64,000 nt of DNA from positions 164,238,001 to 164,302,000 of the forward strand of contig OX597814.1 of the NCBI GenBank assembly GCA_951406725.2. The letters are read 5' to 3'. The notes under the pieces are model-generated. The model saw only the letters and a program-made list of their open reading frames with translations, ran no database searches and was not told where the DNA came from. Below are positions 1 through 64,000 of the stretch, one piece after another (position 1 is the stretch's first letter; every line of letters begins with the position of its first letter). The stretch comes from Octopus vulgaris (Eukaryota). Made by a program: the position numbers and the translations under genes.

Positions 1-44
1 AGATAGGGACAAAACAGAAAAGGTTAAAAATACAGGAATTTCAA

Positions 45-195
45 ACCATCATCATTTACTGTCCATGTTTCACACAGCCATGTGTTGAATGATTTGACAG
101 GACCAAACAAGCCCAAATGCTGCATTGTGCTCCAGTGTCTGCTTAGAATGGTTTCTACAGCTAGATGCCCTTCTTAATGCCAACCACTTTACATT
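45..195 (-). mobile_element. 3' tail of an RTE LINE or RTE-dependent SINE
   Basis: Reverse complement resembles the RTE 3' end at 3590-3748 (ttggcattaagaagggcatctagctgtagaaacc...atgatgatg). Confidence 0.55.
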
Positions 196-1004
196 GTGTA
201 CTGTGCTGATTTTTTTTCTGTAGCACCAGCATTAGTGAGATTCCCATACAGCTTGCAAGACTAAGAACTCTGGAGTAGTCAGCTTTATGCAAGGAGATAA
301 GGGGTCAAAGCATGAGAGAAGAGACCAGAGCAGAAAGGGTTTATTGCTGTGGAGGAGCTACATCATTAGTCACATTTTAGAAGAGAGGGTGGAATTGATC
401 AGGGTGGAACTGGAAAGGAAAAAAATGAGTGGTAATGAGATGTCAGGATAAACCCTCAAAGTATGAGGTGAGTAGAAATGAGTGGGGACAGAAGTGTGGG
501 TGGCGAGTGCACAGGTTATATGTTGGCTGAATGATAATTAGGGAGGTAGGTGACAACTGAAGTTGGTACCACAAAGCTTTTGTTCTAATGATTTACTACC
601 TTAGTTATATGCATTCAGTATTTATTATTGGTTAGAAACCATGTTTGTCTATAAACATATGTGCTGCTGTAAAATTAAAATGACAATGGTAATCAATAAT
701 AAAGCAGAACAGATGTTTATTAGCTTATATTTTCAAACAACTGCTTTCAGTAGAGAGTCATCTGAGAAAATCTATAGCTAAATGTAGCCTAACAACAAAG
801 CATTACCTATTTTTTATATTGTTATTCTTTTGTGTGAAACATCAATGGTCAAAATTCTCAGGTAATGATGATATTTTGTGAACCTAATTTGGAATGCAGT
901 GTTGCATTTAAAATGATATGTTAAGCATAGGGGTCAGTGAAATGGCATTTCATTTTCTGATTTGTGTTGTGTGAATTGAAAAAAAAAAATCAATGACTGT
1001 CATA

Positions 1005-1426
1005 TCAACAAAAATTTATATGCATAAAAGATACAGAAATAAATTTTTTTTATTCTCAAACACGTGATAATAATGCTAATAAAATAGTGTGATCAGGATA
1101 AATTATCTATGCATTGCAGAAAAATACGTTACTGGCCAGCCATGAGACTCAAACTCACATCCCTGTGATAACGCGTCAAGTGCTTTACCATTAAGCTAAA
1201 CTGCCCAGTAATGAATTCTTCTGCAATTTTAGAACTTATAAATTTAGCTTCATAAGACGCTAACGTTAAATTCAACTTATGATAAAAGTAAACAAAGTTT
1301 GTTTTAGAAGTGTTGAGATGTATTAAAAGATACAGAAATAAAAAAAAATTATTTCTGTATTTCTTCTAAAACAAATTTTGTTTGTTTCCGTTCATCGTAA
1401 GTTTTATATGCATAAATTTTTGTTGA
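1005..1426. mobile_element. Fold-back element with terminal inverted repeats enclosing a tRNA-like hairpin
   Basis: TIRs tcaacaaaaatttat at 1005 and ataaatttttgttga ending at 1426. Internal hairpins at 1113-1227 and ~1274-1403. tRNA-like sequence on the minus strand at 1133-1206. Confidence 0.6.
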
Positions 1427-1893
1427 GAGTGCCAAAACTTTCCCAGGTGAAGAGAGCACCCCACAATATAGGTTAGTTGTTAACAACTTCAGGATCAGGG
1501 CTATATGGAATCACCGCTGAGATGCTTGAAATATCTGGTGGAGTAGAATATAGCCTAGTCACCCATATAGTTAATGAGGAAGTCATACCCAACAATTGAT
1601 GTAGCAGCATTATAGTCAATTGCTAAAAAGGCAAAGGTGATGCCTTAGACAGAGATAATTACAGATGTATCAAACTATTTGGATCAGGTGATGAAAGTTA
1701 CAGAGAAGGTCATAACCCAACTAGTTAGGAAGAAAGTTAGTGTAGATGGGATGCAGTTCAGATTTGTGCCAGACAGGAGCACAACTGATGCTATACTCCA
1801 GGTTAGGCAACTGCAGGAGAAATAGCTCTATATTTAAGAGATGAAGAATTATTTACATTTGACGGATATTTGTCCTCATCTTTGTTTGTTGTT

Positions 1894-1936
1894 AACACGT
1901 TTCGGCTGATATACCCTCCAGCCTTCTTCAGGTGTC
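1894..1936 (-). ncRNA. Mirror hammerhead-like motif with a 3-nt deletion near the cleavage site
   Basis: Minus strand reads GACAC-CUGAAGA-A-GGCUG(loop)CAGCC-GAAAC-GUGUU. Confidence 0.55.
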
Positions 1937-2292
1937 TTAGGGAAATTTCGAATTTGGGATCTTATTCCTAAGGTATTTTTTGATATTATTATTATTATTA
2001 TTCAGGTCACTGCCTGGAATCAAACATGGAATCTTGGGGTTAATAACCCGTGTGCTTAACCACTACACCATATGCCCACGAGCTAGAAGAAGGTAGGGAA
2101 GGGCATATGGCGTAGTGGTTAAGAGCACAGGCTTCTAACCCCAAGGTTCCGAGTTTGATTCCAGGCAGTGACCTGAATAATAATAATGATGATGATGATG
2201 GTGGTGATGATGATGATGATGATGATGATGATAATAATAATAATATCGAAAAATACCTTAGGAACGAGAATCCAGGTTTGAAATTTCCCCAA

Positions 2293-2338
2293 GACACCTG
2301 ATGAAGGCTGGAAGGTATATCAGCTGAAACATTGTGTT
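2293..2338 (+). ncRNA. Minimal type I hammerhead-ribozyme-like motif (Penelope-type)
   Basis: GACAC-CUGAUGA-A-GGCUG(loop)CAGCU-GAAA-CA-UU-GUGUU: stem I, core, stem II and a 1-bp stem III. Confidence 0.65.
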
Positions 2339-2805
2339 AACAACAAACAAGATGAGGACAAATATCCATCAAATGTAAATAATGCAGAAGAAATATGTAG
2401 CCAAAAATAAACCCTTGTACCTGGCTTCTGTCGACATGAAAAAAGCCTTTGACAGAGACACTGCTCCCTTATCTGGTGGTGAATGTGGAAGCTAGGGATA
2501 GATGAGTGGTTGGTGAGAGTTGTACAAGCCATGTACAGGGATACTGTCAGTAAGTTAGCAATGAATTTAGTGATGAATTTATAGTATAAGTAGAGGTTCA
2601 TTAAGGATCAGGATCAGTCCTCATCCCCTCTTGTTCATCATAGTTCTCCAGGCAATAACAGAGGAATTTAAGATGAGCTGCCCTTGGGAGGTCCATTATG
2701 CTGATGACCTTGATCTTATCACTACTAGAGCTTGAGAAGAAATTTCAGACAAAAGGAAGCAAGGTCTAGAATCAAAGAGCCTTAGAGTTTATCTAGCAAA
2801 AACCA

Positions 2806-2975
2806 GTTGATATAACCCTTGAGCTCCACTGAATACTTTGCTTGAACAATAATGCAATAAACCTAAAGATAATTTGTTCAAAGCACAAGACAGATATCTG
2901 TATGAGGAAAAGACTTGGGATAAACCACATTGGTATATGTTTCATCAGCACTATAAGTGGCTGGTCAACAAATAA
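2806..2975. mobile_element. Unclassified 170-bp insertion inside the RTE
   Basis: Flanked by atctagcaaaaacca (2791-2805) / atctagtaaaaacca (2976-2990), a 15-bp TSD with one mismatch. Confidence 0.6.
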
Positions 2976-4171
2976 ATCTAGTAAAAACCAAAATCTTAGT
3001 AAGTAGGAGAGCAGACAAATCACAAATCCCTTCAGGGAGACAGCCCTGCTTGATCTGTAGAAAAGGCATAGGTAGAAACTCTGTAAGATGTACCTAGTGT
3101 AAGCTATGGACACGTGAAAGTGCAGCAATATCAGAGAAAGGGTAACAGGGAAAATAGTTTTTGTGTTTGGAAGGTGCACAGGTAACAAAGGGCCTTTCTC
3201 TCAGAGTGAAAAGCAGACTGTATGATGCCTGTGTGTGAACAGCCATGCTATATGGCAATGAAACATGGGCTGTGCCTGCTGAGGACATGCGCAGGCTTGT
3301 AAGAAATGAAGCTAGTATGCTTCACTAGATGTGTAATGTCAGTGTGCATGCATGGCAAAGTGTAAGTGTCTTGAGACAAAAGTTGGGCATAAGTGGCATC
3401 AGATGCGGTGTGCAAGAGTGACAACTGCACTGGTATGGTCATGTGATGCATATAGACAAGGACAGCTGTGTGAAGAAGTGCCATACTCTAATGGTGGAGG
3501 GAACCTGAGGAAGCAGTAGACCCAGGAAGACATGGGATGAGGTGGCATCTGTGCTAGTGGCATGTAAAAAGCACCAACTACAATCTTGGAGTGATTGGCG
3601 TTAGTAAAGGCAACCAGCTGAAGAAACCATGCCAAATCAGGTTGGAACCTGGTGCAGCTCTCCAGCTTACCAGTTTTCAGTCAGCCCGTCCAACCCATGC
3701 CAGCATGGAAAGCAGACATTAAATAATGATGATGATGATGATGATGACAGACATAAATTTTCAATTGAAGTAGCTTTAATCATAAGGTAGAATCTTATAT
3801 CTATGCTTATCATTACAGCTAGCATGAATAAAAGAACATGAAAATCCATCAGGTATGAGTGTTTGCATAGCACATTCTTTAGAATAACAATGTGATACTT
3901 ATTAGTGTTGTCATGATCATGATCATGATGGTCACCATCATTTAACATGCACTTTATCTTACTTGCATGGTTCAGACAGAATTTGTTGAGGCAGATTTTT
4001 CTGTCGCCGGATGCTCTTTCTATCACCAATCTTCACTTGTTTCCAAGTAAAGTAATGTTTCCCCATGGCCAGGCATATTCACAAAAGACCAATAAGAGAG
4101 AATCCCACTTGTATGACAGTGATGTTCATTTCCAAACTATCACATATACACATATATCTATGTGTGAAGAT

Positions 4172-4435
4172 TATGGGCTTCTTTCAGATTCCATCTACCA
4201 AATCCACTCACAAAGCTTTGGCTGGCTCAAGGCTATAGTTGAAAACACTTGGCCAAGGTGTCACACAGTGGGACTGAACTCAAAACCATGTGCTTGGGAA
4301 GCAAACCTCTTAACCACATAGCCATGTGGTTAAGGAGTTCACTCCTTAAACAGATAGCTTTGAGTTCAGTCCCACTGTGTAGCACCTTTGACAAATGTGT
4401 TCCAGTTACAAATGAATCTGGTTGATGGAAACTCC
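4172..4435. mobile_element. Two degraded head-to-head SINE family A 5' fragments
   Basis: Minus copy ~4172-4325 and plus copy ~4324-4435 match the family A head, with many CpG>TpG/CpA changes. Confidence 0.7.
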
Positions 4436-4588
4436 ATGAATCCTGTCTCTCTCTCACACACACACATGTATGCACACGTGTGTGTGCATTTTTACATTGT
4501 GTGTACTTCTCATGAAAAGTACTGAGCTGTATGTAATGAAATTTGCTGGTATTTCCCTGTCAACAAATCATCCACTGCCTTTATACTT

Positions 4589-4812
4589 TTAACCCTTTAG
4601 CATTCAGATTATTCTATCAAATGTAATGCTTATTTATCCACATTGATTTGAATTAGTCATGCATTACCTTGTAGCTTTGAGGTTTCAATGATGTTATTGT
4701 TTATTTTTAGAAAAAACATTGTAGGGTAGGTGTGAGAGGCTGGATCTGACCAGAAGATAAAACAGGTAGATTATTTTGGTCAGATATGACTGGTTTAAAT
4801 GCTAAGGATTAA
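4589..4812. mobile_element. piggyBac-type MITE
   Basis: TTAA-CCCTTTAGCATT at the left and AATGCTAAGGA-TTAA at the right. Confidence 0.6.
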
Positions 4813-7341
4813 AGACAAGTAGAATACGATACCCTGTACTTGAAAAACAGGTAAAGGTCAGCAACAGGAAGGACACATGGTTATAAAACATTACCTCAAT
4901 AATATATATTTGCTTAATTTATGCTAGGAAAAATAGACATAAAAATGAATGAAAGAGAGACAGGGCAGGAAAGGTTAGAAGAAGTCATAGGATGTAAAGG
5001 ATATTCCAGGTATGTTGTGCAAGGAGAGAAGCTGAAAGTAAGAGATTTACCAATAATCAGCATTGAGAAGATCAAATGTGCAAACTGTACAAATCATGAT
5101 TTCATTGGGAAAAAGTATGTATGTGGAATGATAGTAGTACACTTACTTTCACTGACATCAAGAACAAAGAAACATGAAAATATTTCTATGGGTAGTTGCT
5201 GAATGGGAAAAATGAGTGGGATAGACACAGAGCATGGGAACAGATCAAGTAGATAGATCTTGTCTGCCATGAAGAATGACCTATTATTGTTGCTTGGCAA
5301 GAAAGTGAAGACAATTTTTCTCTGTCTTATAGCAAAATAACTGTTGGTTAAGCCTAGGTCAATACTGAAGAAAAATCACCATGATCTAAGGCATTCCAAT
5401 CATGACCATCCACTTGTTTTTTTTTTCCAAGACAATATTCTCATTTTTTTTAAGGTGGTTCATCAGGAAACCACAGTATCTCATTGGCTGTTGTTGTTGT
5501 TGTTTGGGTTCAGGTTAGCCATGAACAGACCTATGATCAAAAGCATTCAAGCTCTGACCATCCTGTCAGGCTTCCACACATATCCTGTTATTCAAATTTC
5601 AGACACAAGGCTTTAAATGACTTGAAGTTATGATAGATATTTACTCCAGGGAGTGAGATGATTGACTGGGTGTAGCTGTTTAGACACTGAGGATCTAGCA
5701 CAACTGACTGGACGTTCAACCTGTTTTAGTGGCAAGTGCTTTTTGGCAATAGAGGCAAAAAAGCCTCACACACACACACACTATCTCTCTCTCTCTCATG
5801 CACGCACAGAAATATACATACAGATAGAAGAGAGAGAGAAGGAGAGGGACATTACATATGCATACAAACATCATTAGAAATGGTAAAGATAATGATAGAC
5901 AAATTATCAGTCGCAATGTTGAGAATTCAAATGCTGCTGAGTTGAACTTTGTTAATCATCTTTTCAAGGTCAATAAAGTAAGTATTAATAATGAGTGCAT
6001 TCAGTATCACATTATTCAGTACAACCAAACCCAATGAAAAACTTAGATGAAATATATTCAAGTGCCCCGACGGCAGAAATGCTATGGGTATGACTTGATT
6101 GTAGATGTAGTAGTTATATATACACAAGGTTTAAACCCAGGCGAGCGATGATCAAGCAAATCTATGATGAGATACATTACAGTTGTGAATATCCCACCTC
6201 CTTGTTTGAACAGGGAACCGAGTACGACCACCATGTACTTTTTCTAAGCCAGTAAAGGGTGATTTTCTGGAATTTGGTTGCTATTCTTAGCAGATCAATC
6301 AACCACGGAGAGACTTCTTTGTTGAATCCTCCAGGTACACAACAGAGCATTGGTTACATACAACGATTACTTAGCTGACTGGATATCTGTTGAATGTTTG
6401 TGTTATACAACGACAATCGATATTTCTGTTTTTACACGCTTACACAAATAAAGAAAGTCAATAATTGGGTTTTATGACATGTGCGCTGAGGTCAAAAACC
6501 TTGAGAAGTCTCAATGTACATTGTGTCTTCTTTTATAATTCATTTCACAGCTAAGATTTTTAAGGGATAACTTTGGGAAATTTTCTTTTAATCGTAAGTC
6601 TTTGACAGAGGACAACTTTGTTCGTGTTTCGAGGGACGATGTACGGCTACTTATCAAATACGCTATTTAGCCCCAAGGCAGCTCCGATTAAAAGTATTCA
6701 AGACATAACAATCCCGTCTATTTTGAGGATTTATATATCTAGGATTACACCTTTCAAGGTGTCCTTCCATTTTTAAGAGAGCAGAAAGTGATATTGCTTC
6801 TATTTCTAGCAGGCAATTATTGAATAAGCACATCGACTATTTGCACACACACGTTAAAGAGAAACAACAGAAATGAAAATAAAAATACCAAGCATCGTAT
6901 AAACGAGGATCATTTGAAAGAACAATATAAAGCATTATTAATCAAGTCTAACACAAATTATTTAACAATAATAAAGTGAATCATCAATTTCCCAAGTTGT
7001 ACGATCCAGGAAAATCAATGTTTTTAATAACTAAAGTACTTTAGGAAAAATATATATCCTGTATATTTTGGACAAAAGATATTCTATATCTGTTAATTAT
7101 TTAATATACAAATTAAAAAGAAACTTTCATCACTTATTTAGTTAGGGTTGCATCTTCGATCGATAAAAAAAAATGATACCACGTTAATTGAAGTCCTATA
7201 CACGAAAAGTCATAGTTTTAATTAACAAGTAGTTAAAATAAACAATCCAGTAGTAGACTGTAAATGTACTAATTAAATGTTAATGTTTACGGGAAGAGGA
7301 TAGCAATCAAATACGAAAAGAGAAAAATAAAACAAAAAATA

Positions 7342-7580
7342 CATTACCCATCTACTGTTTCGACAATACGGTGAATGGCAATGAAAATTAGAAATATTTG
7401 ATACATATCTTGTGGACGTCATGGATATTTACAATGTTTACACGAATAAAAACACAGAGACTACTTGACAGGAAAACCAACACATGACAATAGACTGTGC
7501 GTGCGCGAGCGCTTCAGGGTATTTATACCCGAGTTATTGGCTCGTTGGCAACATCGTTCACGTGATATAAACTCAAGAGT
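7342..7580 (-). promoter_or_regulatory. Candidate promoter and first exon of a leftward gene
   Basis: CpG-rich patch tgcgtgcgcgagcgc with ATTGG and CACGTG at ~7495-7565. The minus strand reads ATG G|GTAATG at 7351-7342. Sequence to the left (1-~6000) looks CpG-depleted. Confidence 0.35.
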
Positions 7581-7649
7581 TATTTCCCCTTCTCAAAGGT
7601 TCTTCCCATTTTTTAACACGGAAGATGAACGTCTTCTATCTTGCTATAT

Positions 7650-8062
7650 GCGGCGAGCTGGCAGAAACGTTAGCACGCCGGTCGAAATGCTTAGCGGTAT
7701 TTCGTCTGTCTTTACGCTCTGTGTTCAAATTCCGCCGAGGTCGACTTTGCTTTTCATCCTTTCGGGGTCGATAAATTAAGTACCAGTTACGCACTGGGGT
7801 CGATGTAATCGACTTAATACCTATGTCTGTCCTTGTTTGTCCCCTCTGTGTTTAGCCCCTTGTGGGTAATAAAGAAATAAGTATTTCGTCTGTCGTTACG
7901 TTCTGAGTTCAAATTCCGCCGGGGTCAACTTTGCCTTTCATCCTCTCGGGGTTGATAAATAAAGTACCAGTTTTGCACTGGATCGATATAATCGACTTAA
8001 TCCCTTTGTCTGTCCTTGTTTGCCCCCCCTATGTTTAGCCCCTTGTGGGTAGTAAAGAAATA
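7650..8062 (+). mobile_element. SINE family B: full copy plus a tandem headless copy
   Basis: gcggcgagctggcagaaacgttagc...gttcaaattcc...taaagaaata (7650-7879), followed directly by a second unit starting at agtatttcgtc. Confidence 0.9.
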
Positions 8063-8319
8063 TATATGCCCTTCTCTGCATCAAAAAAGAATTCGTTGAC
8101 TTGAACACGAGTAACATGTGCAATTGACATATCACTTGACGCCGTGAAAATTGTTATAAATTTCAATTCACCACATCAGGTTTACATAAATTCCTTAACT
8201 TTTGGATCATACTACTCGACACTCCATGGGGGATAATCTGAAATGATCTGGCTTAGACATGTCAGCGTATCCTGTTCCCACTTATCACGCAAATGCGGCT
8301 GATCAACAACTTTCTTTAT

Positions 8320-8690
8320 AAAGCTTACTTCTCAATCACGTCGTCTCGGGTTCAATCCCGCTGCATAGCACACTGGGCAAGTATCCTCTGCTATTGACAC
8401 CAGGCTGACTATAGTCTTTTGAGTAGATTTAGTGGACGGAAACTGAAAGAAGCCGGTCCTATATATGTATACACCTATGTGTGTGTATTTGTGTTCGTTC
8501 ATCCACCACCGCATGATAACCAGTACTGGTTTGTTTATGTCCTTGTAACTGAGCGGTTCGACGAGAGAACCAGAAAGAATAAGCACCAGACTTTAAAAAT
8601 AAGTACTGGGATCGATTTGTTAAACTAAAGCCTTCAAAACTGTGCTCCAGTATGGCCGCATTCCAATGATTGAAACAAGTAAAAGCTTAA
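8320..8690 (+). mobile_element. SINE family A (diverged)
   Basis: gggttcaatccc B-box, ctgggcaagt, ggaaactgaaagaagcc and the gaaacaagtaaaag tail. Confidence 0.85.
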
Positions 8691-8787
8691 AGGTAAACTA
8701 TACCATCGCGAGAGAGGTCAACAAACTACTTTTCTTTTTAAACCTAAAGATTTTTTAATTTTAAACCAAAACTAGTACATCATTATA

Positions 8788-8969
8788 GGTGGAGGCGCGG
8801 CTGTGTGGTAACAAGCTTGCTTCCCAACCACATAGTTTCAGGTTCAGTTCACTGCGTAGCACTTTGGGTAAGTGTTTTCTATTATAGCCCCGTGCCAACC
8901 AAAGCCTTGTGGATCGATTTGGTAGACGGAAACTGAAAGAAGCACGTCGTATAAATGTATATATCTCTA

Positions 8970-9004
<35 letters not shown>

Positions 9005-9212
9005 ATCTTTGTGTTTATCCTCCCATCACAGCTTGACAACCGGTACTGGTGTGTTAACGTCCCCGTAACTTAGCGGTTAGGCAAAAGAGACTGATAGAAT
9101 AAGTACTAGGCTTTAAAAGATAAGTCCTGGGGTCGATACATTTGACTAAAAGTCCTTCAAGGCGGAGCCCCAGCATGACCGCAGTCTGATAACCGAAACA
9201 AAGAAAAGATAT
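8788..9212 (+). mobile_element. SINE family A (tRNA head, CORE-like block, internal TA/TG microsatellite)
   Basis: ggctgtgtggtaa A-box, ggttcagttc B-box, family A body and tail. Confidence 0.9.
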
Positions 9213-9477
9213 AAAACATCTACCTTTTTTCTCATTAGCACTTCTTGCCAATGATTCACTTGCCTTTACATGTACGTAACGATTAACTACAAGGTATCCT
9301 TAAAAGAATAGTGCAACATTAATGTAGAGTGCTTTTTGGGACATTTTTTATACTAAAATCTCATCTGCACTGTGAAAGTTTAAATCATTCAACTCTACCA
9401 ATTGTTAAATCAGGATACATTTGTCTTACGTTTAATCTGAAACAGCAAATAAAAAAAATAATTAATAAATCTTTTAT

Positions 9478-9824
9478 TTTTTTACCCGTTTCAGTCACTG
9501 GACTGCAGCTATACTGCGCACCCGTATTTGAAGGATTTAGTCAATCAAACCGATCCCAGTACTTATTTTAAGCCTGGTACTTATTACATTATCTTTTAGG
9601 TCGAACCGCTAGGTTACGGAGGCACAAACAAACCAACAGTTGCCAAGTACGCACGTACACACACAACGAGTTTGTTTCAGTTTCCGTCTGCCAAATACAC
9701 ACACAAGACTTAGGTCGGTCCAAGGCAATAGTAGAAGACACTTAGACAAGGTGCAGTGCTACTGAACTCAAGACAACATGGATGGGAAGCAAGCTTTTCA
9801 ACCACACAGCTCTTCCCTTCGCCT
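9478..9824 (-). mobile_element. SINE family A (diverged)
   Basis: Reverse complement of family A, ending accacacagc. Confidence 0.8.
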
Positions 9825-9913
9825 ATAAACAAATAAATTGTTTCAACATTTTTGGCACAAGGCCAGCAGTTTTAGAGGAAAAGGGTTAGTCGGTTGCTTT
9901 GATCCTAATACTT

Positions 9914-10299
9914 GAGTGGCTGTGTGGTAAGTAGCTTGCTTACCAACTACATGGTTCCGAGTTCAGTCCCATTGCGTGACACCTTGGGCAAGTGTCTTCT
10001 ACTATAGCCTCGGGGCGACCAAGTGGATTTGGTAGACGGAAACTGAAAGAAGCCCGTCGTATATATGTATGTATGTGTGCATGTATATATGTTTGTATTT
10101 GTCTTCACTTCCAGCTTCGCTTGACAACCGATTCTGGTGTGCTTACGTCTCCGTAACTTAGCGGTTCGGCAAAAGAGTCCGATAGAATAAGTACTAGGCT
10201 TACAAAGAATAAGTCCTGGGGTCGATTTGCTCGACTAAAGGCGGTGCTCCAGCATGGACGCAGTCAAATGACTGAAACAAGTTAAAGAGTAAAAAGAGA
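9914..10299 (+). mobile_element. SINE family A
   Basis: gagtggctgtgtggtaagtagcttgc...gactgaaacaagttaaagag. Confidence 0.9.
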
Positions 10300-10899
10300 C
10301 CCCGAAAGGGTGAGAGGCAAAGTTGATACTGGCAGTACTGGAACTCAAGACTTCTGGGAAAAAGGCTGCTAAGCATTTCTGTCCGACGCGCAAACGACTG
10401 GGCGAGCCCACCGCCTAAATTGAATGAATAAATAAACAAAAGCACGGCGACGTATTTCTCTTTCGCATGCCCACTTTCGATAATTATCTTATACTATTCA
10501 GAAACACAATGGTTCACTAAGAAAAGTATTATGAATATGTTAGAGTGGCTTTAAAAGCCATTATTTCTCTTTTAATTTACTTACGATTAAAAAAGGAGCC
10601 CTTTCTTCCATAATATGTAGGTGAGAATTGTAGTTTCATTGAATGCAGTCTTATCAACCTCGGAGAATTTTGTTTTTCTCTTCTGCTTGAATAGACACTT
10701 AAAATTTAAGATAAGGAAGGATAATTGCAGTTCTGATGACACCTATTGAATTTGAGACACGTTTATGTATGTATTGTTTCTCAACTACATGGTTCCGGGT
10801 TCGGTCCCACTGCGTGGCACTCTGGGCAGGTGTCTCAACCAAATCCACTCACAAGGTTTTGGTTGGCTCGAGGGTGTGAGTCGATAACATTGATGCCTA

Positions 10900-12615
10900 G
10901 GCATCTTTACTGTCGAAGATCAAAATGTTCCATCTCCATCACCTCTGACACCGGACTCTATAACTACAAGGAAATTTACACCAGCAATGCTACAACGCCA
11001 CCTTAAGAATAAACTTAACTATGCTTCTCCTGGTCTCGATGGTAATACATACCTACTTCTCAAACGCGGTGGGTACTTTCTTCTGAATCAACTTTCACTA
11101 TTCTTTCAATTCTGTCTTGACAATGGTGTTACTCCAGAGCAGTGGAAAACTGCCAGTATTATCCCTCTGTTCAAAAGAGGTGACCGCACATCGCCTGTCA
11201 ACTATCGCCCCGTCAGTTTTACTAGCTGCATCGCCAAACTGATGGAATCCAGTGTCAGAGAAACCCTCTGGAACTTCTGGAAATCTTACAGCCTCATCCA
11301 GCTGTCACAGTTTGGATTTATTCCTAACTTCAGCTCCTGTAATCAGCTCATCGAGTTTCTTGAAGACATTACCCGAATCACTGATGGCGGCTCCTGGGTG
11401 GATGTTGTTTACCTGGATTTTGCTAAAGCTTTTAATTCTGTGCCCCACAAAGGACTTATGGTGAAACTCTCTGCAATGGGTGTAAGAGATAATCTCTATA
11501 ACTGGTTGAAGTCCTTCATTACCGACCGAAAAGAGGTTGTCACAGTTCTAGGACAGTACTCTTCACCTTATGAGATGACATCTGGTGTACCACAGGGATT
11601 TGTTCTTGGCCTCCTTTTATTTGTTGCATATATTAATGACATAGATGCCAACTTAAAAAATGCCACAGTGCTGAAATATGCAGATGACATCAAGATGTAC
11701 CTCGAAATAAAGAGGACAGGTCCTGTACACTACAGATCTTTATTGCAATCAGACCTGGACACAATGCAGCAATGGATCATGGAGTGGCAACTCAAGTTGG
11801 CTGTGGACAAATGTACCACCATGCATTTTGGGAGGAAAACCCAGCGTCTACTTACTCCCTCCACAACACTAATCTCAAAAAGTCTTCTTGTGAACGTGAC
11901 CTGGGCATTATTGTCGACAGCAATTTGCGTTGGACAAAACACATTGCTAAAATTGCCAAGAAGGCTGAGGGTGTCTTGGCATCACTTTCCAAGTCCTTTG
12001 TGAGCCGCTCTCCGGCTATCTATCTGGGGCTTTATATAGCTATGATGTAGCCTCACCTGGAATTTGCATCACCGGTCTGGAACCCCTATCTTGTCCAGGA
12101 TATTAATCGCCTGGAAACCGTTCAGCGACGTGCGACCAAGAGAATACTCTCCATCAGGCATTTGCCAAATTCTGAACACCTTACTTCCCTGGGCACGGAT
12201 ACATTGAAGCTCCAACGTTTGGCAACTGACGAGGCAGACACCCATAAAATTATTAACCATCTTACTAACAGTAACTCTGAGCACCTTTTCAAACTCCACC
12301 TGTCTAACACCCGTGGACATGTTCACAAAGTCAGAAAACAGCACAGCTCCCATGATTTTCGGAAACATTTTTTCACGCTAAGAGTTGCTGAAGTATGGAA
12401 CAAACTGCTGGCATCCTTCAAAACTTCCATGCTTCCTGAGATTCGCCAACATTACACCTGATTTTCTCCCTTCCATACACACGCAAGCATGTATCTGACT
12501 CATACACTGTTCACTTTCCAGACATTTGTGCATTACTACATATGCTTTATACGCACTTTAGACAAGTTGTAGTGCACCTGAGCACTGCATACAATAATTT
12601 CATTATATTATTATA
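10900..12615 (+). mobile_element. 5'-truncated CR1-clade LINE with reverse transcriptase (ORF 10987-12003, frameshifted continuation to ~12461)
   Basis: Motifs SPGLDG, WKTASIIPLFKRGD, NYRPVS, QFGF, DVVYLDFAKAF, GVPQG, KYADD, ERDLGI, PVWNPY, VQRRATK, TRGH, FFTLRV..WN. (TTA)n tail at ~12601-12615. It appears to be inserted into a minus-strand SINE B that resumes at ~12620. Confidence 0.93.
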
Positions 12616-12619
12616 TAAC

Positions 12620-12758
12620 TTGCAACTTATTTTATCGACCCTGAAGAGATGAAAGGCAAAGTCGACTTCAGCGAAATTTGAACTTAAAACATAAAACCAG
12701 ACGACATGCCACCAGGCATTTTGTCCGACGTGCTAACGATTCAACCAGTTCGCCACCT
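12620..12758 (-). mobile_element. SINE family B 5' part
   Basis: ttattttatcgacc...gaaaggcaaagtcgac...gttcgccacc. Confidence 0.8.
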
Positions 12759-13018
12759 TGATGATGATAATAATAGCGAACTTACTTAAGCTGAGGATGA
12801 AGATAATCATTGGACTTTGAGAGATTTGTTGATAATGGTAATCATGCTAAAATCGAAGACTATGAAATTTAAAATTATATCAAGGGAGATAACTATATTG
12901 AAACAACGCATGGATCAAAGGTTTTCAATCTTTTCAACTTTGTATTTACTGGAAACGATAAGTATTGGAGCAAATTGTAAGAGATTGAAGGAAAAATAAA
13001 TAAAAACAGATTTTATTT

Positions 13019-13165
13019 TTAACCACTGCCCTTGGTACCAGCGGAGATGGTTATCCGCAAATGCAAGTCCCGTGAGTCAGAATAGCTACTTCAACGTATC
13101 TCCCTCGCCATCCTTCGGGCAATGCGTTTTCCATTTTATCCGCTGGTACGATGAAGCGGGCTGAC
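13019..13165. mobile_element. Short hairpin MITE-like element
   Basis: Inverted pair gtaccagcgga (13037) / tccgctggtac (to 13149), starting at TTAA. Confidence 0.45.
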
Positions 13166-14589
13166 AAGCCTTTTTTGATATTACTGGTTACTTATTGCTT
13201 TATTTAACCAATTATAATTCAATTAAATTCACCTTTTTGTTCAACGGTTCTCGACTGTCCGCAGCATATCGAGTTATTTGTAAAATTGCCCTACATATAT
13301 TTAATACATACTAGCAAGATTACTTCAAAAGTTCTTTCAGAAATTTTCGCAAATTTTCTTTAGTGATTGAGATATGACCATTAAAACGATGTAGTATAAT
13401 TTTTTTCAATGTAACTGCGCATGAAAGAGACAAAAGTATTTGAATAGAAGAAGGTTTTCGGGTCAACCTGACGTCCCCGCGTTTTAATGATCGATGTTGA
13501 CGGTTTGATCTTTCATTCATTGCATTCGAAAAATACATTAATAATTTTCAACAGGTAAGGATATTATGTATGAAAAATAGTTTTTGAAAAAAACCTGAGT
13601 TGTAGACTGATTAATTCTTACTTGTTGAAAGATCATTTAAAATAATTTCATTGAAAGTGGTTTCATTATGTAATAAAAAGATGCATTTGTGTAGATATTT
13701 TGCTTGAAATTAAATTATTTATTTTTGTCGTTGAATGTAATTAATTGTTAGGTTTTATGCAATTAACTTTTCTTCTATGTGGCCACTTTTTATTAAACAT
13801 GATATAAATAATGGGGTAAAAAAAGAAACCCGTTCAAAATTATATACAATACTACCTATTGGTAATATGTATTATTGTGAGTTGGAAAACATGTATTAAA
13901 TGAGATTATCGAAGTAGGAAATAAAAATTCCTTTTGGAGATTGCTTAAAGATCTAAAAACAAGGAAATTAACTTCAATGACATTAGCTTATCAAAATCTC
14001 AACAATATACCTCGTACTAAAAGTCTCAACTATGTCGGTGTATTTGCAAGTTGTCTCCCTTGAAATAGTCGAGACGTGCAAGATTGCAGTATAATAGCAG
14101 TGAAATATATGGGGATGACTAGAGTAATGTTTGTTGCTTCTGATAATTATAATCAGTAAATGGTAGTTTTTGCTACTCTCTGCGTTCATTTATATCCTTC
14201 ATCCTTTCAGGGTCTATAAAAAAAAAAAAACTCCCCAAAAACACAGTACCAATCCAGGGAGGTATATTGACTGAATTGTAAGAATTTGGACAAGATTCCA
14301 TGTGGAAATTGTCCCGGTTCCTTTGTTTTGAGTTCAAATCATGAAATGGTCTATTTAGGATAAACCTCTCTACGTGTTACCGAGGGTGTTCTTAGTTGTG
14401 TCTACTCTGATGAAAGCATTCGGGTACGGTTTCTGGTTTGAGGTTAGCTTCCCCTCTTCCCCCTACCCGCCTCGGTGAACATGGGGAGGCTCTAAGGGTT
14501 ATGGGTTATCCTGACTAAAGGATAAAAATATAGTCTGTTTGTAGGACTGTATATATGTAATGATGTTCTTTTGTAGGCATCAATAAAAG

Positions 14590-14695
14590 AGGGAGAGAAG
14601 GAAAGAGAGAGAGAGAGAAAGAAATAGAGAGAGAGAGAAAGAAAGAGAGGGAGCGAGAAAGAGAGAGTGTGTCTGTGTATGCATGTGTAGGGAGG

Positions 14696-14748
<53 letters not shown>

Positions 14749-14750
14749 GA
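14590..14750. repeat. (GA)n purine-rich tract
   Basis: Directly visible. Confidence 0.9.
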
Positions 14751-14764
14751 ATCAATAACGTGAG

Positions 14765-16140
14765 GGGCTAAGTCGATTACGTTGACCCAGTGTTCGAACA
14801 GTACTTATTTTATCGACCTGGAAAGGATAAAAAATCAAAGTCGACGCCGGCGGAATTTGAACTCAGATCGTGAAGACGGATGAAATGCCGCTAAGCATTT
14901 TGCTTGGAGTGCAAATGATTCTGCCAGCTCGCTGCCTAACTAAGCAGAAAATATTATTTTCTACTCTAGGAACAAGGCCCGAAATTTTTGAGGAAGGGGG
15001 CAGTCAATTAGACCGATCCCAGTACGCAACTGGTACTTAATTTATCGACTCCGAAAGGATGAAAGGCAAAGTCGACCTCGGCGCTCGGCGTAAAGACAGA
15101 CAAAATACATATTTCTTTACTACCCACAAGGGGCTAAACACAGAGAGGACAAACAAGGACAGACAAACAGATTAAGTCGATTATATCGATCCCAGTGCGT
15201 AACTGGTACTTATTTAATCGACTCCGAAAGGATGAAAGGCAAAGTCGATCTCGGCGGAATTTGAACTCACAACGTAGCGGCAGACGAAATACCTATTTCT
15301 TTACTACCCACAAGGGGCTAAACACTGAGAGGACAAACAAGGACAGACAGACAGATTAAATCGATTATATCGACTCCAGTGCGTAACTGGTACTTATTTA
15401 ATCGACCCCGAAAGGATAAAAGGCAAAGTCGATCTCGGCGGAATTTGAACTCACAGCGTAGCGGCAGACGAAATACCTATTTCTTTACTACCCACAAGGG
15501 GATAAACTCAAAGAGGACAAACAAGGACAGACAAACAGATTAAGTCGATTATATCGACCCAGTGCGTAACTGGTACTTATTTAATTGACCCCGAAAGGAT
15601 GAAAGGCAAAGTCGACCTCGGCGGAATTTGAACTCAGAACGTAGCGGCAGACGAAATACCTATTTCTTTACTACCCACAAGGGGATAAACACAAAGAGGA
15701 CAAACAAGGACAGACAAACGGATTAAGTTGATTACATCGACCCCAGTGCGTAACTGGCACTTATTTAATCGGTGGCGGCGAGCTGGCAGAAACGTTAGCG
15801 CGCCGGACGAAATGCTTAGCGGTATTTCGTCTGCCGTTACGTTGTGAGTTCAAATTCCGCCGAGGTCGACTTTGCCTTTCATCCTTTCGGGGTCGATAAA
15901 TTAAGTACCAGTTACGCACTGGGGTCGATGTAATCGACTTAATACCTATGTCTGTCCTTGTTTGTCCCCTCTATGTTTAGCCCCTTGCGGGTAATAAAGA
16001 AATAGGTACTTATTTAATCGACCCCGAAAGGATGAAAGACGAAGTCGACCTCGGCGGAATTTGAACTCAGAATGCAAAGACAGACGAAATAATGCTAAGC
16101 ATTTCGCCCAGCGTGCTAACGTTTCTGCCAGCTCACCGCC
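14765..16140 (-). mobile_element. SINE family B cluster: tandem ~184-bp headless units behind one head, plus a separate copy at 14765-14937
   Basis: Units start at about 15110, 15293, 15478 and 15661 (tatttctttactacccacaag...gacgaaatacc). The head is at 16140. Confidence 0.92.
15772..16004 (+). mobile_element. Full SINE B inserted antisense into the SINE B array
   Basis: 16-bp TSD ggcacttatttaatcg (15756-15771) / ggtacttatttaatcg (16005-16020). Confidence 0.92.
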
Positions 16141-16769
16141 TTACTATGCATAAAATATTACTAAGGAAATCTTTAACAAAAAAAAAAAAAGAAAAAAAAA
16201 GAGGTTTACGCTCGAATACAGTAATGCTTTTGATATAATACATACAAATCCCTGTCCCACGCACACGCATGCCCACACATGCAAATTCGCATTAGGTGCA
16301 GTCTTGCAAGCCGTGTCAAGTAGAAAGGCCAAGTGAATCATTATCTGCTTCCATTTAAACAAACATATACTATGATAAAATCCGTTAGATTTTATATGTG
16401 ATGTATTTGTGCTGATTTTATTTTAAGTTTCTACTTTGCTATTAGTAATCTTCTATAGTTATCCAAATTTTTTTATGTTAAATTCATTACAAATTTGGAA
16501 GTCTTTCAACAAGTATTTTTCTATCCAATTTTATGCTGTGTACAGTATCATGGGTTGCGAAGATTTTTTTTGTAAATGCATAATCAACTGACGACTCCTG
16601 TTCTATGTAATAGTCTGAATCATGAATTTTATAACTTTCATGTTTATAGTGAAATTTATATATTACATTCATTACTTCCGTTGCCTGTAAATTATTAGGT
16701 AGTGGTTCCGTGTTGATAAGAAATTTTATTTTGGAATGTTAAATAACAATAGGAAAATACGAACAATCC

Positions 16770-16804
<35 letters not shown>

Positions 16805-16898
16805 CAAAGATCAAACTTGAACATAACCTTTTGTCAGTATGAGGCAGTTTGGCACGACCGTTTTGGCGCAGCTTATTCGACGTCGCTCATTCGATGCT

Positions 16899-17125
16899 GA
16901 TGAGCTGGCAGAGACGTTAGCACGCCGGGCGAAGTGCTTCGCGGTATTTCGCCCGTCGCTACGTTCTGAGCTCAAATTCCGCCGAGGTCGACTTTGCCTT
17001 TCATCCTTTCGGGGTCGATAAATTAAGTACCAGTTATGCACTGAGGTCGATGTAATCGACTTAATCCGTTTGTCTGTCCTTGTTTGTCCCTTCTATGCTT
17101 AGCCCCTTGTGGGTAATAAAGAAAC
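16899..17125 (+). mobile_element. SINE family B
   Basis: gagctggcagagacgttagc...gggtaataaagaaa. Confidence 0.9.
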
Positions 17126-17972
17126 GGATATATTTAACATCAGATGTTTTAATATTTTTCTCGTTCTATTCCACCCCTCTCTCTCCCCTTCTCTCTCTAT
17201 GTGTGCGTGTGTGTGAGTGTGAAGATATTTCTCTATGTGTATGAGGAGAGGGAAAGTGTTAATGTCAATCGTGTTCAATTAATACATTTTAATGTCTTTC
17301 TCTCCCTCCCTCTCTCACACATACTCTTCATATCTGTATGTGTATACTTCTGCATACACGCGCGCGCACGCACACGTACGCATTAATGGATCTGTTAGAG
17401 CGTCGGGCCGAATGCTTTGCAGTATCAGTTTCGGCTCTTTGTGTTGTAAACGCAATGCCTGCAGTCACACTGGCCATTCTCTTGGATATCATAGTTAGGT
17501 AAGGGATCTTACAATCCAAATGCAGAAATCCAACCCCTCCACAGACGTTAAATGATGGTGTACAAAATGCAACAAATAACAAATTTTTAATCTATTTAAA
17601 CTCTACAGACAAAAACAAAATCTTAACAGTTTTTGTTAGCGACTCTCAAAGAATAAGGGAGATAATTTCAATAAATTTAAAATTAAATTCTCAAGTTAAG
17701 TTTCATGCTTAGGGAAACAACAAACTGTTCTTTATAAGGTTATCTCTACAGATTATCTGTTATAGATTTCGTAGTACATTATGGTTGCATAACGAAATAC
17801 CGTGTGCCTACAAGTCACTAAACCGATCTTTGTTTTGACGTAAGGTACAAATAAAGACTTATGGTTCTGTATATTTGATTCCATCAACATAGAACACCCT
17901 ACTCAGGCCTGAAGATCCGTGAGTTTTTTTCGTATATGATAAAAGCGTTGTCTATACATACACACAAATTGC

Positions 17973-18047
<75 letters not shown>

Positions 18048-18049
18048 CA

Positions 18050-18081
<32 letters not shown>

Positions 18082-18097
18082 AACATATATATACATA

Positions 18098-18286
18098 TAT
18101 GGGTACAGGACGTCACCAACGTTGCAAATAACATGAAATACTTAAGCAAACGAGGGAAAAATGAGTGAAATGCATAAACAAGAAAAAAAAAAAAAAGGAA
18201 AACAGGACAAGTAAACACAGAGAAAGGACCTTTCATCAGTTGTCGACTGTCTATCTACTCCCCATTTCGAGCATTCAACGACAATC
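18098..18286 (+). mobile_element. (TA)n-associated repeat family D (possibly Penelope-derived)
   Basis: atgggtacaggacgtcac...ttcatcagttgtcg...tttcgagca. Related copies at 36265-36325 (-), 37372-37537, 47761-48061 and 49530-49745. Confidence 0.65.
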
Positions 18287-18407
18287 CATTTCCAATTAAG
18301 TTATATAGAAGTGCTCAATTAGAAAACCGATGCAAAAGACAAACTCTGGAACTCTGGTTAAAAAATAAACATCAGAATTGGACAAACAACTTTATATCCT
18401 TCTCGTG

Positions 18408-18446
<39 letters not shown>

Positions 18447-18637
18447 ACAACTGAGGTAATATTTAATTAGAATATACCCAGCTATATATCAAACGTATGC
18501 ATATACATTGTTGATAGGCTAGTTACTGTGGTATTTGTCTCGAGATAACATCTCTTATGGACGTGCTGTCTTAAAAGCACAGTAAGAAAAGATGCCCGAA
18601 GTGCATCTGGTACTCTGGTTGGCCGATGCTCGAGTAC

Positions 18638-18767
18638 AAATCTCTTTCGATAGAAAGAGTTCAAGGTTACCTGTAGAATTCGAACTCAAATCTCCTCTAA
18701 ACATGACAAGCGTTCTACCATTGGACCAAGGCAATCCTTCGAATTCTTTTATTCATTAAAGAGATTT
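18638..18767 (-). pseudogene. Degenerate tRNA-like sequence with extended inverted flanks
   Basis: Minus strand 18737-18665 has tggtccaatggtaga (A-box) and gagttcgaatt (B-box). Flanks aaatctcttt...aaagagttc / gaattctttt...aaagagattt are inverted. Confidence 0.55.
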
Positions 18768-18950
18768 TATTCTTCTAGCCTGAGTTGGATTTTGTTGATG
18801 TCATAAAAGAACGTGAAATAATAATTTTTTAACCCAATATTTGGACACTATTATTTTTAGCTTTATCTGTTTCGAGATGTAATGTTCCGAGAAAGAATCA
18901 TTTTACATTCTCGTAAAGTTTTAAAAATTCTTATGAAGTCAACAATATTT

Positions 18951-19120
<170 letters not shown>

Positions 19121-19759
19121 TTTTTCTAATTACATTCCCACTCAAATGCTATAACATATTGATATCTCTTCTTGTTATCGTTTTCCGAGAATTCTATAAA
19201 GTTATTCACATCCTGTATTTACTTTTTAGACTCATTTCCTTGTGATTCTTGTGGACAGGGAAAATACACACATCGCCCTACATGAATATTATTAGAACAC
19301 CATTGATTAATAAATAAATACATATAAAGCTTAATTAAGTTTTTATCACTTTAATTTTACTTCTGCCTTTTAACAGTCTCGACGTCAACATTCCATTTTC
19401 TATGAGAAACATTCCAGAGTTGAATGGTATTTGCTCCTTTTTCTCTTCATTTTGAGTTCTAACGAACCACAATGTGTCTCAACTTTATAAATTATTTATA
19501 ATTTTCTGTATTCCTTAGTTCATTTCATTAGTTTCATTTAATTAGTTTCATGTCAACAATATTTTGCTTCACTTATTTCTCAGCTCCTCTTTCCTCCTTT
19601 ATGATATTAATGTATGCCGTCCTATGATCCTTTGATGTACCCATTGTTTTTTCCATATGGAACAGACGGCTACCATATATTTGCAAGGGAGAAATTACCA
19701 TCAATGAACAGTGAAATATCATGATTGGAGGATTTTGCAACTCACCAATTATGCGGCTT

Positions 19760-19790
19760 TATCCCGAGCAACGCCGGGTATGCCTGCTAG
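19760..19790 (+). mobile_element. Helitron 3' terminus
   Basis: cccgagcaacgccggg hairpin followed by CTAG, the same end as the Helitrons at 25535 and 51017. 5' end not located. Confidence 0.6.
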
Positions 19791-19791
19791 C

Positions 19792-19823
<32 letters not shown>

Positions 19824-19951
19824 TTTTACTCGTTTCAGTCATGCAGCTACGCACCAATGGTTTCTCTTGTTAATATCTACGTATGCAAACACGCAGATAT
19901 CTGCAAAATCGTCAGCGTAGTCTGTCGCTTACAAAACACAATATCCAGAAC

Positions 19952-20188
19952 TAGATACAGAACGCTCAACCGAAATCGTGCATGTATAAAGTTCTGGTTT
20001 TAACTGATTAACATCAATTTCTACCCTTATTATTTAATTTTAAATAAAAAATGTTCTCTAACCGATAAATTGGCAGCTGAAATTTATTAACGGACTCAGC
20101 GCATCAAAGTGAAGACATTTGAAAGATACCCAAATATAATTTGTAGAACTTTATACATGTTCGATTTCGATTGAGCGTTCTGTATCTA
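19952..20188. mobile_element. MITE-like 44-bp inverted repeat
   Basis: tagatacagaacgctcaaccgaaatc...taaagttct (19952-19995) pairs with 20145-20188. Confidence 0.6.
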
Positions 20189-20343
20189 TTTTTTTTTATT
20201 TCGTATATTTTCATTTGCTCATTTTTACATTTTGGCGTTTTGCTGAGATTTTTCTGGAGAATACATTCTTCGTGGTAATGGCGATTTGACGTCTATGTTT
20301 AGCATATTAGGTGTCTACTTTAGCACTTTAGTGGTCCTTCCGC

Positions 20344-20428
<85 letters not shown>

Positions 20429-21285
20429 TTACAAATCCGACAGCTGTTTCTGGGGACTCGAAGTTAGTTCATAATATCGCCAGATGTTGTTCACCAGAAT
20501 ATGCAACTAGCAATGGGAAGAACTAAAGCCGATGTTATCGACTAAACCCCCTCCCTTCGAAACTGGTAAACTTTTGCATAAATCAGAAACGATTATTATC
20601 AGAACATAAAGTTGCCCTTTAAAACTTAATGCATTCTTCATTCCATAAACTTGCCTTCATTTGATTAATTATGCACGATATTAATTTTTCTCTTAGCAGT
20701 GATTTATACTTTTGGTTTCTTCTAGTTCTATACATTTAAATCCATCATTTTGTATGGGTTCATAATCTATGTTGTTATGCATACCAAAACTATTTTTAAT
20801 TGTACTAAAAATTAATTGTGCGCTTGATTTTATCTGAATTTACGAAATTCTGTTGTGTTCCTTGGAGAGAATTAATGCAAATTTATCGAAGATGTCGAAA
20901 ATGAAAACCATCAAATTTATAATGCAATCAAATCTTTTAATATTTATTTTGTGTCAGACTGCATAATTTAACGCTCATTAGTAGCACATTAAAAATAACT
21001 TGTGCTGTTGTTGCTTCTAAATCTATCAAAGTAAGAAACAATGTTGATAAATAGTCATCCAACTTAGATTTTAGAAAATTCATAAAAACATTTATGAAGC
21101 TTTTCCATGATAATAAATATTTGTGGTTAGTTTTGTATAATTTACTGAAAATTACATTTCTTGTTGATTAAGTAATATACACTATAATGAGAGCTGCAGA
21201 AAATTATGCATGTGGGTAGTTTCATAAATTTATTCCATTCTTAATATTGAGATCCTACTTCGTCCGCCAATTCTAACAAATATAT

Positions 21286-21381
21286 ACTCTTTACTTTTTT
21301 ATTTGTTTCAGTCATTCGACTGCGGCCATGCTGGAGCACCGCAAACACACCACCATCGGTTGTCAAGCGATGCTGGGGGAA

Positions 21382-21469
<88 letters not shown>

Positions 21470-21633
21470 CGACGGGCTTATTTCAGTTTCTGTCTACCAA
21501 ATTCACTCACAAGGCTTTGGTCGACCCGAGGCTATAGTAGAAGACACTTGCCCAAGGTGTCACGCAGTGGGAATGAACCCGGAAACATGTGGTTGGTAAG
21601 CAAGCTACTTACCACACAGCCACTCCTGCGCCT
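21286..21633 (-). mobile_element. SINE family A with internal deletion and expanded (CA)n
   Basis: Family A reverse complement, jumping from gcaccgc directly to aaacacacc. Confidence 0.88.
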
Positions 21634-21907
21634 ATATGTAATAATCTATGTAAAACATCTATCATAATCTACGTAAAAAAAAATAACTATGGTAAAAATT
21701 TCATGGGTTAGTTTAGTATTATTTTCATTAATTTTATTAAAAGCTGCAGTGACAGCTTTTTTAAAATTCATTGGGCATATTTACAATGTTCATGCGAAAA
21801 TGTCATTCAAAACGCTTTTTTATTTAGCGAAACTAACAGAACTGGGTTTTTTTTTTTGCGTCCACAAGCAGTATCTTATGCTTCTGTCTTTTTAGAAGAA
21901 ATATATT

Positions 21908-22095
21908 TTCTGCTATAGACGTAAGGCTTGAAATTTTTGGGGAAGGGGCTAGTCAATTACACCGGCTCTAGTAGTGTTCAACTGGTACTTATTCTATCGT
22001 CCCCGAAAGGATAAATTGCAAAGCCGACCTCGGCAAAATTTGAACTTAGAACGCAAAGAGGGACGAAATGCCACTAAGTATTTTGTTCGGCGCTT
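21908..22095 (-). mobile_element. SINE family B (alternative tail)
   Basis: actggtacttattctatcg...gacgaaatgccactaag. Confidence 0.75.
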
Positions 22096-22104
22096 CTATT
22101 CATA

Positions 22105-22164
<60 letters not shown>

Positions 22165-22184
22165 CTATATTTATATATATATAT

Positions 22185-22244
<60 letters not shown>

Positions 22245-22247
<3 letters not shown>

Positions 22248-22490
22248 AGGGGCGTGTCTTAGTGGTTAGGGTGTCAACATCATGATCGTAAGATTGTAGT
22301 TTCGATTCCTGGACCGGGTGACGCGTTGTGTTCTTGAGCAAAACACTTCATTTCACGTTGCCCCAGTCCACTCAGCTGGCAAAAATGATTAACGCTGCGT
22401 TGGACTGGCATCCCGTCCAGCTGGGGAACACATACGCCATAAAAACCGGGAAACCGGGCCCATGAGCCTGGCTAGGCTTTAAAAGGGCGC

Positions 22491-22491
<1 letters not shown>
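22245..22491 (+). mobile_element. SINE family C (tRNA-derived)
   Basis: tagtggttagg A-box and gtttcgattcc B-box. Nearly identical to 38068-38312. Confidence 0.88.
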
Positions 22492-22523
<32 letters not shown>

Positions 22524-22525
22524 CA

Positions 22526-22559
<34 letters not shown>

Positions 22560-23292
22560 CATACATACATACATACATACATACATACATACATACATAC
22601 ATACATACATACATACATACATACATGGAGTGGCTTCATGCTGGCATGGCGTGGATTCGATCCTCGATAGCCAAATTTCACTTAACAGTTGAACAGCACT
22701 TTTCTCATAGTAAAACAACAGATTTTCTGTGAGTGACAGCAGTTACATTTGCCAGATGCCTTCGCTAAGCAGAATAATGTCTTTACCACTTGACCTTTTT
22801 AACCTCTTCTAGGCCACCAAAAGCTAGAATAGAGATAACAGACCGCCAACGAAACCTATTGTTCTCAACAATATGCCTATCCTTCTGACTGGTTTTGGAT
22901 AGTTATAAAAGCAAGAACTCCGTATGCAAAAGTCAGTCAGTGAGAACCGAGTCTGGCTGACCGGCTGAACAAAACGACGTCTCTGAAGGAAAAGACACAA
23001 AAGGAAAACTATGGTAGCTCACCAACGAAACAGTTGTTCCACCAATTTCACTTACACTTTCACTAACTCACTTCTTTTTATCTGTAACATATCTATAGCT
23101 CTCTCTATAATACTACTAAGAGATCGTGTACACACATATACAGGCTAAAATTAACTTTCTTTACCTTGCTTTACGAACGGTGTTATACTATTACACTAGC
23201 CTACCCGTTGTGGTACAGCATTATATTTAAGTAAAGGTAAATAAATATTTCTTTACAACTTCAATCTCTGTTCTTCGTTCATCTAAACCAAC

Positions 23293-23451
<159 letters not shown>

Positions 23452-23471
23452 GATCAACTAATAGATAATAC

Positions 23472-23572
23472 AGTTCTATGTTTGAGAGATGAAGAATTAT
23501 GTATTATTTACATTTGACGGATATTAACAACAAACAAAATGAGGACAAATATCAGTCAAATGTAAATAATGT
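23472..23572. mobile_element. Internally collapsed copy of the 1825-2382 palindromic element
   Basis: Same left end (gttctatgtttgagagatgaagaatt...tttacatttgacggatatt) fused to the same right end (aacaacaaacaaaatgaggacaaatatc.gtcaaatgtaaataat). Confidence 0.8.
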
Positions 23573-23619
23573 CAATAACTAATGGATGTTGTCAGAATCG
23601 CTGGTCAGAATGTAGGTTG

Positions 23620-23838
23620 CATTGTTTAGCTTTCGAATGATGCCAACCCGCTGACTAGACGAGAAGGCCAGCATTCACCCTGATTGGAAGACTAGTCCGT
23701 TACAGGGTTATTCATTTAAAGCTGAGTAGACTGGCGCAACCTGAAATGAAGTGTTTTGTTCAAGAAAACAATATGCCGCTCGGACCGGGAATCGAACCCA
23801 TAGACTAGCGATCGTGAACGTATCACCTTAACCACTCA
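23620..23838 (-). mobile_element. tRNA-derived SINE
   Basis: Plus-strand gggaatcgaacc and ccttaaccact are reverse B and A boxes. Confidence 0.7.
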
Positions 23839-23904
23839 ATTGCAACATATTTGGACAATGAGAACAACCAATCCATTATTCATTTATTTATTCTATTTTA
23901 TTTC

Positions 23905-24699
23905 CAACCACTTGAAAGAGATTGGAAAAACAAAAATACTTGAGAAATGGGTGCCGTAAGGCAACCCCCCCCCCACCAAAAAACGCCGTTTTGAAGTGTC
24001 TTCCCTTCTTTTACGCTTCAAGAACGACCCGTTTCTCGGCCGGATTGTGACTTACGATGAAAAGTGAATTCTTTACGACAACTGGCGGCGCTCAGCTCAG
24101 TGGTTGGACGCCGACGAAGCTCCACGGCACTTCCCGAAGCCAAAGTTGCATTAAAAGAAGTTCATGGTGACTGTTTGGTGGTCTATGACCGGTCTCATCC
24201 ATCATAGCTTTTTGGATCTAGGCGAAACCATTACGACAGAGAAGTACTGTCAGCAAATGGATGAAATACATAAGAAACTCCGACAACAGCCAGCATTGGT
24301 CAATAGAAAAGGACCAATTCTTCTCCACGACAACGCTCGACTGAACGTCGCACAACTGATCCTGCAGAAGTTGAACGAATTGGGCTACGAAACTCTACCT
24401 CATCCGCTATACTCACCAGACCTCTCGTCTACCGACTACCACTTTTTGAAACATCTCGGCAACTTCCTCCGTGAGAAATGCTTCAAAAACTAAGACGATG
24501 CCAAACACGCCTTCAACAACTTCATCACCACCAGAACGCAGGATTTTTACGCTACTGGCATAAATAAACTTGTTTTGCGTTGGCAAAAGTGTGTTGATTC
24601 TGATGGTGCTTATTTCAATTGATAAAGTTCTGTCTGAGCTGAGATATGTGCATCTGAATTTAAAGGTTAAACACTGCAAGAACTTTCTTGACAACCTAA
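23905..24699 (+). mobile_element. 5'-truncated mariner (DD34D) transposase relic
   Basis: EKWVP, IVTYDEK*ILYDN, MVTVWW, LLHDNAR, HPLYSPDLSSTDYH, with stops. Right TIR gaactttcttgacaacctaa followed by TA at 24700-24701. Confidence 0.92.
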
Positions 24700-24809
24700 T
24701 ATTCGTTATACTATAAAGTATACTAAACATTTTTGAAAGTCAGCACCACGATCTACTTGTGTTAACAGTGCGGTTTACATTATTTGTTAAGATTATTTTT
24801 ACAGATATG

Positions 24810-25137
24810 CGTGACATCTTGGGAAAGTGTCTTCTACTATAGCCTCGGGCCGGCCAAAGCCTTGTGAGTGGATTTGGTAGACGGAAACTGAAGGAAGCCC
24901 GTCGTATATATGTATATATGTATGTGTGTATGTGTTTGTCCCCCAACATCGCTTGACAACCGATGCTGGTGTGTTTACATCCATGTAACTTAGCGGTTCG
25001 GCCGAGAGAGCGATAGAATAAGTACTAGGCTTACACAGAATAAGTCCTGGGGTCGATTTGCTCGACTAAAGGCGGTGCTCGAGCATGGCCACAGTCAAAT
25101 GACTGAAACAAGTAAAAGAGTTAAAGAGTAAAAGAGA
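24810..25137 (+). mobile_element. SINE family A, 5' truncated
   Basis: Family A body and tail. Confidence 0.9.
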
Positions 25138-25534
25138 TATTCTATAAAAATTATAGCTAGTACTGATTTTTGCTACTGTGTTTCGTATATATTTTTATAT
25201 GAACTTCCACTATGAACTATATATAAACTCTTTAACATAAGCATCTAAATCTGAACAGCTGATAATATACTTTTTGATAATGATTATTACTTAGTAATGT
25301 GTAAAATGCAGTGATGGTAATTTTTGTTTTTTGAATATAGGTATACAAAATTAATTATATCTCAGATATTATAGCTTGGAATTGGAGCCATTTACTACAT
25401 TATATGAAGAACATTCACCACACACACATTGTCAAAATATACAAGAATATGCATTAATTAATCACCATGTACTAAAACCAATATCAATGATAAATACGTC
25501 TTTATGGTAGCAACTTCGCGGTGCTATATATACA

Positions 25535-25931
25535 CTAGCAGTATCGCCCGGCGTTGCTTGGGTTTGTTTTGACCCTTTAGAATTGGAATTTTTGAAAAGT
25601 AAAAATTTTGCATTATGTAGCTTGTTATTCTCTTTAAATGAACATTTTTTTCTGGTTGAAATACACCGAAAAGTGGCGACACAGCAATCAAAAAATCGTA
25701 AAAAAATAGGGATTTTCATAGGAAAAAAGCACCTTTTTGATGTAAATAATTTTTGGTGTTAACATGGTCCGATTTGAATTTTTTCTTCTTCGGAAGGAAG
25801 AGCAAACCTTCTTCTATCATACTCTCAATTTTGGTCAACTTGCGCCGCAGGGTCTCGGAGGAGATAGTGTTAGTTGAAGGCTACCAAACCTACCATACAC
25901 AGACAACTTCAGTTTTATATATAGAGAGAGA
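25535..25931 (-). mobile_element. Non-autonomous Helitron
   Basis: Minus strand A|TCTCTCTATATATAAAACTGAAGTTG...cccaagcaacgccgggcgatactgCTAG|T. Confidence 0.85.
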
Positions 25932-25932
25932 T

Positions 25933-26282
25933 TAATACACGCACATTTAAACCAAATTTTCTCAAAACAACTTGTCCGACCGTTCCATTTTGTGGCATTA
26001 TTTCAAGCCAGCGGCTTTTTTTGCGCAAACTGCAAGTGAATTTTTCTCACGTACGCGTAGTATCGATCGCAACAGCTGATGTACTTGCGCGTACAAATGC
26101 ACGTTCCCACGGCTTTATCGATCGCATTCTCACCTGGAATCGATTTTTGTAATTATTTCAAGACTTATACACGCCCTGATACCGTCGGTATCTACACATC
26201 AAATTTGAGCGCAATCGGATGAAGGATGCCCGAGATCCTAGAAGACACACAGAGACAGACAGAACGGATTTTATATAATAGA
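25933..26282 (-). mobile_element. 5' part of a second Helitron-like element
   Basis: Minus strand A|TCTATTATATAAAATCCGTTCTGTCTGTC...ccgattgcgctcaaatttg. Confidence 0.6.
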
Positions 26283-26766
26283 TTATTCTTTACAAATTCC
26301 TGACAAAACTTAGCACATTTGATTTCTCATTTGTACCTGGTTACTTACAATATACATTCACTTACTCATATCTTACATGACGAAACAGTTACAACGTCTA
26401 GACTCGGGAAGATGCCAACTTATGACATAAAGTCGAATGTTCGTACCTTATCATTGGCAGTAGATACCTTCATTATCAGTAGATCAGCCCACTTACCTGC
26501 ACAGACACATTTAATTTCTATAAGCAATAGGAGTGCAGCATAACTAAGGGGTGTCTCATTACCCGGCATAACTGAACTTAAATACTCCACTCAGCTAAGC
26601 TATGTGTTCATTTCTCAGTTCCAAAACCGACACTTCGTCACTGTAACATTGACTAGTAATAGAAAGCTAAAACAGATTGCTGACACATACATACAAGATT
26701 CATGCTGAAAGTAGTTGTCATTTCATCAGATCTTTGGTAAGTTTTTGTAAATATTAACTATATATA

Positions 26767-26944
26767 GGAGTGGCTGTGTGGTAAGTAGCTTGTTTACCAA
26801 CCACATGGTTCCAGGTTCATTTCCACTGCTTGGCATCTTCGGCAAGTCTCTTCTACTATAGCCTCGGGCCGACCAAAGCCTTGTGAGTGGATTTGGTAGA
26901 CAGAAACTGAAGGAAGCCCGTCGTATATATGTATATATATATAT

Positions 26945-26999
<55 letters not shown>

Positions 27000-27207
27000 T
27001 GTGTCTGTGTTTGTCCACCCAACATCGTTTGACAACCGACGGGGGTGTGTTTACGTCCCCGTAATTTAGCGGTTGGGCAAAAGAAACCGATAGAATAAGT
27101 ACTAGGCTTACAAACAATAAGTCCTAGGGTCGATTTGCTCGACTAAAGGCGATGCTCCAGCATGGCCGCAGCCAAATGACTGAAACAAATAAAAGTGTAA
27201 AAAGAGA
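26767..27207 (+). mobile_element. SINE family A
   Basis: Full family A with long internal (TG)n. Confidence 0.92.
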
Positions 27208-27324
27208 TATTGCAGAAAACTATTGAGTAGATTAGTTCAATGATTATAGTTCAATGTTAGTGAGAATCAGTATCCAAACACCCAACAGATTACAAAACAT
27301 ACATATATATATTATTATAAATAA

Positions 27325-27537
27325 GCCTTTCTACAAGAGGCACAAGGCTTGAAATTTTGGGATAGGGGGCTAGTTGATTATATCGACCCAAGTGCAACTG
27401 GTACTTATTTTATGAGCTTCGAGAAAATGGAAAGCAAAATCAACCACGGCGAAATTTGAATCCAGAACAGAGAAAACCGGAAAAAATACCGCTGAGGATT
27501 TTGACCTATGCACCAACGATTCTGCTCACTGGCTGTC
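27325..27537 (-). mobile_element. SINE family B (diverged, alternative tail)
   Basis: ggcacaaggcttgaaatttt...actggtacttatttt...gattctgc. Confidence 0.7.
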
Positions 27538-27889
27538 TTAATATCTAACTATAATGATAATCATGACATTTATCATGATTACTTTCTTTGTACCCATTTC
27601 AGTCAAACAACTAAAGAACAAATAACAGAGATTCGACAGTCGTTTCTAAATGACTTTTTCCATCAACCAACCAGCCTGTCTGTTTTAAGTCTCTAATTAA
27701 TGCTTGCACAGATACCTGTCTAGATGTCTCACGTATGAAAAACTATGGACATCATCTCTTCACCCACTTGCCTTATTGTTAGTAAATAGATTTCTCCCTC
27801 TGATACTCTACAAAATCTCGCAGTCAAACAACTACAAGATGCTAGACGATTAAACTGAGGACTGCCTCCTCATTCCACCCTTTATTTAT

Positions 27890-27926
27890 TTATTTATGTA
27901 TGTATGTATGTATGTATGTATGTATG

Positions 27927-27957
<31 letters not shown>

Positions 27958-27992
27958 TAATAATAATAGTAATAGTAGTAGTAGTAGTAGTG

Positions 27993-28051
<59 letters not shown>

Positions 28052-28062
28052 TATAATAATAA
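27890..28062. repeat. Compound (TATG)n-(TAA)n-(TAG)n microsatellite
   Basis: Directly visible. Confidence 0.95.
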
Positions 28063-28323
28063 TGATTATACATATAAAATGCAAGAACACTCTGCAGAAT
28101 GCGATAGTTAATAAAAAAATCTTTCTGTGAAGCTCGGTACCAAATGTCTTGAGATCTAGAAGACATCTGAAAGTTAAAAGAAGTTTCCTTAGGACACTAA
28201 GAGTTCCAGGTTGTGTCTAAAATAGTGTTTTAGTCCATCACAAATATGCGTTACCATGGATGTCTCTAGATACCCGAAAAATAATCGAAAATACTTGTAT
28301 AAATTATTGTCAATATTGTAGGG

Positions 28324-29243
28324 CAGGAGTCACCAAACTACGGCCCGCGAGGTCAGTTCATCCGGCCTGCCGCCGCAATGTACCTTTTGTGTAAATACCT
28401 GCAATGGGAGTTCATTTGCCTCTGGTATGGCGTCAGTGTTTGGAACAATTTCTGTCTGTGAGCAAACATTTTCAAAGATGAAGTCTGTGGAGTCAGCACA
28501 TCGAAAGAGGTTGACGGATGAAGATTTGAAAGCAACTCTCTTGATTGGATGCAGCAATTCCAAAGCTAATATTGGTGATATCATCGAGTTAAACACAAGT
28601 TTCACAAATCTCCCTAAACTTTTTTGCTGTTTAGTTTGTGAGATTCGGATATGTGCGCACTGGGTGTGATATAACTATCTTATTGCTAACGTCGCCTTCT
28701 TTGATAATTTTAATGGCAAATAAATATGCGCAGGAGTGGCAGTGTGGTAAGTAGCTTGCTTACGAACCACATGGTTCCGGGTTCAGTCCCACTGCGTGGC
28801 ACCTTCGGCAAGTGTCTTCTACTATAGCCTCGGGTCGACCAAAGCCTTGTGAGTGGATTTGGTAGACGGAAACTGAAAGAAGCCTGTCGTATATATGTAT
28901 ATTTATATGTGTGTGTGTTTGTGTGTCTGTGTTTGTCCCCACCAACATCGCTTGACAACCGATGCTGGTGTGTTTACGTCCCTGTAACATAGCGGTTCAG
29001 CAAAATAGACCGATAGAATAAGTACTAGGCTTACAAAGAATAATCCTGGGGTCGATTTGCTCGACTAAAGGCGGTGCTCCAGCATGGCCACAGTCAAATG
29101 ACTGAAACAAGTAAAAGAGTAAAGAGAGAGTATGTTGGTTGTCTTATTTTTTTGTGTATTCACAGTATTGTATTGAATGACGGCCCGCGCTCGTCACTCT
29201 CTCAGTTATCTGGCCCGCCGTGAAAAAAATCTAGTGAATCCTG
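28324..29243 (+). mobile_element. Internally deleted Buster/SPIN-type hAT transposon, interrupted by a SINE
   Basis: TIRs caggagtcacca / tagtgaatcctg with subterminal ggcccgc. 8-bp TSD ttgtaggg (28316-28323) / ttacaggg (29244-29251). ORF 28427-28669 SVFGTISVCEQTFSKMK...HRKRLTDEDL matches the hAT C-terminal dimerisation domain. Confidence 0.85.
28727..29130 (+). mobile_element. SINE family A nested in the hAT element
   Basis: Full family A sequence. Confidence 0.92.
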
Positions 29244-29256
29244 TTACAGGGGATAA

Positions 29257-29670
29257 AGGCGGTGAGCTGGCAGAATCGTAACCGCGCCGAAATTACTTAG
29301 CGTCATTTCTTCTGGCTTCACGTTCTCAATTCAAATGCCGCCGGTTTCGATATTTCCTTTCATACCTTTCGGGGTCAATAAAATAAGGACCACTTGTGTA
29401 CCCCTTCCCCAAAATTCGCTGGCCTTGTGCCAAAATTTGATACCACCATTAAAGCGGGCGAACTGGAAGAAACGTTAGTGCACCGGGCAAAATGCTTAGC
29501 GGAAATTCTTCCGACTTAACGTTTTGAGTTTGAATTCCGCTGGCGTCCACTTTGCCTTTTATCCTTCTGGGGTCGATAAAATAAGTACCAGCTGAGTACT
29601 GGGTTCCATGTAATCGACTTACCTCCCCCTTCCGAAATTGCTGGCCTTGTACCAAAATTTGAAGCCATTG
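29257..29670 (+). mobile_element. Two consecutive SINE B copies (alternative tail)
   Basis: Heads ggcggtgagctggcagaatcg (29257) and gcgggcgaactggaagaaacg (~29453), tails ggccttgtgccaaaattt. Confidence 0.8.
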
Positions 29671-29908
29671 TTATTGGGAAGACATTCGTGTTGCAAGGTT
29701 AAGCGAGGGAACGAGAGGATTGTTTACTACGGAATTTGAAGTAGTTTTCATTTTATAATCGGAACACGTAACTAGATAGAATGGTGTGCAATGTTGCAGA
29801 ATTGACACTGAAGAGAAGTAAGGGGTAATGTAGGAGTCAGATGAAGAGATAGAGAGGGTGTTTTAGAAATGAATATAAAACAGGATGATCCGGTTTGGAG
29901 AATGTCAC

Positions 29909-30041
29909 AAGCGCACGCACGCGCACGCACGCGCACGCACGCGCACGCACGCACGCGCACGCACGCGCACGCACGCACGCGCACGCACGCGCACGCACGC
30001 ACGCGCACGCACGCACGCGCACGCACGCACGCACGCACGCA

Positions 30042-30116
<75 letters not shown>

Positions 30117-30214
30117 ACGTGAAAACATCATCACGAAGCATACATGTACGTATGTACACACATCTTTCAAGCAGCCGGTTTGTCTCTTTCTATACATTTA
30201 CATTCCTCACTGCA

Positions 30215-30280
<66 letters not shown>

Positions 30281-30334
30281 CATACATACATGCATGCATG
30301 CATACATACATACATACATACATACATACATACA

Positions 30335-30368
<34 letters not shown>
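29909..30368. repeat. Compound (GCAC/GC)n-(CA)n-(TATC)n-(CATA)n microsatellites
   Basis: Directly visible. Confidence 0.95.
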
Positions 30369-30372
<4 letters not shown>

Positions 30373-30379
30373 AATATTA

Positions 30380-30606
30380 GGGAGTAAATCCAAACTTCCC
30401 TGTAAGTTTGGATTTACACGAAAAAACAAAAGACGAAGACAGGTGGTATAGAAAACAAACAGATGTATTAGTATAACGCTCAGGAATTGAAAAAGTCTTT
30501 TACATTTCGAGCCTACGCTCTTCTACAGAAAGGGACACAGAAAAAAAAACAAGGAGAGAAACAAGGAGAGAAAAAATGTGTGTAGTGGCTACCGATCTAT
30601 CATGGC
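30380..30606 (-). mobile_element. Penelope-like terminal fragment with hammerhead-like variant and terminal hairpin
   Basis: Minus strand cttt-CUGUAGA-A-GAGC(guag)GCUC-GAAA-UG-UA-aaag at ~30497-30532. Hairpin gtaaatccaaactt/aagtttggatttac at 30384-30417. Homologous to 49321-49496. Confidence 0.6.
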
Positions 30607-32297
30607 ATATATATTCATGTATGCATGAATAACGATATATTCATCTAATCACAAGTGATTTGTGATCTTTATTGATCATACTAAGTTTGTAATCACACAA
30701 ATAATCACACAAGTAGATACTAGTGATTCACTAAAAAAAATGGGTTGTGGGAAGCGGCCGTTTTTTAGTGAAGGGTTATAAAAAATACAACTGAAAATAC
30801 TTTTGCGGTAAGGAAAAGGCAATATCAGTTATCAATATATATAGATACGCCCTGTGTCATCAATATAAATTCAATCCGCTATATGTATTTGTATTTACTT
30901 TTATTCCACTATCAATTGTTTTAATTCATATATCTTTCTATATTCTATTATTACCTTTTATATTCATCTTACCGGGGACTAACATTTATTCAATTTTAGC
31001 CTATTTACTTATTACACAGCATGCATGTATTTCTTGATTTAAATAGAACAAAAATAGAAATAATTTGAAATTACAGATTGGAAATTGTAAAGGACAAAGT
31101 GCATTGGTGCTGCCTCGTGTCTATGCAAGAAATACTGTTCTTCGGGAACTTTTGCAGTGAATGTAAATAATAATGCTTATTTTATACATCTGTAGCTTTT
31201 GCACGGAATGTGTCAAATATGTTATAAATATGCATTTAGAAAACGTATGTAACCTGTTTATAAGATCATGTACCTATGTGTTAATATATACGTACTTTGG
31301 AATTTTGAATACATATACATTTGTGAATTTAGTTAGAGCATTTACAGTAGAAAATAGTCCCATTGCGTGCCACATAGACTTTTTAATGATATATTTCTTG
31401 TACTCCTGGTCTAGTTCCTCATAAAGTTTTTCTTCCAAGTATCCCATGACTATATTTCATGTGTTGGCTTATTGCAGTCTTATGTATTGTAGTCTGCACC
31501 TAGAGTGAGATGGAGGTCATTTCTCCGTATGTTCTAGGGTAACCAGAAATTCGATACCTGAGTCCGGTTCCTCTGGAATTGGTATCTGTTTGTTTTCGAT
31601 TTCTTCGTATTTTGTTATTGTTGTGGTTTCGCTTTCATAATGAATTTTTCTCCATAGTTTTTTTTACAGTTAGTGGTAGACATAGACATATTTCTAAACA
31701 CATGAACTCATAAGCACACATACGCACACACAGACACACACATATATAATTAAATTTTCATAGAACCTTTTATATTCCCTCTGGCACCCAAGAAAAAGAA
31801 AAATGGAGAAAACGGAAAAAGAAAAGACAAAAAAGCGAAAAAACAAAATTGCTCTCAATGATGACCGCACCGCATCCTAAAACCGATTTCTTGGAGAAGT
31901 CACCATCCGTGAACCCATTTCAATAGAATGGTAAATTACTAAATAAATAAATAAATTAATTAATTAATTAATAAATTAATAAATAAATGTAAGTAAAAAT
32001 TGAAGGGTGGTCCTTTCCTCCACCTTCTGTCCGTCTATCTATCTATCTCCATAGTCCTGGAACTTCACCCCCCCCCCCAAGCAAAACCCCAAAAACAAAA
32101 ACAATGTTCTTCTCTTCTAAACAAAACAGATCAAAACAACAAAAAAAATCTGTTTTATATACATAAACCTGTTTGTAAATTCACAAAAATATGTTGACAA
32201 GTTCGAAAAACGAACGAAAGTGCTTATAATAATGACTAAATAAAAAAAAAAATTCTTTTCCCAAAATTCTGGCGACCTCCTCTTTTCTCAATATCTA

Positions 32298-32419
<122 letters not shown>

Positions 32420-32423
32420 CTCA

Positions 32424-32630
32424 TATGTGTGTGTGTGTGTGTTTGTGCATTTCTGTGTTTGTCCCTGCCACCGCTTGACAACTGGTGCTTTTTTGTTTAC
32501 GTCCCCGTAACTTAACAGTTCGGCAAAACGAGACCGATAGAAACAAACTGGCGTCGACTTGTTCGACTAAACCCTTGAAGGCGGTGCCCCAGCATGGCCG
32601 CAGTCTAATGACTGGAACAAATAAAAGATA
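32424..32630 (+). mobile_element. SINE family A 3' half
   Basis: tttgtccc...gcttgacaac...cagcatggccgcagtc. Confidence 0.8.
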
Positions 32631-32867
32631 ACGAATGTAGAATAACGAGTAACTCACTGACTACAACATGTACATATTTAAAATAACAAAATGTATATAA
32701 TATTTAAGGGTAAGATATCATTTTTTACTTCCCTGTTGATTTGACATTTTTATATACATCCTCATACTTTCATCAGCAACTTTCATCATGAACATTTTAC
32801 AACAAACCCTCCGTTATTATTGACATCTCGTGTACATTAGTTAACATTTTATTTTAAATAGTTTTGA

Positions 32868-33080
32868 AGGCGGCAAGCTGGGAGAATCGTTAGCACGCCG
32901 GGCGAAATGCTTAGCGGCATTTCGTCTGCCGTTACGTTCTGAGTTTAAATTCCGCCGTGGTCGACTTTTCCTTTCATCCTTTCGGAGTCGATAAAATAAG
33001 TACCAGTTGAGTACTGTGGCCGATGTAATCGACTTACTCCCACTCCCAAATTTAGGTCTTCTGCCTATAGCAGAAATGAT
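32868..33080 (+). mobile_element. SINE family B (alternative tail)
   Basis: ggcggcaagctgggagaatcgttagcacgccgggcg. Confidence 0.85.
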
Positions 33081-33346
33081 TGTTTTTAAATGATATGATA
33101 AATGGTTTCTAATTTAGGCGCAAAGCCAGCAATTTTTGAAGGAAGAGGGTTTGTCAGGGCCATTTATTGCAGCTTTATAGATCCCCGCGAAAATAAATGC
33201 ACTGGGTCCCAGAATATTTTTTATTGACAGCAGGCCACAATATACATAGATCAGAATAGGGTCCCTTAACCCGTGAGGCCTCCGGCAACTACCCAACAAA
33301 CAGCGCACTGCCGTTGTGAAAACAAAGGGATACGAAGAGTAGATAA

Positions 33347-34220
33347 CATAATTTAGGATGCATTGAACATAGCAAAAAGACGATAAGGGTACGACTGGAA
33401 TGCCGCCGAGCGTAGGTTTGCTCGATTAGGCTCGACTTGCAATTAAGAGGCCTTGGGATTAGTCGATGCCACTGGTCCCCAGTAATGGACTGTGACTTTA
33501 TTTTTGTTGACTACAGAGGGATGAAAGGCAAAACTAACATCGGTGGTATTCGATCTCAGAACGAAAAGAATCGGAAGAAATTCCGCAAAGCATTTTTTTT
33601 TCTCGACGCTTTAACAATTCCGCTAACTCGTCGTCTTGCGCCTGGATTTTCATTAATAACATTTAATTAAAGCGAACCCAATCTGAAAAAGAAGATATAT
33701 ATTTCTTTATTGCCCACAAGGGGCTAAACATAGAGAGGACGAACAAGGACAGACAAAGGGATTAAGTCGATTACATCGACCCCAGTGTGAAACTGGTACT
33801 TTTATTTATCGACCCCGAAAGGATGAAAGGCAAAGTCAACCTCGGCGGAATTTGAACTCAGAACGTAACAACAGACGAAATACCGCTAAGCATTCCGCCC
33901 GGTGCGCTAACGTGTCTGCCAGCTCGCCGCCTTATGAAAAAGAAGATATAAGAAGGACAGTGGTCGCCTTTCGATATAAATAAACTCTACTAAATGTATT
34001 GAGTACTTTTTCTCTCGTTTGGTCACTCTACATGCTAGAAATAGCAGCTGAATCTGCAACAAATAGTACGCTACCGTCGTAAAAATAAAATGGGATAAAG
34101 AAAAGGGACACGAATGATATTATAATTCAGGGTGCACTGAGCATAGCAAAAAGACGATAAGGGCACGACTGGAATGCCGCTGAGCGTAGGTCTGCTCGAT
34201 TAGGCTCGACTTGCAGTTAA
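33347..34220 (+). repeat. ~100-bp direct repeat pair (33347-33446 and 34122-34220)
   Basis: ataatttaggatgcattgaacatagcaaaaagacgataaggg...ttaggctcgacttgca.ttaa occurs twice. Confidence 0.85.
33700..33932 (-). mobile_element. Full SINE family B with perfect 16-bp TSD
   Basis: tgaaaaagaagatata at 33684-33699 and 33935-33950. Confidence 0.93.
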
Positions 34221-34381
34221 ACAACACAAAAGTACACACGTACACATGCAAAACAACACATATACATACATATACACATCCATACATATACATACATACA
34301 TATATATGTATATATATATATACATATACACACACACACATATACACATATCCACACTCAGGAACATACTCATACACATGC

Positions 34382-34433
<52 letters not shown>

Positions 34434-34650
34434 TGTGAGGTGGTGGTGAAATACGCGAAATATGAAGATAAAGAGGAGCGAAAGGAAATAGACACAAACA
34501 CACACACACTCATACACATACACACTCATACACATACACACACTCATACACACACACATACATACACGTACTCATGTATACACACTAACTTCATACCCAC
34601 ACATACTTTCACATGCATACATACATACACATACATACTCAAAGGAAGAA

Positions 34651-34714
<64 letters not shown>

Positions 34715-34799
34715 GAGAAGGAGGAGAGAATAAAGAAGGAGACAGTCACACCTTGTATTATTATTCTTTCAAACTTGAAGGATTGGTAATAATTTCATC

Positions 34800-35245
34800 C
34801 AGTACCAAATATTTCGACGAGACTCTTCTCAATTGGCTGATTGGTTTTTTTTTAAAGAGGTTGGCCCATTGATAAAAACTTAACAACAATATCTATTAAC
34901 GTCATTTGATAACCAACAGCTTTGCCGTAATCTTCTTTCACATGGTTGGCAGTCGCCAAACATTGGCACGTGCGATGGAAGAATTCTTGTGAATCCGGGC
35001 TGGCATTTCACGCGCTGGTTTTTGTTTGATGAACAAATAGCAGAGTGCAGGAAGTAAAATCAGTGACTATCAGGACGATAAAAATACGCACACATTTATA
35101 TAAATATAACCTTGGTGAATATAAAGGTTTTTGTTTATATCTGTGAAAAAAAAAAAAAAGAAGCTAATTTTTATCGTTTGCTTCTGAAAGAAACAGAAGA
35201 ATATACAACAAGGACAAAGCGAAAAACAAAAGAATTAAGGTAAGT
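34800..35245 (+). promoter_or_regulatory. Candidate promoter and non-coding first exon ending in a strong donor
   Basis: Unique non-repeat stretch with several ATTGG (reverse CCAAT) boxes, CACGTG and retained CpGs, ending in AAG|GTAAGT at 35239/35240. Confidence 0.35.
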
Positions 35246-35567
35246 GGTAAAGTAGAGAGATTTTATGATGGGAATCTGCATTTTCGACTGTTGTGTTTTG
35301 CTTGTTACATTTGGAATTTTTAACATTTATGTATGCAAAAAAAAGAAAAAAAAGGAAAGAAAATGGAGCGAAAAAATAAGTTTTCCAAGTACATTACACT
35401 TGGATGTGTGCATACGTTACATATATACATATGCGTATACAAATACATACATACAAACGCACATATACGCACTCATATAGACAAACATATATATGTCTAC
35501 ATGAATGCAAGTGTATGTATGTATGTATGTATGTATGCGTGTGTGTAGGTGCATATATATATATATG

Positions 35568-35784
35568 TATTTCTTTACTAAACACAGAGGGGACAAGCAA
35601 GGACAGACAAACGGATTAAGTCGATTATATCGACCCCAGTACGTAACTGGTACTTATTTAATCAACCCCGAAAGGATGAAAGGCAAAGTCGACCTCGGCG
35701 GAATTTGAACTCAGAACGTAGCGGCAGACGAAATACCGCTAAACATTTCGCCCAGCGTGCTAACGTTTCTGCCAGCTCACCGCC
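35568..35784 (-). mobile_element. SINE family B
   Basis: tatttctttact...ctgccagctcaccgcc. Confidence 0.9.
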
Positions 35785-36080
35785 ATAGCACATATATATA
35801 TGAATATATATAGATAGATATATGTGTGTATACACACACAGACACACAAATATATATATACACACACACTAACATATATATAGATATATGTATGTATATT
35901 TTACATGTACATCTGCAAATATATACATACACATATACACACTATGCATATTTGATATTCATACTATAGCATGCACTGAAACATAAACATAAAAATAATG
36001 ATATATATAACAGAGATACTACTTTATATATGATGTATATGTGATGCATATTCATACATAGGTGCTAACATATACATGCA

Positions 36081-36122
<42 letters not shown>

Positions 36123-36371
36123 GTATGAATGTAAGTACGAATGTATGTATGTATGTATGTATGTATGTATGTATGTATGTATGTATGTATGTATGTATGT
36201 ATGTATGCATGTATGTATGTTAATATGTATGTATGTATGAATGAATATGCATATCACATATATGATTTTGTATTTGATTTCGTATTTCATGTTGTTTACA
36301 CAGTTGGTGACGTCCTGTACCCATATATTCATATATATATGTATATATATATATGTGTGTGTGTATATATG

Positions 36372-36412
<41 letters not shown>

Positions 36413-36470
36413 ATATAAACATATATATACATATATACATATATACAAATATGTATATATATATACATAC

Positions 36471-36534
<64 letters not shown>

Positions 36535-36541
<7 letters not shown>

Positions 36542-36809
36542 GAAATGAGGTACTCAGAAATCCGGATGGTTTTATATTTACAGATATTTATTATGTTTTT
36601 ATACATCATATATCATATATCATTTAATAGCGCTTTCGTCCATGCTAGTGGAGTCTTCAAATTGAACATCAATTTGAAGACTCCACTAGAATGGACGAAA
36701 GCGCTAATATATGATATATGATATATGATGTATAAAAACATGTAACATACTAATAAATATCTGTAAATATAAAACCATCCGGATTTCTGAGTACCTCATT
36801 TCTTCTAAT
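36535..36809. mobile_element. ~275-bp near-perfect palindrome in (TA)n; each arm has a hammerhead-like motif followed by AATAAA
   Basis: Centre at 36666-36668. Right arm UUGAAGA-C-UCCA(cuagaa)UGGA-C-GAAA-GCGC-UA at 36674-36706, mirrored on the minus strand in the left arm. Confidence 0.8.
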
Positions 36810-36839
36810 ATATAATACCTGTACATCATCTGCAAAACC

Positions 36840-36883
<44 letters not shown>

Positions 36884-37251
36884 GTATATACATGCATATG
36901 CGTACGTGTCCTAACACATATATGTACATGGATGTAAACACTTCATTATACACATACTTATAAATATACATTGTTATTGAATTATGTACTCATGCACGCT
37001 GGCATGCAGTTTCACGGTCCACTGTGAGTTCCAGATACAACGTTCGTGAGGTGTTTGCATAAAGAAAGAGCGAATCAGTTTATTCACCAATAAAAACGTG
37101 TCTGAAACAGCTGTAGTGAACCTCAATGTGTTCTTTCATTCTTTGCATACACACACACACACATACATACACATACATACACATACATACATGCGTACAC
37201 ATATACATACATACGTACATACATACATACATACATACATACGCATATGTA

Positions 37252-37305
<54 letters not shown>

Positions 37306-38067
37306 ATATATATATATAAATATTTAAGCATATGTACATGCTTACATATGTATGTATATGCACATGCATATATGGGCACAGGACACCACAGAACGGAAAC
37401 AACGAAATACGAAAACATGGACTACGGACTTTGTTTGCGAACAACGAAAGAAACAAGTGGAAGACAAGACAAGTAACATAAAAAAAACGACCCTTCATTT
37501 GTTGTCGGCTGTTTTTCTACTTCGTATTTCGAGCATTGTGTGTGAGCATGTCTACACACACATACACTCACACATATAGTTTTTTGCATACATTAAAATT
37601 TGAATATGTGGATGCATCTATACGTATGCAAACATATATATGATCTATAATAAATGTATGTATGCGAATGTAAGCATGTGTGTGTGTTTCCCCTACGTGT
37701 GATGTGTTTTCATGTGTGTGTGCGTGTGTGTAGGACGCATGTATGAATGTTGTGTCCTCGTTAGACAAGCTAGGCACTGTCCTTCCACGTTAAATTTTAA
37801 TAATTAAATAATGTAAAAGATTTTTAATTTATTGTTGACATGCTGATATAAATGCTTCAAATTCAAGACATGAATTCATTAAATGCCAAATAGTTTGATC
37901 ATAGACAAATTTGATTTCCCCGCGCAAGTAAAACTGTCACGTGACGATCTTAAACGCGAACGTACAAAAGTGCAGTAAAAATTGTACCACAATGCCAGAA
38001 TGGCAGCTAACTTTTCATTCTATGTCACCACTAAGGAAAAGTAATATGTGCATGCTTTTGTTATATC

Positions 38068-38312
38068 GTGGAGGCACGTAATTTAGTGGTTAGGGGTGTC
38101 AGCATCATGATCGTAAGATTGTGGTTTCGAATCCTAGACCGGGCGACGCGTTGTGTTATTGAGCAAAACACTTCATTTCACGTTGCTTCAGTCCACTCAG
38201 CTGGCAAAAATGAGTAACGCTGCGATGGACTGGCGTCCCGTCCAGCTGGGGAACACATACGACATAGAAACCGGGAAACCAGGCCCATGAGCCTGGCTAG
38301 GCTTTAAAAGGG
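38068..38312 (+). mobile_element. SINE family C
   Basis: Matches 22245-22491. Confidence 0.88.
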
Positions 38313-38728
38313 TACATTCCTTTCTTCTTTTTGTTTGTTATATCGGTGTGCATGTATTTACCTTAGACAATCGAAATAAGTTTTTGAGACATTCTACTTC
38401 GTGTAACACAGAAACAAATTATCCCCAAAAGAGAGGGGTATCTAGAGTGTCTAGATATCACGAGCATACGATTTTGAGGTGGTGGTGGGCTGTCTACCGT
38501 TCCTGTTAGAAGCAAAAGTGATCATTTGACAGAGAAAAAGAAATTTAATGAAACGGTATAATTCTTTTATTCTGTTATTGTCAGTATGTTGTGTACACTA
38601 CTTGAATACTCCGTTCTCCACAGATCCTTAACTGATACATGAATCACATTTATGCAGCGATAGTTACTGAAATAATTCAATGATTAAACCTACTACCTGC
38701 TTTGCAGCTTGCGATAACGTAAAATAGT

Positions 38729-38884
38729 AGGTGCAGGTGTAGATGTGTGGTAAGAAGCTTGCTTCCCAACCTTATGGTTCCGGGTTCAGTTCCACTACAT
38801 GGCACCCTAGGCAACTGTCTTCTGCTATAGCCTCAGTCCGACCAAAGCCTTGTAAGTGGATTTGGTGGACGGAAGCTGAAAGAA
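38729..38884 (+). mobile_element. SINE family A 5' half, truncated at the Tc1 element
   Basis: Head through ggaagctgaaagaa. Confidence 0.85.
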
Positions 38885-40152
38885 GTTGGACAAAATAATG
38901 GAAACACCTTAAAATTTCAAACAATTTTATTCTAATATGTGGCAGGACCGCCTTTGGCAGTAATTACAGCTTGAATTGTACGAGGTATGAACTCGTACAA
39001 AGTTTGAATGGTTTCCAAAGGAATTTTTGTCCATTCTTCAGCTAAAGCAGTCTCTAGTTCTTGTAGTGATGATGGTGGAGGACATCGACTCCTTATTTGT
39101 TTTTCTAAAATACACCATAAATGTTCAATAATATTGAGATATGGGGACTGTGGTAGCTAGATAAGATGTTCAACTTCACTAGAATGTTCTTCATGCCATT
39201 CAGTAACACCTTTATCTGTGTGAATTGGTGCATTATCATCCTGAAAGATTACGTTTCCCTCCGGAAACAGTTCCGCAACCATAGGATGAATTTGATCAGA
39301 TAAAATGCTTAAATAGTCTTCACTATTAATTCTGCCATGAAGGGAAACCATTGGGCCGGCGAATTTCCAAGATATAGTCCCCAGATCATCACAGATCCCC
39401 CTCCATGTTTAACAATTGGAAGAAGGCAATCTGGGTCAAAAGCTTCTTTTAGCTGTCTACACCCGTATATTCGGCTGGTAGTCGGATATAAGGTAAAGGA
39501 GGACTCGTCCGAGAAAATAACATTCTTCCATTGCTCTAGGGACCAATTCTATAGGTTTTTACTCCATTCTAAACGCTTTACAACGTTTGTTTTTGAAAGT
39601 AGTGGTTTTCTGATTGCAACCCTCTCGTGAAATCCGGCTTTGCGCAGCTCCCGGGGAACAGTTTTTGTGGAAACTGGATTCTCGAAGAGGTCATTAAGCT
39701 CTGCAGTAATTTTGGAAGGTATACTTTTGTGATCCTTTCTAACAGTTCGCGTAAGAGTACGACGGTCCCTATCTGAAAGTTTTGGTTTTCTTCCGGAGTT
39801 TTGTTTCGACGAGGAGGTTTTTCCCTCTATCTCAAAGGCTGTCATTACTTTCGAGACAGTACTTCTTGATAACCAAACATTTCGGCTGTTTTCGTTACGC
39901 TAGCGCCTGCTATACGAGCACTAACAATTTGACCTCTTTGAAAGTCCGAGAGATCTGTCATTTTAATGAATTTTAATTACCTTTTTTTGATAGTATCTGA
40001 AAAGAAAGAGCAATTTTAGCAAAAACATATTAAGTAACACCAATAATAAATAAAAAAAACATAAAAATAAACAAGCTTTTGACAGTTTTATAGATATTTC
40101 AAAATTATGATGCTATGATGCTAGGTGTTTCCATTATTTTGTCCAACCCCTG
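38885..40152 (-). mobile_element. Near-full-length Tc1-type (DD34E) transposon with disrupted transposase
   Basis: TIRs gttggacaaaataatggaaacacct (38885) / aggtgtttccattattttgtccaacccctg (to 40152) followed by TA. Minus strand from ~39961: MTDLSDFQRGQIV...SGRKPKLSDRDRR...RKPLLSK...VIFSDES...IFQDDNAPIH...PQSPYLNIIEHLW, with stops. Confidence 0.93.
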
Positions 40153-40562
40153 TATATACATACAAACAAACATAGATTACACGATATCAATGCAATAAAA
40201 ATTCCCTAATTTTGTCGTGGTTATAATCAAACCGAGATATCATATTTCTTTGACACTAAACTCATATATTTTTATTTCTGATTTCTTTGAAAATAAGAAC
40301 AGGATGTATGTTTTCAGTTTTCTGTTTTCACATTGGTCAAAATACGGCATATTTTAACCCTTTTTTTGGTGGGTGTCCTTTTGAAAATACTTTTTAAAAA
40401 TTAGTATAGCAATACAAATTTTGCTAGAAAGGTTGTTATTGGTGGAAATCATTAACATAAAAGTACAAAGAATATATCCTTTATGGTAAAACGGGCAATA
40501 TTCTCATGTAAGCTTAATATCATTTGAAAGGCTTTTATATATGCATATATATATAAATACAT

Positions 40563-40617
<55 letters not shown>

Positions 40618-43600
40618 TGCCTTTCCTGTCACGAACCTAGCAGCCTTTAAATACAACTTATAAAATATAAAGATTACTACTCGATTTCTCTTTAATTATT
40701 ATAACTTACACAAGCAAAAACTTGGTGGCGTTTATAAAAAGCATTTTCTGTTAAATCACAGATATAGGAAGAACCTGAATAAAAATTATCTACGACTGTG
40801 CGTTTTCCGAAACATGGATCGCCCCAACCAGTCAAGCAATATGAAATAGGTTGTAAAGAAAGTGGACCTTATCTCAACAATAGCACACCAAGCAATCAAC
40901 AACGACAACAAAAAAAATCATTAAGTATACTTTTTTAGACACAACTTGCCCCTCAAATGTGTTGTTTAGCAAACCTTCATGACATTAACCAGCCTTATTT
41001 AGAAACAAAGTGAAGACGAATGTAGATTACTGTATATGACTAATAGGGACAATATTGCTAACTGGGCACGGAGATACCAACTTTAAACAGTGTGGAAGGT
41101 ACGTTATACAGATTTTAAAACCAGGTCTGACTTCTTAAACATGGTGACAAGTTCATACCAACTCAATAGAAAATTCAACCTTTACCAAAAGGCTTATGTG
41201 GTTTGTAACCCTGATTCTTCAAATTTGATAAATATTGACATGGCATTAAAACTTCAAATGCCTCTCTAGAAACACCTTCACAGACTTCACACGTTTCATG
41301 ACACCTTTTCCATATGTATCATATCAGGCAAACATCTACATAACACATGAAGTTACACTGATAGATACCAACTTGAAGCAAGGCCGACAAGATCAGCTTG
41401 AAGATGTCCCCAGAAACATTTCTTAATGTGATTTTAATATCGGATAGTTCATTGCATCTGACAGAATATCACATTGTCTGTCAAGACTTTTCAAACATTT
41501 CTATTTCGATTATGTACAGTCAGCCTAAAGATGGTAGTAGTGGTGGTTCTTTCTTCATATCTTCGCTTTCTTCTCATATCTTTTCGTTTTCTTTTTAAGT
41601 AGCAATATTTTAGTTTTGCATGAATAATGAGTGGCCTCAAATTTGTGCTCTGCGAGAGTTGAATCACAACCTAAGCATGAAGCTTAAGCAGCAAATCTGT
41701 TTATTTTAAGTACTGTACAAAGAGTACTAAATAAGTTATTCTGACGGTATCTTTTTCAAAGTCTTGAATTTATCCGAAACAATAAATTCTGTCGAGAATG
41801 GTGAAAAGTACCTGCCCATCGTACCTACATACAGCTAAATACGGGACATTTGAGAGCTGTGGCCAATTATGTGACAGGAACTACTCATCAATAGGTTTTT
41901 CATTATTAGTAAAATAAACAATTTTAGGAAACTAGCGGGGGTCTGCATCGACAAAATATTTTTATTGGTAAAGTATAAAATTATGTCTTTAAAGTTTGTA
42001 TTCTGTTGGAAGAAGAATTTCATGACGTTTCGGATCAAATTACTCATCAGAGACAGGGAAGATTCTTTTGCGTCTTTCGTCTATCAAAGTGTGATATAAT
42101 AGTGCCTTTCATGAATAGTCACGACACTAGTTAAATTGGATTTCATTCAATCTTAAGCGTAAATTAAATTCAATCAAGTAGAGTGTTAAGTTTGATATAC
42201 ATTTCACTCTCATTCAATTATATAATCTGAAAGAAACAATTTGATCCAATATTAACCAAACATATAAACAAATTAAAATAAAAACAGTTTTTTCTATGCT
42301 TATAATTTTCACTAATTGTCATAGCCACTATAGGCATCGATTGCTGGAATAAAACAAGTGTTATATGTATGCGAATATATCTCCGTTGAAATTCTTAATT
42401 CAGTAACTGATTTCATTTTACGTACAAGGCCTTGCTCATTCATCATATTGTGAAGTTCATGAGTTTGGTTAAGTTCATATGTCCTGTGTTGAAGCGGAAT
42501 CCATAATATGATTTGTTGAATAGAGATCTGTCATACTTATTAAGATAACTTGCTAAAAGAAGAAATTTTATAAAACAAAATGTTTCTTCTTTATTATTTT
42601 CGTAATAATTAAGAACGAAAATGAGATATCGGAATGGATACTTATGCATTCAATCATATAAACAACTGCGATAAAAATAGTTGCACGTATCCTTTCATTT
42701 GCGGTTGTGTTAGATGGATGGAATGCTAGTGGTTGTGTACAACAAAAACGTCTTCATTCGGAAATATTAATTTTACGCTGTATTACCAAAAGTAAAGCTC
42801 TTTTATAACTGTATATTTATCTACGCTCCATTTTAATTAAATTCTAACAAAACATTGATTATCTAAATAATAAACATTTATCAGAAAACGGTTTCGTTAT
42901 GATCGAAAATTGTTGGATTCATCAAATTTATTTATAGTGCGAAGACTGCTGGTGAATATGTGTTGTGAAAAATGGTGCCCGTTTTTCAGTAGACCTACGT
43001 TAAAAGGCGTAACCAATCGACTTTTCTGTCATAGCGTATCTATGACTACATTATTCAATGTGTCCTTCTTGTTTTCAAAACGGCTGGGTGTGACTTTAGG
43101 GGAATTTGATCGTTAATTCTAGTAGGTCAAGCGATCTTGTTGGTTTGTTAATCCTCTTAAAGATTTAAATATTGCAATTAAAATTAACCGTGGAAGAGAA
43201 ATTTAATGTTACGTTGCTGTATGGAAGTTCGGTTTGTTGGGGGTGGATGAGCAATTAATTGTGATGTTAGTTTCATTTAGCGAGATGCGACGGCTCAGAT
43301 TTACAAAGAAAGAAAACAGTGTTCTAAACATATTAACAGTTATCGCCAAGCTAATATGGCCGTCCATAAATATAGCATGAAAGCTGCTGTTGATTAGCTC
43401 CAAGAGGCCATTGCCTCTAGCTAGCAATATGACATACGAACCTGTGTCCATTATAACCTTCGAACAGGGGAAGTCAGCTGCTTCCCCTTGCTGGTCAGGC
43501 ATCTGCAGACATGTTTCAGGGTATTTGCCCTTTATCAATGCAGAGTAGCCAAACCCAGCAGGCGTCGCTGCTGACTGTCTGTTCGAAGGATTATTTACCT

Positions 43601-44229
43601 AATTTCAGTGGAATACATCCACTGGTTTTCAAAAATAGAAATATTATTATGTGTTCTAAACGATGTATGTGAAGTCAAACGCCTACAACATGGAATCAAT
43701 ACAGAATCATAAAATCTTTTACGAGTTGGCCGCTTGATAAATTATTTGATTAATCTGACATGTTACAACTAGTCATAATCGTATTACAGTTATGTGACGT
43801 GGAGTTCGCTTCTACTGGGCAGCACCTTGTGCAGTATTTTCTCCCATAGGCTCTTGTCAACTCAAGCCTTATGAAAGAATCTGAGTCGACAAGAACTGTA
43901 CAGAAACCATACCAGCTGTACATGTGTGGTGGCCGACTTAATCTTTCGCACTGGTTTCATACCATCACCTGGTTACTGGGTAGGTTTAACGGTGCCCATT
44001 CAGACTAAATTTCCATTATAAAGATGCTCTGTCTCCTACTGTAGTAACCCACATGCCCTGGTTTCTTCTTCCTTCCACTATGCCAGTTAAGGAAGCCCTA
44101 CATATTGTTAATTGGCACTGTCTTTCTTCTTCCAACTAAACTCCTCTCTCTTTTTCTCTCTTTCTTTCTCTCACACTTTTTCTCTGAATGTATGTATGCA
44201 TATACACACACACACATACATATATATGT

Positions 44230-44410
<181 letters not shown>

Positions 44411-44764
44411 AACCTTACTTGCTTTCCCCTTTACACCATATATCATAACACTGTGATACACGATTCCTATTGATCGTTCTTTTTTTCCTCTCCCCCTTTT
44501 TTTCCCCTTTTTTCTTCTTTTTTCATTTCTCTTTCCTTTTGTGCCTTTTCCTTTTCTTTTTTTTCTTTTTATTCTTTTTATTTTATTCAATTTTTTTTTT
44601 GTGTTTTTGTTCTTTTCTTCCTTTTTACGATCTCTCTTGATCGAAAACCTACGCCACCCCCTTTTTTTTCTTTTGTTTTTTTGTTCTCTTCATCCCCCAA
44701 AAGAAAAGCTCTACCTTGTAACTTGTCCCATCTGTGTGCAGCCCTGTGTGGCCAATAAAGAAAC

Positions 44765-44903
<139 letters not shown>

Positions 44904-44929
44904 TATATATATGTATAAATATATATATA

Positions 44930-45360
44930 TAACGTTTCGGGTATTGGTTCTCCTTCAAAAAGAGAAAATAAATAATGGTGTTACCGGCCATGACATGAAA
45001 TTGCGAAAAATTGAATAAGATAAAGTAGTGATGTAAGGGAAAATCGATGCAGGAGAGAGAGAGAGGGGGGGGAGTCAGTGAGAAATGATGCAGGTAGTGT
45101 GCAAAGTGAACGTTAGAGAAGGATGTCCGAGGGAAGGTGTTCGTTAAAGAAGTTCATAAAAAGATCAAGGTCAGTTGAAATGGGAAGGGTGAAGCAAAGT
45201 CTGAGTCAAGTGACATGCAAGAAAGTCTTAAGAATACAAGGCAAAGGAAAGAATTGAACAAAGGAGCTCACGCGCATATACAGACAATCACTAATACAAA
45301 GATGGAAGGAGGTAGAAGCAGAAATGGTAGAGGGAACTTGCAGAGAACTGAAATCATTAG
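44930..45360 (-). mobile_element. Possible degraded Penelope-like element 3' end
   Basis: Pyrimidine-rich minus strand ending in ttga.gg...cc-GAAACGTT next to (TA)n. No intact ORF. Confidence 0.3.
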
Positions 45361-45768
45361 ATAGTGAGTTCGATTCCTAACCCGGGCTGTTTGCTGTGTT
45401 GTTGAGCAAGACACTTTATTTCATGTTGCTCCAATTCACTCATCTGTAGAAATGAGCTGCAATGCCACTGGTGCCAAGCTTGGATAACATCGGTGGCGTG
45501 GAGCGGGGATGCTGGTATGCATGCGAAGAATTAAGCGGTGGAGTGGTTAGGATTATAAAAACAAAAATGATAAATGATTAATATCAGTGTCGGGGTGGGA
45601 AGAAATATATATGGCCTGTGGTGGAAGATAAGAAGGAATGTGGAGATTGAGTTAGGGTAAACAGAACAGAGAAGTATGAAAATATAAGGATTGTGCATAC
45701 ATCCCATAGTATGCAGTCATATGTATAGTTTATGCAAAAAACTACATGCAATTTTTACAACCAATCTA

Positions 45769-45940
45769 AGGCGGCGAGCTGGCAGAATCATTAGCACGCC
45801 GGGCGAAATGCTTAACAGTATTTCGTCTGTCTTTACGTTCTGAGTTCAAATTCCGCCGAGGTCGACTTTGCCTTTCATCCTTTCGAAGTCGATAAATTAA
45901 GTATCAGTTGCGTACTGGGGCCGATCTAATCGACTGGCCC
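45769..45940 (+). mobile_element. SINE family B, 3' truncated
   Basis: ggcggcgagctggcagaatc...gataaattaagta. Confidence 0.88.
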
Positions 45941-45944
45941 CAAG

Positions 45945-46210
45945 GCACAAGTCCGGGAAAGGTTGTTTATGGAAGATCAGCAGTCACCCATGCATACCAG
46001 CCTCCCCTCTCCACACCACCGATGTTAACCAAGGGAAAAGCAAAGGCCGACACAGCTTGGCACCAGTGGCATTGCAACTCATTTTTACGGATGAGTGAAC
46101 TGGAGCAACATGAAATAAATTGTCTTGCTCAAGAGCACAACAAGCAGCCTGGGTTGGGAATCGAACTCACAACCTCATGATTGTGAGCCCGACGCTATAA
46201 CCACTGAGCA
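45945..46210 (-). mobile_element. tRNA-derived SINE (related fragment at 45365-45520, +)
   Basis: Plus-strand gggaatcgaactc and taaccactgagc; gtcttgctcaa body. Confidence 0.75.
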
Positions 46211-46290
46211 TAAAACTAGGCAAGCAAGAATTATCCTTATTCTTTTTAAATATATTTTTAATTTGAAAGATTAAAAAAATAACTTTCCTT

Positions 46291-46453
46291 GTGGCTGTGT
46301 GGTAAGTAGCTTGCTTACCAACCGGGTTCAGTCCCACTGCGTGGCACCTTGGGCAAGTGTCCTCTACTATAGCTTCGGGCCGACCAAAGCCTTGTGAGTG
46401 GATTTGGTAGACGGAAACTGAAAGAAGCCCGTCGTATATATATGTATAAATAA

Positions 46454-46491
<38 letters not shown>

Positions 46492-46689
46492 TTGTTCCCC
46501 CAACATCGCTTGACAACCGATGCTGGTGTGTTTACGTCCCCGTAACTTTGCGGTTCAACAATAGAGACCGATAGAATAAGTACTAGGCTTACAAAGAATA
46601 AGTCCTGGGGTCGATTTGCTCGACTAAAGGCGGTGCTCCAGCATGGACGCAGTCAAATGACTGAAACAAGTAAAAGAGAGTAAAGAGAG
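46291..46689 (+). mobile_element. SINE family A
   Basis: Full family A with a small deletion in the head. Confidence 0.92.
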
Positions 46690-47404
46690 AACTGCAGCCA
46701 ATACTTTCTTTTTTATAACTTGATCATCAGTTAAAAACAAAATATAAAAGATTGAAGCCACTAACGTAGGAACTCTTTCTCTTTCCCTGTTTGGCTAGGA
46801 TCCAGTGTTACGGCATTATGACTGAAGTGAGACAAACACTTATCTATTGACAACTTGAAACACTCTTCCTTTCTACTTCAGTGTCTTTTCCCCTTCAAGT
46901 GAAGAAAAACATAATATTATTGATGTTATTATATGCTTTATGTGAAATACTCTACAGATGATACTAGTTCAAGATTTGTGCAGAGAACACAGGAAATAAA
47001 CAACTTGACCAGGAGTGGTCAAATTTGCTTAATAGAGATCTTCCCAAAGAAACAATGCTTAATAGACATTAAGAAAAATGTCACTTGACGTTTGTTATTT
47101 CACTTGAAACCACTCTCATATAGTTGTTGTTGTTGTTGTCACTGTTGTTGTTGTTGCTGCTACCGCCGCTGCTACTGTTGTCTGGGCCTAGTTACCCTTG
47201 ATCGAGCAGACCCTAATAGAATGATACTAGTCATAACTAGCTTGGCTCTTTGTGTAATCAGGGACTACACTGTCGTACATTTTTAAAGACGAAAATTAAG
47301 GGATATCTCACTACACACACACACACACACACACACATACACATACACACAATATAAATAAAAAAGTATATATATATATATATATATATATATAGCATAT
47401 ATGC

Positions 47405-47438
<34 letters not shown>

Positions 47439-47468
47439 GTATATATATATATGTATATATATATATAA

Positions 47469-47515
<47 letters not shown>

Positions 47516-47561
47516 TATATACATATATGTACAAACATATACATGTCTCTCTCTCTCTCTC

Positions 47562-47600
<39 letters not shown>

Positions 47601-47604
<4 letters not shown>

Positions 47605-47706
47605 TGGACCGCTGAAATCAACAAGTTTCTTTCATTCTCTCTTTGTTTATTTTCTCTTATTCCTTTCTATTGAAGAGCGTAGGCACGAAACGTAAAAGGC
47701 TTTTTC

Positions 47707-47712
<6 letters not shown>
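47601..47712 (+). mobile_element. Penelope-like terminal fragment with hammerhead-like variant (left arm of an inverted pair)
   Basis: ccttt-CUAUUGA-A-GAGC(guag)GCAC-GAAA-CG-UA-aaagg at 47662-47699, flanked by (TA)n. Confidence 0.65.
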
Positions 47713-47755
<43 letters not shown>

Positions 47756-48061
47756 CATATATGGGTACAGGATGTCACAAAATGTAAACAATATAAAATA
47801 CGAAGACAAACTTGGGTATGCGAACAACTAGAGAAATAAATGGAAAACAAGACAAGTAACATAAAGTTGGACCCTTCATCAGTTGTCGGCTGTCCATGTA
47901 CTCCACTTTTCGAGCAATTAATGACAATATGAGGCTTCGAAAGGCAATTGGTTCCGTGTACCAAAATAAAATTTGGGATTTGCGGAGAGTCAAAGTTGGT
48001 AACAAAAACAGGACAGTGGAGATATAACAACAAGCCAAACGAAAACAAACATAGAGGTCCG

Positions 48062-48096
<35 letters not shown>

Positions 48097-48181
48097 CTCA
48101 GGTGTGGCCTCTTCGATGAATGCTTTCTACTATAGTCTCGGGCTGACCTAAGCCTTATGGGTGGAAACTGAAAGACGCCCG

Positions 48182-48233
<52 letters not shown>

Positions 48234-49249
48234 GTATATGTGTATGTGCGTGTGTACATGTATGTGTATTTATATATTTGTATGTGTATATTGACGCATA
48301 CCCCTTTCGAAATGCACATTATCTATATGCATTTATTTAGATATGTAGGAAGAACTGCGCAGTTATATGTATATGTATATATATATATATATCTATATAT
48401 ATATACATATACATGCATCTATATTTAAATATTTACATATGACCTTGTTAGAAAAATATTTGGATATAGAATGATTATTGCATAGTAATCCAGTCCCTTA
48501 AAAAAAGTTGAAAATTCCTTAAAAGAAAACTTCTAAAATTAATACCAACTTTGACTTCATTGTCTTACAACTCGAATGGTATTATCTATTAACATTCTTA
48601 TATGCATCCTAAAATTGCACAATTCCACCTTACAATAAAAAAAAATCTTGATTAGTCATAAGGAAACTAAAACCAACGCAAGCTGTGACTTGAAAATGAA
48701 GCATCTGTCACGTGAACCCATATTCAAGTTTACTCCTAACATCTTGCTCTACAGACATGCCTGACTGAACTCAAATAACAAAATTACTCTATCAAACTGG
48801 AAAAACTGTTACCACTATCCCTTCCTCTCCAACTTAACTATATAATTGTCTTCTGTCTTCCTCCATCCCACATACCATACAGCTATTTCTTTCTGTCTGC
48901 AATCTCATTTATAACACACCTAAATTTCATGTACGTTGTCAGATCACCAGAAGAATCTCTTGCCGAAAACACTATGTATAAAGCTTGAAAGCTAAATTAA
49001 ACCACAGTCTGATGACTCCTAGTAAGCTGCAGTTCGAAGTCACTGTCAAACTTTTTGTTTGTTAGCGTTAATAAAAACGGTACTCTGCCGAAACTTATGG
49101 AGCGATCCTTCAATTTTATCTTTAACTATTATTAAATACAACTTTAGATGAAAATAAACTTTAATATATATATATATGTGTGTGTGTGGGTGTGTGTGTG
49201 TGTGTATATTTACATATATATACATATATATATATATACACACATGTAT

Positions 49250-49318
<69 letters not shown>

Positions 49319-49320
49319 CA

Positions 49321-49492
49321 TAGTTGAAATTTATAGAAAAAACAAAAGACAAAGGCAGGTGTATGAACAACAAACAAGTGTATTAGTTTGACGCTCGGGA
49401 AAAATGAAAAAGCCTTTTACGTTTCGTGCCTACGCTCTTCAATAGAAAGGAATAAGAGAAAATAAAAGAAACTTGTTGATTTCAGCGGTCCA

Positions 49493-49496
<4 letters not shown>
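49321..49496 (-). mobile_element. Penelope-like terminal fragment (right arm of the inverted pair)
   Basis: 49400-49496 is the reverse complement of 47601-47712 apart from a ~17-20 nt gap. Confidence 0.65.
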
Positions 49497-49528
<32 letters not shown>

Positions 49529-49796
49529 CACTAACAGTAAACAACATAAAATACGAAAATAAATGAGTTCAATACGTAAACAACGAGAGAAACAAATGGA
49601 AAACAGGACAAATAACACAAAGAACGTCCCTTCATCAGTTGTTGGCTGTCTATCTACTTCTCATTTCAAGTACTGAAAGACAATATGAGTCTTCGAAGAC
49701 AGTTGCTCCCATAAGTACCAAAATAAAATTTGGTAAATCAAAGTATGTTCATTTATGAAGTTTACCCAACGTTTCTCTATGTTATATATTACATCT

Positions 49797-50565
49797 TTAA
49801 AAAAAAACATCTTTTGCTGTGATAAACTGTCCGAATGCTTCAATTACCTCTTCTTTATTTAAGAATGTTTTATTGCTTATGAAAAGCTCAAAATGCTTAA
49901 ATAAGTGGTGATCAGTAGGGAAGATATCAGGGGAATAGGGAGGATGTTGCAAAATCTCATAATTCAGGCTTTGCAACTTTCGGACCGTAGCTTGAGAAGT
50001 GTGATGACGTGCATTGTCGTGGAGCAAAACTGGGCCATCTCTATTCACTAGTCTGGGTTGCTTCTTTTTCAAATTCTCATGCATACAATCAATTTCCTTG
50101 CAATTCGATGTTGCTGTTACCGTTTTTCCTTGTTGTAAAAATGAATAATGAATAACTCCCTTCGCAGACCACCTTACAGTAACCACTAACTCTTTAGGGT
50201 GCAATGGTGGGTTTGGGTAGTGTTTAGCTGACTCTCCTGCATCTAATCGCTGTCCTGCTCTGCTGTTGTCAAAGAGTATCCATTTCTCATCACAAGTAAT
50301 GATTTGATGCAAAAATGGTCTTTTTCCAGTCGAGGCGTCTGTTTCTTGGAATCTCGTTCAGTTGATGTAGAACAAACCTATCCGTTTTCTTGACTTTTCC
50401 AATGTTTTACAGGTGTCCAAAAACAGTTGTGTGAGATGTTTGGAGTTCTGATGAAAGTTTTCGAACCTTTGTTCTTGGATTTTGTTCAACTAAAGCATTT
50501 AATCCATCATACCGAATAACTGATCTTGGCCTGCCCCTTGGTTTATTTTCAAGGCTATCATCTCC
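49797..50565 (-). mobile_element. mariner (DD34D) transposase relic
   Basis: HQIITCDEKWILFDN, LHPKELVVTVRW, LLHDNARHH, HPPYSPDIFPTDHHLF. Degraded upstream part with LENKPRGRPRS. Confidence 0.92.
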
Positions 50566-50629
50566 TTAACGCGCGCGTGTGTACAAAAAGAAAGGGAAAC
50601 AGAGCCAGGTGGGGGGAGGCGCATATATA

Positions 50630-51017
50630 TCTTTATATATAAAAGTGAAGTTGTGTGTCTGTCTCCTACGATTTAGATTCCTAACTACTCCCACATTTTG
50701 CGGTGCAGTTTAACCAAAACCGGGTATCTTATAGTCGTGATTCATATCGAGCCCTTCTGGGTATTAGCGCGCGTCTACGATGAGTCTACGATTAAAAAAA
50801 AAAATTACCATAATTTTTTTCCATTTTTTCGCTATTATATATGGGAAGTAACTCTCTAAAAATGTCTACAATGAGTCAACGATTTAAAAAAAAAATTACC
50901 ATCATTTTTTTCCCATTTTTAATGCATTTTTTTGCTACTTTTTGGCTATAACTCTGTAAAAACGCTTATATAGTTATTTCCCTTACAAACCCGAGCAACG
51001 CCGGGCGATACTGCTAG
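50630..51017 (+). mobile_element. Non-autonomous Helitron
   Basis: A|TCTTTATATATAAAAGTGAAGTTG...cccgagcaacgccgggcgatactgCTAG|T, with an internal tandem duplication. Confidence 0.88.
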
Positions 51018-53302
51018 TTGCATATAATTTGACACTGCTTTCAGTATAGAATCACACTATCAGAAAATGTTATTCTTAAACGTGCTTTAAAATATTAATC
51101 TTGATTTAACACACATACACACACGGACACATACGGACACAAACATTCACACGCAGCTGAGCTATTTGTAGCTATCTATCTGTCTGTCTGTCCGTCTGTC
51201 TGTCTATACGCATTTGCAGTCAGATGTCTATGTGTGTGTATTTGTGTAAGTGCGTGTGAAAGGATAATATACGATTTCGGTTAAATGTACTTCCATATAT
51301 AACCATGCACTAAGTTCCCTTTATATTTATGACTTCAAGCAATCTAAAATGGAAATGAGAAAATTGTCTTATTGCACTAACAGATAATTTATGAGGTTTC
51401 CTATAACTGTAAATGTACACATGATGTCTATAAGTTTTAGTTAGTGTTCTGGAAAGTGAGGTCAATAGATCTTCATTCAGTTGTTGTCGTTGTTTGCTCC
51501 ACCTCAGTCCAAGTAATATGCTCTGGTTTACATGATCAAATATGACCATTTCATATGATGGTTGAATGTGATTTAAAAGAGATTTGACCGCCGTTTCTAG
51601 CAGGTGAGTGATAGCGCACAATCTCTTACATTGGCTTTCACATTTGTGTTGTGAACACCGTATCAAGCTCACCAGGTTAAAAGATTTTGCAAGAATAACG
51701 AGAACTGTACTTCAGATAAAATGTTTAATACATGGAAAGAATTCTAAAAAATAAAGTAGAACGATGAAAACACTCACCATAAAAGCATGAAGGAGAGAAA
51801 GCAGAATTACAAAACAAGAAATTAATATATGTAGAACATCAATAAAGCATTGCCATACTGTATAAGTGATAGACGTGGGAGACATATAGGATGATGTGAA
51901 AAACTGTTTGTTCCTAATTTTCAATTTTATCCCATGAGCGCTTTCGAGCTACAAGAGGACTTCAGACGAACTGCGATAGAAGACTAATATCGACAACTGT
52001 GAGTCCCAGTCGAAACTGTAGGATGGACACACACATCTTTATTGTTCTGTGAGACTGAAAATGTACGGCATCTATCTTCGATTTAAAGTCGACTTCAGCT
52101 GTCTAATGATAAGAGCTTCGGCATACACTTCCGATTTGCTCGTTCATAATGTCGTTCCAAAAATCCCTTTCTTTAAATGTTATCCATATCTTTACTGAAA
52201 CAATCTACTTGGTGGAATCGATATGAAGTAGCGCGCTATTAATTTGGTGTATGATTCATTCTTTCTGTCGATCCGTTTGCCAGTCTGTCCGTCTGTCTCC
52301 GTCTCTGTCTGTCTCTCTTTCTCTCTAGGATGTTTGAATGACTACATCCATACAGCAACTGATAAATCAATTTGGTATCTAAACATGTTATTATGATCAC
52401 AGTCATGTCTGTCGTTCTCTGTTCATATCGGACAGCAACCAAAATAGACCGGTTATTGTTGTTGTTAATCGATGTGGATTCCTCATGGACTCGCCTTGTT
52501 TTTTGATACTTTGATGCGGAGTTCAAATTTTCAAAATCAGTTCCTTAATCTTTTCTCCGTTTGCTCTCTACAATAGCACAAGCTCCTGTAGACCCTATCT
52601 TTGTTATTCCATTTCCCTTTCATTCATCCGCTATCAGAATGACTGACATCAGTACCTGACTGTCAAAAGGTTATCGGATGCTGGTGTCGGTCTTCTCAAT
52701 AGAATGCACTTACCTCACAAACCACCGCTTGTAGTCACTAACGAACAATATTAGTCAGAGGTTTTTAGTCACAGCTCTTTCTAGTTTGGCTCATCGCATA
52801 TGGACATGCAGCGGGCAGATTCGTTCGCTGCGACTTTTGGAGTTATAGTTTCTGAGTCACTGAGTGTCACACGGTTCCGAATCTCATTTGCCGTTATTAA
52901 CTTTACATATCAGCCCGCCCGAACCCGTTGCAACTTGAAAGCGCTCAGAAATAAAATTAAAATTTCAAATCAACAGCAAAGTTTCTCACGTCATCCGTTA
53001 ACAGTTCATTTATTTGCTTATTTGTTTATATGTGGTTTTTGCTACCTATATCGTACGTAATTACATGGTGTCACTGTATAGAAAAAACAGGTTGCATGAG
53101 ATACATCAGTACATTCTCTCTCTCCCTATACACACATACACACACACATACATACATACATACATACATACATACATACATACATACATACATACATACA
53201 TACATACATACATACATACATGCATGCATACATACATACATACATACATACATACATACATACATACATACGTACGTATGTATGTATGTATGCATGTTCG
53301 TG

Positions 53303-53357
<55 letters not shown>

Positions 53358-53399
53358 GAATGTATGTGTGCATGTTCGTGCGTGTTTGTGTGTATATAC

Positions 53400-53475
<76 letters not shown>

Positions 53476-53829
53476 TACCATCTATGTATCATACTTAAAG
53501 CATATACACAATGGCAGGCAAGATGCTACGATTTTCGTCCGAGATAAAATCTCGCATGACATGTGTTAAAAGTATTATATGTCGAAGTATATTAAAAACA
53601 ATATACGTCGGAAGGAAACGAAAAATCGCCTCGATTAACACTAAAGAGAATGCCAGAGGAATTCCACCCTTCTTGACTCTTGTTAATTACGTGTACTTGC
53701 AGCCACATGCCTAGACGGAATTTTTCGCCTCTGAAATGTAAGAAACAGTGAATAGTGCATTCACTGATATTGCAAATAACCGTCAGGCAGAATGAAAAAT
53801 TCAGTGTATGCAATAAAAGTAGCATTTAC

Positions 53830-54072
53830 ATATTTGTTTGTGCTTGCGTGTACTTGTGTGAGAATGTGTGCATCTTTATTTGTCTCATACCACTGTTCGG
53901 TATTCGTTTGCTTTCGTCCTTGTAACTTAGCGGTTTGGCAAAAGTGTACGATAGTATAAGTACAGATTTGAAATAGGCTCTGGGATCGATTTGCTCAGTT
54001 CAACGATCAAGGTATTGCTGAAATATGACCATGGTCAAATGAAATCAGTGAAAGAATGTAAGAATAAAAGGA
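53830..54072 (+). mobile_element. Degraded SINE family A 3' half
   Basis: gtaacttagcggtttggcaaaag...gatcgatttgctc. Confidence 0.7.
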
Positions 54073-54091
54073 TACATATTTCTCCCATGTA

Positions 54092-54592
54092 CCGTAAATC
54101 CTCGAGTATAATACGCAGGGGATTTTTAGGGAGGTGTACCGCTGAAAAACCTAAACCTTGTGTATAATACGCACCCCTTCTCTAACTTCACTCAAGGAGG
54201 TCTATATAACGTCCTTGGTTTGTAAAAATGTATACGGTAACGTCCTTTATTATTATTGTATATATAACGATGCAAACGTGTAGCTTTTTTGTGCATTTTG
54301 TTTGCAGAAAATAAAGAAATAACAGTTGTAACAGTAATAATGTTTAATAAATGTTGCTTACTGCAAGTTATGGATGATTCTTTTGTGGATTCATTGCTTT
54401 CAGGCTTAGCTTAAGCTATTTTTGCAACCGACATCACAAAATGCGCCTGAATAAACATTGCCGGACAACAAATAGAGACTCGGACATTACTTAGAAAATG
54501 ATTTTCATTTTTAACCTCGTATATAGTACGTACTAGGGATTTTGACCTTTAAATTTTGGGGAAAAATGTGGATTATACTCCAGGATTTACGG
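54092..54592 (+). mobile_element. Tc1/mariner-superfamily (Tc2/pogo-type) MITE, copy 1
   Basis: TA-CCGTAAATCCTCGAGTATAA ... TTATACTCCAGGATTTACGG-TA. Confidence 0.88.
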
Positions 54593-55105
54593 TATATCAG
54601 TGAAAGATGCTTGAGTCAAAGAGAAATCCGAAAAATTGTAGTCGTTTGAACGAAGTCTCTTGTGATATGTATTCTGCACCGCGTTATACAGATATTCTCT
54701 TTGTACATCAAAAATGATAACTAGCAATAGGCTTGCCAGAAACGTACACCATTGACGTTATTGTTCAACGACTGTGATGTAAAGGAAAAAATAAAATTAA
54801 AAATCCGAGGTGGTGACTCATTAAAGATGTTGAGAAGAGGAAAAAGTATAACGCGCGCGCGTGTGTGTGTGTGCGCGTCTAAGTGGTACACAACAAATGA
54901 GTTTAGAAGAAAAGGAGCATTTGTTCTATCAACGGAAGAGACAAGACCGCGAAGGATACAAAGAGAAAATGGTGTACGGAAGACGAAATATAGAAGACAG
55001 ACAAATGGAGAGTGGGAGACAAAATGTTACTAAATAATAATAGCAGTAGTGATTCCGCTGAGGTTGATTTTGCCTTTCATCCTTTTGGGGTCGATAAAAT
55101 AAGTA

Positions 55106-55604
55106 CCGTAAATCCGCATTTTCCCCTCAAAATTTAAAGGTCAAAATCCCTAGTGCATACTATATACGAAGTTAAAAATGAAAATTATTTTCTAAGCAAT
55201 GTCCGAGTCTCTATTTGCTGTCCGGCAATGTTTATTCAGATGCATTTTGTGATGTCGGGCGCGAAAATACCTTAAGCTAAGCCTGAAAGCAATGAAGTCA
55301 TAAAAGAATCATCCATAACTTGCACTAAGCAACATTTATTAAAAGTTATTACTGTTATTACTGTTATTTCTTTATTTTCTGCAAACAAAATGCACAAAAA
55401 GCTACACGTTTGCATTATGTTATATATACAATAATAATAATAAAGGACGTTACCGTATACATTTTTACAAACCAAGAATGTTATATAGACCTCCTTGAGT
55501 GAAGTTAGAGAAGTTACACAAGGTTTAGGTTTTTCAGAAGTACAGCCCCCTAAAAAAACCCTGCGTATTATACTCAAAGGCGGACTATACTCAAGGATTT
55601 ACGG
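55106..55604 (-). mobile_element. Same MITE, copy 2, inverted and inserted into a SINE B (55055-55690)
   Basis: TA-CCGTAAATCC ... GGATTTACGG-TA. Body is the reverse complement of copy 1. It splits the SINE B at aagTA|ctagttgag. Confidence 0.88.
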
Positions 55605-55709
55605 TACTAGTTGAGCAGTGAGGTTGATGTAATCGACTAGCCCATCCTCCCGTCACCTGAAATTACTGGCCTTGTACCGGAATATGAAACCACCACCACC
55701 AACAACAAC

Positions 55710-55818
<109 letters not shown>

Positions 55819-56301
55819 AATATATATACTGATCAAATGCAGAGATAAAGAGATTGAGATGTTTGTATATAGCGAATATGCACGCAAGAAAAAATTCGAA
55901 AATAGGAAAGAGATGGTGAGATATAATGAAACAAAAAAAAAAAAAGAAAGAAAAAATGAAATGAAATGAGGAAATAGATAAAGAAAAAAATAAAGAAAGT
56001 GAAAGATTGAAATAGGAGGAGATAAAATATGAATGAACACAGTTTTCTGTGAGATAAGATGGTAACGTCACATGTATGTAAGTTATTTATATGTTTGCAG
56101 CACGGAAACTGTATCATTGTTGGGTGATATATTTACTCTTTGAATTATGTGGTGGTATCTTTAACGAGGGCTATGATACGGAGTAAACAAACCCATCAAC
56201 CACTCAGGCAATACTTATATCCATCTAACACACGCACACACGCACACGCACACGCACACGCACACGCACACGCATGCATGCACACACGCACACGCACACG
56301 C

Positions 56302-56365
<64 letters not shown>

Positions 56366-56473
56366 CTGTATCAGCTGTTAGCAACACTTCTGACTTGATG
56401 CGACATTGAACTCGTTGTCATTCATTTGTCAATCTCATGTTTTCAAGGGTCGAACTTACCTAATAAATACGTA

Positions 56474-56853
56474 ATTACCTCTGCCTTGGCGAAGGCAGGG
56501 GTGTTGTTTTCAGTCGTATTTGTTTGTTTGTCTGTCTGTCCGTGGACAAAATATCTCAAGAACCGCTGGATAGATGGATTCGGATGAAACATTCAGGGAT
56601 GTTTGGCCTCGTGACTGGCACGAACTAATTAGATTTTGGGATCAATCCAGTACTGGACAAGGATTCTGGATTATTTTTCCTGTTTCTTTTACTTAACCTT
56701 TGAGAGCGGTCGGGTTCATTTTCAGTATTCTCGTTTGTGAGAGCAGTCGAGTTTATTTCAGATATTCTCATTTAAAAAATCATCTCTGGCTAATTGTTGA
56801 GAGAACGTTGGTTTTGCTTTGGCAGAGGTTTGCACTCTCTGAGTGCTCTTGTT
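56474..56853 (+). mobile_element. Non-autonomous Helentron-type element (HINE/DINE-1-like)
   Basis: Subterminal IRs acctctgcc / ggcagaggt, 5' hairpin, (GTTT)/(GTCT) microsatellite and 3' stem-loop gcactc-tct-gagtgc. Confidence 0.8.
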
Positions 56854-56870
56854 ATTTATTGATTTAACTG

Positions 56871-57283
56871 AGGCGCAGGAGTGGCTGTGTGGTAAGTAGC
56901 TTGCTAACCAACCACATGGTTCCGGGTTCAGTCCCACTGCGTGGCATCTTGGGCAAGTGTCTTCTGCTATAGCCTCGGGCCGACCAATGCCTTGTGAGTG
57001 GATTTGGTAGACGGAAACTGAAAGAAGCCCGTCGTATATATGTATATATATATAAGTGTGTGTGTGTATATGTTTGTGTGTCTGTGTTTGTCCCTCTAGC
57101 ATTGCTTGACAACCGATGCTGGTGTGTTTACGTGCACGTCACTTAGCGGTTCGGCAAAAGAGACCGATAGAATAAGTACTGGGCTTACAAAGAATAAGTC
57201 CCGGGGTCGATTTGCTCGACTAAAGGCGGTGCTCCAGCATGGCCGCAGTCAAATGACTGAAACAAGTAAAAGAGTAAAGAGTA
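56871..57283 (+). mobile_element. SINE family A, full length
   Basis: ggcgcaggagtggctgtgtggtaag...aagtaaaagagtaaagag. Confidence 0.93.
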
Positions 57284-57888
57284 AAACGTTTCGCCCAGTC
57301 GTAATTTCGAGTTTATGGTCCTGCAGTGTTTGTCAATGAATTCATAACGGATATAAAAGCTGCACACTCGGCTACCTTCATGCCGTTGAACATTTCAAAT
57401 GTGAAACGTAGAAGTTTGGGTACAAATAGGGAAGTACCTGGGTTAAACTTAAGTTACTAGAACCAGGACCTCTCTTTTATCAAACCAAGGCAACTGAAAC
57501 CTTTGTATCAAGAGCAAGCTCATTGTACCACCGACCACACTTGTTCTCCTGAACATACTCATAGTTGTTTCTAAATATGAAGGACAAGGCAACTATATTC
57601 TCAGCAGCACTCTACTATATTTATGATTGCCAAATTGTTACTTGGTTGCTCAAGAATAAACTTTACAAGACACATTTTTAGTTGGGTGCATGCTGGAATA
57701 AAGTAGATTACCTGAAGCTAGTTTAAAGCGATAGTATCAAAAATATTATTATGTATGAATACTAAGATTGAAAGCAATGGATATATATATATATATATAT
57801 ATATATTAGTTGAAAAGTAAACAAATGATAAACAGACGCTATATGGGTTCTATCAGAGGAAAGTAGTCTGATACTCTCTCTCTCTCTC

Positions 57889-58319
57889 TCTTTACTCTTT
57901 TACTTGTTTCAAGTCATGTGACTGTGGCCATGCTGGAGCACCGCCTCTAGTCGAGAAAATCGACCCCAGGACTTATTCTTTGTAAGCCTAGTACTTATCC
58001 TATCGGTCTCTTTTGTCGAACCGCTAAGTTACGGGGACGTAAACACACCACCATCGGTTGTCAAGCGATGTTGGGGGGACAAACACAAACACACAAACAC
58101 ATACACACACATATATATACATATACATATATACATATACATATATACATATATACGACGGGCTTCTTTCAGTTTCCGTCTACCAAATCCACTCACAAGG
58201 CTTTGGTCAGCCCGAGGCTATAGTAGAAGATACTTGCCCAAGGTGCCACGCAGTGGGACTGAACTCGGAACCATGTGGTTGGTAAGCAAGCTACTTACCA
58301 CACAGCCACTCCTACGCCT
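57889..58319 (-). mobile_element. SINE family A, full length
   Basis: Reverse complement of family A. Confidence 0.93.
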
Positions 58320-58678
58320 ATAGTATATTATCATACTGAAATGCAGAGCTAAATCATACACTAATATAGTGTTTATGAAGTGTTATTACGTTAGGTCTGA
58401 GTAATAATTTCAAGCTTACGAGTAAAGTCTGAAGTACAAGGTTTAATGTAAAAATGTATTGGTTAAACATTTTTAGGCTTATAGACAACAGTTGAAGGCG
58501 GGTAACTGTGTATTGCAATTCAATGCTGGTGAGTAGACATTCACAGACACTAAAAATAAGGTGGAGACTACTTTGGGGCTGAGACAACGTAGGCACACAT
58601 CCAGTAGTATACTGGATATTTAATATCCCTCAGATGGTTTCTTAACCTCTAACTCATACAGTCACACACACACGCGCA

Positions 58679-58773
<95 letters not shown>

Positions 58774-58802
58774 GCACACACACGTGTATGTATGTATGTA
58801 TG

Positions 58803-58855
<53 letters not shown>

Positions 58856-60066
58856 GCAAATTTGTTCGTGAAAATGCACCTAAATTTGAAAAACTAGTTT
58901 CAACAATATTTTTTTGTTTATCAATGGTAAAAATTGTGACCAAGGTGGATAATGATGAGCTGGAAACTGTAGTCAAAGCGGATAGATCTCAAACTTTACC
59001 TTTCAACATTTCAGGGTCGATAGAATAAGTACCAGTTACGTACTGGTATCTATTTAATTGACTTTTCCGCTACTCCAAACATGCTGGCTGGCTGGCTTTG
59101 TGCCAAATTTGAAATCAATATTTGGAATTTCTGATGAACTCACCTGTCTTTTGGGGAAAGAGATATAAGTATCTTTTGTAAATTTATTTCTTATACTCCC
59201 CCATCTTAACTGATTTCTATAACTAAACGTAACTAAAATGGCATTATCTTTAATTGAATACTATTGATGCAAATTCAATTTTCTTTTAAGTATATATAAA
59301 AAATAGCTCTATCGAAGAGATTTGAATGGAAACACGCGTGCGGTTTTATAAAATAACTCTTTAAATACACACAGAGTATAACAATCTTATTGATATTCGA
59401 TTTTTAACTTATAGCAAAAGTTATCTAGCCGTCCTTGTGGGATTTCCACTGTTAGTTTGCAAAGTATAAGGATATTGGAAGTTAATAACGAACTCCGAAA
59501 CAAGTATCTAAAGAGTTTATTTTGAGAATAGTCAATATAGGTAGTAATAATGGTAAAGCCTTTGGACAGAACGTCTTTGGAAACTACAATCTTTGTTGTA
59601 CACATAATCTTTTCTATCTTGAGAGCTATTATTTATTATTTTATCTTTCCGTAAAGAAGAGAATGCACTCTTGAAAGAGCTACATATAATTGTCTATGAT
59701 TAAAATTTTTGAAAATAAGTTGATAGTTTTTAGGAAATTCGTTAAACAATGTTACCTATGGAACAAAATCGAAGACAGGACCTAGATTTGGTATTATTCT
59801 GCCACAACATGTAGATTATAGTTTAACAAATCTTAATGCGTTTTGCTGCAGCCTTATTTTCATATCAGAGAAACAAAAAAATGCTTTTAGGTGGGCCAAA
59901 TGATAAAGTACAGTAGCTACTCCACAGAACTGTGGATTCTAAAAAAAAAATATAATATATATATGTCGCATTTTATTTATAATATTAATTTATCAGTTAG
60001 TTGTCATATCAATAAGCAAAATATCTTATAACAATTCTGTTCGTCATTGCGTTACTTACCCGTCGA

Positions 60067-60345
60067 TAATGCTTTCACGTGATTAGAGAAAAAGAGGGAG
60101 AAGGAAAAGAGGGAAAGAGAAAAAGAGGGAGGGGGAAAAGGAGGGAGAAAAAGGGGAGAGAGAAGCATCCATGACGTGAGGTAGAGGGAATGCAATTGTA
60201 ATGCTTTCATGTGATTAGTTGAAGGGAAAGAGAGCAGAGGGAAAAAGGAGAGAGAAAAGAGGATAAGGCGAAGAGTGAGGCTGAAAGAGGGAGAAAGAAA
60301 AAGAGGGAGAAAGAAGCGTCCATGACATGAGGTAGGGGGAACGTA
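60067..60345 (+). repeat. ~135-bp tandem duplication with purine-rich cores
   Basis: taatgctttca.gtgattag...gaagc.tccatgac.tgaggtag occurs twice. A Helitron-like hairpin + CTAG end follows at ~60950-60977. Confidence 0.75.
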
Positions 60346-61100
60346 ATATTTGTTACGTGGTTAAAAAAGTTAGTTGAAGGTAGAGGAGGAGAGTTAAAAA
60401 TATAATTTTAGCAGAGGGGTGATGTTCTGATGGTGAGGTTAAAGAAAGGCAGAGAGAGGAGAGAGAGAAAGAGGGGGGGGGGAAAGAAATGATGATGATG
60501 ATGATGTATTGGAGGTGGAGGTGTGGTGAGTAAATAATGAAAAGTGTATTTTTTTAATTGAATTAAGTTTTTTTATATCGCCTATTACTTAACGCATGCG
60601 CACAAGTGCAATTCCGTGAAATATGCTTATTTATGGCAGATATATGCAATTTAACTAACGGTTATATCATATGTATGGGCTATTTTTTGTTTATGGGAAA
60701 AAATGGAAAAATAAGAGTGAATATTTATTTTATGAGTGCTGAGTATTGTCTATAAAATTGTGCATAAAATATATAAAGTGAATATATAAAAATATAAAGT
60801 GCATTAAGTAATCATCGTATTCTAGTTTCTTTCTCTTTTTAATGAGTAGTAGATGAGCGACTCTTTTTCCATACAGACGCAACGAGGGCTACGCTTTCAG
60901 GTTTTTTGGATACAGTTTTCAGAAATAACCCAATAGGTTTATCATTAATTCCGTGAAAAATTCACAGGTCCCGCTAGTTATAAATAATGTATCAATAATA
61001 GATTGTTTTCAATTTCAACCTATGGTTTATCATCCAATTTTTAAGAAATAATAGAAAAGTTGCTTGCATAAAAGGTTGTGCTTTCGATTTCATTTCACAG

Positions 61101-61172
61101 GGCTTGTTTAAAGCGTTACGCGTATTGACATTAAAAGGATAACAGATTAAAACCAACTTGCCTACACAACAG
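61101..61172 (+). other. Candidate 72-bp non-coding (5'UTR) exon of the GPCR
   Basis: Acceptor tttcatttcacAG at 61100 and donor CAG|GTAAAC at 61172/61173. No ATG, and an in-frame TAA relative to the downstream ATG. Lies ~1 kb upstream of the coding exon. Confidence 0.45.
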
Positions 61173-62130
61173 GTAAACGAATCTGGATGTGACGGAATTC
61201 GAACTGAAAATTCACTGAACGTATCTAGCTACCGTACATTTTCTAGTCTAGTACTCTTCTGTCTACTAACCACCGCGCAACCCACGTTTGTGCAGGTTTC
61301 ATTAATTTGGCCATTTAAAACAATATATCTTCCACTCATTTTATCGAATACTAAAAAGGTGTTATGCTGTATCATAAAATTATCAACGATATCCTGTTTC
61401 AACCCATCTATTATACATTGTGATGTGTCTAGATTATCGTGGTAATGACATAAGGATGAAATAGTACAGAAAACCTTATATTAAATTTTCTTTCTCTTCA
61501 AAAACTATTTGAATGTAACTGTCCGTTTGCTATTATGGCATATCAATTGTATTATTATCAATTAGTTAAAGGAATGAATATTTACTTGAATATTTAAAGA
61601 TTTGTTTTAAAGGCCGAAACCTTAATAAAATTGATAAAGCAAGCATTATCGACCTTAAAAAAATAGCTTCGATTTCAGTGGCTTTTGTAAAACTGTTTAT
61701 GTGAGAAACATATATAGTATATTAGCAATATTGAATCTTCGTACATTTGATGGATGGGATCATTATTGGCACATGGAATGCATGTCTGAGGTGGTTGCAA
61801 TTGTCCGTGAACGTCTTTTATAAACCAGCATAATTCCAATTGATTTTGGATCTGTGTGTTTGCTTTAGACAATTGTTATTTTTGATTCAAGGGTGTCTGC
61901 TATTTAGACACAAACTTCTAAGACTATATTATCTAATGTACTCCTCCTTCAAATCTACCTCAAATCACATTGTAATATGTAATATGAAGGAGATTTGGTT
62001 ACCATTTCCAAGAAGTTGGGTGAATGTGTGTAGGCTCTCGTGTTAGCTCATCTTAAACAGTTTTTACGGCCTCTAAATTTAAATGCATTTACTTAATCTA
62101 CTTCATTTATTTTTATCGTTCTCTTTCCAG

Positions 62131-62408
62131 ATGTATGGTAATATGACGGGTAATGGTTCAGTTGGTTCCTTGCAGGCATCTCTCACTTTGGCTGAACTAA
62201 ATGACTTGGAAGCACAAAAATATCTGTTGGTTATAATATTTGTAGCACTGTTAATGTTAGTGGGCACACCTGGAAACATCCTGGTTCTTTATATATATCG
62301 AGGTCGTTTCAAACGTGTCTCTACATCGAACTATTTTATTGAAGCGCTAGCTATCTTTGATCTAATTGCTTGCATGATTGGAATGCCAACAGAAGTGTAT
62401 GATTTGAG
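62131..62408 (+). CDS. First coding exon of a rhodopsin-like (class A) GPCR, N-terminus plus TM1-TM2, peptide-receptor-like
   Basis: Polypyrimidine acceptor ttctctttccAG|ATG at 62130/62131 and donor AG|GTAAGT at 62408/62409. Translation MYGNMTGNGS...LLMLVGTPGNILVLYIY...SNYFIEALAIFDLIACMIGMP shows N-glycosylation sequons NMT/NGS, the TM1 GN motif and the TM2 LAxxD...P motif. The gene continues past the window or in exons not recognised. Confidence 0.9.
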
Positions 62409-62974
62409 GTAAGTGTATAAGTCTTATATAAACTACACAAACGCATAACATATATTCGCATTCAGAGAATTATTAAGAATTGTGAAAAACTATCTTAATG
62501 CTAGATCAGAAATCTTTACTAATGTCACCACTTCGACAAGTACCTTATATAGAAAAAAAAAAAACCCTATTAATCAGGAACAATCACATTTTATGCAATT
62601 CTCTTTTCAGTTATATATCACTCCTTCGACTAGAATTTAAAGCCCTAAAGTAACACAGTTTTTGATACCTTATACTTCAATTTGATAATTTCCCACACTC
62701 ATTTCTTATAACAGTCTTTACTTTCACTCCTTCATTGGTCATATTTTTAAAAAAAATCCTTCGTTAAACAGCTACAAAAGGGAAATGACCCACCCGACAT
62801 TATATACACAAGTAATGGACCGTTACAACTTTTTAACCACACGATGTAACACCCAAAACAGCTTTATTATATGTGTCACAGAAATTTTATACGAGTTAGT
62901 TTGTCGCCTGCTGATAAATTGATGTAAACTGATATGAATCGTTCAGCTACAACGTATTATCATCACTAACGAAT

Positions 62975-63036
<62 letters not shown>

Positions 63037-63042
<6 letters not shown>

Positions 63043-63146
63043 ATCCAAACAAGAAAACACAGAAAAAAAGAGAAAAAAAGTGAAAAAAACACAGCAACGC
63101 AGGACGTGGAACAATTAAAGTATTATTGACGCTCAGGAAAGAAGGG

Positions 63147-63213
<67 letters not shown>

Positions 63214-63316
63214 CATACATACATATATTTTTCTCTCCTTTCCTGAGCGTCCAATAACACTGTTCTTATTCCACGTCCTTGCGTTGTTGTTTTTTCTTGC
63301 TTGTTCATGTTTGGAT

Positions 63317-63322
<6 letters not shown>
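63037..63322. mobile_element. Inverted pair of Penelope-like end fragments around a (TA)n core
   Basis: tagttaatccaaaca...caacgcaggacgtggaa...gacgctcaggaa (63037-63150) pairs with 63226-63322. The acgctcaggaa motif is shared with ~30476 and ~49391. Confidence 0.65.
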
Positions 63323-63363
<41 letters not shown>

Positions 63364-63366
<3 letters not shown>

Positions 63367-63777
63367 TGGCTGTGTGGTAAGTATCTTGCTTACCAATCAC
63401 ATTGTTCCAGCTTCAGTCCCACTGCGTGACACGTTGGGCAAGTGTCTTCTACTATAGCCTCAGGCCGACCAAAGCCCTGTGAGTGGATTTGGTAGACGGA
63501 AACTGAAAAGATGCCCGTCGTATATATGTATATATGTATATATGTATATACATGTGTGTGTGTTTGTGTGTCAGTGTTTGTCCCCCAACATCGCTCGACA
63601 ACCGATGCTGGTGTGTTTATGTCCCCCGTAACTTAGCAGTTCGGCAAAAGAGACCGATAGAATAAGTACTAGGCTTACAAAGAATAAGTCCTGGGGTCGA
63701 TTTGCTCGACTAAAGGTGGTGCTCCAGCATGGCCGCAGTCAAATGACTGAAGCAAGTAAAAAAGTAAAAGAGAGAGT
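63364..63777 (+). mobile_element. SINE family A
   Basis: Full family A. Confidence 0.92.
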
Positions 63778-64000
63778 ATATCATGTGTAATGTGTATGTA
63801 AGTTTGAACATGAATATAACAAAAAAATAATGTTATGAAACAGAAACGAAGAGTTAAACAATGAGAAAGTAAAATAATGAGACGTTTGAAAAAGAGCACT
63901 GAGAGATGATATTTACAAGAGTTGACACATCACATATATCATAAAGCACAATGAAATCATCACAGCACGGCACCTTGGGTACGTGTCTTCTGTTTATAGC

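Follow-up and report, generated by a model that had tools for sequence, protein, structure and literature searches.

Within the window analysed here, a 64,000-nt stretch of an Octopus vulgaris contig to which all positions refer, a decayed LINE reading frame is interrupted by an insert spanning 1825-2382 and bounded by a 13-bp target site duplication (TSD). We take the host LINE, from its motifs, to be of the RTE type; the two short flanking fragments compared with Pfam gave no match to a reverse transcriptase (RT) domain. Excision of the insert in silico yields one continuous RT-like reading frame, in keeping with the single insertion recognized in an initial annotation of this DNA. The long inverted repeat described there was likewise recovered: arms at 1848-2077 and 2101-2383 are inverted relative to one another and 84-97% complementary depending on the segment, and 23 nt separate two tRNA-like heads. 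Each arm, read outward, comprises such a head, an (AAT/GAT)n microsatellite, and a hammerhead core with its stems I and II, all located as claimed (Table 1). The unit is asymmetric, a 23-nt outer tail being confined to the left arm.

Table 1. Positions of features of the insertion, its host frame and a second copy in the window
Feature	Position	Strand	Attributes
Host decayed LINE RT frame	1649..1824, resumes after 2395	+	presumed RTE-like from motifs
Left TSD	1812..1824	+	12/13 identical to 2383-2395; edge uncertain by 1-2 nt
Penelope 'tail'	1825..1847	-	left arm only
Left arm body (3' part of pLTR)	1848..1983	-	82-89% to ORF-linked pLTRs
Left minimal type I hammerhead	1894..1936	-	CUGAAGA core; 3 nt including cleavage triplet missing; predicted inactive
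Left (AAT)n microsatellite	1984..2000	-	
Left tRNA-like head	2001..2077	-	B box degraded
Junction	2078..2100		~6 nt similar to the middle of a short palindrome with which the pLTR starts, plus 17 nt filler
Right tRNA-like head	2101..2177	+	A box 2108-2118; B box 2151-2162 with one CpG-type change
Expanded (AAT/GAT)n microsatellite	2176..2245	+	
Decayed Penelope ORF start, overlapping hammerhead	2264..2383	+	arm without tail; N-terminal match to homolog P0003
Right minimal type I hammerhead	2293..2338	+	palindromic loop of stem III mutated
Right TSD	2383..2395	+	pairs with 1812-1824
Second window copy	23471..23572		two very short 3' ends, head to head; one-sided tail; without head or hammerhead

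The inserted unit and its hammerhead ribozymes

The folding energy calculated for the insert RNA is -351.5 kcal/mol, compared with a mean of -132 for shuffled sequences (z -38). Read-through by a host gene had been expected to give a hairpin of ~250 bp; a long hairpin is indeed predicted for such RNA from the window copy, but it is smaller (~230 bp) and would bury both ribozymes. For the 17-nt filler in the junction between the heads, no source was found at up to 3 mismatches when the whole window was searched.

In the right hammerhead, stem I (2293-2297 with 2334-2338), core (2298-2304) and stem II (2306-2310 with 2321-2325) can be laid out in full, with cleavage predicted after 2333; its stem III loop has changed from ACGU to ACAU, with loss of the palindrome. 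Neither window arm has the full set of minimal hammerhead features, and both ribozymes are predicted to be inactive. The two divergent, ribozyme-trimmed RNAs formerly envisaged for this copy are unlikely, since both hammerheads are damaged. An inverted pair places the two motifs on opposite strands, so that a tandem dimer in cis is impossible. Rfam models detected no hammerhead or tRNA in the unit, the only matches being to miRNAs, driven by the hairpin and far under cut-off, and ARAGORN detected no tRNA in the window.

The majority sequence of the family to which this unit belongs has a CUGANGA/GAAA core, stems I and II, an NUH triplet and a palindromic stem III loop, and thus matches the design of the Penelope-type minimal hammerhead named in the initial annotation. 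Among 38 arms not used as search anchors, core and triplet are kept in 20, and the ribozyme is fully intact, loop included, in 12. With regard to the proposed check on conservation, core and stems are present in the family majority; in the 24 of 38 arms that could be parsed for covariation, 18 of the 240 pair cells are broken and 2 have changes on both sides. Since the copies decay from few masters, no covariation would be expected in the stems. CpG loss within the ribozyme is comparable to that elsewhere in the arms. When the hammerhead of another locus (L030) was cofolded, the stem II region could also pair intermolecularly in the predicted dimer, besides the stem III palindrome; dimer cleavage has reportedly been the subject of work by Lunse et al.

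Both B boxes in the window diverge from those of intact copies, and the two arms carry different bases at a T/A marker in the core; under the explanation preferred below, this copy is decaying neutrally after insertion. The second, ~100-nt copy in the window adjoins a long (TA)n tract and has a possible 11-bp duplication (10/11) offset slightly from its ends.

Copy number and arrangement across the genome

A 35-nt hammerhead pattern had 4,107 exact matches in the 2.8-Gb genome (reversed control, 0) and a 24-nt pattern from the arm body had 6,801; since arms differ by ~5% from the majority, true copy numbers exceed these exact-match counts. Arrangement was scored from 90 of the first 100 hammerhead matches listed, all on contig C1 and not selected for palindromes; second arms were among the 10 omitted, and removal of one duplicate left 89 insertions. 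Head-to-head arrangement was found in 52 of the 89 (46 with both 3' ends, 6 partial), tail-to-tail in one, and a tandem second body in two; the family is high-copy and often head to head. The remaining 37 insertions score as single within 700 nt. This figure is a maximum, since two far longer inverted pairs account for four of them and some others have a short inverted tip. Complex units with three or four arms each, both tandem and inverted, occur at four loci (L051, L057, L122, L134), and one long inverted pair of the Penelope-like element (PLE) is present as several near-identical local duplicates at 7.9-9.05 Mb of C1 (L149, L153, L154), interrupted in L149 by ~3 kb of a different LINE.

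Three regularities hold across copies. The tail lies on one arm in 42 of 46 scorable head-to-head copies, on neither in 4 and on both in 0 (p 2e-9). TSDs of at least 10 nt flank 27 of 38 scorable units, compared with 3% of shuffled pairs. Of 40 pairs, 36 are informative for the core T/A marker, and in 35 of these both arms have the same base (p 4e-6); the arms of an insertion therefore come from one source element, although this sharing fits fold-back on one template as well as it fits two templates. Divergence between the arms of one insertion (8.9%) is close to that between insertions (9.5%), as arms decay independently once inserted.

These data bear on two simple accounts of the palindrome. 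That two independent copies landed side by side by chance might seem to be favoured by the differing marker bases of the window arms and by the copies that score as single, but one TSD encloses both arms, tail-to-tail pairs are scarce beside head-to-head ones, and the one-tail rule and marker sharing apply across copies; we consider the probability of this account negligible. Scarcely more credible is a palindromic master of fixed structure that is mobilized in its entirety, whether as the fold-back dimer originally proposed or as a MITE-like DNA element. A DNA query with the whole unit did return top matches that resemble it, of ~500 nt and with two heads, but this set was selected by the query itself, whereas among the 46 unselected inverted copies heads are present on both arms in 21, on one in 18 and on neither in 7. 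Individual copies vary in arm length and in their junctions, and they have asymmetric ends. At two loci (L003, L202; 150 heads examined) the inversion junction contains a filler of telomere-like TAACCC repeats.

The ORF-bearing element and its tRNA-like head

Nine of the 37 'single' copies extend upstream of the head into a common ORF part encoding the C-terminus of an endonuclease. A protein search with this C-terminus gave 3,546 candidates, 150 of which were scored, and the tRNA-like head directly follows the ORF in 19 of 20 ORF-hit loci. The order in the element is an ORF for RT and a GIY-YIG endonuclease (EN), a stop, ~35 nt, the head, (AAT)n, the hammerhead and the tail. The suggested search for an autonomous PLE sharing the end of the unit led to ORF-bearing copies such as L176, which is organized as pLTR-ORF-pLTR: the tail tip passes straight into a Penelope N-terminus with a DKG motif, and the ORF begins within the pLTR, overlapping the hammerhead. 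All copies examined are broken, and none of them retains the full ORF intact. The element RT domain matches Pfam RVT_1 (E 2e-10) and is 55% identical to that of an independent, intact 847-aa homolog (P0003), to whose N-terminus the peptide encoded at 2282-2383 of the window also aligns (41% over 22 aa; pairwise E 0.001). The GIY-YIG domain of the homolog has a weak Pfam score (E 0.23), and GIY-YIG/CCHH-like residues were read directly in the element translations. The latter contain the DKG motif and lack a CX2-5CxxC linker between RT and EN, a lack that suggests Penelope/Poseidon by the criteria given in excerpts of PMC8557442; together, motifs and homolog matches point to this clade. The family is also present in the contig sets of organisms B, D, E and F, where contigs bridge the ORF end to the head.

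A tRNA-derived origin of the head, asserted from the start, is supported by its best alignment among 32 host tRNA-like loci, to host tRNA-Arg (score 64, compared with a maximum of 52 in 200 shuffles). The Rfam tRNA model gave no match on the head, and relaxed ARAGORN settings recovered 5 of 30. Of 30 head-anchored copies, 24 begin at -10 to +1 relative to the head and 6 continue upstream; PLE body lies within 1.5 kb downstream in 26. Exact 24-mer counts, for which the two head patterns tolerated CpG decay and the other three did not, were 623 at about -124, 726 at -35, 2733 at +1, 4485 at +29 and 6801 at +112. Copy number is thus flat upstream, rises 3.8-fold at the head start, then 1.6-fold inside the head and 1.5-fold beyond; the rise within the head means that 5' ends do not all lie at its start.

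Short head-started copies outnumber ORF-linked copies by ~4 to 1, as might be expected of a separate non-autonomous SINE with a tRNA head and a Penelope 3' end, propagated from its own masters and moved in trans by Penelope enzymes, and a pLTR that has inserted with its internal promoter intact could in each case be a source, so that short copies may act in a SINE-like manner. This resembles the non-autonomous tRNA/PLE hybrid initially inferred, but the head is already part of the ORF-bearing element. Furthermore, when 38 ORF-linked heads were compared with 112 short copies (a non-random sample pooled from several searches), the majority base was the same at 250 of 250 positions (lowest uncorrected p 0.036), two polymorphisms were common to both sets (16/10 vs 59/36 and 24/4 vs 72/27), and divergence was similar (5.8% vs 5.4%). 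As no majority-base difference or diagnostic base shows at these positions, no separate non-autonomous lineage is apparent in the short copies; judging from these sequence comparisons, we regard a distinct tRNA-derived SINE with trans-mobilized masters as improbable.

The reading we prefer, with a probability of roughly 0.8, is that the unit represents one insertion of two 5'-truncated pLTRs joined head to head, with the tail on one arm, and that the head is native to the pLTR of the ORF-bearing element, where it likely acts as an internal promoter. The promoter step, taken by itself, is less settled: by our reading of the sequences, the chances that the head is a working Pol III promoter are roughly even. 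Opposed to this step alone is an account, to which we give somewhat less than even odds, in which the element is the same but is transcribed by Pol II, like other Penelope elements, the head is an inert captured fragment of a SINE, and copies stop at its start through fold-back or template switching of RT at a palindrome. A short palindrome coincides with the copy-number step at the head start and could itself cause it; in 59 of 112 short copies an inverted head start lies within 45 nt, in many copies mirror sequence replaces the upstream bases of the element itself, and PMC3846280, in excerpt, proposes self-priming at pLTR palindromes. Other tRNA SINEs, likewise abundant and present in the window, have heads 64-68% similar to this one, and capture of a SINE fragment into the pLTR is probably its simplest origin.

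Against inertness, the majority sequence has intact A and B boxes with correct spacing, and some copies begin at -7 to +1 without an inverted partner. A transcription start ~14 nt before the A box would be consistent with Pol III; a search of sequencing runs for the stretch listed none registered as RNA. Two near-full-length copies begin at the head (+1/+3). Weighing against the preferred reading, only 3 of 30 loci with an ORF N-terminus reach back to the head, two of them starting there and one passing beyond. A slighter argument is that the 2,672-nt majority sequence has no T4 run along the element, where ~3 would be expected (p ~0.05); G4 is likewise absent, and synonymous shuffling gave p 0.15 for the longest frame (315 codons) and 0.10-0.48 for four single frames.

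Proposed mechanism and relation to known elements

Under the preferred reading of two truncated pLTRs in one insertion, the GIY-YIG/RT protein of the element would nick both target strands ~10-13 nt apart, and each nicked 3' end would prime a cDNA, one at the tail tip and the other 25-35 nt further in, from RNA templates that come from one source element. The cDNAs would end at the RNA 5' end, in most cases where the tRNA-like head begins, and be joined there, often via the short self-complementary sequence; made and joined at every insertion, they would form the palindrome anew each time. Excerpts of PMC11167929 describe a Poseidon protein that nicks and extends both strands, two RT start sites that bracket the tail, and a predicted dimer, an enzymology that would leave one tailed and one untailed arm, head to head within a TSD. 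An extended form of this proposal, which we hold tentatively and consider rather unlikely as a whole, is that an autonomous PLE with a captured tRNA-derived Pol III promoter in its pLTR could have each inserted end transcribed as a short RNA that includes both sites of RT initiation as well as the ribozyme, in effect a SINE housed within its parent, and perhaps even the whole T4-free 2.7-kb template. Pairs of cDNAs, linked at the self-complementary start of the RNA, would then seed the genome with thousands of long hairpins.

Comparisons with published systems draw on excerpts of the papers cited. The initial annotation knew of no described family with the layout of the unit, but an inverted copy with one tail is a known product of Penelope insertion: PMC8557442 and PMC3846280 report PLEs with an inverted 5'-truncated copy and a one-sided tail of 30-40 bp, an arrangement typical of PLEs according to PMC8557442, and PMC3846280 reports palindromes at inverted PLE junctions without any tRNA. 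EN+ Penelope/Poseidon PLEs (Adineta Pen2a, Anolis PAc and D. virilis Penelope; PMC8557442, PMC3846280, PMC11167929) share with the octopus element (i) an RT with C-terminal GIY-YIG, a DKG motif and no CxxC linker, (ii) a pLTR in which both a hammerhead and the first codons of the ORF lie, with an inverted 5'-truncated copy at the 5' end, and (iii) a one-sided tail, a TSD of ~10-13 bp and a junction palindrome. Unlike these, the octopus pLTR opens with an A/B-box segment of tRNA origin, and the pLTR alone makes up the majority of copies. The hammerhead does not differ in design from the minimal type I ones described in metazoan PLEs (PMC4209133), with a short stem I, a stem II of 5-6 bp preceded by an unpaired base, a 1-bp stem III with a palindromic loop, and a predicted dimer. 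Palindrome, tail, TSD and hammerhead are therefore known Penelope features; the unusual part is the tRNA-Arg-like A/B-box segment within the pLTR of an ORF-bearing element. No description of a tRNA-headed Penelope pLTR was found in the literature, judged mostly by titles and the starts of abstracts. Excerpts of PMC13282606, in which the repeats of O. vulgaris are annotated, and of PMC8967140, a survey of repeats across cephalopods, do not describe family anatomy.

Partial parallels exist elsewhere. In the SINE-like repeats Sm-alpha and Sj-alpha of Schistosoma (PMC6765202) a Pol III-type promoter is likewise followed by a hammerhead, but these are non-coding tandem repeats with canonical hammerheads, whereas the octopus head resides in an ORF-bearing element whose copies are mostly inverted. 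Animal non-LTR retrozymes (bioRxiv 10.64898/2026.07.22.740005) are also non-coding copies, derived from pLTRs, bearing hammerheads and tied to PLEs; they are defined by tandem arrays, and identity with them was rejected for the octopus family, in which tandem bodies are as rare as 2 in 89 and a tRNA head is present. The TRIMp3 elements Cassandra, Helenus and Ajax (PMC10886601) similarly place a Pol III promoter derived from a small RNA inside the terminal repeat, a promoter proposed to stem from SINE insertion. They are non-autonomous LTR elements, whose autonomous partners, that paper argues, have to rely on Pol II and would not have the repeat in common with them; in octopus the segment is part of the ORF-bearing Penelope element itself. 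In the material consulted, a Pol III-type promoter segment in a terminal repeat was found described for non-autonomous elements only (PMC10886601).

If the octopus head works as a promoter, it would blur the division between SINE and partner and offer one route by which a SINE could arise from a Penelope element by budding. A SINE named Twain is reportedly described in the octopus genome paper of 2015. Annotation pipelines would probably treat the present family as two, one a tRNA SINE and the other a Penelope family. The family also provides thousands of short natural insertions, with a strict one-tail rule and arms from the same source, for testing the mechanism of Penelope integration.

The most abundant GIY-YIG family in the genome (intact 781-aa ORF; L064) was considered as a partner for the unit and rejected, as its pLTR and hammerhead differ and the arm is unmatched. 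It constitutes a very young, abundant PLE (L064:1-2900 and relatives), with the 781-aa ORF intact at many loci and a CxxC linker, and is Neptune-like by the excerpted criteria of PMC8557442. By eye, its pLTR has an apparent minimal hammerhead, whose core is the U3-A8 variant, and a region resembling a promoter, in which CCAAT/CRE-like boxes recur.
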